NCBI RefSeq assembly: GCF_964213995.1
Contig: NW_027590802.1
Location: forward strand, 62,001 to 126,000
Direction: 5' to 3'
DNA length: 64,000 nucleotides
Source: Mustelus asterias
Taxonomy: Eukaryota
Shown: one piece after another, positions 1 through 64,000 of the stretch
Layout of the letters: each line of letters opens with the position of its first letter
Numbering within the stretch: position 1 is the first letter of the stretch
Program-made: the position numbers and the translations under genes
The notes under the pieces: model-generated
Told to the model about the DNA's origin: nothing
Seen by the model: only the letters and a program-made list of their open reading frames with translations
Database searches by the model: none

Positions 1-2585
1 GAGAGTGAAGTGCCGTCTTAATGTTATTATCGTTTTAATCAGCTTTAATTTAATTGTAATTTTCACAATTCAGTTATAATTGCTGGAATATAATGATAAA
101 TATCTGTTTTTTAACCAGTAATCCGTTTATGTCGTTCATTGGAAGGGAACACCCGCAATCACTGTTACCATAAAGACATTGGTTACAGAGACTCCATTGA
201 GATTCCCCTAAGATGTTAGCAACCAGTGAACCAACACTGAACTCATGCTGGAATGTTAATACCAGTTACTGAACAATCCACTGAACTAGTGAAAGAATCA
301 ACTGTCCCTTTAAATCGCCTTGATCAACATTTCAAACAGTGCACCCCACCCGAAACCTGCTCGCCCTCTCCCCCCGCCCCCCACCGCCCCAACCACCCCC
401 CCCTCCCCCCCCCCCCCCCACTCCCACCCCGCCTAGTCCCTCTCGCTATCTTATAGATCTTTTATCCATGAGGCCTTGAATCCCTTCAACTGTACCATCC
501 AACAATTCCAGTTAATCTTCTTGCTGCATTCTTCCTAAAGCTTTGTTTCACTGTCCTGTTTCGACGACAAATATTTATCCGCCATACGATTCTGCTCCAG
601 GATTAAATTATCTCAAACCAATTAAACAACGGGAGCTATTGAAGCATTTGATCGAGTCAAAGCTTTCTTAAGGTGTTGAATATCATCCGAATTCCGATGT
701 TACAGTCAGATCATATTTGTTCTGACCACGGTCTGAAATGTCTTTTTAAAAATCTTAAAAATCCACTGCGGAAACTGGAAGTCTGAAATAAAGACTGAAA
801 ATGCTGGGCTGTACCAGTCGTACTGACAGCATCTGTGGAGAGAGAAACAGAGTTAATATTTCGAGTCCTGTGGACTGATGGCTGCAACGGATACAATGAC
901 CGATTGGCTGAAAAGCCTCTTTCCGTGCTGCAAAATCCTGTGCCTTTTATGAATCTATTTCGGAACTGCCCACCAGTTTATATTATGGAGGCCATTGTCT
1001 CTGTGTACATTAGAATCGATCTTGTCTTTGTTACAATTCTTACAGAACCTCTCTGTTTATATTACCAAAAAAAAACACACTCTTAATACGCTTGACCCTC
1101 TTTCAGTGTCTACTGAACTGGACCCAGTCTTCCTTCATATCAGTGCAGGTGATGTGTCAATAATTGGTGTACTAGGCCTTTTCTTTGTATTATTAAAACT
1201 GATCATGTTAGGTGGATTAGCCATGCTAAATTGCCCCTTACTGTCGAAAGATGTGTAGGTTATATGGATTCGCTATTTTAAATGCGCGTGGTTTAAGGGA
1301 TATGACAAAGACGAGGGCCGAGATGGAATGCAGAAGCGTTGGGCCAGATGGTCTCTTTCTGCACTGTAGAGTTATATGGTTCTATGTCCATGAAATATTT
1401 CATCATTTCCTGCGTCAGATATTTGAGCGCTTTCTTATTTTTCAATAACCCTCAATGGAGAAAATGACCTTTGCTTTAGCAATTTCCATTCAGTTGTCCC
1501 AGTGATAGCCTTCAATCCATTTCTGCCTTCTGTGAGTGTACAAAAACTCCAATCACTCCATGCATTTGAATTAAAGATTATTTAAAAATGTAATTATTTA
1601 TTGATAACCGTTCTGTTGTGCGTTGTTGCTTTTGGAGTGATTTCAGATAGTCTATTTCGTTCCCAGCATCGACTCTCATGTCTTTCGAGCTCAGTTGGAA
1701 AATTGATTTAATCACGTCGTGAATGAGGAGCGGATTACTGACAAATGATTAACTCAACCTCTCACAGAAAGTCCTCACACAAAATTCGAATGCGCAAATG
1801 ATGGCACAAACGATCCTGGGCTGTACTTGACAGGAGATAAAGACTCTCGGAATTCTCAGACTTCTTATTGCTGAGAATGGAAACCTTTGCTTCTCGCCAG
1901 AGAATGTGCAATATTTCTGTTTCTACAAATTTGAACGTTACCTTTCCAAATCACACAGTAATCGCCCGAAATATTTTAGACTGATTGAACTCCCTGCAGA
2001 TTGTACAATCTAGAAAATTTGATTTAAAAAATGAATGAGGATTACATGTAGCATAAAGAGAGACCAGACCTTGTGTAATGTACAAAGTAGTAGGGGCTGG
2101 TGTATATGGGCTGCAGAGATTCAAGGCGGCAGCTCATCACCACTTTATATGGGTCAATAAGAGCAGGCAACCAATTCTGACCTAACCAGCGACGTCCACA
2201 TGCTATAAATTATGAATAAAGACAGATATGCCAGTGCAATGATAACATAACCTCTTCATGGGAGTAATATAAACCAATATTTGTGCTGCATGGAAAAAGA
2301 GAGACTGGACCTGCTATAACTTTAGAATAAACAGAAAAGTTATTTGTGTGATCAGTAAAGAAAAGTACTTTGTCTAATAATAACTAGGAGGAGTCAAATG
2401 TACCAAACCAGAGATAGGTCCTTATTCTGAATTGATTGTGAAACTGTTTGCAGAAGTAATCGTAGAAAGTTAGAGTGCTAGAATTTGAATAACCGGCTCA
2501 AGTCTATCAATAACAGAGACTGTCGGGCCTGTGGACAGACTTGACGCTGATATAAGGAAACAGTGATTCTTATGGCCTTAACGCA

Positions 2586-2833
2586 GGTTTCTGTGTCATT
2601 GTGAGTGACACAGCGATTTGTGTGGTAAATACGGAGAGAAATGTCACGACAAACACAGGAGTGACTAACTCCAATCTGACTGAGGGTTAATATTCCCAAG
2701 GCGGACCCCAGAGATTTTTGATATCTGAGGCGACAATGCTGCATCTGTCAGAGGAACAGAAAATCACCTGTTCCTTCTCATTCTTACCAATAGTTCCCCA
2801 CTTACACAGACAGACAAATGTCCGATCTGGCAT
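2586..2833 (-). pseudogene. Possible internally deleted V-segment relic in inverted orientation, with a 23-RSS
   Basis: Minus strand: short ATG exon with GTAAGT donor (2805); acceptor TTCCTCTGACAG (2745); FR3-like GILTLSQIGVSHSCV; then CACACAA-23-ACAGAAACC. Confidence 0.35.
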
Positions 2834-4009
2834 CTTGCAGAAAACAAGGTTTAAATCTTCAGCTTAGCACATGCGATGACTAAAATTTGAAATTTCAAAA
2901 CCTCATCGGAGGAAAAACTGTGCATCAAATATGAAGGGTAATTGTGCTTTTTCTAAACAACTTATATCGTGTGTTATTCTGTTGAAAGCGATTATTTGTA
3001 AAGTGTAATGAATATCGGAATTGTTCCTGGCAATTATCAACACACTCAAGTTCTGTTAAAAGACAGGATTGGCACAAGACGACAGCTATATAAATATTCT
3101 CTTCTATTAAGTCTCAGTAAAGGACGGAGATGGATAGAGAAAGGATGTTAAAATAATGGAAGGTAACTTATGCTATCATTTCCCGGCTTCAGAGAACAGA
3201 GGGAGCTCGGTGACTGATCCACTGACCATTCAGTTATCTCCTGGAATGGAAGCGCTAAATAGATCATAACAGGCTCATTTGTAATTGTCACAGCAAGGTG
3301 ACTACTGTGACTCTGCCCTAACGCTGTGGACAGATATCGGCTGTCTTGACAGATCTTCTCATCAGATTGTGGCCCCTGGATTTATTTTCTGCTCAGAAGT
3401 GAGATGTGCGGTTTGGAACCGGCAGCAGAGAAACACCAAGTTGTTCAAACCAGCCGGAGTCAGTTTGATGTTATCTCCATGAACAGTCTTCCTGCCTGTG
3501 AAGGTGAACTCACTCTGAGAGCACCAAGAAAAAACAGAGAGATTACTGCCGCTCTCAGCATTACATTTACATCCATTCCAATTTTAAAGAATAAAACCAA
3601 TGACAATATTTGGGTTTTAACACATTAACTGAAGGGGACTTGGAGAAAAAAAAGGAAAATTCAAGCAATAATTTTGCTCACAGAGTTATTCTAGAACAGA
3701 AAAATGTAAATGTGTTAGGTGTTGTGTGGGAGTAAGTGAGGGGACAGGTAATGTGAGTGAAATAGTCTGTTTCTCTCACTGAATTTCCTCTGATGAGAAT
3801 TTTGTGATTCATCTTTTCAGTTAGAAGGTACCTGAAGCAAAAACTTAAGCATTGTTTACTACTAGCTGCCAGGTCCGGCAGGTACCTGTTTTTGTCAGTT
3901 GATGGACTGAGAGAGAGGGAGAAGAGAGGTTATCTGATTTAGGTACAGTCTGAGACAGAGAAAGGAGAATACAAGCACAGTCAGTCATTTGAAAGATGCA
4001 TTGCCTTAT

Positions 4010-5930
4010 CAGCGGAAGGCACAGTGGTTCGCACTGCTGCCTCAAAGTGCCAGGGACCCGGGTTTGATTCCTGTCTTGGGTCACTGTCTGTGTGGAGTTC
4101 GCACATTCTCCGCGTGTCTGCATGGGTTTCCTCCGGGTACTCCGGTTTCCTCCCAGAATCTGAAAGACGTGCTGGTTAGGCACATTGGTCCGAGCAGGCG
4201 CCGGAGTTTGGCGAATACGGCAATTTCACAGTAACTTCATTGCAGTGCTAATGCAAGCCTTACTTGTGAATAATAAAATAAAATAAACATCTCTTTTAGG
4301 AGCGTCCAGGGCAATTCATTACCTTTAGGCATTGACTGAGGCATAGGATCCATAAGTGAATACTCAATAAATTATCATAACATGCTTAAAGACAATTACA
4401 GTTAATTGCAGCTCAGTTTTGTAAACAATGAAAAAATATATGTTTCAGATGCAACCACATCCACACTAACACATACAAGTGCACTCACAGGGGTGGTATG
4501 GTTACAAAATGGCTAACACTGCTCTCTTACGACTAACCCAGGTTCAATGTTGGCCTTGGGGGTCTGTCTGTGTGAGGTTGCACGTTCTGCCTCTTGGGTT
4601 TCTTTCTCGGTGCTTCGTTTCCTCCCACAGCCCAAAGATGTGCATCTTCGGTGGATTGGTCATGCTAAATTAACCTTTAGTATCTATTTGCATTGCAACA
4701 TTGAGACGTTTATTCAGTTCCTAAGTCTCTTTTGAATCAGATCATGTTACAAGATTCACCCCAAGCTTCCAAACAAATATTACACACAATACGAGAGTGA
4801 TTAGATATCGTGCACAACAGCTAATAGTTATTAAGAAGACGAAACGTATTTTTCCAACCAAAGGCGATTGACAGCTTTCACCCATACGCATATATAATAT
4901 TTTTAAAAAGTTAATATCCATCAAGTCAACTAGTTCTCTTTCTCTCCCTTTCTCTCTCTCTCTTTCTCTCTCTCTCTCACACTAACTATCAAATGCTTTT
5001 TGTAGAGAAGTAATAACTGAGACAGTCTCCGTTTTATTATTAGAACCCAATGTAATACAAATCGAGTCACACGTCCGTTTAATAATGAATTAAATAGAGC
5101 CGAGCACCATAATAACCGAGAAGGAGCCTAATGGAACATAATGGACACTTTATGCAGATAAACAACACTGGAGAAATGAAAACTCGTAGTTTATCTCGCG
5201 GCATTTCCCCGTGTATTAATAAATGAAACTGCATAGAATGTAATGTGAATAGATACAATGTCTGTGACAATAATCTCTCAGAAGGAGTCAAATGTAGTAT
5301 ATAAAGAGGCATGGCCTAGTGCATGACTGGATGCGACTCCACCTAAAGTAATCAGTGTCTAACGTAGCAATAACCGAGAAAGGATTAATTGGGGCACAAA
5401 TAGAAGCAAGGCACTGTGCATTAATAAACTAAACTTCAGATCGCGTTATGAACATACGTACAGTGTTGGAAGAAAGATAAAATGAAACATGTCTAGTCCA
5501 GTCATAACTGAAACAATTCATATGCAAGAAAACGATTGCATGGTTAAATGCAGTAATAATTGAAGTATTCAAACTCAATAATTGAGTGTAATCAAACTAA
5601 ACTCAATGTGCAGTGAAATAGAAACGCACACATGGCCGCACTATAGCAAGTGTGGGGCGACATAGTGGTACAGTGGTTAGCACGGCTGCCTCACAGCGCC
5701 AGCGACCTGGTTTCGTTTCCTGGCTTAGGTTCTCCCTCTGTCTCTATTGATTTGCCTCCGGGTGCTCCGGCTTCCTCCCACAGTCCAAAAGATGTGCTGG
5801 TTCTGTGCATTTTCCATGCTAACCTCTCCCGCAGTGTACCCGAACAAGTGCCAGAGAGTGGCGACTGGGGGATTTTCACAATAACTCAATTGCAGTGTTA
5901 ATGTAAGCCTACTTGAGACTCTAATAAATA
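4010..5930 (+). mobile_element. Three separate V-SINE copies (~4010-4290, ~4490-4680, ~5652-5930)
   Basis: tRNA-like head and V-domain core in each. Confidence 0.75.
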
Positions 5931-8029
5931 AGTAAAAACGTAAAAAAAAGTTCAGTTGTAGGTTCCACGGAATTATAGCCGAATTCAGTAAAAACAGTAT
6001 AAGATCTGATGTTACGAAACCTGAGAGGATCAATTGCCGTGGTGACAGAGAAAGACTTGGTACAGTAATACCGCTCCAATAATACTCAAAGATGCTGAGT
6101 GTTTCTGGCATGTTTATTTTTTCAGATCCCATGCATCTGCAGTATCATGTTTTTGCGCAACCAGACATTGGATGACTAAAAGGATGGTCAATAAAGGGAC
6201 AGTTTTATGGATTGAGTTAAATGAGGAAAGTGAGATAAAGAGATGTAGTGAGGGAATAATAGAGTTTAAGGGCTAGGTAGGTGAAGGCATCACAAACTGA
6301 ACGAGATGAGCGCTTTCTGATCGTATGGACATTTATCCTATCGTTCCAGCAGGACTCATCCAGCCAATTGGAGAGAATCCCATTACACTCCTGACTTGTA
6401 ACTTGTGGATGTTGGACAGGTTTTGGGGAGTCAGGAAGTGAGTTATTCGCCACAGGATGCTTATCAGGTGTTTTGATAATCTAGCGGAACAATAATTTGG
6501 CAATCCAGCATCCAGCGACTGCTCAGTGGTATTCGCCAACGTGTTTAAAATGGGCGATTCAGCGTTGGTAAAGCCATTGAATGTCAAGGGGCAATTATAA
6601 GAACTTTTCTTGTTGGAGATGTCGTTGCATGTCACTTGTGTGACGCAAAACGGTATTAATAATCATCAATTCAGAAAGAGAGAAAGTTATATTGACCAAT
6701 GCCGATAAATTCAATAGATTACTGTACTTTAGATTACTATAGCATACTACATGCTATAATTACCATAATTTACAAAAATAAATAATTGTTTTCACTAATT
6801 ATCATCAGTTCACAAACATGAATAATTATTTCACCAATTACCATCAATTCACAAAGATAAATAATTATTTCACCAATTATTTTCAGAAGTTTATTATATA
6901 CGAAATGCAGTGGTTTATTTAATGCAATTTTTTGAGATTGAAATGCATTGAGATCACTTTGGCATTTCTGTCACCAAGGAATTAATTCTGTCCCAGAACT
7001 CAGTGAGAAATGGAATTAATTCAGACCGAGGACAATGACCAGCTACTCGGCAGCCTCTGCGCTTTATTGGCAAGTAATACCCTCACCATCAGACAGAAAC
7101 TCCTGATATATAACTGGAGCGTGTGATCATTTTGAAAGTGACAGGATGAGTGGAAAAAAAAACCTGTACATTAGACTAGGTTGTTGATTCTTAAAATCCC
7201 GACTAATTGTTAAACTATTTGGGAATGTTTCTATTGCCACTGAGGATATGCTCAATGATTTGTTGCACATGAAAGGACCACAAGTTCCAAATATATGCCC
7301 TCCTTAACCTAATCATTTTCCCTTATTTTTATCTCGGAAATGAATATTTTCACTATCAGTAAAGAACCATCAGTCCCGCCGAAAAATCTCCTCCATCTCT
7401 TAATGAATGCTAGCTCCCGATAACCTAGGGATGGATTTCACCCAGAAAAACTGGATGAGTGGAAGGTATTAAACAGACACAAATAGAATAAAGGAGCTGC
7501 TTCAACTTATGAGGTAGTCAAGTACAAATATGGGAATGTAGAACACCATCTTTCAGGGACATCTACCGACGCATCCATCAATTAATTCACTGATTTCTCA
7601 ATTCAGGTTTTCAGGCACCCAACTATCATTCATTCCTGCATCAACGCAATCATCCGTTTATTTTTTTGGGTTGATGGTGGCGTAATATTAATGCCATTGG
7701 ACGTAATCCAGAGGCTCAGACCAATGATGTGGGGATAGGTGTTTAAATCCGACAGTGGCAGCTGGTGAGATTGAAATGAAACAATCTGGAAGATATACCG
7801 ATGGTGACCAGGGAATCCTCTCTCATTCCCCAATGTAGAAAATCCGCCATCCCTACCTGCTCTCACCAAGATGTGACTCCAGACGGACCACAATATGGCT
7901 GACCCTTCAATGTCTTATGAGATGCCGTAGCAAAGCGCTCAATTCATGAACAGTTAGGGGCGGGAAAGGAATATTGGTCTTGACAGTGATCCCACAGCCC
8001 CTGAAAACAAAGGGAGAAAAAAACCCAAA

Positions 8030-9520
8030 TATGCATGTTTACGCATTACAACAGCTATAGAAAACTTTGTGTAGGCCGTACTTGGAGTACTGCTTGGATT
8101 TCTGGTCACCACACTACTAGAAGGACGTGGAAGCTTTGAAGAGAGTGCAACGAAGTTACATCACGATGTTGCCTGGTCTCGAGGGTGTTGCCTCTGAGCG
8201 GAGGTTGAATACACTGGGATTGTTTCCGAGGAAAATGCAACTGGTTTGATCAGTAAGTTTGCTGATAACACAAAGGTTGGTGGATTTGCAGATCGTGATT
8301 AGGACGTTGAGAGGATACAGCAGGACATAAATCTGTTGGAGACTTAGGCGGAGAGATGCAAGATAGAGTTTACTCCGGACAAATATGAGGTAATGCGTCA
8401 AGAAGGCATACAGCATGCTTACCTTCATCGGTCGGGCCATTGAGTTTAAAAATTGGCAAGTCATGTATAAGAAAATCCAAGTTTATAATAGCCTGTGCTC
8501 ATAGCCAACACCATCGAGACCAGGCATGTTGCAGCTTTATAGAATCTGAGTTAGGCTGGATTTGGAATATAGAGTTCAATGCTGGTCACCACACTACCAG
8601 AAGGATGTGGAGGCTTTGGACAGTGTACAGAATAGATTTAACAAGATGTTGCATGGTATGGAGGGCATTAGCGATGCTGACAGGTTGGAGAAACTTGGTT
8701 TGTTCTCACTGGAACGACGGAGGTTGAAGGGCGATCTCATAGATGTCTACCAGATTACGAGGGGCGTGCACAGAGTGGATAGTCAGAAGCTTTTTCGCAG
8801 GGTGGAAGAGTCAGTCACTGGGGGTCATAGGTTTGACGTGCGAGGGGCAAGGTTTAAAGGCGATGGACCGGGCAAGTGTTTTGCACAGAGGGTGTTGGGT
8901 GCCTGGAACTCGCTGATAGGGGAGGTCGTGGAAGCAGATACGACAGGGGCGCCTTGACAAATGCATGAATAGGATGGGAATAGAAAGATACGATCCCCGG
9001 AAGGGGGTGTTTAAGTTCAGTCTGGCAGTATGGTCGGTGCAGGCTTGGAGGGCCGAAGAGCCTGTTCCTGTGCTGCAATTTTCATTGTTCTTTGTTCTTT
9101 GTTTTCACTGGAAAGACGGAGGCTGAGGGGAGACCTGATAGTGGTGTACAAAACTTTGAGAGACATAGACATGATGGATAGTCAGAGGCTGTTTCAAAGG
9201 GTGGTAGTGTCAATTACAAGGGGGCACAGGCTCAAGGTGTAAGGGTGAAAATTAATGGGAGGAATGCACGGAAAGTTTTTCAGGCAGAAAGTGCTGGGTG
9301 CCTGGAACCCGCTACCAGAGCAGGTGGTGGAAGGAGGCACATTCGCATCATTTAAGAGGTAACTGCGTGGGTACATGAGTATGGAGGAAATAGAGGGGTA
9401 CAGACCAAGTAAGGGCAGAAAGTTTCTTCTTTTGTTTTGTTGGGACATTATAATCGGCACAGGCTTGGAGGGCCAAAAGGCCTGCTCCTGTACTGCAATT
9501 TTCTTTATTCTTTGTTCTTT
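8030..9520 (+). mobile_element. Tandem CR1 3' fragments
   Basis: WSPHY.KD and FSLERRRLRGDLI motifs; two 3' tails. Confidence 0.8.
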
Positions 9521-9711
9521 TTCTTTAACATCAGTCCTCTCTTTGAGTCATCTCTCACAGTCTACCTGCATTTCTTTTCAACCAACCATCGCAATGTCCT
9601 GATGTGTTGGTGAGATCATCATTGTTGCTAACAATGTGCCAGAGAACCTGGTTAACTTTCCTGTCCTGAGAAATGGGAATAGTTTTATAAAGTTTACAAC
9701 TTGATAAAAGT

Positions 9712-10056
9712 AACACAGTGGTTAGCATAGTGGTTCGCACTGCTGCTTCACAGCTCCAGGGACCTGGGTTCGATTCCCGGCTTGGGTCACTGTCTGTGTG
9801 GAGTTTGCACATTCTCCTCGTGTCTGCGTGGGTTTCCTCCGGGTGCTCCGGTTTCCTCCCATAGTCCAAAGATGTGCGGGTTAGGTTGATTGGCCACGCT
9901 AAAATTGCCCCTTAGTGTCCTGAGATGCGTAGGTTAGAGGGATTAGTGGGTAAAATATGTAGGGATATGGGGGTAGGGCCTGGGTGGGATTGTGGTCGGT
10001 GCAGACTCGATGGGCCGAATGGCCTCTTTCTGTACTGTAGGGATTCTATGATTCTA
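9712..10056 (+). mobile_element. tRNA-derived V-SINE (HE1-like)
   Basis: A/B-box head, GGGTTTCCTCCGGGTGCTCCGGTTTCCTCCCA core, LINE-like tail. Confidence 0.88.
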
Positions 10057-10688
10057 AATTGCCTCCAGTCTTGTTGCTAGGTAGATTTGTTTATGAATAT
10101 TCCTCATTGATACTGTTAAGAATTTGACGTTTGCACCCAACATTCTCTGCCTGAAAAACTTCCCCCACACATCTCCCTTAGACTTTACAGACAAGCGGTC
10201 AGTACTGAGGAAACAAATCTTTGATTTGCAAGTATAAACACCACCAGATGTTTCCTGTGAATAACTTTGGGCGTTTGGCAACCGGCTGGATTGCTGCTAA
10301 ATGCTGTGTGGGGCAGATTAGCGTGAATTGAATTAACCCTGCATTGTTGCAAAATAGACGGATGGTCTCTTTATTCTCTGAAAACGTAATTCAGTTTAGT
10401 TTTATCTGCTTGCTAAAGGGTGCGGAAATTAAATAATTACATTTACAATAGAATCAGCGTTTTTAAAGCAGAGACGATGAACTGCAATATCACCATTAGA
10501 AATGGGACATTACAATGAATCTATTCAGTCAAACCAATTTCCCTACACCAATAAAAGGTCAATTTTAATAACAATGCATTGTAAATGTCAGAGTCCATTC
10601 TGTTGGGCGCATGGAAGATGGGACGTGGATCCAATCGCCGCCTCCACCAGGGAATCAAAAGGCTGGAAAGTCGCGCCCTTCAGCCGGG

Positions 10689-10696
10689 TATTTAAA
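10689..10696 (+). promoter_or_regulatory. TATA-like box of the VH gene
   Basis: TATTTAAA about 90-100 nt upstream of the leader ATG. Confidence 0.55.
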
Positions 10697-10787
10697 TGCC
10701 GCTCACTGGGACCGGAATACAACAGTCCGGGAGCTGGTTTGTTCACTGAGTTCCTGACACAACCATTTCCCCTAAATGACCAGAAGG

Positions 10788-10833
10788 ATGAGGTCGACGA
10801 TGTCTCTCAGTTTGTTGCTGACTTTCTTATCCG
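10788..10833 (+). CDS. IGHV: IgH V leader exon (MRSTMSLSLLLTFLS-G); an in-frame upstream ATG at 10776 is an alternative start
   Basis: Hydrophobic signal peptide; phase-1 donor G|GTGAG at 10834; intron 10834-10960 ends TTTGTACAG. Confidence 0.9.
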
Positions 10834-10960
10834 GTGAGCAGATTTATTGTCCAAGCCTCTCACTGTTACTGTCTCATTGTTATTTTATCTATGGAATGTT
10901 GCAGAGTCAGCACTCATTTCACCAGGATTCATCCTCGTGTTTTTTGATATATTTGTACAG

Positions 10961-11276
10961 GTGTCCAGTCGGAGATTATGTTCGCTCAGCCAAAGGCAGA
11001 GACCGGGCATCCCGGAGGCTCCATGAGACTGACCTGCAAAACCTACGGGTTCAATCTCGGTAACGCTCACATGCACTGGATCCGACAGGTTCCCGGAGAG
11101 GCGCCGGAGTGGTTGGTTTACTACCAAACTTCATCAAGCAACCTGTACGCCCCAGGGATTCAGAATCGATTTACTCCCTCCAAAGACACTTCAACCAACA
11201 TCTTCTCTTTGGCCGTAACTGACCTGAAGACCCAAGGCACCGCCATCTATTACTGTACAGTAGACCATGGGGGTAT
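10961..11276 (+). CDS. IGHV: IgM-type VH exon with germline-joined D ([28 protein letters not shown]...WIRQVPG...RFTPSKDTS...[12 protein letters not shown])
   Basis: Open frame with the canonical Cys, Trp and YYC, and shark IgM VH-like framework. YYC is followed by a G-rich D-like stretch and then a 12-bp RSS instead of a V 23-RSS. Confidence 0.92.
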
Positions 11277-11304
11277 CACAGCATTGACTGCCAATACAAA
11301 AATC
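11277..11304 (+). other. 12-bp-spacer RSS 3' of the fused VD
   Basis: CACAGCA (11277-83), 12 nt TTGACTGCCAAT, ACAAAAATC (11296-11304). Confidence 0.9.
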
Positions 11305-11631
11305 CCCTCAGCGCATATTAAGTGTGGCTAGGTCAGTGTCGCTTTTACAGTCCAACTCTATTTACAGTGAAGTACTGTTTATGTTCAACTCTGTTCAAAT
11401 AACACAGTTTAACATGGGAGATCTGTGATAACCATTCAATTATCAGTCGGTATTTTCAATAACATGTTCATGTGACATTCTGTGAAATAGGAAAGATTCC
11501 GATCATTTATGGAGAGCGAAAAGTACTAAAAATACAATTATAATTTCATGAAAAAACATTGCGAATTTACTTTGCCGCAAGATTATGAATAGTTAAAATA
11601 AAGATAGTTTATGTCGTTTTTGTGCAGGTCC

Positions 11632-11670
11632 GGTTATTGAATCACCCAGCCCAGGGGGTGTAACACAGTG
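11632..11670 (-). other. 23-bp-spacer RSS 5' of JH
   Basis: GGTTATTGA (11632-40), 23 nt, CACAGTG (11664-70), directly abutting the J coding sequence; the nonamer has 2 mismatches to consensus. Confidence 0.85.
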
Positions 11671-11718
11671 ATCCTATGGACGGCTGGGGACAAGGGACCA
11701 TGTTGACGGTGACTGGAG
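11671..11718 (+). CDS. IGHJ: JH segment (PMDGWGQGTMLTVTG)
   Basis: WGxG motif typical of heavy-chain J; phase-1 donor G|GTATG at 11719. Confidence 0.92.
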
Positions 11719-13429
11719 GTATGAACCATAGATTTATTTGCTGAATGTTATATTTGAGTCATTGTTTTACATACTTTTTCTTTATTTGTCAAATCTTCCG
11801 ATCACTGAATTGTGACTTGGTGAATCCTCTACTGAGATTTAATTGCGAGATTTCATGTGATTTATTGTAACAGAGCTACAGAATCACTCTGCCTCTTGAC
11901 AAAAGGTGCTACTGAGGGATTCAGGTTCAAGTTGTTGTGATTTTTTAATTTATTTGCTGAGGATACTGTATGGCCAGCTTATTTTAAGCACCTAACATCT
12001 GCCCAACGGTTTGGCGTATTTACAATGATTAATCTCGATGGTATTTAATGGTTGTGTGTTGTACCATCTAATACACGAGAGTTTGAAATATAACCCAATA
12101 TTAACAAAAAAAGTTAAAGTTTCTTACATTAATTTATTGAACATGATCCTCTTTAGAAATCATAGAAACCCGACAGTGCAGAAGGAGGCCATTCGGCCCA
12201 TCGAGTCTGCACCGACCACAATCCCACCCAGGCCCTACGCCCATATCCCTACATATTTACCTGTTACTCACAATGCTAATGGTTTTATTCGACATTGCTG
12301 TTTACTTCAACGATTCATTGACTTGGTGACGGGCAGATGTGTTGCGTTCTAGATTGAGATTCTCTTTGCAAATTTACATTTGATTCTGTTGAAAGTGTTT
12401 GTAGCTGAAGTGTTTGAGCTGTTTCTCCAGAAAATTGGCTTCAGCCGCTCAGTAATGTGTTTTGATGTTTTTTTTTCTGCTGAGGGGATTGTGAGTCTGG
12501 ATTACTTTGAATAAGTCAAATTTCTGAAATGCTATTGCCTTTCTGCATTGTTTCCATATTGTGTTTGCATTGTTTAAACACGGGAGCATTGAGCGGTTAC
12601 ACGCTTTGTTGTTGAATACAAATAATATTCGCGCTTGCAACTGCTTGACACATGATTGTAGGCAGAAAAAAATACTTGCAGTACATTTTTAAAATTTTTT
12701 AGTTGATAACTGCAAATTAAACTGTGCCACGGTTTCCGAGCAGAGATTGTTACAGCAATCATTGCAAAGCATTTCTGCATTGTTTAATTTCGGTGACATC
12801 TGATGTCTGCAGTTTTTACCATCTACTGAAAATATTAAGTGTTTAAATATGTTTGAACTATATTTGAAAAACGACCCAATATGAACAGCACGTGGTAAAT
12901 CTTCAATATTACTTCGTTGGACATATTCGACCTTCTCCCAATATTGGTGCTGTTACTCCAGATTTATGTTTAGTTTGATAATTCATCGATCTCAAGATGA
13001 ACCGTTTTGTTTAGTCTGACATATGGATGTTGTTGAAATGTTGCTTATTCTGTTGAATGTAAGAACTGAGCAGCTTCTCCATGAACCGAGTTTCAGTCCC
13101 TCAGTGATGTGATTTGTTGATTTTTCGCCTGAGGAGGTTATGTGTCCGGGTGACTTTGAATGTGTCCAATTTGTGAAATGGTTTGGCGTTTCTGAATTGT
13201 GCCCGCCGCGTTGTTTAAACTCAGTGACACTGAGCGGTTCCAATTTTCTATCTGAATGCAGTCTGCATATTTGAATATACTTTAAGTACAATTATAGGCA
13301 AATACAGGCTGGTTTCGGAAATGGGGAATAGAATTCAAGATGTGACAGAGCAATGTTTTGTCCCATTAACTTATAACAGATTAACCTAAATCGCCACAGT
13401 GAAGGGATTGTTGATATGAATGTATTTGT

Positions 13430-14100
13430 TTTGCAGGGAAGTTCCGACTCCATATCATTAGAGATTGAAAAGTAAAAGCTTGAAGTTATGGACTTTATGA
13501 CAAGGTCTCACATGATGTGGAGATGCCGGCGTTAGACTGGGGTAAACACAGTAAGAAGTTTAACAACACCAGGTTAAAGTCCAACAGGTTTATTTGGTGT
13601 GGCTTTTGCTACCAAATAAACCTGTTGGACATAAACCTGGTGTTGTTAAACTTCTTACAAGGTCTCACATGGCAGGCTAGTCTGGAAAGTTAGGTCGCAT
13701 GGGATCCAGAGAGAGCTAGCTAACTGAATTCAAAATTGGCTGCATAGTAGAAAGCAGAGGGTGATGGTTGATGGTTGTTTCTCGGACTGGAGACCTGTGA
13801 CGAGTGGTGTGCCTCAGGGGTCGGTGTTTGGACCCTTGTTATTCGTTAATTATAGAAATGATTTAGATGTGGATGTACAAGACATCCTTCGTAAGTTTGT
13901 GGATGATACCAAATTAGAAGATATCACTGACAGCGAAGAAGGTTATAAAAAATATAGGGGGATCTTAATCAGTCAGGGAAGTGCGCCGAGGATTGGCAAA
14001 TGGATTTCAATCCAGATAAGTGTAAGGTGTTGCATTTTGGAAAGGCAAAGCAGGGAAGGACTTATACATTGCATGGTAGGGCTCTAGTGAGTGTTGAGGA
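13430..14100 (+). mobile_element. CR1 RT fragment in the J-C intron
   Basis: GVPQGSVFGP and FVDDTK motifs. Confidence 0.8.
13512..13658. mobile_element. Short palindromic Penelope-derived element
   Basis: Same termini as 45412-46160; 48-bp inverted arms; flanking duplication ACAAGGTCTCACATG. Confidence 0.8.
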
Positions 14101-15985
14101 GACATCCTCACTCACCGTCAGACTCCCTCACCCTCACTCTCACTCACCCTCACTCATGCACTCTCACTCACGCATGCTCACTCACGCACCTTCCCTTGAT
14201 CAACTTCACGCACTCAACTCTCTCATCGTCATTCACCCAACCTAACACACCCACACTCACACACCCTCATTAACTCAGCCTCACTCATCCATCCTCATTC
14301 ACTCACCCTCACATTCACCCTCATTCATGCACCCTCACTCAATCCCTTCATTCAGCCACCATCACTCATCCACCCTCAATCACTCACCTTCACTTACTCA
14401 CCCTCACCCACCCTCAGCTCTCACTCATGTAAACTCACTCACATCCACTTACTCACCCTCACTCGCTCAACCTTACTCATATCACTCACTCACTTTCGCG
14501 TAAACACCCTCACTCACTCACTCATGCACCCTCACACACGAACCCTCACTCTCCCACCCTCGCTCACCCACCCTCACTCAGTCACCCAAACACCCTCATT
14601 CACTCATCCTCACACACCGTAACTCACCCACTCTCACTCGCACCGTATCTCACGCACCCCCCACACATCCACCCTCACACATTCATCCTCATTCAATCCC
14701 TTCACTCAGCCACCATCACTCATTATCCTCACTCATTCACATTCACTCATTCACCTTCACATGTTCAGCTTTACTCACACACGCTCACTTGCTCACACTC
14801 ACTCGCCCACCCACACTCACACATTCACTCACCGGCCCTCGCGCACCTATCCTCAGGTCACGGTCAGACTCCCTCACCCTCACTCATGCAACCTCACTCA
14901 CGCATGCTCATTCACTCACCTTCACTTGCTCAACTTCGTGCACTCAACTTTACTCTCTCATCGTCATTCACCCAACCTAACGCTCCCACAATCACACACC
15001 CTCACACACTCAGCCTCACTCACCCATCCTCATTCACTCATAGAAATCATAGAAACCCTACAATACAGAAAGAGGCCATTCGGCCCATCGAGTCTGCACC
15101 GACCACAATCCCACCCAGGCCCTACCCCCATATCCCAACATATTTACCCACTAATCCCTCTAACGTACACATCTCAGGACACTAAGGGCAATTTTCAGCA
15201 TGGCCAATCAACCTAGCTGGACATCTTTGGACTGTGGGAGGAAACCGCAGCACCTGGAGGAAACCCACGCAGACACGAGGAGAATGTGCAAACTCCACAC
15301 AGGCAGTGACCCAAGCCGGGAATCGAACCCAGGTCCCCGGAGCTGTGAAGCAGCAGTGCTAACCACCGTGCTACCGTGCCGCCCCTCCTCACTCATCCTC
15401 ACTCATTCATCCTCACTCACTCACCGTCGCCCATCCTCTCTCATCCGCTTCAATCAATCATCCTCACTCACACCTTAACTCACCCGACCTCATTCACCCA
15501 TCCTCACTGACTCAAACTTTCACACATGCACCTTCACTCTCTCACCCTCTTGCGCCTCTTCACTAACTCACCCCCTTCACTTACTCACCCTCACTCACCC
15601 TTTCTCACTCTCTCACCCACTCTAACTTGCTTTCAATGAATCCATACCCAACCGCACTCATACTTACTCACACAATATCATTCACTCACCCTCAGCCACT
15701 CACCCTCAGTCATCCACCATTATTCAATCCACAATAATCATACTCCCTAATTTACACACAGTCCCTCACTCATCACCAACACCCTCACACTCACACCATT
15801 GTTCCCCCGCCTTCAATCCCGCATCCTTGCTTGTTCAGCATCATCCTTCCACCCTCAGTGACTCACCATCACCCAGCCACATTCACTCAGCTACAATCAC
15901 TCACTCACCATCAGTCATTCACTCACTGATATTCACTCACTTACTCATTCACTCTGTCACACTCAGCATGCACAATCACTCACCC
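14100..15985. repeat. Degenerate (CACT/CACCCT)n low-complexity tract
   Basis: Almost G-free plus strand; internal duplication 14115-14305 vs 14860-15040. Confidence 0.9.
15040..15384 (-). mobile_element. V-SINE (HE1-like)
   Basis: Reverse complement of the 9712 element. Confidence 0.88.
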
Positions 15986-16941
15986 AGAGAGCCGGGGGAA
16001 AGTGCAGAGTGTCGTGGTAAGGGAAGAGAGCTGGAGAAGAATACCCAGAGCCCTGGTAGTGGACAGAGCGTCATGGGCAATTGCAGAAAGATGAGGGAGA
16101 TCACATAGAGCCAAAGAAGAGGGCAGAGAGCAGTGGGAAAGTGAAGAGAGCCAGGAGTAAGGAGAAAGTGCCAGGCAAAATGCAGAGAACCGGGAGAAAG
16201 GAGAATGTGCCGGGGGGAAGTGCTGACAACCGACAGAATGTGCAGACTGCTGGTTATCGGATTTGGGGATGGAATATGGAGCTACTAGCATAATCGGTTC
16301 ATCCATGATCTTACTGAATGGTGAATGACGTTCAAGGGACTGAATTGCCTACTGTAGCTGTTAAAACATTATCCGAAGATAAGAGAATGTTACAATTGAT
16401 GAATTGCTACTTTATTGAGAGTTTTATGGGCATGATGGAAGGAATAACCCCGACGGTATTATTGAAGAAAATTCACTATTCTGTTTTGTGGAGTGCGGTG
16501 GGCGGGTGGGCAGGGGATTAGTGAGCTGGTGAGAAGAGGGGGCATCAGTCAGTTTGAAAAAAGGCAATTTCCAAACTGCAATGACAAAATAGAAGAGACC
16601 AATTCTTCACCACAACGTGCTGTTGATTGTGAATTAGTCTCTGAAATAATGCAAAAAATCTCTGCTGTTCTCTTTTAATCCAATCAATGTATGTCATTCA
16701 GATAACAGCAGAATGTATTCTTATTATGCCGGGGTAGAAACGGAGAAAGATATGTTAGTTTCTATAGGGGACAATTATTGCAGAAACCTAAACGATAGAA
16801 GTAGTAGAATATCAAATTGAAATTTGAAAACGAAGCTGTGAAGATAGGATCATAATTGTAGTCGAATTATTAATTGCTTGATTACTTATTGAACAGAATA
16901 ACAGAGTGTAATTTGTTCAATCGGTCATTCTGTGCTCGCAG

Positions 16942-17235
16942 CGCCATCTCCGCCTACTCTCTACAGCCTGGTCTCCTGTCAGCAACGCAATTCCGACGGC
17001 TCCATCACCTATGGCTGTTTGGCGATGGGCTACTCTCCAGAAATCACCAGCCTGACCTGGAAGAAAGATGGGCAGCCGATCACCACTCGATTTAAGTCTT
17101 ACCCGTCAGTCAGAAACATGATGGGAACCTCCACCCTGAGCAGCAAGTTAACCATCATTGAGTCAGAGGGAGCATGCAGCAAAATTAACTGTGAGGTTCG
17201 ACACAGCGGATCAGACCAAAGCATTGAAATGCAAT
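16942..17235 (+). CDS. IGHM: Cmu1 constant exon ([15 protein letters not shown]...[24 protein letters not shown]...LSSKLTI...[17 protein letters not shown])
   Basis: C1-set Cys/Trp/Cys pattern resembling shark IgM CH1; acceptor TGCTCGCAG, donor T|GTAAG, phase 1 at both ends. Confidence 0.9.
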
Positions 17236-17425
17236 GTAAGTATTGAGGATCCTGGGAAGAACAGAAACACTGTCATTAAACTGTATAGAGCCTTGGTTAT
17301 AACACAAGCAGTACATTCCTAATTCCAGATTCGTTTTATATTTGAACTCGAATTCCACCATCTGCCGAGGCAGTATTCGGACCTAGTCCCTAGAGCAAGG
17401 ATACATTTACAGATGAAATTGCTAT

Positions 17426-17808
17426 CATAGAGTCATCGAGGTTTACAGCATGGAAACAGGGCCTTCAGCCCAACTTGTCCAAGCCGCCCGTATTTTTTTA
17501 AACCCCTAAGCTAATCCCAATTGCCCGCATTTGGCCCATATCCCTCTATACCCATCGTACCCATGTAACTATCTAAATGCTTTTTAAAAGATAAAATTGT
17601 ACCTGCCTCTACTACTATCTCTGGCAGCTTGTTCCAGATACTCACCACCTTCTGTGTGAAAAAATTGCCCCTCTGGACACTTTTGCATCTCTCCCCTCTG
17701 ACCTTAAACCTATGCCCTCTAGTTTTCGACTCCCCTACCTTTGGGAAAAGATATTGATTATCTAGCTGATCTATGTCTCTTATTATTTTATAGACCTCTA
17801 TAAGATCT
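17426..17808 (-). mobile_element. CR1 3' fragment in the Cmu1-TM intron
   Basis: DLIEVYKI...FFTQKVV..WNKLP and tail. Confidence 0.85.
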
Positions 17809-18793
17809 AGAACAAAGTTATAAAGAACTATCAAGATGCAAATACATACAGTAACGCATTAACAGACACGCGCACAGACTCAGAGAAATGGAAATAAACA
17901 TTAATAGTCTGATAGAAATGTGGAATACGAAAAGGGGGATCATTATCGAGCAACAGGCACGAACACATGCGCACGTATTAGGGGTGGCATTAAAAAATAA
18001 GTACAGATTTCACACGATAATGCAGTCATACACACATAATTGCAGAAGAATAAAATATACACACTGAAGAAGACACACAAATACCCAAATCAACATACAT
18101 AGGGAAATGAACACGGACATTAACACTCATACAAACATATTAACTCGGAATCAAAGATTAATGCAGAACACGAGATGCTCATACGCACAGCACAAATATA
18201 AAATTTTAAATACAAACGGCAAGTAACTGATTGAAATAAAATTCAAACTTGACTATATTAAATGGTGCATCCTCTGAAAACTGTCCGTATTATACAATGA
18301 ACGGACAAATACGCAGAAGGGGTGCCCTCGCTGAGAAACTAGTTAATGATATACTCAACATTTCGAACATAACTAAACATAGGGGATGGGAACTCACATC
18401 TGAATTCCAAAACAACAAAATTCATAGTTTGCAGATCAGTAGCAATCTGCTAAAATAATCATCATTGATCAGTGAACGTTCCTCGATATCAACTATAACA
18501 TACTTCAATAAGAGATAGTGCCAAACTGTTCGAAAATGGACTGATTCTGAAGAAAAATTCTTAAGGACTATCCGACAGATTCTCTCTAAGGAATGCAAAT
18601 AATGAACAGTTGTGAAGATAGTTACGGAGATCGGTTACTGAGTCGCCCGAACTTAACAGTAGATATCGTTTAAAAATTAAATTTGAGAATAAATTAATAG
18701 CGTAAGAAAGTGAAAATGTAACATAGAAATAACAATAAAATTTCCTGGATCAATTGAGTAAATTAATTATATTTCCTTGTCTACGTCCCCTAG

Positions 18794-18921
18794 ACTCCAC
18801 AGACCGCATCTGGGTTGAAGACAATGAGGATCATAATTGCAACAGATGGACAACCGCTTCCGCGTTCATCGTCCTAATCTTCCTATGCATTTTCTGCAGC
18901 ATCGCAATCACTCTGTTGAAG
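18794..18921 (+). CDS. IGHM: IgM transmembrane exon TM1 (YSTDRIWVEDNEDHNCNRWTTASAFIVLIFLCIFCSIAITLLK)
   Basis: Acidic spacer, WTTAS.FI.L..L.IF.S..TL.K membrane-Ig TM motif; acceptor CCCCTAG, donor AAG|GTAAG. Confidence 0.9.
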
Positions 18922-19035
18922 GTAAGATGATTCAATCCACTCACACTTCAAACGGACAGAAGGGATTTGAAAAACCCCTAAATGATTAAAAACTTTTAAA
19001 ATCATCTGCTTCATTATTTTATCTCTCTTTTCCAG

Positions 19036-19044
19036 ATCAAATGA
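19036..19044 (+). CDS. IGHM: TM2 exon (IK-stop; cytoplasmic tail KIK), followed by 3' UTR
   Basis: Polypyrimidine tract, CAG acceptor, then ATC AAA TGA; equivalent to the KVK tail of membrane IgM. Confidence 0.85.
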   Translation: MK

Positions 19045-20789
19045 TGGGCTGAATTTTGGATTCTGTAGTTTTCCCTCAGCTGATTATTAAGATCTCTGTA
19101 TGGCACAAATACAATATCTGCTCTTGGTGATTCGAGGAGTAACATTCCGTCAGTTTACGTTCCGCACTTGTAACTGAGACAAGTGTGGTCGGTATTTCTG
19201 TTTTCCAACTTGAAATTTACGGCTTAATTATAGTTGTAAAATGATTGTATCTTGTAGTTTCCCCTGAATTTAATGTATAAATAAGTACATTTTCTTGAAA
19301 CATATTCACAATTGTTCATTTCCCTTTATCTTGAAGTCCTGTGTTCTTTTTCTGGTGCTTGTTACAATTGTACATATATTGGACGGCTCAGAGCGCAAGT
19401 TTTCTATTCTCAGTGCAAAGTTCAATCTTCATTTTCCCTTTTGTGAGCTTTAAAATAGACTTTTCTGTAAAATGTTCTCTGAAATTTTTATTAAATCTTG
19501 AATGAAAAATGAACAAAATAATCTTCGAGCGAGGATGTAAAATCTCGCCCTAATTCAATGAAAGAATTGCTGCGGCACGCAGCGACCTATGCTGTAAATA
19601 TATCTTTGCCTCTGCCTTTTTATGATAAGCTCCAATGATTGAACAGCGAGAACCTGGATGATTTCGCTTCTAACTGGTCTGTCACTGTCACATGCGAGGT
19701 AATTATGAACAGCACGAACTCTGCTTCATCATAGGCCGATGCAGGGCATTGTGGGAGAAAATAGTTTCCTTTACAATGTCCCACCAAGCACGGCCGGTGT
19801 CGCTGCATCGTGGCTTAACAGAGTGAATCCCTATATTCCCCGATGAAATGCTCACACGAAATGCGTACCGCAGACTAGAACATAACACAAACAGAACAGG
19901 GGTGCAAAACATAAAGTGGCCCAAGTGACTGAGGTGCATTTCACACTAACATATCATCAAATGCAAACTTCCAAATGAAAGGGCCGATGAGAATTACCAG
20001 AGAAAAATACCGATGAAATTCTTGAAACCTGGGGTGTATCTGACACCGTTAAGTGCAAAACGTGGGAATTGTTCCCAGGCTGGGGCCTCACTGATACAGA
20101 GATTCCAGCTTCGCATTTTGTTTAAAATATACAGGCAGATACATTGTTCTCTCACAGTTCAATTAGATAGTGAATGGGTCCACTGTCAAGAAAATACAAT
20201 GGCTGTCTGCTTCCACCATTATGGTTGCAATCACTGCCTTCTGTATCCATGATGCATTTCTCCCTATTCAGCTCCACTTCCTTTCATGCTAACGCCCAGA
20301 ACTCATGAGGATCACTCCAGGGATCCTCTCTCCCTGCTCCATTGTCTCTGATGCCATCTCACTAAACTCACTGAGCAACACCTCAGAGTTGCAGAGCAGT
20401 TCCTTCAACAATTTTTCAGCGATTCCTTCAAAGACTTCCTGTTACAGGAATTTCAGCAAAAAAAAAACTCTGTTGGGATCCCAGTATCTTCCAATGTTTT
20501 CATTCTACTGTGAGGCAATTGATCCTCTGCAGACTTGAGGTGCAGGCATGTGGTTACTTGACGTTTAATATCACAAATTAAAAGGAGGAAAGAATTCAAT
20601 GTGTTTCATTGTCTGTGGGTCTTCAGTCGATGGTAGCATTAATAGGAAGGCAGATTATTAATTGAAATGATCTCAATTGAGAGAGATGGATAATCAGCGA
20701 GACCTTGGTTTCCTCGTGCATCAGTCGCTGAAAATAGGCATGCAGGTACAGCAAGCAGTGAGAAGACAGACTGCATGTCAGACCATCAG

Positions 20790-23400
20790 ACCATTAGATT
20801 TAGGAGCAGAATTAGGCCATTCGGCCCAAGGAGACTGCTCCTGCATTCAATCACGGCAACTATGATTCTCATCCCCACTCTCCTGCCTTCTCCCCTGAAC
20901 TCTTGATCCCCTTATCTATCAAGAACCTATCTATCTCTGTCTGAAAGATGCTCAGTGACCTGGCCGCCACAGCGCTCTATGACAATGTGTTCCACAGACT
21001 CACCACTCTCAAGCTGAGGAAATTCCTTCTCCTCTCAGTTTTAAAGGAGCGTCTCTTCACTATGACTTTGTGCCCTCGAGTTCTCGTCGCTCTCACAACT
21101 GGAAACATTCTCTCCACGTTCACTCTAATCAGGCCTCTCAGTATTCTGTAAGTTTCAACGAGATCCCCCCAGATCCTTCTAAGCTCCATCGAGTATAGGC
21201 GCAGACCCCTCAACCGCATCTCATATGAAAAACCCTTCATTCCTGGGATCATTCTTGTGAACCTCCTCTGGTGCCCCTCCAAGGCCAGCGCATGCTTCCT
21301 AAGGTATAGGGCCCAAAACTGTTCACACGATTTCAAATAGTGTCTGACCAGAGCCTTATATACCCTCAATAGTACATCCCTGCTCTTATATTCTAGCCCT
21401 GTAGAAATGAATGCAAATGTTGAATTTGCCTTCTCAACTGCCAACTGAACCTGCATGTTAACAATCAGAGAGCCCTGAGCTCGGACTCCTAAGTCCACGT
21501 GTGCACAGATTTCGGAAGCCTTTCCCAATCGAGAAAATTTTCTATGCCTCTATTCTTCCTACTAAAGTGCATAATCTCACACTTTCCTGCGTTGTATTCC
21601 ATATTATACTTCTTTGCCCATTCTCCTATCCTATCCAAGTCATTCTGCAGCCTCCCCATGTCCTGAACACTCCCTGTCTCTCTACATATCTTTGTGTGAT
21701 CCACAAATTTAGCAACCATGCCCTCAGTTCCATCTTACAGATCATTAATGTATATCGTGAAAAGTTGGGGTCACAGCACTGACCTCTGTGGAACACCACG
21801 AGTCACCCTCGGACCCCATTATCCCCACTCTCTGCCTTATGACTGTCAGCCAATCTTCTATCTATGTCAGTACATTACCTCCAATAAAATTTGGCTTTTG
21901 CTCATTTCGCAGCCTCATGTAAGGCTCTCTGGAACTCCAAATAAATCACGTCCACTGGCTCTCCTTTGTCTAATTTCTTCATTCCCGCCTCAAAAAACTC
22001 AAAAACATTTGTCAGACATGACCTCCACTTAACGAAGCCAAGCTGAAGCAGCCCTATTTTACCATGCATTTCCAGGTAGTCCGCAATTTCATCCTTAATA
22101 ATGGACTCCAAGATCTTACCCACCACCGAGATTAGGCGAACTGGCCTATAATTTCCCATCTTCTGCCTCTCTTCCTTCTCAAAAAGGGCTGTTACATTAG
22201 CATTATCCCAGTCCTCTTGGACCTTCCCTGACTCCAGTTATCCCTGAAAGATCACCACCAATGCCTCCACAATCTCCTCAGCTATCCACGTCAGATCCTG
22301 GGGTGTAGTCAATTCAATCGTGGTGATTCATACACCTTCAGACCTTTCAGCTTCCCTTGCGCCTTCTCTTTAGTGATGGCCATTACATTTACTTCTGCCC
22401 CCTGACTTTCTTGAAGTTTCGGCATGTTACTGGTGTGTTCCAACGTGAAGACTGAAACACAGTACCCATTCTGTTCCTTTGTCATTTTTTTGTCCCCGAT
22501 TACTACTTCTCCAGCTGTCCAATGTCCATCCCTGACTCTCTCTTACCTTTTATATATCTAAGAAAAAACTCATGCAATCTTCTTTGACATTACTAGCGAG
22601 CTTACCACCATATTTCATCTTTTCACCCTTTTTGGTTTTTTTTCTAGTAGTCCTCTGCTTGCCTTGAAAGGATTCCCAATCCTTTAGCTTCCACTATTTC
22701 TCGCCTCACGGTATTCTCTTTCCTTTGCTTTTATGCTATCGCTGTCTTCCCTTGTCAGCCATGGTGGCCTCGTCGTCCCCTCAACATGCTTCCTCTTTCT
22801 TGGAATACATTTATGATGTGCCTTCTGAATTGTCCCCCCAAACCCCTGCCACGGTTGTTCCACAGTCTTTCCTGCTAGGCATCCTGTCCAAACAAATCTG
22901 GCCAGTTCCTCCCTTACGGCCTTGTAGCTGCCTTTACTCAATTGTAGCACCGTTTTATCCGATTTCAAAGTTTCCCCCTTAAACTGCAAGGTGAATTCAA
23001 TCATATTGCTGTCAATACCCCTTAGGCGTTCCTTCAACTTAAGTTCCCTGATCAAGATTGCCTCAGTACACATTACCAGACCCAGAAGTGCCTGTTCTGG
23101 CACAAGCTGCTCCAAAAACAAACACCGCATCGACATTCCACAATTTGTTTTATCTTCGGATCCGCTACCAACTTCATTTTCCCAGTCCACCTGCACATTG
23201 AAATCCCCCATGCTTACTGTAATATTGCCTTTCTTCCATGCCTTTTTTATCTCCTGACATATTTTCTGTCCGACTTACTGACGACGGCTGGGAGTCCTGT
23301 ACATAACTCCCATCTGGATCATTTTCCCAATTGCAATTCCTCAACTCCACCACACAGATTCTATGCCGTCCGACCCTATATCCCTTCTTGCTAATGATTT
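20790..23400 (-). mobile_element. Old CR1 ORF2 remnant
   Basis: GDFN endonuclease and RT fragments in order. Confidence 0.8.
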
Positions 23401-23410
23401 AATTTCGTTT

Positions 23411-24140
23411 CATAGAATCATATAATCCTGCAGTGCAGAAGGAGCCCATTCGGCCCAACGAGTTTGTACGGACCACAATACCATCCAGGCCCTATCGCCG
23501 TAAAACCACACATTTACCCTAGCTATTCCCCTTGACACTAAGGGGCAATGTAGCATGGCCAATCCACCTAACTTCACATCTTCGGACAGTGGGAGGAAAC
23601 CAGAGAACCCAGAAGAAACCAACACAGACACAGGGAGAATGTACAAAGTGCACACAGACAGTCAATCAAGCCGGGAATCGACCCCGGGTCCCTGGCACTG
23701 TCGGCCACAGTGCTAAACACTGTGCCACCGTGCTGTGTTTCTTACCAACATGGCATGTTGGCCTTGATAGCGAGAGGTAGTGTGCATGATTATCCGAATC
23801 TCGATGTTACAGCCATATTGTCATTGGGGCGGCATGGTAGCACAATGGTTAGCACGGCTACCCCTAGGCGCCAGGGACCCGGGTTCGATTCCTGTCTTAG
23901 GTGACTATTTGTGCGGAGTTTGCACATTCTCCTCGTGTCTGCGTGGGTTTCCTCTGGGTGCTCCAGTTTCCTCCCACTGTCCGAAGATGTGCGGCGTACG
24001 TTGATTGGCAATGATAAATTGCCCCTTAGTATCAGGGGACAAACTGGGATAAATGCACAAGGTTATGAAGATCGGGCCTGGATTGGATTGTGATCAGAGC
24101 AAAAACGATGGGCCGAATGGCCTCGGTCTACAGTGGAGGA
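23411..24140. mobile_element. Pair of divergent V-SINEs (23411-23735 minus, 23826-24140 plus)
   Basis: Same core in opposite orientations. Confidence 0.8.
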
Positions 24141-24429
24141 TCAGATAATTCTATTTGAGTATAGAAATAGGAATGCTGTACTGCAGTTGTATGGGGCGTT
24201 GATGATGTCACACCTGGAGACAACAAACTGGCTCTGCAATAAAGTCAATTCATCAAAGAGCGTGGACTTCCTGATCAATAGAAACAGATAATTCTTCTTT
24301 CTCACCCCGCACTGTAATTCGTAATTATAATTCAAAGAGGGCAGAAGAAGCGATGTTTATATTTACGGATAACTAGCTCACCACCTTCTGGTTTTACAGC
24401 ATCATTTGTAACAGACAGAATTGAGCTGA

Positions 24430-24571
24430 GAACATTCTGAGAGACATCAGCAGATTATCAAGGGCAGAATTTCGAACGGGTGACTTGAAATGTTCGACTC
24501 TCCTTTTCGAGAGAGGACAGCGACAATACGGCTACTTCGCGCGTGAGTCGTGTGGTGAGCATTTCTGACAG
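24430..24571 (+). pseudogene. TRAV: Decayed TCR V promoter and leader exon; 5' half of the V pseudogene at 33355
   Basis: Aligns by eye with 40960-41106 (GATTATCAAGGGC...ACGGGTG...GACAGCGACA). ATG>ATA at 24526, two TGA stops, donor GT>TT. Confidence 0.7.
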
Positions 24572-25031
24572 TTGATTGTGGTCCAGTGACATTGGTTCTT
24601 TCCTTAAATTATCGAATAATTTTCGCATACACTGGCCAGATTGATTCATATTTTAAAGTAGAGGCGCAGAGTTATAGAGGTTTACAGGATGGAAACAGGC
24701 CCTTCGGCCCAACTTGTCCATGCCTCCCTTTTTTAAAACCCCTAAGCTAGTCGCAATTTCCCGCATTTGGCCCATATCCCTCTCTCCTCATGTAACTGCC
24801 AAAACGCGTTTTAAAAGACAAAATTCTACCCGCCCCTACTACTGCCTCTGGCAGCTTGTTCCAGACACTCACCACCCTCTGTGTGAAACAATTGCCCCTC
24901 TGGACCCCTTTCACCTTAAACCTATGCCCTCTAGTTTTAGACTCCCCCATATTTGGGAAAATGTATTGACTATCGAGCTGATCTATGCCCCTCATTACTT
25001 TATAGACCTCCATAAGATCACCCCTCACCTC

Positions 25032-25365
25032 ATAGAAATCATAGAAACCCTACAGTGTAGAAAGAGGCCATTCGGCCCATCGAGTCTACACCGACCACAA
25101 TCCCACCCAGGCCCTACCCCCATATCCCTACATATTTACCCGCTAATCCCTCTAACCTACCCATCTCAAGACACTTAGCGTGGCCAATCAACCTAACCCG
25201 CACATATTTGGACTATGGGAGGAAACCGGAGCACCCGGAGGAAACCCACGCAGACACGAGGAGAATGTGCAAACTCCACACAGACAGTGACCCAAGCCGG
25301 GAATCGAACCCAGGTCCCTGGAGCTGTGAAGCAGCAGTGTTAACCATTGTGCTACCGTGCCGCCC
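25032..25365 (-). mobile_element. V-SINE (HE1-like) nested in CR1
   Basis: Same core and tail. Confidence 0.88.
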
Positions 25366-25942
25366 TTTCTAAGCTCCAGAGAAAAAGGTCCCAGTCTATC
25401 CAGTCTCTCCTTATAACTCAAACTATCAAGTCCCGGTAGCATCCTAGATAACCTCTTTAGCACTCTTTCTATTTTAATAATATTCTTTCTATAATAGGCT
25501 GACCAGAACTTTGCACAGTATTCCATGTGTGGCCTTCCCAATGTCTTGTACAACTTCAACAAGACGTCCCAACTCCTGTATTCAATGTTCTGACCAATGA
25601 AACCAAGCGTGCCGAATGCCTTCCTCATCACTCTGTCCACCTGTGACTCCACTGTCAAGGAGCTATGAACCTGTACCCCTCGTTCTCTTTGTTCTGTAAC
25701 TCCCTCCAACGCCCTACAATTAACTGAGTAAGTCCTGCCCTTGTTCAATCTACAAAAATGCATCACCTGGCATTTATCCAAATTAAACTCCGTCTGCCAT
25801 TCGTCAGCCCACTGGCCCAATTGATCAAGATCCCCTTGCAATCCGAGATAACCTTCCCCATAGAACATAGAACATAGAAAGCCACAGCACAAACAGGCCC
25901 TTCGGCCCACAAGTTGCGCCGATCACATCCCCACCTCTAGGC

Positions 25943-28855
25943 CTATCTATAGCCCTCAATCCCATTAAATCCCATGTACTCATCCAGAAGTCTCTTAAAA
26001 GACCACAACGAGTTTGCCTCCACCACCACCGACGTCAGCCGATTCCACTCACCCACCACCCTCTGAGTGAAAAACTTACCCCTGACATCTCCTCGGTACC
26101 TACCCCCCAGCACCTTAAACCTGTGTCCTCTCGTAGCAACCATTTCAGCCCTTGGAAATAGCCTCTGAGAGTCTACCCTATCCAGACCTCTCAACATCTT
26201 GTAAACCTCTATCAGGTCACCTCTCATCCTTCGTCTCTCCAGGGAGAAGAGACCAAGCTCCCTCAACCTATCCTCATAAGGCATGCCCCCCAATCCAGGC
26301 AACATCCTTGTAAATCTCCTCTGCACCCTTTCAATGGCTTCAACATCTTTCCTGTAATGAGGTGACCAGAACTGCGCGCAGTACTCCAAGTGGGGTCTAA
26401 CCAGGGTCCTATAAAGCTGCAGCATTATCTCCCGACTCCTAAACTCAATCCCTCGATTAATGAAGGCCAGTACGCCGTACGCCTTCTTGACCGCATCCTC
26501 CACCTGCGAGGCCGATTTAAGAGTCCTATGGACCCGGACCCCAAGGTCCTTCTGATCCTCTACACTGCTAAGAATGGTACCCTTCATATTATACTGCTGC
26601 TTCATCCCATTGGATCTGCCAAAATGGATCACCACACACTTATCCGGGTTGAAGTCCATCTGCCACTTCTCCGCCCAGTCTTGCATTCTATCTATGTCTC
26701 GCTGCAACTTCTGACATCCCTCCAAACTATCCACAACACCACCTACCTTGGTGTCGTCAGCAAACTTACCAAGCCATCCCTCCACTTCCTCATCCAGGTC
26801 ATTTATGAAAATGACAAACAGCAAGGGTCCCAGAACAGATCCCTGGGGCACTCCACTGGTCACTGACCTCCATGCAGAGAAAGACCCCTCCACAGCCACT
26901 CTCTGCCTTCTGCAGGCAAGCCAGTTCTGGATCCACAAGGCAACAGCCCCTTGGATCCCATGCCCTCTCACTTTCTCAAGAAGTCTTGCATGGGGGACCT
27001 TATCGAACGCCTTGCTGAAGTCCATATAGACCACATCCACCGCTCTTCCTTCGTCAATGTGTTTGGTCACATTTTCAAAGAACTCAACCAGGCTCGTAAG
27101 GCACGACCTGCCCTTGACAAAGCCGTGCTGACTACTTTTGATCATACTAAACTTCTCTAGATGATCATAAATCCTGTCTCTCAGGATCCTCTCCATCAAC
27201 TTACCAACCACTGAGGTTAGACTCACCGGTCGGTAATTTCCCGGGCTGTCCCTGTTCCCTTTCTTGAATATAGGGACCACATCTGCAATCCTCCAATCCT
27301 CCGGAACCTCTCCCGTCTCCATCGACGATGCAAAGATCATCGCCAAAGGCTCCGCAATCTCCTCCCTCGCCTCCCACAGTAACCTGGGGTACATCCCATC
27401 CGGTCCCGGCGACTTACCAACCTTGATGCCATTCAATAGTTCCAACACATCCTCTTTCTTTATGTCCACATGCTCGATCCTTTCTGTCCACCGCAAACCA
27501 GCAGTACAACCACCCGGATCCCTTTCCACCGTGAATACCGAGGTAAAGTATTCATTAAGCAGCTCCGCCATTTCTAACGGTTCCGCACAAACTTTTCCCC
27601 CTTCACCTTTTAAGGGTCCTATGCCTTCACATCTCATCCTTTTACTCTTGACATATTTGTAGAAAGCCTTGGGATTCTCCTTAATCTTACCCGCCAAGGC
27701 CTTCTCATGACCCCTTCTCGCTCTCCTAATTTCCTTCTTAAGCTCCTTCCTACATCCCGTATACTCCTCTAAATCCTTAACACCTCCTAGCTCTCTGAAC
27801 CTTCTGTACGCCTCTCTTTTCTTATTCACCAGGTTCATCACAACCTTCGTGCACCACGGTTCCCGTACCCTACCAACACCCCCCTGTCTCATCGGAACGT
27901 TGTCATGCAGAGCTCCAGACAAACATTCCTTGAAAATCCTCCACTTTCCTTCGGTACTTTTCCCCAAGAATGCCTCCTTCCAATTTACCCGTCTAATTTC
28001 CTCCCTGATGACACTGTATTTCCCTTTACTCCAGAGAAACACTTTCCTAGCCTGCCTGATCCTATCTCTTTCCAATGCTATCGTGAAGGAGATAGAATTA
28101 TGATCGCTATCCCCAAGATGCTCATCCACCGAGAGATCCTCCACCTGTCCAGGTTCATTAGCCAGCACCAGATCAAGTACAGCCTCTCCTCTAGTAGGCT
28201 TATCCACATACTGTGTCAGGAAACTCTCCTGGACACACCTAACAAACGCCTCTCCATCCAAACCTCTAGCCCACGGGATATTCCAATCTATGTTTGGGAA
28301 ATTAAAATCTCCCATCACGACAACTCTGTTATTCCTACATCTCTCCAGGATCTGTTTCCCCATCTGCTCCTCAACATCTCTGTTACTATTGGGCGGCCTA
28401 TAGAAAACACCCAGCAACGTTACCGACCCCTTCCTGTTCCTAACCTCCACCCACAGAGACTCCGTAGTCAATCCCTCCACGGCGTCCACCTTCTCTACAG
28501 CCGTGACACTATCCCTGATCAACAGTGCCACTCCCCCCCCTCTCTTGCCTCCCTCCCTGTCCTTCCTGAAACATCTAAAACCCGGCACCTGAAGCACCCA
28601 GTCCTGTCCCTGAGACATCCAAGTCTCCGTAGTGGCCACCACATCACAATTCGAAGCAGCAATCCACGCTCTAAGCTCATCCACTTTATTCACTACACTC
28701 CTGGCATTAAAATAGACACATCTCAGACCTTCAGCCTGAGCACTTCCCTTCTCCATCAGTCGTCTAACCTCCCTCTTACCCTGTTTACATTCCTTATCTA
28801 TTTGCGAGCTAACCTCCTCGCTCTCAGTCCCCTCATTTCGATTCCCTCCCCCCAA
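25943..28855 (-). CDS. CR1 ORF2: apurinic-like endonuclease plus reverse transcriptase, 970 aa uninterrupted
   Basis: NARS..ETW..GDFN..SDH endonuclease motifs; GVPQGSVLGP and FADD RT motifs. Confidence 0.93.
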   Translation of the reverse strand: MGGGNRNEGTESEEVSSQIDKECKQGKREVRRLMEKGSAQAEGLRCVYFNARSVVNKVDELRAWIAASNCDVVATTETWMSQGQDWVLQVPGFRCFRKDREGGKRGGGVALLIRDSVTAVEKVDAVEGLTTESLWVEVRNRKGSVTLLGVFYRPPNSNRDVEEQMGKQILERCRNNRVVVMGDFNFPNIDWNIPWARGLDGEAFVRCVQESFLTQYVDKPTRGEAVLDLVLANEPGQVEDLSVDEHLGDSDHNSISFTIALERDRIRQARKVFLWSKGKYSVIREEIRRVNWKEAFLGKSTEGKWRIFKECLSGALHDNVPMRQGGVGRVREPWCTKVVMNLVNKKREAYRRFRELGGVKDLEEYTGCRKELKKEIRRARRGHEKALAGKIKENPKAFYKYVKSKRMRCEGIGPLKGEGGKVCAEPLEMAELLNEYFTSVFTVERDPGGCTAGLRWTERIEHVDIKKEDVLELLNGIKVGKSPGPDGMYPRLLWEAREEIAEPLAMIFASSMETGEVPEDWRIADVVPIFKKGNRDSPGNYRPVSLTSVVGKLMERILRDRIYDHLEKFSMIKSSQHGFVKGRSCLTSLVEFFENVTKHIDEGRAVDVVYMDFSKAFDKVPHARLLEKVRGHGIQGAVALWIQNWLACRRQRVAVEGSFSAWRSVTSGVPQGSVLGPLLFVIFINDLDEEVEGWLGKFADDTKVGGVVDSLEGCQKLQRDIDRMQDWAEKWQMDFNPDKCVVIHFGRSNGMKQQYNMKGTILSSVEDQKDLGVRVHRTLKSASQVEDAVKKAYGVLAFINRGIEFRSREIMLQLYRTLVRPHLEYCAQFWSPHYRKDVEAIERVQRRFTRMLPGLGGMPYEDRLRELGLFSLERRRMRGDLIEVYKMLRGLDRVDSQRLFPRAEMVATRGHRFKVLGGRYRGDVRGKFFTQRVVGEWNRLTSVVVEANSLWSFKRLLDEYMGFNGIEGYR

Positions 28856-28860
28856 CCTTT

Positions 28861-29420
28861 CTAGTTTAAAGTCTCTCCAGTAGCCTTAGCCAACCTTCCC
28901 GCCAGGATATTGGTCCCCCTGGGATTCAAGTGCCACCCGTCTTTTTTAAACAGGTCACACCTGCCCCTAAAGAGGTCCCAATGATCCAAGTACCCAAATC
29001 CTTGTCCCTTGCTCCAGTCCCTCAGCCACGCATTCATTCTCCACCGATTCCTGTTCTCACTCTCCCACGGCACAGGCAGCAATCCCGAGATTACTACCTT
29101 TGCATTCCTCTTTCTCAGCTGTCTACCTAACTCCCTATATTCTCTTTTCATGACCCCTTCCCTCTTCCTACCTATGTCAGCAGTACCTATATGCATCACG
29201 ACCTTCGGCTCCTCTCCCTCCCGCTTCAGGATTTCTGGGACTCGACCAGAGACATCCCGGACCCCTGCACCAGGGAGGCAAACCACCATCCGAGAGTCCC
29301 GTCTGTGTCCGCAAAAACGCCTATCTGACCCCCTCACCGTAGAGTCCCCAATTAGCACTACCCTCCTTTCCTTACCCTTTTGCACTACTGGGCCAGGCTC
29401 AGCTCCAGAGACACTGCCAC
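28861..29420 (-). CDS. CR1 ORF1 C-terminal part (SGNH/GDSL esterase-like)
   Basis: IGDST...HIGT.D...DGWHLN motifs; stop immediately upstream of ORF2. Confidence 0.8.
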
Positions 29421-32379
29421 CAGCAATCTTGGTGTCATCTGGAAAGTTACTAACCTTGCCTCCTATATTTTCATCCAAATCATTAATATAAATATCAGAG
29501 GACCCAACACCGATCCCTGAGCCACACCTCAGGTCACAGGCCTCCAGTTTGAAAAACAACCCTCTCCAACCACCGTATGGCTTCTGTCATCAAGCCAATT
29601 TTGTATCCATTCAGGTACCCCACGTTGGATCCCGTGAGATTTTAACCTTATGCAACAATCTACCATGCGGTACCTTGTCAAAGGCCTTGCTAAAGTCCAT
29701 GTAGACAACACCAACTGCACGGCCCTCATCTACCTTCTTGGTTACCATTTCAAAAAACTCAATCAAATTTGTGAGACATGACTTTCCACTCACAAAGCCA
29801 TACTGACTGTCCCTAATCTGTTGTTGCGGCTCTAAATGCCTGTAGACTCTGTCTCTCAAAATAACTTGCAACAACTTATCCAGCACAGATGTGAGGCTCA
29901 CCGGCCAGTAGTTCCCAGGCTGTTCCCTGCAGCCCATTTTGAACAAAGGGACAACATTTGCGACCCTCCAATCTTCAGGCACCTCACCTGTGACTATCGA
30001 CGATTCAAATATCTCTGTAGGGGACCTGCAATTTCCTCCCCTGCCTTCCACAATGTCCTGGGATACACTTCATTAGGTCCCGGGGATTTACCTACCTTGA
30101 TGGACTTTATGACTTCCAGCACCTCCTTCTCTGTAATATGTGCGCGCCTCAAGACATCACCATTTATGTCCTCTAGTTCTCTAACATCCATGCTTTTCTC
30201 AACAGTAAATACTGATGAGAAATATTCATTTAGGATCTCAACCATCTCTTGTGAATCCGCACATAGATGACGTTGTTGATCTTTAAGAGGCCAAACTCTC
30301 TCGCTAGTTACTCTTTTGGCCTTTATGTATTTGCAGAAGCTCTTTGGATTTTTCTTTGCCTTATCTGCCAAATCAATCCCTTGTCCCCTTTTTGCCCTCC
30401 TGATTTCTCTCTTAACTCTACTCCTACATCCTCTGGACTATTCAAGGCATTCACTTGATCCCAGCTGCCTATGCATGTCATGTGCCTCCTTCTTCTTTTT
30501 GACCAGGTCCTCAATATCCCGAGTCATCCAGGGTTCCCTACTTCTACTAGTCTTGCCCTTCACTCTTAAGAGGAATGTGCTTACTCTGAACGCTGGTTAA
30601 CACACTTTTGAAAGCCTCCCACTTACCAGATGTCCCTTTGCTTTCCCACATACTCCCCCACTTAAAGTTTGAATGTTGCTGCCTGTTACCATCAAAATTG
30701 GCCTTACCCCAATTTAGAATTATAACTTTTGGGCCAGACCTATCATTCTCCATAGCTATCTTAAAACTAATAAAATGATGGTCACTGGTCCCCAAATGAT
30801 CCCTCACTAACACTTCTGTCACCTGCCCTTCTTTATTTTCCAAGAGGGCATCAGGTTTTGCCCCCTCTCTAGTCGGGTCATCCACATACTGAATGAAAAA
30901 TTCCTCCTGACTACACTCAACAAATTTCTCTCCATTCAACCCACTAATACTGAGGCTGTCCCAGTCAATGTTGTGAAAGTTAAAATCCATTAATATTGCC
31001 GTCCTATTTTTCTTGGAGCTATCTGTAATCTATATGCTCCTCAATTTCGCGCTGTCTATTTGGGGGCCTAAAGTACGACCCTATCACAGTGATTTTCCTC
31101 TTATTATTTATCAGTTCTACCCATATACACTCAGTGGCCGAACCCTCGGATATATCCCCTCTCAGTACTGCTGTGATGTTCTCCCTAATCAAAAGTGCCA
31201 CCCCTCTCCTCTCTTACCTCCTGTTCTATCTTTCCTCTAGCATCTGCACCCTTGAACATTGAGCTGCCAGTCCTGTCCCTCCCTTAGCCATGTTTCAGCA
31301 ATTGCTATAATATCCCAGTCCCAAGGACCCATCCGTGCCTTGAGTTCTTCTGTCTTGCCCGTCAGGACTCTTGCATTGAAATAAATGCAGTTTAATCTGG
31401 ACTTCCCTCGCTCTCTGCTCTGCGTTTGCCTGATGTGTCTGGTACTAGGATGACTGACAATGCCTTTACTACTTAATGTGCTCTCTTTAACTTCTGTGCT
31501 GTCCTCAACGTTCTCTTCTGTCTCCCTACTGCTTTGGGTCCCACCCCCCTGGCACTAGTTTAAACCCTCCCGAGCGGCTCTTGCAAATCTCCCCCCACTA
31601 GGGTATTAGTCCCCCTCCAGTTCAGGTGTAACCCATCCCTCTTGAACTGGTCACCCTTTCCCCAGAAGAGATCCCTGCCCCTGCACCAGCTCTCAAGCCA
31701 CGCATTCGGCTGCCTAATCTTCCTATTCCCACCGACACGTGGCACCGATAGTAGTCCAGAAATTACAAACTTCGAGGTCCTGCACTATAGCCTTCTGCCT
31801 AACTCTCTATATGCACACTTCAGGACCTCATCCCTTTTACTACCTATGTCGTGGATACCAATATGTACAACGACGTTTGGCTGGTCACCCTCCTCCTTAA
31901 GAATGTCCTGCAACTGCTCAGAGACGTCCTTGACCCTGGCATCCTGGAGTCTCGATCGCAGCCACAGAAACGCCTGTCTGTGCCTCCACCTAGCAATTCC
32001 CCTATTACTGCAGCTCACTTGCTCTTTGCCCAACCCTGTGCGACAGCAGAACCAGGTTTGGTGCGTCAGGGCAGGCTGCTGCTGGGATCTTCCCCTTACA
32101 GGCTATCCCCTTCAAAACGATATACCTGCTTGAAAGGGGAATAGCCACTGGAGACTCCTGCGCCTCCTGTCTGCCTCACCTGGCGGTCACCCATCTACCT
32201 GACTGAAGCTGTGATGTGACAACCTCCTTGTAACCTATGCCCACCACATTCTCTGCCTCCCGTATGCTTCGCAGTGCATCCACCTGCTGCTCCAACCGAA
32301 CAATGTGGTCTGTGAGGATCTGCAACTGGACATACTTCCTGCACACATAGTTATCAGGGAGACTAGATTGCTCCCTAAT

Positions 32380-32780
32380 TTCTGATTTGATTTGATTTAT
32401 TATTGTCAGATGTATGAACATATAGTGAAAAGTATTGTTTCCTGCGAGCTATACAGACAAAACATACCATTCATAGAGAAGGAAACGAGAGAGTGCAGAA
32501 TGTAGTGTTACAGTCATTGCTGGGGTGCAGAGAAAGATCAACTTGATGCAAGGAAAGTCCTTTCAAAAGTGTGTCAGCAGCAGGGAAGAAGCTGTTCTTG
32601 AGTCGGTTGGTACGTGACCTCAGACTTTTGTATCTTTTTCCCGAAGAAAGAAGGTGGAAGAGAGAATGTCCGGGGTGCGTGGGGTCCTTAATTATGCTGG
32701 CTGCGTTGCCGAGGCATCGGCAAATGTAAAGAAAGTCAATGAATGGGAGGCTGGTTTGCCTGATGTATTGGCCGACATTC
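32380..32780 (-). mobile_element. 3' end of a Rex1/Babar-like non-LTR element
   Basis: KDPTHPGHSLFHLLSSGKRYKSLRSRTNRLKNSFFP followed by an (AAATC)n tail. Confidence 0.65.
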
Positions 32781-33000
32781 ACCACCTAATTTCCCACATC
32801 TGGCAGGAGGACCATACCACTGCCCCAACTGTCATACTGCCTTCAAACAGGTAAAAGGATAAAATAATCTCAGCCCACCTTTCCCTTGATTGTAGCCCTC
32901 CCAAAGTCTTTTTTTTTGGTTCGAGGAAAAGGTAGGCACGGAAACACTGAAGTAGCGTTTGGCGTTTAGCTGTCCCTCTACAACAGCTCCTCCACAGACT

Positions 33001-33338
33001 ACCTTCTGGTCGCAGTGACTCCGACAATGCAAATCTTACCTGCAACAGACAATCAGCCCCGCCACTCTGCTGCCCTCACCTGGACACTTACCTTCACACG
33101 AATATGGAGCGTCCCTTCCGGACGTCCACCTTCTGGTCGCAGTGACTGCGTCGATGCAAATCTCATCTGCAACAGCCAATCAGCTCTGCCGCTCTGCTGC
33201 CATCACCTGGAAACTTGCTTCACACAAAGATGGAGGGTGCCTTCCGGACGTCCACCTTCTGGTCGCAGTGACAGCACTGATGCAAATCTTACCTGCAACA
33301 GCCAATCAGTTCCGTCGCTCTGCTGCCCTTACCTGGAC
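33001..33338. repeat. ~126-bp tandem monomers (2.7 copies) at the CR1 5' end
   Basis: Units start ACCTTCTGGTCGCAGTGAC at 33001, 33128 and 33254. Confidence 0.9.
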
Positions 33339-33354
33339 GTGATGATATTTTCAG

Positions 33355-33700
33355 GTCCTTGTGAAGGAGGTTCTGTCACCCAACTGCCCTCATTAGATAT
33401 AAAGAAAGAATGAGATGCAGTGATATTGACCAGTACGTATAATACTGCAGTGAAGAACTATATATCATGCTGGTACCGACAATACCCAGATACACAGCCC
33501 GAGTTTGTATTCTTGAAAAACTCCTGGGATTCTGCGGTCAAAGCATATTTTGCCAAAATCCCTTTCTCTGCTGAGCTCCAGATTGAGAATAAATTTACCA
33601 GATTAACAAGCTCTGGGCTGGAGGTGAATGACTCTGCCTTGCATTACTGTGCTATCAGTCTCACAGTTTTAGCATTCAATCTGATCACCGTACAAGAACT
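33355..33700 (+). pseudogene. TRAV: TCR alpha/delta V pseudogene exon with 23-RSS
   Basis: GPCEGGSVTQ...*DAVILTS(Cys>Ser)...WYRQYPDTQPEF...DSALHYCAIS; in-frame TGA at 33411; RSS CACAGTT-23-ACAAGAACT (33662-33700). Confidence 0.88.
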
Positions 33701-34424
33701 GTCGGCGGGAGTTGCTATGTACTGCAGGTCATATAGAATCGGAGATGGCTGCAACTACAATGTTCAGCGGCGATTCCATGTACCAGAATACTCAACGAAA
33801 TGAACCAAAATTAACCTGGGATCAAACTGTAATGTAACGGTAAGCAGCAGGGGCTAAGTAATCAAACTGCAGAACCCAATGGAACAAAGACACAGCGCAG
33901 TGCCACAATGACACCCCTCACCCCTACCTTCAATAATTTCCTGTCTTGTCAGACTGATCGATCGTGAGCTGGATATCAGTGAATGGAAATAGGCTGTGTT
34001 AGAGGGCAATGTCCTGACCATGGAAATACACCCACTGTTGGAGAGCGGGAGTGGGAATGAAAGCATCCTCTTTTAAATGGGCACTGTCGCTAATAAAACA
34101 GATTTAAAACCAATCATCGCACTCAACCAAACATACTGAAGGCCATCTGTGTAGATGAGAATTTGTACTCAATTTCCCGGTGGCCCGCAGACTGTGGATT
34201 TCGTCAGTTGCAATAATAAAAATAACCAGAAAATGTAAGAACATTTCACCAGCATCCGTTAGCCTTTTGAGAATTCAGTGGATTCTCAGACAGAAGACCA
34301 TTTGCCATGCATCGCAAGCGAGGGAACAACTCACGCTTGGCATGTTTACTGTTGAATGGAGATCACTGGATCACATTGCACTCGGGCAGGAGAACGGTAA
34401 TTTTCCTCATCATAGTTCACCATT

Positions 34425-34700
34425 CCACAGTGAGAGAACCTGAACGGTTTCCCATCAGTGCACATATGTTGATGTGACAACAGATTTCAGGAGCTTTGAT
34501 CGCGTTTCCCGCAGTCTGGACATTCAAATGGTCTGTCAGTTGTGTGAATTCGCTGGTGTCTCAGCAGGATGGGTGCTTGACTCGATCCCTTCCACCTTTG
34601 GAGCAGATGTAAGGTCCCTTGTGAGTGTGAACTCGCTGGTGTCCCCGCAGACGAGAAGAGTGAGTGAATCATTTCCCACACAGAGCAGCTGAATGGATTA
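34425..34700 (-). pseudogene. Decayed C2H2 zinc-finger array fragment
   Basis: Frameshifted [27 protein letters not shown] and GKPFR linker motifs. Confidence 0.8.
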
Positions 34701-34789
34701 ATGCCACACCGCGTTAATGAAACACCTGTGAAATTCAGAGACAATGAATGGCCGGACGATTACTACTTGCTCTGAATTCTCCTGACTTG

Positions 34790-36020
34790 GCAGTGCAGTT
34801 GATGTTATCTACAGTGCAGTTGATGTTGTCTGCATGGACTTTAGCAAGGCCTTTGACAAGGTACCGGATGATAGGTTGTTGCATGAGGTTAAATCTCACG
34901 GGATCCAGGGTGAGGTATGTAAATGGATACAAAATTGACTTCTTGACAGAAGTCAGAGGGTGGTTGTGGAGGGTCGTTTTTCAAACTGGAGGCCTGTGAC
35001 CACCGGTGTGCCTCAGGGATCAGTGCTGGACCTACTGTTATTTGTCATTTATATTAAAGATTTGGATGAGAATATCGGAAACATGGTTTGTAAGTTTGCA
35101 GATGACACCACGATTGGTGGCATAGTGGACGGTGAAGAATGGTATCTCCAATTGCAACGTGATCTTGATCAATTGGGCCAGTGGGCCGACGAATGGCAGA
35201 TGGAGTTTAATTTCGACAAATGCGAGGCGTTGCATTTTGGTCGACTGAATCAGAGCAGGACTTACTAAGTTAATGGTAGGGCGTTGGGCAGAGTTACAGA
35301 ACAAAAAGATCTAGGGGTACAGGTTCACAGCTCCTTGAAAGTGGAGTCACAGGTGGACAGAGTGGTGAAGAAGGCATTCGTCATGCTTGGTTTCATCTGT
35401 CAGAACATTGAATACAAGAGTTGGAATGTCTTGTTGAAGTTGTACAAGACATTGGAAAGGTCGCAATGGAATACTGTGTGCAGTTCTTTTCACCCTATTA
35501 TAGAAAGGATATAATTAAACTTGAAAGAGTGCCGAAAACATTTACTAGGATGCTTCCGGGACTGACGTTTTGAGTTATAAGGAGAGGCTGGATAGACTGG
35601 GACTTTTTTTCCAGGAGCATAGAAGGCTGAGGGGTGATCTTACAGAGATCTACAAAATAATGAGAGGCACAGATTAGCTAGACAGTCAATATCTTTTCCC
35701 AAAGGTAGTGGAGCCTGAAACTAGTGGGCATAGTTTCAAAGTGAGAGGGGAGATATACAAACGTGTCCAGAGGGGCAATTTCTTAACATAGAAGGTGGTG
35801 AGTGTCTGGAACAAGCTGCCAGAGGTAGTAGTAGAGGCGGGTACAATTTTGTTTTTTAAAAAACATTTAGATAGTTACATGGGTAAATTGGGTTCAGAGG
35901 GATATGGGCCAAAAGCGAGCATTGGGATGAGCGTAGGGGCTTAAAATAAATGAGCGGCATGGACAAGTCGGGCCGAAGGGCCTGTTTCCATGCTGTAATC
36001 TTCTATGACTATGGCTCTAT
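34790..36020 (+). mobile_element. Decayed CR1 RT/3' fragment
   Basis: GVPQGSVL and FADDT motifs; 3' tail. Confidence 0.85.
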
Positions 36021-37054
36021 GCCTCTTTGTGGCTTGCCGGTCCTGTGTGAGCCATCCTTGCCACCGAAATCTGATTCTAAGAGCTGCTGTATGGTGATGA
36101 TTGAAGACAGAGTCCCTGAACTACTCCAAGGACGAACCCGCACTTGACTGCACATGGATTTTGTTCAGATTTCCGGTATTTTCAATATTTTACATTTTTT
36201 TTAATAGAACAAATCCATTTATTTTTAACCATGGTCTGTTACCATTTGCTTTTAAGCTGCTGTTCCACTTGATTTTACCCAAACGATTCATTTTGTTTGC
36301 TTCATCTCTCCCATTCAGTTCACACTTTGCAATTTAATTTGTGCCGCCCTACAATCTGATTTCTGTATCTGTGTCACACGCCTTCAGTCAATGTTTATCT
36401 CTCTTCTCACGTCCCCTGTGAAAATCCCGACATTGTTTAATCTCTGTTCAATCAACCTTCCCATTGTCCATGTGCCTCCACAGAACTGTCTCGATCCACC
36501 TAACAGACTGCACGGTACCGCATCGGTGGCCAAGCTCATTGGTGAATTATCAAACTTTTTGCTGTCACATTATAATAAACACCTTTACTTGATTTTTTTT
36601 TACATCACAAACTCAGTTCGCCTTCATCTGTAACCATCTGTTGGAATTTATTTGTACCCTTTACTGCCGTAAATCTCACCTCAGACTGTACAGATATTGA
36701 AGCTTTCCAAGCTCAGTTAGAATTAGTCTTTGAAGACATTTAGGTTTGGGCAACGTTCGTGTACAAACGCCCCATTAAATGACAATTTCCAACAAGAGCG
36801 AATATGACAATCTCCCATTGACAACGAGTCACCCGCCATAAAGCGTCTGGGTTAGCAATGAAGAGAAAGTACTGGACCTCACAACGAAATAATTTGTTAC
36901 AACAGCAAATAAAATACGAAGAATCTTGCGGTGACTATCTCACCTTCTGACTCCCCAAAATCTCTCCACTATCTAAGAGTTACAAACCAGGTTTGCGATT
37001 TAATATTTTCAACTTGTCCGGTTCAGTGCAATTCCAACAACACTAAAGAGATTT

Positions 37055-37700
37055 AGAACATAGAACATAGAAAAGAGAACAGAGAACAGTACAGCACAGA
37101 ACAGGCCCTTCGGCCCACGATGTTGTGCCAAACATGATGCCAAATTAAACTAATCTTTTCTGCCTGCCCTTGACCCATATCTCTCTATTCCTTGCATATT
37201 CACGTGCTTATCTAAAAGAGCCTTAAACATCCCTATCGTATCTGCCTCCACCACCACCACGCTTGGCAGCGCGTTCCAGATTCCTACCAATCTATGTTTA
37301 AAAAAATTGCCGCTCACACCTGCTTTGAATTCTTCCCCTTTCACCTTATGAGTGTGTCCACTCGTGTTAAACATTTCAACATTCTGACGCTCAACCCTAT
37401 CTATCCCATAATTATCGAGACTTATATCAGGTCTCCTCACAGCCCCCACCGCTCCAAAGAAAAGAACCCCAGTCTGTGCAGCCTTTCCTGATAGCTCATA
37501 TGCTCTATTCCAGGCAGCACGCTCTCCAAAGCCTCGACATACTTTCTGTAATGTGGCGACCAGAATGGAATGGAATATTCTAAGTGTCGCCTAACAAAAA
37601 TGTAATCAAGCTGCAACATTTCGTCCTGAGTCTTGTACACAATGTCCCGACCAATAAAGGCAAGCACGCCATAGACCTTATCTACCAACCTCTCTATGTG
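37055..37700 (-). mobile_element. CR1 3' fragment
   Basis: RT C-terminal ORFs and (CTATGTT)n tail. Confidence 0.8.
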
Positions 37701-38567
37701 TTTGGACCATCCAGGGCAAGCTGCCATTTCCATGAAAAAGAACCCACAACCTTAAACATTCATTCCCTCCACCACCGATACAAAGTGGCAGCAGTGTGTG
37801 TTGGATACACACTTGATACACTATCTATTGGATATATTGCAGCAAATCGCCATGGCTCCGTCGGCAGCACCTTCCAAAGCCACAAACTCCACTTCCAAAA
37901 AGGACAAGAGCAGCAGATGCATGAGAAAAGTATCAGCTGAAAGTTCCCCTGCAAGTCACACCGCATCCTGACTTGGAAATATGTCGCCGACATATTTAGC
38001 GGAATTCCTGGATATTTTTCCCAAAAGATCTACAGCTGCAACTCACATGGAATGTGATAGTTCATGAAGGTGAACTGTCACCATTTCAATTATAATTACG
38101 CCACCATTTCAATAATAGTTACGAATGGTCAACAATGTCCGACCTTTCCACCTGCTATGAAACAGCTTGCGTTATTAAATAAAATTAATGCGTAGTCAGT
38201 CCTAAATGGAATCTCACTGGAAAAACTGCCCAGATAATAAACTAATCGATTTCTGGAGAAAAAATGGAGGGCGGAAAAAATATTACATGTCTGCCCTTCC
38301 GAGTCCCAAACACCAAGGAAATGTTTAATCCACAGCACTAATTGAACAATCCGGTCCTATCTTTACTGTGAAAATAGTAACTGTAACAGAACTCGGTATG
38401 TTTCCATTCACTGAGAGAAATGTACCACCTACCGATCGCACTGCACCATGGAGATAGAGGAAGTGAGGGAAGAGCACCCTGAGACACGACAGTAGATTGT
38501 TGAGGGTGGGGTTTGGAACCGGAGTTTAAACATACCCCACTCTCATTTTACAGAGCAGACAGCGACA

Positions 38568-38607
38568 ATGATCTGCATCTGGGTTTTGTGGGGTGCATTT
38601 CTCGCAG
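38568..38607 (+). CDS. TRAV: TCR V leader exon (MICIWVLWGAFLA)
   Basis: Signal-peptide-like; phase-1 donor G|GTAAT; 114-nt intron to the V exon. Confidence 0.88.
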
Positions 38608-38721
38608 GTAATTTTGAATGTAATGCATTTCATATCTTTATCATTTCCCAAACATGGGTAAATTAAATATCAAATAACCACAGTTCATATATTTTCATGT
38701 TTGAATATGTTTTCTTTCCAG

Positions 38722-39030
38722 ATCTATGTCATGCCAATTCTGTCAATCAGATATTCTCCTCGGTCACAAAGACAGAAGGAGAAGCGGTGTCATTACCCTG
38801 TAGCTATGAAACTACGAGGAACAGTTATAGTTCATTCTGGTATAGGCAAAGCTCAGATACACAGCTATCGTATACACTGAGGAAGGACAGCGATGGCGAT
38901 GAATTTAAAGCAGATTTTGCAGAAAATCGTTTCTCTGCAGATCTCCAGACCTCGAAGAAATCCATCAATTTAATCATCTCGGGTCTTCAGTTGACAGACG
39001 CTGCCGTGTATTATTGCGCTTTCTGGAACT
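38722..39030 (+). CDS. TRAV: Apparently functional TCR alpha/delta V exon
   Basis: DLCHANSVNQ...EGEAVSLPCSY...WYRQ...RFSADLQ...LIISGLQLTDAAVYYCAFWN; open frame in phase with the leader. Confidence 0.92.
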
Positions 39031-39069
39031 CACAGTGATAGAAAGCAGGCTCAACCCTGTACAAAAATT
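39031..39069 (+). other. Consensus 23-RSS of the functional TCR V
   Basis: CACAGTG, 23 nt, ACAAAAATT. Confidence 0.93.
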
Positions 39070-39914
39070 TCGACAACTGCTGCAGTTGGGTAGCTCTGGT
39101 CCGCTGGAGGATGTGGAGAATCTCTGTTAGATTCAGTCACAATGTGCTTTGTGATGTCAGCCCCTCAAACAAACGACTACAGGAAACCAAATTAACCTCG
39201 GATCAAACTGCCAGTCAACAGTTTCCAGGAGTGAGAGAGAAAGCAAAACTATCGATTCCAATCAGGCCGAGACGCAACACAGTACCGTGTTTGAAGAGGG
39301 CCGCTCTCATCGCCAAACTCAATGATCTGCTGTTGTGTGAGAACTGTTGGTAACCGACGGATTTCATTAATTTAAACATTGCAAATTGAGTTACAATATA
39401 ATTACAGGGGAGCGGCAGTGATGATGTTCGGCTAAAGTGTGGGAATGAAAGTCTGACCTCTTTATTACCACGAATAAAACAAAACGATTGTAAATTTAAA
39501 ATATTCCAGTATTTGGTAGACATCCTGAAAAACATTGGACTTTGAGGGTAATCCATTCTAGAGTCCGTTTTGATGACCACAATCTCTAACTTGTGAGATA
39601 TGTTGATTCTGTATGCACAGTGCCTGATACAAGAACAATCTCTGATCAAATATACACTGTCAACTGTCCGCAGTGACAGACTAAACAAAACGGTGTGGGG
39701 AGATGAGATTACATTGCATTACATGGCAGGCATTCGAAGTAAGGACATCAAAGGACAAAGAGTCATTTGCAATGTCACAAGTGTATTTATGAAGTTTCTG
39801 AATAGAGGTCAAAATCAAACAATCTAAATCCACAAGTGCTCGCCTCCATTTCTGACTCATTGCTGTACTTTGCGCTCACTTCCTCTCACTATGGAGGCTG
39901 GATATTTTTTTTTA

Positions 39915-40262
39915 TATATTCATGCGTGAGATATGGGCGTCGCTGGCTGGCTAGCATTTATTGCCCATCCAGAGTTGACAGAGGGCAGTTGAGAGTCAGC
40001 CACATAATTGTGGCTCTGGAGTCACACGTAGGCCAGACCGGGTAAGGACGGTAAATTTTCTTCCCTAAAAAACATTAGTGAACCAAATGAGTCTTTCCGA
40101 CAATTAACAATGGTTTCTTCAGTCGATTCTTAATTCCAGATTTTTAAAATTGTACTCAGATTACACCATCTGAGGTGGAGGAATTGGAACTCAGGTCCCC
40201 AAGACATGAGCTGAGTTTCTGGATTGATAGTCTCGCGATAATACCACGAGGCCATCGCCCCC
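39915..40262 (-). mobile_element. Second tRNA-headed SINE family (another copy at ~50685-51025)
   Basis: Two dispersed similar copies with a tRNA-like head on the minus strand. Confidence 0.6.
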
Positions 40263-41060
40263 GCAGCAATATAAATGTTACTGAGCGGTATGATATCTCT
40301 GTGATATCTCTGCGATATGTCTGGTGGACACTCTCTGCAAATCCCATGATGGGTTTTATCCGGGTGCTCTTGTCACTACAGCAGTGTGGCCCTCATTCTG
40401 TATCATTGCTCATTGTCCAAATTGTCCCACCCCGGCGAGATTGAAATGAAAAGTCTCAATTTCCACAGTTCAAAGCTGCAGAGTCTGCCTGCTCAGTGAA
40501 CATCTTAGAACTTCCAAGGAATATTGTAAGTCGGAAAATCGAATGAGCCAAGGTTGTCAAGTAACTGCGTTCCAGTGTTACGCTCCGTACCTCCAAAACA
40601 GTGAGTTCTGGTCGAGTCAGGCACGCTGAATCTTCGCTATTTGTTCCTCAAAGATAATTCGAAAATTTCAAAACTTCGCTTCCCTGTGGAACAGGACCAT
40701 TAGTATCAATGATGACCATGGCTCCCTAAGTGTGGGTTCTAAAATTTCACCAATTTGAACACAGCATTAAAGCTCTTGATATTTTTGATGTGGAATTATC
40801 TCACTAACGTCGATCTCGGAGGCGTTTCATTTATTATAATAAATCTGGAAACTCTCTCTTTAAGGACAGTGATTTCAATCCAGCCCATTGTGCTTCTATT
40901 TACTGTCTGTTACCTTATCATCTGGGGTCACCCAGCATCTCTCGGCACAGAAGGGAGGGAGGTGAGAACCTCCGGAGACAGAGAGCTGATTATCAAGGGC
41001 GGGGATTAGGACGGGTGTCTTCAACCATTCAGCTCCCCCTTTACAGTACGGACAGCGACA

Positions 41061-41548
41061 ATGCAGCTGCTCGGTGTGTGGTTGATGTGGGAAACATTCC
41101 CGACCGGTGAACATATGCAAAAGAAATTTCACCGTTTCTCACTTTTCACAAGCATAGTTCCAGACCACACTTCTTTCAGCCGCCCATCTGAACACTTCCT
41201 GCTTCAATATGTTATCTTTTCAGATGAGTCATGGAGATTATGTCACTCAACCGCTCTCATCTGATGTTGAGAGAGGTGAGATCGTGACTCTAACTTGTAT
41301 CGATCAAACTACAGCGAGCGACTGTAGGATGCACTCGTACCGCCAACATCCCGAAGTGAAGAATCATCCTGATGGTTATGAAGATAAAGCAGATGTTTTC
41401 AAAAGTCGATTCTATGTGGATCTCCAGGCCTCCAACAAATTTATCAGCTTAAATATACTGGACCTGAGCTTGACTGATGCTGCCGTTTATTACTTCGCGT
41501 TAAGACGCACAGAGATAGAAAGAAGAACCACCCTCGTGCACAAAAACT
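41061..41548 (+). pseudogene. TRAV: TCR alpha/delta V pseudogene (leader 41061-41106, V exon 41224-41507, aberrant RSS)
   Basis: Leader splices out of frame with SHGDYVTQ; Trp>Ser (SYRQ); FR2 deletion; YYC>YYF; CACAGAG lies 25 nt from ACAAAAACT. Confidence 0.87.
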
Positions 41549-41894
41549 GTGTTTAAACTGTAGGTATGAACTCATGTCGGTTCGGGATTCCGAAGGCTCA
41601 AAGCCAGATTTTAAGCGAGCTGTCAGCCGCTCTCTGTCTCTCTCTCTCACTCACACACGCACATGCACACAGATACACAGAGGAAACAAAGTTAACCTCA
41701 GATCAAACTGGTGACCGCCTGTTTCCAACAGCGGAGAAAACAAAGTGCAGAATCCAATTTGGCAAATAGATCCAGCAAAGGACTACTTTACTCATTCTGC
41801 TCTAAGGCAATAATCATGCCATTCTCGTTGTATTGTTCGACCAGTAGAATGTCCGGAAGCGAATGAATGGAAATACCTCGAGCTGCGATAGAGT

Positions 41895-42200
41895 CATAGA
41901 ATCAAAGAACTCCTGCAGTGCAGAGGAGGCCATTCGGACCATCTAACGTGCACTGACAACTATCGCACCCAGGCACTATCCCCATAACCCTGTATATTTA
42001 CTCTACTAATCGCTGCTGACACGCAATTTAGCATGGCCAATCAACCTAAGCGACACATTTTGGACTGTGTGAGGAAACGGGAGCACCCGGAGGAAGCCCA
42101 TACAGACACGGGGAGAATGTGCAAACACCGTACAGGCAGTCACCCAAAGTTGGAATTGAATCCGTTTCCCTGGCTCTGTGAGGCAGCACTGCTAACCGCC
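41895..42200 (-). mobile_element. V-SINE
   Basis: Core and tail. Confidence 0.8.
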
Positions 42201-42536
42201 GTCCTCAGTCAATGTCCTCAGAATGGAAATATTTCCACTGTTCAAGACGGGGTTGGGAATAAAAGCCTTGTTTGTTAATTAGGGATGGTTCCCAAAACAT
42301 TGCAGGCATTGAACTCAACGTCATTGCATTCACCAGCAAATTCCAATGCTCCTTTATGCAGAAAACAACTCACATTCAAATGAACACAAATCCTACAAAC
42401 TGCGAATTACATCACAGTAACCATAATACAAATCAGGAAGCATTTGGCATAAACATATTTCGAGAATACAACGAATGCAGTGCATCTCCAGGAAGAAAAC
42501 CATTTACCACACATCGCCAACAGAGGGAGTGCATTC

Positions 42537-43160
42537 ATAGAACATAGAAAAGCGACAGCACAAACAGGCCCTTCGGCCCACAAGTTGGTGCGAAATATTT
42601 CCTTACCTTCTAGGCTCATCTATAACCCTCTATCTTACTAACTTCCATGACCCTATCCAAAAGTCGCTTAAAAGACTCAATCGAATCCGCTTCCACCACC
42701 ACTAGCGGCAGCCGATTCCACTCACCCACCACCCTCTGAGTGAAAAACTTACCCCTAACATCTCCTCTATACCTACTCCCCAATGCCTTAAACCTGTGGC
42801 CTCTCGTGACAACCATTTCAGCCCTGGGTAAAAGCCTCTGAGAATCCACTCTATCAATACCTCTCAACATCTTATACACCTCTATCAGGTCACCTCTCAT
42901 CCTTCGCCTCCCCAAGGAGAATAGACCTAGCTCTCTCAACCTATCCTCATAAGACATACCACTTAATCCTGGCAACATCCTCGTAAATCTCTTCTGCACC
43001 CGTTCTATGGCTTCCACATCCTTTCTGGAATGAGGCGACCAGAACTGGGCACAGTACTCCAGGTGGGGTCTGACCAGGGTCCTATACAGCTGCAGCATTA
43101 CCTCCTGATTTCTAAACTCAATTCCTCTATTGATGAAGGCCAGTATTCCATACGCCTTCT
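42537..43160 (-). mobile_element. CR1 3' fragment closely related to the 25861 element
   Basis: 160-aa ORF highly similar to the ORF2 C-terminus at 25943-26420. Confidence 0.88.
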
Positions 43161-44239
43161 TAATTCATCACGTATTCGTGACCACTGCAGCAAATCAATC
43201 AATAAATCGCATGGCACTGGGGATTAAGGACAGTCATTTATTTCATCTTAAGTCACGAACTCGGAAATCCGCAAGCATCCCAATTTTCTCTGGTTGTTAG
43301 GAGACCACTAATTGGTTTGTGACACTGTTACCTTGTAAGTGAAGGCCATAACCAGCTGTGTCCTGATCTGTCACCCAACTTTAAAGTTACTTGAACCAGT
43401 GCCCTTTCGACTCAAGATCACAGTTCAAATTAAGGCATATTTCAGGAAAACCCATCCCATATCAGATTGCACCTTACAGCTTCTATTGTTGATTTTATAC
43501 CTTCCTTGAATCCTGGTTCCATCTGACTCATTGAATCTCCCGCCGTCTACTTGCTTCTCCCATTGCATCTCCCCCGATTCCCCCACTAACTTGTCATTTT
43601 CCTTCCATTTCTGAATCTGTTTGTCTCCCTGTTGTTAGATGTATTTCATTCACACTACATATGAGTCGATTTCACTACCTGTCTTTGTGTCATTTCTATG
43701 CCCCTCATTCCACCTCTCTCCCACAGATATATAGATGTTTCTCTGTCTGCCTTTTACTTCTATCTATCAGTCTGTTCTGCTCATGTCATTTAGGCTTTCT
43801 CCATGGAGCTCTATCTATAGCTATCCCTGACACTTCTTCAATGGCCGCTTTGAAAAGAAGAACAAATCTTTTCCTGAATGAGCAATCAGCTCTTGCTCTG
43901 ATTTATTGAGGATTTTCGATGTTCCAAAAAGATCCAAGTGTTCCTTTGGTATATAAATCCCAGGAGATTATCCACGTTTATGTGGTAGTTAATATTGCAC
44001 AATGTAAGAATAGTCAGCAGTAACCCATGCAATCTGCGATGCCACTACCTGAATTGCTATACCTCCCCTTCTGAAGGAAATGTAGCTCACTCACTATATG
44101 GGCTCTATTTACTGCTGAAGAATCGCATCGTCACCACAGCAGATGTGATCATTCCTCTGCAGATGCAATGGATGTTGATTCTTCAGAGTTGCAAAGCATT
44201 CTGGGTTACGAAGCAAATCCCACAATATAAACGATCAGT

Positions 44240-44294
44240 GATTAGGGACGGGTGTCTTCAACCACTCAGCTCTCCATTTACAGAGCAGACAGCG
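44240..44294 (+). promoter_or_regulatory. Orphan TCR V promoter/5'UTR relic
   Basis: GATTAGGGACGGGTGTCTTCAACCACTCAGCTCTCCATTTACAGAGCAGACAGCG closely matches 41004-41057 and 38540-38565; no leader follows. Confidence 0.65.
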
Positions 44295-45506
44295 TAAATA
44301 AGCATTCAGCATTGCAAAATGACCTCACCCTCAGGAGTATGTAAGATAAACTTACACCCATACGTGACAGAAGTGGCAGTTGTAATCAGTATTGTCTAAT
44401 TGAGGTTAAGTCGATTGCAAACATCGTTGGACAAAGAACAAAGAACAATACAGCACAGGAACAGGCCATTCGGCCCTCCAAGCCTGCACCGATCATGTGT
44501 TCCTAACTAAACCATACGTTTGTATCCCTCTATTCTCAGTCTGTTCATGTGGCTATCTAGATAAGTCTTAAATGATCCTAGCGAGTCTGCCTCAAACACC
44601 TTGCTTGGTAGTGTATTCCAGGCCCCCACCACCCTCTGTGTCAAATACGTCCCCTGCATATCTGTATTGAACCTTGCCCCCCTTGTGTTTGTCATTTCTG
44701 ACCTGGGAAGAAGCTTTCAACTGTTCACCCTATCTATGCCCTTCATAATTTTATAAACTTCTATTAGGTCGCCCCTCAACCTCCGTCTTTCCAGGGAGAA
44801 GAACCCTAGTTTACGCAATCTCTCCTCATAGCGAATACCCTCCATACCAGGCAACATCCTGGTAAACCTTTTCTGCACTCTCTCCAAAGCCTCCACGTCC
44901 TCCTGGTAGTGTGGCGACCAGAACTGGACGCAACATTCCAAATGTGGCCGAACCAACGTTCTATATAACTGCAACATCATATGCCAACTTTTATACTCTA
45001 TGCCCCGTCCAATAAAGGCAAGCATTCCATATGCCTTCTTCACCACATTTTCCCTCTGTGCTGCCACCTTTAATGATCTGTGGACTTGCACACTCAGATC
45101 CCTCTGTGTGTCTATACTCCTGATGGTTCTGCCATTTATTGTATAGCTCCCCCCTGCATTAGATCTACCAAAATGCATCACTTCGCATTTATCAGGATTA
45201 AATTCCATCTGCCATTTCTCTGCCCAATTTTCCAGCCTATCTATATTCTGCTGTATTCTCTGACAATGTTCATCACTGTCCGCACCTCCAGCAAACTTTG
45301 TGTCGTCCGCATATTTACTAATCAGACCAGCTACATCTTCTTCCAAATCATTTGTATATATCACAAACAGCAGAGGTCCCAGTACAGAGCCCTGCGGAAC
45401 ACCACTAGTCATGATGTGGAGATGCCGGCGTTGGACTGGGGTAAACACAGTAAGAAATTTAACAGCACCAGGTTAAAGTCCAACAGGTTTATTTGGTAGC
45501 AAAAGG

Positions 45507-45541
45507 CACAAGCTTTCGGAGCGCTGCTCCTTCGTCAGGTG
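45507..45541 (-). ncRNA. Minimal hammerhead ribozyme, inverted copy
   Basis: Reverse complement of the 46067 motif. Confidence 0.7.
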
Positions 45542-46066
45542 CAGCATCTGCATGGTTTCCCCAATGTACCATGCCTCGGGACATCCGTTCCTGCAGCGTA
45601 TCAGGTAGCCAATGCTGTTGTCTACCTGATAGCATGCAGACGCTGTGACAACGGATGAATGAACACCGCTCGACAATCACCCGGCAAGACTGTTCTCTTC
45701 CTGTTGGGGAGCACTTCAGCGGTCACGGGCATTCGGCCTCTGATATTCGGGTAAGTGTTCTCCAAGGCGGCTTTCAGGACACACGACGGCGCAGAGTCGC
45801 TGAGCAGAAACTGATAGCCAAGTTCCGCACACATGAGGACGGCCTCAATCGGGATATTGGGTTCATGTCCCGCTATCTGTAATCCCCACAGCTTGCCTGG
45901 ACTTGCAGAATTTCACTGGCTGTCCTTTGACCTGTCTTGGTGCTCTCTCCACTCACATTGTTTGTACCTTTAAGACTTGATTAGCTGTAAGTATTCGCAT
46001 TCCAACAATTATTCTGTAAATTGAGTTTGTGTCTTTATATGCCCTGTTTGTGAACAGAATTCTCAC

Positions 46067-46103
46067 TCACCTGACGAAGGAGCAGCGCTCCGAAAGCTTG
46101 TGG
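46067..46103 (+). ncRNA. Minimal type I hammerhead ribozyme
   Basis: TCAC-CTGACGA-A-GGAGC(agc)GCTCC-GAAA-GC-TT-GTGG: core boxes, 5-bp stem II, palindromic stem III. Confidence 0.75.
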
Positions 46104-49100
46104 CTTTTTCTACCAAATAAACCTGTTGGACTTTAACCTGGTGTTGTAAAACTTCTTACTCTGAACACCACTAGTCACAGACCTCCAATCAGAAAAATAT
46201 CCCTCCACTGCAACCTCTGTCTTCTGTGGCCAAGCCAGTTCTGTACCCATCTAGCAAGTTCACCTTTGATCCCGCGAGATTTAACCTTTTGCACCAGCCT
46301 GCCACGAGGGACCTTGTCAAATGCTTCACTAAAATCCATGTAGACGACATGCACGGCCCTTCCCTCGTCAATCATTTTTGTCACCTCCTGAAAAACCTCA
46401 AGCAAATTTGTGAGGCATGACCTCCCTCGTACAAAACCATGTTGTCTATCGCTAATGAGACTATTCAGTTCTAAACGCGTATAGATCCTATCTCTAAAAT
46501 TTTCTTCAACAATTTCCCTACCACGGACGTCATGCTCACTGGCCTATAATTACCCGGGTTATCCTTGCTACCCTTGTTAAATAACGGGACCACATTTGCT
46601 AACCTCCAATCCTCTGGGGCCTCACTTGTCTCCAATGAAGAAGCAAAGATTTCTCTGAGAGGCCCAGCAATTTCATCTCTTGTCTCTCTCAGTAATCTAG
46701 GACAAATGCCATCTGGCCCTGGGAGTTTGTCTACCTTAATGCTTCCTGAAACACCCAACACTTCCTCCCTTGTAATTGTAATTTGTTCTAACGGGTCTAC
46801 ACATCCCTCTGAGACACTACCAATCAACGTGTCCCTCTCCTTTGTGAATACTGATGCAAAGTATTCATTTAGGATCTCACCTACTTCCTAGGGTTCTAAG
46901 CATAATTCCCCCCCCCCCTTTGTTCTTGAGAGGTCCCACTCTTTCTCTGACAACCCTCTTGTTCCTAACGTATGTATAAAATGCCTTGGGATTCTCCTTA
47001 ATCCTGCCTGCCAAGGACATTTCGTGACCCCATTTTGCCCTTCTAACTCCCTGTTTGAGTTCTTTTCTACTTTCTCTGCATTCCTCCAGTGCTTCATCAG
47101 TTTTTAGCTGCCTGGACCTTATGTATGCCTCTTTGTTCTTTTTGATTAGACCCACAATTTCTCTGGTTATCCACGGCTCTCGAATCCTACCTTTCCTGTC
47201 CTTCTATTGTACAGGCACATGTCTGTCCTGCACTCCTATCAACTGCTCCTTAAAAGACTCCCACATGCCAGATGTGGATTTACCCTCAAACAGCCTCTCC
47301 CAATCAACAGCCACCAAATCCTGCCCAATCCGGCTGTAGTTAGCCTTCCCCCAATTCAGCATCTTACCCAAAGGACAACACTCATCCTTTTCCATGACTA
47401 TCAGAAAGTTTACAGAATTGTGGTCGCTGTTCACCACATGTTCCCCCACTGAAACTTTGATGACCTGACCGGGCTCATTCCCCAGTATCAGGTCCAGTAT
47501 AGCCCCCTCTCTAGTTGGACTATCAACATTTTGTTGCAAAGAACCTTCCTGGACACATTTTACAAATTCCTCCCCGTCCGTCCCCCCAGCCCGAAGGGAT
47601 TTCCAGTCTATATGGGGGAAATTAAAGTCTCCCACTGCAACAACGCTATTTTTTCTACACCTGTCCAGAATCTCCTTGCATATCCGTTCTTCAACTTCCC
47701 GTGGGCTGTTGCGAGACCTGTAGTATACCCCTAGTATAGTGACTGCGCCCCTCCTGTTTCTGAGCTCTACCCACAGTGTCTCGTTACATGATCCTTCCAA
47801 ATTGCCCACCCTCTGTCCCGCTGTAATATGCTCTGTAACCAGTATTGCTACTCCCCCACCAATTCTAGCCCCTCCTCTGTCTCGCCTAAAACGCTTATAC
47901 CCCGGAATATTCAGCTGCCAGTCCTGTCCTTCTATTAACCAAGTCTCTGTCACTGCAACCATATTCAAGTTCCGCGCATGCATTACGGCACTAAGTTCAT
48001 CTGTCTTGCCTGTTATGCTCTTTGCATTGAAGCAGATGCACTCCAGACCTCCAGGCCCACTGAGTTCATCCTCCCCCAGATTGCTCTTCCTCTCAGGTAG
48101 CCTTGTCTTGGCCCCATGTTCGTCCCGAGTCTCTATGCTTGCTGACCTATTGTTCTGATTCCCACCCCCCTGCCACATTAGTTTAAACCCACCCGAACCA
48201 CACGAGCAAACCTCCCAGCCAGGATATTGGTGCCCCTCCAGTTCAGGTGTAACCCGTCCTTCTTGTACAGGTCCCATCCTCCCTGGAAGACTTCCCAGTG
48301 ATCCATGAATCTGAAACCCTCCCTCCTGCACCAATTCTTTAGCCACGTGTTCAGCTGCACAGTCTCCTTTTTCCTTGCCTCACTAGCACGTGGTACGGGG
48401 AGTAATCCAGAGATTGCTAACCTCGAGGTCCTGTTTTTTAGCCTTCTACCTAACTCCCTAAATTGCTCTTGCAGGACGTCCCTGCCCTTTCTGCCTGCGT
48501 CATTTCTACTAATGTGGACAATGACGTCTGTCTGATTTACCCTCCCCTTTTAGGATGCTTTCTACCCGCTCAGAGACATCCAGGACCCTAGCACCAGGGA
48601 GGCAGTCTACCGTCCTGGAGTCTCGTTTGCGCCCACAGAACCGCCTGTCTGTGCCTCTAACTATTGAGTCCCCCACGACTATTGATCTCCTATTCTCCCT
48701 CTTTTCCTTCTGAGCCACAGAGCCCGAACTCCATGCCTGAGACCTGGTCACCATGGCTTACCCCTGGAAGGTCATCCCCACCCCGCACCCGCCACCCGCC
48801 ACCCCCCCACCCCCACAGTATCCAACACGGTATACTTATTTTGGAGGGGAACAACCACAGGGGATCCCTGCATTGACTGCTTCCTCCCCTCCCCTCTCCT
48901 GACTGTCACCCAGCTCGCTTCATTTTTAGATGTTACCACTTCCCGAGAACTACTATCTATCACCCCCTCTGCCTCCCAAATGGTCCGAAATTCATCCAGT
49001 TCAAGCTCCAATTACCGAAGGTGGTCTGTAAGGAGCTGGGTGCACCTCCCACAGGTGAAGTCAGCAGGGTCACGAATGGTGTCCGTTACCTTCCATTTCC

Positions 49101-50089
49101 TGCAAGAGGAGCAATGAACTGCCCTAACTGCCATCCCCTCCACCCAAACTCCCAACAAGATAAGAAGAGTTAGAAAAAAAGAAAAGCTTACCTGTTCTCA
49201 CACCGAGTCTTTCTTTTAGGTTAGAAGAGGAGGGAGGGTGGGAGGCATTGGACGTGAAATGTGTCGGGTTTCCTCACCGTTCAAACTTATTGGGTAAAAC
49301 AAAATTACCCAGGTCTCCCCACGGTCGACTTCCGGTTTTCTGCTGCTCTGAAAACAAAAGCTCCGAAAAAGCAAGTTAAAATCAAAAACTCAGCTTACCT
49401 TCCAGCTCTCCTCTCCAAAATCGCTCCCCTCTCTGCCTGCACCGCTGGAAGATCAAAATGGTTGGATCCTGGGACTGGAGTCTCCTCAAATCTTCTGCTT
49501 CATACGCGATATAAATAACAACAGATCCTAGCCTGGCAAGTGGTGTGTGTAGATTATTGTGTCTCCAGTTAATTCTGAGTTATTTACACCGTTTTGACAA
49601 TTAATATATAGTGTATATTTACACATGCCAGATTGATGCAACGGTTAATCGAGGTGATCAGCCTAATAGCTGAGAGATAGAGAGGAAGCAGCCTCTCGAT
49701 GCCTCAGTCACTTTCCATCAGGGTTACCCAAGTAGATTCTGGGATTGTTTTTCCTGAAAGAATCCGTGTGTCTTGTAGGGAGGAAAGAATCTCGGAATAG
49801 ACTGAAGACTGAATTTTGGATATCCCGGGAGTCAGTGACTGTTCATCAATTCAATCATTAATTTACATTTGTTCAATCGATTCAAGTAATTCTGTAATTG
49901 AAATGAAAAGTGTTGATAAAGAACAAGTAGTTCCTCTTGATTTGCTGCTGTTTGGATGAAAAATATCCCCACTTGCATGACGAGGGTCAAGAGTGGAGGG
50001 ACAAGATTAGACTTCCAACTCAGCTTTCACCCTTCCACCGTAACATGTTCAATTTTATCTGGAAAATTGGTAGTTGGCACAAATTGGAA

Positions 50090-50556
50090 GTAGGTCTTAT
50101 GAGGTCTTATGAGGAAAGTAGGTCTTATGAGGTCTTATGAGGAAAGGTTGAGGGAGCTAGGGCTTTCCGCTTTAGAGCGGAGGAGGATGAGAGGCGACTT
50201 AATAGAGGTTTATAAGATGATGAAGGGGATAGATAGAGTGGACGTTTAGAGACTATTTCCTCGCGTGGATGTAGCTGTTACTAGGGGGCGTAACTATAAG
50301 GTTCATGGTGAGAGATATAGGAGGGATGTCCAAGGTAGGTTCTTTACTCAGAGAGTGGTTGGGGTGTGGAATGGACTGTCTGCTGTGATAGTTGAGTCGG
50401 ACACTTTAGGAACTTTCAAGCGGTTATTGGATAGGCACATGGAGCACACCACAATGATAGGGAGTGGGACATCTTGATCTTGGTTTCGGACAAACCTCGG
50501 CACAACATCGATGGCCGAAGGGCCTGTACTGTGCAGTACTGTTCTATGTTCTATGT
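50090..50556 (+). mobile_element. CR1 3' fragment
   Basis: RT C-terminus (FFTQRVV..WN) and tail. Confidence 0.85.
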
Positions 50557-51544
50557 AACACTGATTTTCTATTCGAGCACAGGCACAATATTAATAAAGG
50601 CTGTGAAGATGCAAAGAAATGAAATCTTTCGCACATAATGTTTGTGTTTTCAAATCTCAAATAACCAGGACGTGTACTTTCAATTCATTCGTGGGACATG
50701 GGCGTCGCTGGCTGGCCAGCATTTATTGCCCACGCCTCGACGCCTGAGCGCAGTTGAGTGTCAAGGGCATTGCTTTGGCTCTGGAGTCACATGTAGTCTG
50801 GACCAGGTCAGGACGGCAGATTTGCTTCCCTGAATGACATGAAAGAACCAGATAGTCTTTGTTTCGACAATCGACTGTGGCTTCATGGTCATCAGATTCT
50901 TAATTCCAGATATATTTTTTCTTGAATTTAAATTCCTCCATCTGCCGTGGCAGGGTTCGAAACCGGGTCCGCAGAATATTCGCTGAGTTTCTGGATTAAC
51001 AGTTCAGCAACTCGGTCATCACGTCCCTTGAAGGAATTCTCTGGGAAACATACAAAGACTTTGGAAACACACATTGTGTAGGATTAAAAATCAGCAAATG
51101 TCAGCCACTCCCATTCAGAATTGGATTTGTGTCTGATAACTGCACCAAATGCATACTTTTCAGTTTGAAATAATTCTGTCCACAATCTGCCCATCCCACC
51201 CGCCACTGGAATTTTATCGTGCAGGTTGCGGACAATGTGAAACCCCCATTGACGGCAAAGCGGAATTTCCGGCTTTCAGCTTGTGTGACCGAACAATTCT
51301 GCCCAATATCTCCATGGGAAACAGAAACAGAGTTCCTGCACTGTCTCCGCTGATTAAAGGGCAAACACACCAACTGAACTCCTGCTCTAAACTTCAAAGT
51401 CTGACAAATGTTTCCAATAATCGTACGTCACCAACAGATTTTCAGATGGATTCCGAGATGCGCACAGGCCGTCGCGCCCAGCGGGAAACTCAGTAAACGG
51501 CCTCCACTGATGTCTCCTCGCCCGGTGTGCAGCTAGAGCAGCGC

Positions 51545-53550
51545 AGCGGGCTGGGAGAACAGGCGAATAGGCTGGAGGAAGTAGATGTTCGGAGGGAGGA
51601 TGTACTAGCAGTTTTGAATAAACTGAAGGTCGACATGTCCCCTGGGCCAGATGAAATATATCCTAAGATTCCTTGGGAGGCAAGGGTTGAGATTGCAGAG
51701 CCTTTGGCTTTGATTTTTGGGTCCTCGCTGTCCACGGGGATAGTGCCAGAGGACTGGAGAATGGCGAATGTTGTTCCTCTGTTTAAGAAAGGGAATAGAA
51801 AGGTAATTATAGACCGGTTAGTCTTACTTCGGTTGTTGGTAAATTGATGGAAAAGGTCCTTCGGGATGGGATTTACGACCATTTAGAAAGATGCGGATTA
51901 ATCCGGGATAGTCAGCATGGATTCGTGAAGGGCAAGTCGCGCCTCACAAATTTGATAGAATTTTTTGAGGAGGTAACCAAGTGTGTTGATGAAGGTAGGG
52001 CAGTTGATGTCATATACATGGATTTTAGTAAGGCGTTTGATAAGGTCCCCCATGGTCGGCTTATGATGAAAGTGGGGAGTTGTGGGATAGAGGGAAAGTT
52101 GGCCGATTGGATAGGTAACTGGCTGTCTGATCGAAGACAGAGGGTGGTGGTGGATGGAAAATTTTCGGATTGGAGGCAGGTTGCTAGCGGAGTGCCACAG
52201 GGATAGAACAGTACAGCACAGAACAGGCCCTTCGGCCCACGATGCTTGGTCCTCTGCTCTTTGTGATTTTTATTAATGACTTAGAGGAGGGGGCTGAAGG
52301 GTGGATCAGTAAATTTGCTGATGACACCAAGATTGGTGGAGTAGTGGATGAGGTGGAGGGCTGTTGTAGGCTGCAAAGAGACATAGATAGGATGCGAAGC
52401 TGGGCCGAAAAATGGCAAATGGAGTTTAACCCTGATAAATGTGAGGTGATTCATTTTGGTAGGTCTAATTTAAATGTGGATTACAGGGTCAAAGGTAGGG
52501 TTCTGAAAACTGTGGAGGAACAGAGAGATCTTGGGGTCCATATCCAAAGGTCTCTAAAGGTTGCCAATCAAGTGGATAGAGCTGGGAAGAAGGCCTATAG
52601 TGTGTTAGCTTTTATTAACAGGGGGTTGGAGTTTAAGAGCCGTGGGGTTATGCTGCAACTGTACAGGACCTTGGTGAGACCACATTCGGAATATTGTGTG
52701 CAGTTCTGGTCACCTCACTATAAGAAGGATGTGGAAGCGCTGGAAAGAGTGCAGAGGCGATTTATCAGGATGCTGCCTGGTTTGGAGGGTAGGTCTTATG
52801 AGGAAAGGTTGAGGGAGCTAGGGCTGTTCTCTCTGGAGCAGAGGAGGCTGAGGGGAGACTTAATAGAGGTTTATAAAATGATGAAGGGGATAGATAGAGT
52901 GAACGTTCAAAGACTATTTCCTCGGGTGGATGGAGCTATTATAAGGGGGCATAATTATAGGGTACGTGGTGGGAGATATTGGAAGGATATCAGAGGTAGG
53001 TTCTTTACGCAGAGAGTGGTTGGGGTGTGGAATGGACTGCCTGCAGTGATAGTGGAGTCAGACACTTTAGGAACATTTAAGCGGTTATTGGAGAGGCACA
53101 TGGAGCACAACAGGATGATAGGGAGTGGGATAGCTTGATCTTGGTTTCAGATAAAGCTCGGCACAACATCGTGGGCCGAAGGGCCTGTTCTGTGCTGTAC
53201 TGTTCTATCTTCTATGTTCTAGATAGTCAATATCTTTTCCCAAAGGTAGGGGAGTCTAAAACTAGAGGCCATAGGTTTACGTTGAGAGGGGAGAGATACA
53301 AAACTGTCCAGAGGGGCATTTGTTTCACACAGGGGGTGGTTAGTGTCTTGAACAAGCTGCCAGAGGTAGCAATCGAGATTGGTACAATTTTATTATTTAA
53401 AAAGCGTTTAGATAGTTACATGGGTACGATGGGTACAGAGGGATATGGGCCAAATGTAGGTAATTGGGATTAGATCAGGGATTTAAAAAAAAAGGCGCCA
53501 TGGACAAGATGGGCCGAAGGGCCTGTTTCCATGCTGTAAACTCTATGACA
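51545..53550 (+). mobile_element. 5'-truncated CR1 RT region plus an adjacent CR1 3' fragment
   Basis: RT ORFs 51527-53138; 3' tails near 53215 and 53545. Confidence 0.88.
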
Positions 53551-54929
53551 AGGCTTTGGATCGAGTGCTGGAAGATGGGATTCGACTTGATAGGTGTTTG
53601 ATGACCAGTTCAGACATAATGCGCCGAAGGACCTCATTTTGTGCGGTTAAAACTCGATGGCTGTTCGACCACCCTCAGCAGTGGCCCTATCGCTTGCAGC
53701 TCTCACAGGGCTGGCTGGGATATCGACCACGGACCAAACCTATGTGGTTGCAAATGTGCAATTGCAGCCAGCAGTGAGCTGCCTGGTCTGAGAGACATTT
53801 GTCAACTCTCTGCTGCTGCAGCTCACTTGAGCACAGCAGCTGCCCCCAGATAGTCCGGGGGCCCCCAGCTTTTTGTAAGCAGCCTCCGACCAGATATGGA
53901 CCCATCCCCCTCCCCACCACCTGGACCAATCACCCTCCCTTCCCCCACACCAATTGCATGCAGAATGTCAGCTGGGCAGAGAGGCAGCGAGTCACCCCTC
54001 CCTACCCCACTGTGCATGCAGAGAGGCGGCGAGACCCCCTCCCTACCCCACTGTGCATGCAGAGAGGCAGCGAGACCCCCCTCCTTAACAACACCAATCA
54101 CGTGCAGAGTGGCAGCGGGGACCACCCCACAGACAGCGTGCAGATTGGTAACGGGACCCTCTCCCACCCAGCAACTCCGTTCAGAGTAGGCCCCGCTACC
54201 TTCAGTGTCCGCTCCTGTAGACGCCGCCAGCTCATGCCCCACTCCCTGGTACTGCCCGGTGAGCATTGCCCAAGGGGCACCTAACTTTGCCCTCGACCTT
54301 GCCCAGTGCCCTCAATGGCCTTCAGTTCTCCCGGCGAGGCCATCACGACTCGTCCTCATACATGTGGCCAGCTGTTTTCCTCACCAGACCCAACCTCTCC
54401 CGGTGAGGCTGCAAAGGCAAGTGTGGCACACAATTCCATCCCAGGCTCGCGAATGTTATTTCAATTTGTTTCAAAATAAATTTAAATAATTTAATCGGCC
54501 TCTTTCCAGAAATGGGCAGGAGGCTCTATCCGCCGCATATTCGTTGCCGGTGAAGGTTGCAAGAGGCGAGAAATGGGGCATGGACCTGGGTTCTAGCCTG
54601 TCACGCAGTTTTACTTGATCACCCCGCCATCAATGGGCAGGGAGTAGTTGTTATCCAGCCCCCCTACCGTGTGTGTGTTGCGTGTGTCCATATTGCCTGT
54701 ACCAGTATGCATGTGTGTGTGTGCGTGTTTGTGTGTGAGCAAGAGAGCACCTGACGAGTGTTCCTAAGTGTGCGTTATTCTGGAGTGTTCCACCAATTTT
54801 GGTTCTTGAATCTGTGTGTGTGTGTGAGTAAGTGTCTCAATATGATTGCTTCTATCAGTAAATGTGTGTATTAATGTATGTGTGTTTGGGTGTGTCTGTG
54901 TGTTTGTGTTCCTGTTGCTCTCGGAGAGC

Positions 54930-55225
54930 TTGTGGTGGCACAGGGGATAGCATTGTTGCCTCCCAGCACCAGAGGTCCTGGTTCAATTGCAGGCTTGGCC
55001 ACTGTCTGTGCAGATTCTGCAAGTTCCCCCTGTGTCTGCTGGGTTTGCTCCAGGTGCTCCCGTTTCCTCCCACACTCTGAAAGTTGTGCTGGTTTGGTGC
55101 ACTGGCCCTGCTAAATTCTCCCTCAGTGTACCTGAACAGGCGCTGGAGTGTGGGCGACTCGGGGATTTTTATTGTAACTTCATTGCAATCTTAATGTTCG
55201 CATACTTGTGACACTGATGAATAAA
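54930..55225 (+). mobile_element. V-SINE
   Basis: Core; tail like those at 4200-4280 and 5830-5930. Confidence 0.75.
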
Positions 55226-55399
55226 TTTCAAATTTAATGAAATATGTACTCTGTAAGATCCTGCTGTGTACATATGACCAATAAAATTGAATCTGCGGCC
55301 TCGTGAATGGGTGGGTGAACTGGTGTTACGTGTGGACGATAAAAAGGATTCTGTGTCAATCTTTTATGCACGGTGGAATATCGTTTGAGGTCACATGTG

Positions 55400-56345
55400 A
55401 TTTGTGATTTTTATTAACCATTTAGAGGAGGGGGCTGAAGGGTGGATCAGTAAGTTTGCTGATGACACCAAGATTGGTGGAGGGCTGTTGTAGACTGCAA
55501 AGAGACATAGACAGGATGCAAAGCTGGGCTGAAAAATGGCAGACGGAGTTTATCCCTGATAAATGTGAGGTGATTCATTTTGGTAGGACATATTTAAATG
55601 TGGATTACAGGGTCAAAGGAAGAGTTCTGAAGACTGTGGAGGAACAGAGAGATCTGGGGGTCCATATCCACAGATCTCTGAAGGTTACCACTCAAGTGGA
55701 TAGAGCTGTGAAGAAGGCCGATAGGGTGTTATCTTTTATTAATAGGGGGTTGGATTTTAAGAGCCGTGGGGTTATGCTGCAACTGTACAGGACCTTGGTG
55801 AGACCACATTTGGCATATTGTGTGCAGTTCTGGTTACCTCACTATAAGAAGGATGTGGAAGCGCTGGAAAGCGTGCAAAGGAGGTTTACCAGTCTGTGGC
55901 TGGTTAGGAGGGCAGGTCTTAGGAGGAAAGGTTGAGGGAGCTAGGGCTGTTCTCTTTGGAGCGGAGGAGGTTGAGGGGAGACTCAAGAGAAGTTTATAAA
56001 ATGATGAAGGGGATAGATAGAGTGAACGTTCAAAGGCTACTTCCTCGGATGGATGGAGCTATTACAAGGGGGATAACTACAGGGTTCATGGTCGGAGATG
56101 TAGGAAGGATGTCCGAGGTAGGTTCTTTACTCAGAGAGTGGTTGGGGTGTGAAATGGACTGCCTGCAGTGATAGTGGAGTCAGACGCTTTAGGAACATTT
56201 AAGCGGTTATTGGATAGGCACATGGAGCACACCAGAATGATAGGGAGTGGGATAGCTTGATATTGGTTTCAGCTAAAGCCCGGCACAACATCGTGGGCCG
56301 AAGGGCCTGTGCCGTGCTGTACTGTTCTATGTTCTATGTCTATGG
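55400..56345 (+). mobile_element. CR1 3' fragment
   Basis: Frameshifted RT C-terminus and tail, similar to 52260-53215. Confidence 0.85.
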
Positions 56346-56660
56346 AAAATCACAGCACACAGAAGAAATCTTAGCCCATCGACCCTGAGACAGTTGTCAG
56401 TGGCTGAAATAATTAATAACCGGATACAGAGATTCAACAGAAACATCAAGAGCAGCAAACCCAGTACAGTCAATGGCAAGGAAATCAATACAGTGAAACA
56501 GCCTTTCTAGAATTAGGAACTGGACACAGGGGACGGGACTTTACAGCCTCTCTCTTCCCCAAGCTGCAACATCCCACCCGTGTCCAACCGACCTTCCCAT
56601 GCTCCGCCCCTCGCCTGCTCCTATTCCCGTGGCGGTCGGCCGGTACAATTCCAGCCAGGG

Positions 56661-58945
56661 ACAAAGAACAAAGAACAGTACATCACAGGAAACAGGCCCT
56701 TCGGCCCTCCAAGCCTGTGCCGCTCCTTAGTCCAACTAGACCAATCGTTTGTATCCCTCCATTCCCAGGCTGCTCATGTGACTATCCAGGTAAGTCTTAA
56801 ACGATGTCAGCGTGCCTGCCTCCATCACCCTACTTGGCAGCGCATTCCAGGCCCCCACCACCCTCTGTGTAAAAAACGTCCCTCTGATGTCTGAGTTATA
56901 CTTCGCCCCTCTCAGCTTGAGCCCGTGACCCCTCGTGATCGTCACCTCCGACCTGGGAAAAGGCTTCCCACTGTTCACCCTATCTATACCCTTCATAATC
57001 TTGTATACCTCTATTAGATCTCCCCTCATTCTCCGTCTTTCCAAGGAGAACAACCCCAGTCTACCCCATCTCTCCTCATAGCTAAGACCCTCCATACCAG
57101 GCAACGTCCTGGTAAACCTTCTCTGCACTCTCTCCAATGCCTCCACGTCCTTCTGGTAGTGCGGCGACCAGAACTGGACGCAGTACTCCAAATGCGGCCT
57201 AACCAGCGTTCTATACAGCTGCATCATCAGACTCCAGCTTTTATCCTCTATACCCCGTCCTATAAAGGCAAGCATACCATATGCCTTCTTCACCACCTTC
57301 TCCACCTGTGTTGCCACCTTCAAGGATTTGTGGACTTGCACACCTAGGTCCCTCTGTGTTTCTATACTCCTGATGACTCTGCCATTTATTGCATAACTCC
57401 TCCCTACATTATTTCTTCCAAAATGCATCACTTCGCATTTATCCGGATTAAATTCCATCTGCCACCTCTCCGCCCAATTTTCCAGCCTATCTATATCCTG
57501 CTGTATTGCCCGACAATGCTCTTCGCTATCCGCAATTCCAGCCATCTTTGTGTCATCCGCAAACTTGCTGATTACACCAGTTACACCTTCTTCCAAATCA
57601 TTTATATATATCACAAATAGCAGAGGTCCCAGTACAGAGCCCTGCGGAACACCACTGGTCACAGACCTCCAGCCGGAAAAAGACCCTTCGACCACTACCC
57701 TCTGTCTCCTATGGCCAAGCCAGTTCTCCACCCATCTAGCCACTTCTCCTTGTGTCCCATGAGCCTTAACCTTCTTAACCAACCTGCCATGTGGGACTTT
57801 GTCAAATGCCTTACTGAAATCCATATAGACGACATCCACGGCCCTTCCTTCATCAACCGTTTTTGTCACTTCCTCAAAAAACTCCACCAAATTTGTAAGG
57901 CACGACCTCCCTCTTACAAAACCATGCTGTCTGTCACTAATGAGATTGTTCCGTTCTAAATGCACATACATCCTGTCTCTAAGAATCCTCTCCAACAACT
58001 TCCCTACTACGGACGTCAAGCTCACCGGCCTATAATTTCCTGGGTTATCCCTGCTACCCTTCTTAAACAACGGGACCACACTCGCTATCCTCCAATCCTC
58101 AGGGACCTCACCCGTGTCCAAAGAAGCGACAAAGATTTCCGTCAGAGGCCCAGCAATTTCCTCTCTCGTCTCCCTGAGCAGTCGAGGATAGATGCCATCA
58201 GGCCCTGGGGCTTTGTCAGTTTTAATGTTCCCTAAAAAACCTAACACTTCCTCTCTCGTAATGGAGATTTTCTCTAACGGGTCAACACCTCCCTCCGAGA
58301 CACTCCCGGTTAACACGCCCCTCTCCTTCGTGAATACCGATGCAAAGTATTCATTTAGGATCTCCCCTATTCCCTTGGGTTCTAAGCATAATTCCCCTCC
58401 TTTGTCCCTGAGAGGTCCGATTTTCTCCCTGACAACTCTTTTGTTCCTAACGTATGAATAGAATGCCTTAGGATTCTCCTTAATCCTGCCTGCCAAGAAC
58501 ATCTCGTGCCCTCTTTTTGCCCTTCTAACTCCCCGTTTCAGTTCTTTCCTACTCTCTCTGTATTCCTCCAGAGCTCCATCTGTTTTCAGTTGCCTGGACT
58601 TAACGTACGCCTCCCTTTTCATTTTAATCAGATCCTCAATTTCCCTGGTTATCCACGGCTCTCGAATCCTACCTTTCCTATCTTTCCTTTTTACAGGCAC
58701 ATGCCTATCCTGCAGCCTTATCAATAGTTCCTTAAAAGACTCCCACATGCCAGATGCGGACTTACCCTCGAACATCCTCTCCCAATCAACATCCACCAAT
58801 TCCTGCCTAATCCGGCTATAGTCAGCCTTCCCCCAATTTAGCACCCTGCCCGTAGGACAGCACTCATCCTTGTCCATTATTATCCTAAAGTTAACAGAGT
58901 TGTGGTCACTATTTGCCACATGTTCCCCTACCGAAACTTTGACGA
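56661..58945 (-). mobile_element. Young 5'-truncated CR1 with an uninterrupted 727-aa RT ORF (56736-58919)
   Basis: Complete RT and C-terminal motifs, 3' tail; inserted about 12 nt into the GPCR intron. Confidence 0.92.
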
Positions 58946-58957
58946 CCCGGGACTTAC

Positions 58958-59635
58958 CCGGAACACCAACAATCGCCAGGAGGAGATAGTAAAAGCATTA
59001 AATCGCCTTCAGTCGATATTGAATCCGATCAACTGATGTTATCCAAAGACCATCTGCTGTAAACAGAGAAATCCAATGGAATAAACTCCTGTCCTTGGTT
59101 GGAACATTCCGGTTCATTGTTCCCAGACTCTGGTCCATTGTTGAAACATTCCGATTCATTGTTCCAAGATTCTGATCCATTTTCGGAAGGTTCCAATCCA
59201 TTGTTCCCAGATTCTGATCCATTGTTGGAACATTCCGCTTCATTGTTCTCAGATTCTGGAGGGCATAGGTTTAAGGTGAGACGGGAGCGATACAAAAGTG
59301 TCCAGAGGGGCAATTTTTTCACACAGAGGGTGGTTAGTGGCTGGAACAAGCTGCCAGAGGTAGCAGTAGAGGCGGGTCCAATTTTGTCTTTTAAAAAGCA
59401 TTTAGATAGTTACATGGATATAGAAGGATATGGCCCAAATGCGGGCAATTGGGGTTAGTTTACGAGTTTTAAAAGAAGGATGGCATGGGCAAATTGGGCC
59501 GAATGACCTGTTTCCATGCTGTTAACCTCTCTGACTCTGTTCTGATCCAATGTTGGAAGATTCCAATCCATTGTTCCCAGATTCTGATCCATTGTTGGAA
59601 GATTCCAATCCATTGCTCCCAGATTCTGATCTCTT
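58958..59635 (-). pseudogene. First coding exon of a rhodopsin-class GPCR (shark GPR139-like family), disrupted
   Basis: Heptad N-terminal repeats (MDQNLGT/MDWNLPT) in frame with ...RLKAI*CFYYLLLAIVGVP, the start of TM1; phase-1 donor G|GTAAGT at 58957; in-frame TAA at 58998-59000; LINE fragment inserted at 59257-59530. Confidence 0.6.
59095..59630. repeat. 21-bp tandem repeat in two blocks separated by a CR1 3' fragment
   Basis: Units such as CCATTGTTCCCAGATTCTGAT / CCATTGTTGGAAGATTCCAAT. Confidence 0.85.
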
Positions 59636-60332
59636 CTCTCCCTCCCTCTCTCTCCACAGACGCTGATCTCTGTTAGTGTTGGAGTTGTCGCTCCCGCTGA
59701 CTCAATGGGACAACACATTGAACGGAATCCCTTATTAATAGAAGAGGGAAATCCCTCCAGACACACTGATCGGATCACATCAACAACAGTCACAAAACAA
59801 ACAGCTTCACTTAACGCCCTTCAATCCAACACCTTTTACACCCAAAGTAGAAGATTTACAGCCGAGATGGGGTGTTGAGGGTCATGGAGGTCTGGAAAGT
59901 TGGAAATAATGTAGGGTCAATATTAATTCGATATAGCAGAGATCACTCTGCTGGTGTTAATTTCGAGATGATGAGAATACAAAAGAAGGGGTGTAATGCT
60001 GAGGGTTTATAAGACACTGGTCTGACCGCATTCAGAATATTGTCAGCAATTTTGGTCCCCGTATCTGAGGAAGGATGTGTTGGCCTTGGAGAGGGTCCAG
60101 AGCAGGGTCACAAGAATGATCCGAGGAATGAAAGACTTGACGCATGAGGAGCGCCTGAGGACTGGGGGTCCATACTCGATGCAGTTTGGAAGTATGAGGA
60201 AGGAGATAACATTGAAACTTACTGAATAATGAAAGGCCTGGATAGAGTGCACTTGGGGAAGATCTTTCCATTAGTAGGGGAGACTTGGACCCGAGGGCAC
60301 AGACTCAGAGGAAAGGGACGGCCCTTAAGAAA

Positions 60333-60484
60333 TGTGATGTGGAGATGTCGGCGTTGGACTGGGATGTACGCAGTAGGAAGTCTCACAACACCAGTTGCCC
60401 AGTCACCCGATGAAGGCGCAGCGTTCCGAAAGCTCGTGATTCGAAATAAACCTGTGGGTCTTTAAACTGCTGTTGTGAGACTTA
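60333..60484 (+). mobile_element. Short Penelope-derived element with a decayed hammerhead core
   Basis: TGATGTGGAGATG.CGGCGTTGGACTGGG start; CCGATGA...GAAAGCTCGTGA at 60403-60439. Confidence 0.7.
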
Positions 60485-63400
60485 GAACATAGAACATCGA
60501 ACATTACAGCGCAGTACAGCCCCTTCGGCCCTCGATGTTGCGCCGACCAGTGAAACCAATCTAAAGCCCCTCTAATCTATACTATTCCAATATTATGTGT
60601 ATTAGGTGTATAAAATTATGAAAGGCATAGATAGGGTGAACGGTGGGAAGCTTTTCCCCAGGTCGGTGGTGACGTTCACGAGGGGTCATAGGTTCAAGGT
60701 GAAGGGGGGAGAGGTTTAACACAGATATCAGACGGACATATTTTACACAGAGGGTGGTGGGGGCCTGGAATGCGCTGCCAGGCAAGGTGGTGGAGGCAGA
60801 CACACTGGGAACATTTACGACTTATCTCGACAGCCATATGAACGGAGTGGGAATGGAGGGATACAAAAGAATGGTCTAGTTTGGACCAGGGAGCGGCGCG
60901 GGCTTGGAGGGCCGAAGGGCCTGTTCCTGTGCTGTATTGTTCTTTGTTCTTTGTTTTGTATTATCCATATGTTTATCCAATGACCATTTAAATGCTCTTA
61001 ATGTTGACGAGTCCACTACTGCTGCAGGCAGGGCATTCCACGCCCTTACTACTCTCTGAGTAAAGAACCTACCTCTAACATCTGTCCTACATCTCTTACC
61101 CCTCAATTTAAAGCTATGTCCCCTCGTGTTAGCCATCACCATCCGAGGAAAAAGGCTCTCACTATCCACCCTCTCTAATCCTCCGATCATCTTGTATGCC
61201 TCTATTAAGTCACCTCTTAACCTTCTTCTCTCGAACGAAAACAACCTCAAGCCATTCAGCCTTTCCTCATACGATTCTCCCACATACCAGGCAACATCCT
61301 GGTAAATCTCCTCTGCACCCTTTGCAACACTTCCACATCTTTCCTATAATGTGGCGACCAGAACTGTATGCAATCCTCCAAGTGCGGCCGCACCAGAGTT
61401 TTGTAGAGTTGCAGCATGACCTCCTGACTCCGAAACTCAATCCCTCTACCAATAAAAGCTAACACACTGTACGCCTTCTTAACAACCCTATCAACCTGGG
61501 TGCCAACTTTCAGGGATCTATGCACATGGACACCCAGATCCCTCTGTTCATCCACATTACCAAGTATCGTACCATTAGTCCAGTACTCTGTATTCCTGTT
61601 ACTCCTTCCAAAGTGAATCACTTCACACTTTTCCGCATTAAACTCCATTTGCCACCTCTCAGCCCAGCTCTGCAGCTTATCTATGTCCCTCTGTAACCTG
61701 CCACTTCCCTCCGCACTATCTACAACTCCACCGACTTTAGTGTCATCAGCAAATTTACTAATCCATCCTTCTATGCTCTCATCCACGTCATGAATAAAAA
61801 GGACAAACAGCAGTGGCCCCAAAACAGATCCTTGCGGTATACCACTAGTCGTTGAACTCCAGGATGAATATTTCCCAGCAACCACCACCCTCTATTTTCT
61901 TACAGCTGGCCAATTCCTGATCCAAACCACTCAATCACCCTCAATCCCATGTGTCCGTATTTTCTGCAAAGGCTTACCATGGGGAACCTTATCAAACGCT
62001 TTGCTGAAATCCATATACACCACATCATCCGTTTTCCCCTAATCCACCTCTTTGGTCACCTTCTCAAAGAACTCAATAAGGATTGTGAGGCACGACTTAC
62101 CCTTCACAAAACCGTGCTGACTATCCCTAATCAAATTATTCCTTTCCAGGTGATTATTAATCCGATCTCTTATAATCCTTTCCAATCCTTTGCCCACAAC
62201 AGAAGTAAGGCTCACTGGTCTATAATTACCAGGGTTGTCCCTACTCCCCTTCTTGAACAAGGGGACAACATTTGCTCTTCTCCAGTCTTCTGGCACTGTT
62301 CCTGTAGACAATGACGACCCAAAGATCAAAGCCAAAGGCTCTGCAATCTCCTCTCTAGCCTCCCAGAGAATCCGAGGATAAATCCCATCAGGCCCAGGGG
62401 ACTTATCTATTTTTATCCTTTCCAGAATTGCTAACACCTCCTCCTTATGAACCTGAATCCCATCCAGTCCAACAGCCTGCATCTCAGTACTCCCTTGGAC
62501 AACACTGTCCCTCTCCAGTGTGAATACCGACGAAAACTATTCATTTAGTGCCTCTCCTATCTCTTCAGACTCCACGCACAACTTCCCACTCCTGTCCTTG
62601 ACTGGCCCTAATCTTACCCTCGTCATTCTTTTACTCCTGACGTACCTATAGAAAGCGTTAGGTTTTTCCTTGATCCTACCTTCGAAAGACTTCTCATGTC
62701 CCCTCCTGGCTCTTCTTAACTCTTTGTTTAGGTCCTTCCTGGCTAACTTGTAACTCTCAAGTGCCCTAACTGAGTCTTCACGTCTCATCATAACATAAGT
62801 CTCCTTCTTCCTCTTCACAAGAGATTCAACCTCCTTAGTAAACCACGGTTCCCTCACACGTCTGCTTCCTCCCTGCCTGACAGGTATATATTTATCAAGG
62901 ACGCATCGCAGCTGTTCCTTGAACAAGTTCCACATTACAATTGTGCCCATCCCCTGCAGTTTCCTTCCCCAACCTATGCCAGCTAAATCTCGCCTAATCG
63001 CATCATAATTTCCTTTCCCCCAGCTATAACTCTTGCCCTTTGGTATATACCTATCCTTTTCCATAGCTAAGGTAAACGTAATCGAATTCTGGTCACTGTC
63101 ACCAAAGTGCTCACCTACCTCCAAATCTAACACCTGGCCTGGTTCATTACCCAGTACCAAATCCAATGTGGCCTCGCCTCTTGTTGTTCTATCTACATAC
63201 TGTGTCAGGAAGCCTTCCTGCACACATTGGACAAAAACCGACCCCTCTAAAGTACTCGAACTATAGCCTTTCCAGTCAATATTTGTAAAGTTAAAGTCCC
63301 CCAGTACAACTACCCTGTTACTTTCGCTCCTATCTAGAATCATCTTTGCAATCTTTTCCTCTACATCTCTGGAACTTTTTGGATGTCTATAAACAAAAGC

Positions 63401-64000
63401 TCCCAACAGGGTGACCTCTCCTTTCCTGTTTCTAACCTCAGCCCAAACTCCCTCAGTGGATGAGTCCTCATCAAACGTCCTTTCTGCCACTGTAATACTG
63501 TCCTTGACTAATGATGCCACACCTCCCCCTCTTTTACCACCTTCCCTGCACTTACGGAAACATCTGAACCCCGGGACCTGCAAAAACAATTCCTGTCCCT
63601 GCTCTATTCATGTCTCTGAGATGGCCACAACATCGAAATCCCAGGTACCAACCCATGCTGCAAGTTCACCCACCTTAATCCGGAAGCTCCTGGCGTTGAA
63701 GTATACACACTTCAAACCACCTTCCTGCCTGCCAGTACACTCCAGCGACCCTGAAACCTCATCCATGACCTCACTACTCTCAACCTCCTGCACACCGGAG
63801 CTACAATCCAGGTACCCACCACCCTGCTGAATTAGTTTAAACCCTTCCGAAGAGCATTAGCAAATCCCGCCCACGCCCCCCCCCCCCCCGCAAGATATTG
63901 GTACCCCTCTGGTTCAGGTGCAGACCATCCTGTTTGTAGAGGTCCCACCTACCCCAGAAAGAGCCCCAATTGTCCAGGTATCTGTAACCCTCCCTCCTGC
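60485..64000 (-). mobile_element. Decayed CR1 LINE running off the window; contains a + strand CR1 3' fragment at ~60597-60955
   Basis: Endonuclease and RT fragments in order; end of ORF1 near 63840. Confidence 0.88.

Follow-up and report, generated by a model that had tools for sequence, protein, structure and literature searches.

The window, the whole 64,000-nucleotide stretch of Mustelus asterias DNA that was analyzed (G000:C770:62001-126000 in assembly coordinates), contains a gene that, as judged from its sequence, is a shark IgM minicluster consisting of a leader, a germline-joined V-D, a J, Cmu1, TM1 and TM2. The positions of its parts and of the V exons found downstream are collected in Table 1.

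Table 1. Features of the IgM gene and its neighborhood, in window positions
Feature	Position	Strand	Evidence or remark
TATA-like element, VH promoter	10689..10697	+	alignment to ordinary IgM cluster G000:C123
Leader exon	10776..10833	+	open frame, GT donor
IgM VH exon, germline-joined to D	10961..11276	+	open; canonical Cys/Trp retained
12-spacer RSS, D2 type, directly 3' of V-D	11277..11304	+	sequence
23-spacer RSS of JH	11632..11670	-	CAC intact, nonamer non-consensus
JH segment	11671..11718	+	WGQG, GT donor
Cmu1 exon	16942..17235	+	open frame
Foreign piece, 119-bp flank and SINE-like repeat	17307..17771	+	copy of a sequence located at another site of the Ig region
TM1 exon, acidic spacer and TM, 128 nt	18794..18921	+	canonical acceptor, GTAAG donor
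TM2 exon, 9 nt, Ile-Lys-stop	19036..19044	+	sequence
ATTAAA, likely polyadenylation signal	19490..19495	+	same position as the ordinary cluster's AATAAA
Two decayed TCR-type V exons	33353-33700, 41220-41550	+	stop codon or missing canonical Cys; internally deleted
TCR alpha/delta-type V exon with leader	38720-39069	+	open frame, good 23-RSS

In an alignment, the proximal promoter is almost the same as that of the ordinary cluster G000:C123. A VH and a D that are already joined, and a JH, lie upstream of Cmu1 with 12/23 RSSs, the arrangement of a minicluster. The assembly has further clusters in which V-D-D or V-D is joined in the germline and which carry a 12-RSS, on C597, C105, C87 and C71 (L054, L055, L056 and L057). 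Both V and Cmu1 match named IgM heavy chains of nurse shark, catsharks and houndsharks: the VH protein is 66% and 59% identical to nurse shark IgM H chains, and Cmu1, an ortholog of shark IgM C1 with 98 places in the assembly, is 74-82% identical to it in most of the named matches. The cysteines of Cmu1 at 17016 and 17190 are the domain pair, that at 16977 is the predicted link to the L chain, and that at 17175 is an EF-loop Cys. All retained exons are open with GT/AG ends, and none of the stops, frameshifts or lost splice or RSS signals that mark a pseudogene was found in them. Protein database searches returned two matches for V, nine longer proteins for Cmu1 and none for TM1; a V-Cmu1-TM chain was not found in these searches, a weak negative given the few shark chains in the database.

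Two features of V depart from the usual form. First, codon 11236 encodes Gly, and the conserved Asp before YYC, which is present in 11/11 other V exons fetched and in 2/2 named chains, is gone. Second, FR2 at 11092-11112 reads GEAPEW instead of the usual GQGLEW, a change common to the related copies C447 and C160. This site belongs to the VH-VL interface, at positions that are altered in single-domain V and there resemble light-chain or TCR V; light-chain pairing may be weakened or altered. The intron between J and Cmu1 contains a long CA/CT-rich low-complexity stretch (14200-16100) that is conserved in the same two copies.

Downstream of the gene, window positions 20000-64000 carry many decayed LINE fragments encoding reverse transcriptase/endonuclease, presumably CR1-like, whose longest open frame is of about 980 codons (28885-25946, reverse strand). 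No D, J or C for the intact TCR alpha/delta-type V exon was found on the contig with Ig/TCR V queries, and near-identical copies of this exon adjoin all five sister IgM clusters described below. The minicluster thus has both IgH clusters and V exons of TCR type as neighbors, as described for the elasmobranch antigen receptor complex (PMC12227049).

The distance between Cmu1 and TM1 is 1.85 kb in the window compared to 6.6-12.5 kb in 88 others, and the window is the sole short case among the 89 of 98 Cmu1 places that have a TM exon within 30 kb. Cmu2-4 were not found on the 171-kb contig, and the gene does not have the organization of four domains and a secretory tail. In their place lies the foreign piece, which shares 96% identity across 501 bp with C88:1571389 and C108:304182 and replaces about 5.25 kb; in sister copies this interval holds Cmu2, Cmu3, Cmu4 and the secretory tail. 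Its left join is non-homologous and its right join lies inside the SINE-like repeat (17425-17807). Comparison with the sisters, together with the short spacing, identifies the loss of Cmu2-4, which the original prediction had presumed, as a genomic deletion. With these exons and the secretory tail deleted, the gene can encode no more than a single-C-domain membrane form. The foreign piece has diverged by 3% from its donor, compared to 4% for the window from its sisters, and the deletion is therefore old enough for the cysteine changes described below to have followed it.

The TM1 exon reads as originally reported, with a CS motif, a second TM Cys and a Cys in the spacer, encoded by TGC codons at 18838 (spacer, position -2), 18886 (S15C) and 18895 (Y18C). 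The numbering comes from alignment to the mouse and human mIgM chains in BCR cryo-EM entries 8e4c, 8ema and 7xt6 and follows the position scheme of PMC9860311 and PMC11300204. In this register, W2, A5, F8, L11, F17, S19, T23 and K26 agree with mouse and human mIgM, and the differences are L1R, T7A, F12I, S15C, Y18C and T20I, of which L1R (18844), T7A and F12I (18877) are common to the sister copies.

A census of the assembly gave 124 TM exon matches, 120 of them on Ig-bearing contigs. The 70 exons fetched, the best 30 and 40 spanning the lower score classes, encode 37 distinct peptides. A Cys at -2, 15 or 18 occurs in the window only (0/69 others), and the same residues are thus absent from ordinary four-domain IgM clusters, where their presence would have spoken against a change particular to this gene. 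Ser15 is kept in every other fetched exon that aligns there (one exon is frameshifted) and Tyr18 in all others except one with Asp, in agreement with the claim that both substitutions fall on conserved polar positions. Genome-wide, the pattern W-T-T-A-S..F-C-S of the Y18C form was found at one place, the window. The spacer codon is AGC in ordinary clusters, GGC in sisters and TGC in the window, and by outgroup comparison, S15C and Y18C arose on the window side. Single Cys gains were seen in 8/36 other distinct TM peptides. As a separate observation, 31 of the 120 TM exons on Ig-bearing contigs are without a listed Cmu1 (IgW/IgNAR, orphans or unscored); the exons at G000:C123:556111 and at C173:318526 and 326538 have no listed upstream Cmu1, and some lie near another TM exon.

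Work on the mouse receptor offers a basis for predicting the effect of these changes. The mIgM TM homodimer relies on S15-S15, S19-S19 and Y18-T23 contacts, the combination of S15A and Y18F nearly abolishes CD79 assembly, and intramembrane crosslinks required copper-phenanthroline, with L1C, A5C and S19C as the assembly-competent substitutions (PMC9860311). A deep mutational scan of surface expression showed that Y18 tolerates only F or W and F12 only Y, that S15 is fairly tolerant and that Arg/Lys is unfavorable at the N-terminal edge of the TM (PMC11300204). CD79a is present in sharks (PMC4034164). Of the CD79-associating set F8, L11, F12, S15, Y18, S19 and T23, the window chain keeps F8, L11, S19 and T23 and has F12I, S15C and Y18C. 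Going by the mouse mutagenesis, CD79 assembly is predicted to be lost in this chain because of Y18C and F12I; S15C and L1R are further changes. The original expectation of a lost or changed CD79 association is therefore in line with the loss or weakening predicted from the mouse TM mutants (PMC11300204, PMC9860311), and F12I, which changes a key CD79A contact, and L1R can be added to the residues it had listed. Its description of the Tyr/Ser pair as the coupler to CD79 needs amending: Y18 does touch CD79A, but S15, Y18 and S19 are mainly the heavy-chain homodimer interface, and S19 is retained. The statement that the TM has no basic residue and that CD3 assembly is not predicted is borne out, as positions 2-25 have no Lys or Arg; an Arg is present at position 1. 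Between positions 7 and 25, polar Ser, Thr and Tyr residues drop from 6 to 2 and the mean hydropathy rises from 2.16 to 3.02.

The spacer Cys lies three residues before the TM Trp and, if the helix continued, about 160 degrees off the dimer face; it is predicted to be luminal and could be oxidized. A second unpaired Cys may exist in the same chain. The last base of the Cmu1 exon contributes to a Cys codon when spliced to Cmu2 and to a Tyr codon when spliced to TM1, the junction codon being T plus GT in sisters and T plus AC in the window. The EF-loop Cys and the junction Cys likely pair, since they co-occur in 10/11 named shark IgM C1 domains and are both missing in the eleventh. Since the junction residue becomes Tyr on splicing to TM1, Cys 17175 would be orphaned; we infer that it is either a rival partner of the spacer Cys or a free thiol favoring retention. 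Given the off-face position, the closeness to the TM Trp and the rival intrachain partner, the suggestion that the spacer Cys replaces the heavy-chain dimerization lost with Cmu2-4 is not supported.

Five sister copies (C447, C160, C444, C88 and C71) have a TM1 98% identical to that of the window. Cmu2-3 are kept in all five, and Cmu4 was checked in C447 and C71. Each sister is broken. A 48-bp deletion has removed the TM1 donor in all five, the first V Cys is lost in C447 and C160, V-J is lost and Cmu1 damaged in C71, C444 and C88, and Cmu4 carries stops in the two sisters examined for it. Only in the window copy are all splice sites, the canonical cysteines of V and C1 and a polyA-like signal still in place. 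C770 is collinear with C71:8.25-8.39 Mb, with flanks mostly 97-99.7% identical and the IgM part 94-96% identical, and is therefore either allelic to it or a recently duplicated copy, within a mosaic of segments that have undergone conversion. F12I and L1R are common to the four-domain sisters, so decay of the TM predates both the cysteine changes and the deletion. In the sister TM1 exons themselves (L002-L006), the 48-bp deletion leads to an in-frame read into the intron with a short basic tail and a stop, and the anchor is still open.

The coding changes on the window side, with branches assigned by hand and two ambiguous codons excluded, number 14 nonsynonymous to 2-3 synonymous, compared to a neutral synonymous share of 0.27 (P = 0.16-0.29). 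Where both sister types could be compared, the window-side ratio is 8 to 1, and the broken sister C447 has 7 nonsynonymous and 5 synonymous changes. The window gene thus has no signal of purifying selection and no significant nonsynonymous excess; none of the tests reached significance, and the small counts fit neutrality or positive selection. The probability of staying stop-free over 14 substitutions is 0.54. The term "remodelled", which the original prediction had applied to the TM exon and which implies selection, finds no purifying selection in the gene to support it.

The cysteines can be set against several estimates of chance. Compared to the five sisters, TM1 of the window has 3 differences in 114 coding nucleotides, and all 3 lead to TGC. 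With local transition bias included, a substitution produces Cys with a probability of 0.034, and the chance that 3/3 changes on the window branch do so is 4e-5; the chance that 3 go to any one residue is 1.7e-3. A laxer count against ordinary IgM finds 3 Cys among 11 changes, for which the empirical rate of Cys gain (8 of 224 changes) gives P = 0.006, and by this count 0.1 such exons are expected among the 37 distinct peptides. Among all 17 window-side coding changes, at least 3 Cys have P = 0.019. The number of TM1 changes, 3, is close to the neutral expectation of 3.4. The trio is unusual, yet not beyond chance given the number of drifting copies.

The explanation we consider most probable is that the window copy is a drifting, signaling-dead relic of an IgM gene, and since such a copy likely drifts without selection, the three cysteines are probably neutral changes in an anchor for which CD79 assembly is predicted to have failed already. 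A genomic replacement has stripped Cmu2-4 and the secretory tail from a duplicated IgM minicluster. One VD-to-J recombination and transcription would then give a V-Cmu1-spacer-TM chain, which with a light chain would form a single membrane-tethered Fab. F12I, Y18C and S15C would break the contacts of the mIg TM dimer and of CD79A, and the chain with its unpaired cysteines would face ER retention and degradation, or would arrive at the surface without signaling. A B cell receiving no receptor signal from this chain would turn to another of about 100 IgM clusters, and because the cell moves on, the gene would be invisible to selection. This account is supported by the neutral number of TM1 changes, the lack of a purifying signal, the lost Asp before YYC, the breakage of 5/5 sisters and the greater age of F12I and L1R relative to the cysteines. 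Against it stand the 3/3 changes to Cys in the sole copy of 89 without Cmu2-4, the position of two of them on the homodimer face, the retention of all splice sites and a deletion old enough to have preceded the cysteines, and an excess of nonsynonymous changes could also mean positive selection. If the gene is a relic, it provides a clean example of birth and death in shark IgM clusters with a resolved, repeat-mediated loss of Fc exons, and cautions that function does not necessarily follow from open frames and striking residues.

Of the alternatives, a selected new receptor survives best, although we regard it as unlikely. It proposes that, after loss of the Fc, the cysteines covalently dimerize the chain into a short, CD79-independent, membrane-only molecule resembling F(ab')2. 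Its details are to be taken just as tentatively: the spacer Cys would form its bond in the ER lumen, possibly helped by packing or acylation of Cys15 and Cys18. The same doubt attaches to its output, in which the more hydrophobic TM would bring the chain to the surface for antigen binding without signaling or with another adaptor. This reading is sustained by the 3/3 result in the sole Fc-less copy, none of the other 88 clusters having lost Cmu2-4; positions 15 and 18 belong to the dimer interface, the TM has become less polar and all signals of the gene are intact. Spacer cysteines also form links in mammalian membrane IgG, IgE and IgA. A precedent for the predicted chain exists in the zebrafish VDJ-Cmu1-TM1-TM2 transcript (PMC5192425). 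However, V and Cmu1 show no purifying selection and an invariant Asp is gone, the hydrophobic shift of the TM is mostly common to the dead sisters, the gene exists in one copy, a continued helix would turn position -2 away from the dimer face, and the TM Cys crosslinks of the mouse chain formed only with an oxidant. It is accordingly a rather doubtful proposition that a shark IgM cluster has here become a rearranging, TCR-shaped, Cys-dimerized, CD79-free receptor, non-signaling or differently coupled, and a new class inside the Ig/TCR complex.

An intrachain repair is improbable. In this scheme, the spacer Cys would pair with the orphaned EF-loop Cys of Cmu1, which would do away with a free thiol and let a monomeric membrane Fab fold. 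The joint occurrence and joint absence of the EF-loop and junction cysteines and the altered junction codon are as it would require, and the new Cys lies 15 residues past the junction. However, the native pairing is deduced from co-occurrence with one loss only, Cys15 and Cys18 would be unexplained, and Cmu1 would be pulled hard onto the membrane.

An assembly or consensus artefact, with two loci joined within the SINE-like repeat or base errors in the Cys codons, is also improbable. The right junction falls within a repeat of high copy number, the allele is on one contig only, and the Cys codons did not turn up in any read contig; over the TM exon, contigs of runs X1, X2, X5 and X6 carry sister-type and ordinary sequences only, and as minority variants drop out of such contigs, they are neutral on the Cys codons and give no evidence of orthologs. 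On the other hand, the left junction (17277-17450) is present with 1 difference on a contig of run X1, whose short side of 30 letters is 1 below the bridging threshold. Contigs from two samples carry window-type Cmu1, showing 1-3 differences compared to at least 8 expected for sisters, and one of these two samples may be the source of the assembly. In addition, over several kb the TM side is about 4% diverged from every sister, there is no other window-type Cmu1 to own it, and the three substitutions are separate with none in a homopolymer. A contig of run X2 over 17307-17450 was rejected as support for the junction, as its first 29 letters are unmatched and it is better read as the donor locus.

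A TCR-like chain, in which the spacer Cys would pair with TCR gamma or beta for signaling through CD3, is very improbable. In its favor, the V-C-stalk-Cys-TM topology resembles that of a TCR chain, V exons of TCR alpha/delta type are found 14-22 kb downstream, and the TM cores of mIg and TCR superimpose (PMC9860311). Against it, positions 9 and 14 of mIg, equivalent to R253 and K258 of TCR alpha, are not basic, the C domain is a Cmu1 with an L-chain Cys and not a TCR constant domain, and the D/J order of TCR delta does not fit a 12-RSS after V-D. Moreover, the presence of TCR-type V exons between IgH clusters is a general property of this region (PMC12227049).

Compared to known systems, the window gene shows both likenesses and differences. 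First, it is like the VD-J germline-joined shark IgM miniclusters in its leader, VH, D2-type 12-RSS, 23-RSS JH, Cmu1 and TM1/TM2 (PMC4279169, PMC5192425), and unlike them in its lack of Cmu2-4 and a secretory tail, the changes at F12, S15 and Y18 and the gained spacer Cys. Second, nurse shark IgM1gj is likewise a germline-joined IgM subclass that has lost a C domain (PMC5192425, PMC4279169), but as described there only Cmu2 is missing, VDJ joining is complete, and the secreted molecule is abundant in neonates, whereas the window gene has lost three domains and the secretory tail. Third, the zebrafish transcript has the same predicted order with one C domain (PMC5192425); it arises by alternative splicing of an intact gene, while the window owes its form to a genomic deletion and has an altered TM. 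Fourth, relative to mouse and human membrane IgM, the window chain is without Fc domains for dimerization or CD79 contact. Finally, it shares a V-C-stalk-TM topology and a stalk Cys with TCR alpha/delta chains, and differs from them in its Ig V, Cmu1, absence of a basic TM residue and a Cys only three residues before the TM Trp, where the connecting-peptide Cys of TCR chains is further out; going by its domains, it is not a TCR chain and, if it works at all, would work like a membrane-tethered Fab. A genomically fixed shark IgM with one C domain in a membrane form was not found in the literature searched, which covered few subscription papers.

If expressed, the product would be a naturally occurring IgM of Fab size, confined to the membrane, in which Cys occupies the two positions underlying the BCR TM core. 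It would allow heavy-chain dimerization and surface arrival to be tested in a setting free of Fc domains and CD79, and would serve as a living model for the transition between an Ig heavy chain and a receptor of TCR shape. As a further observation on the gene, read-through of the Cmu1 donor (17232-17246) would add Cys-Lys-Tyr before a stop, giving a soluble V-Cmu1 fragment with a Cys near its end, and sister C447 is alike in this respect.
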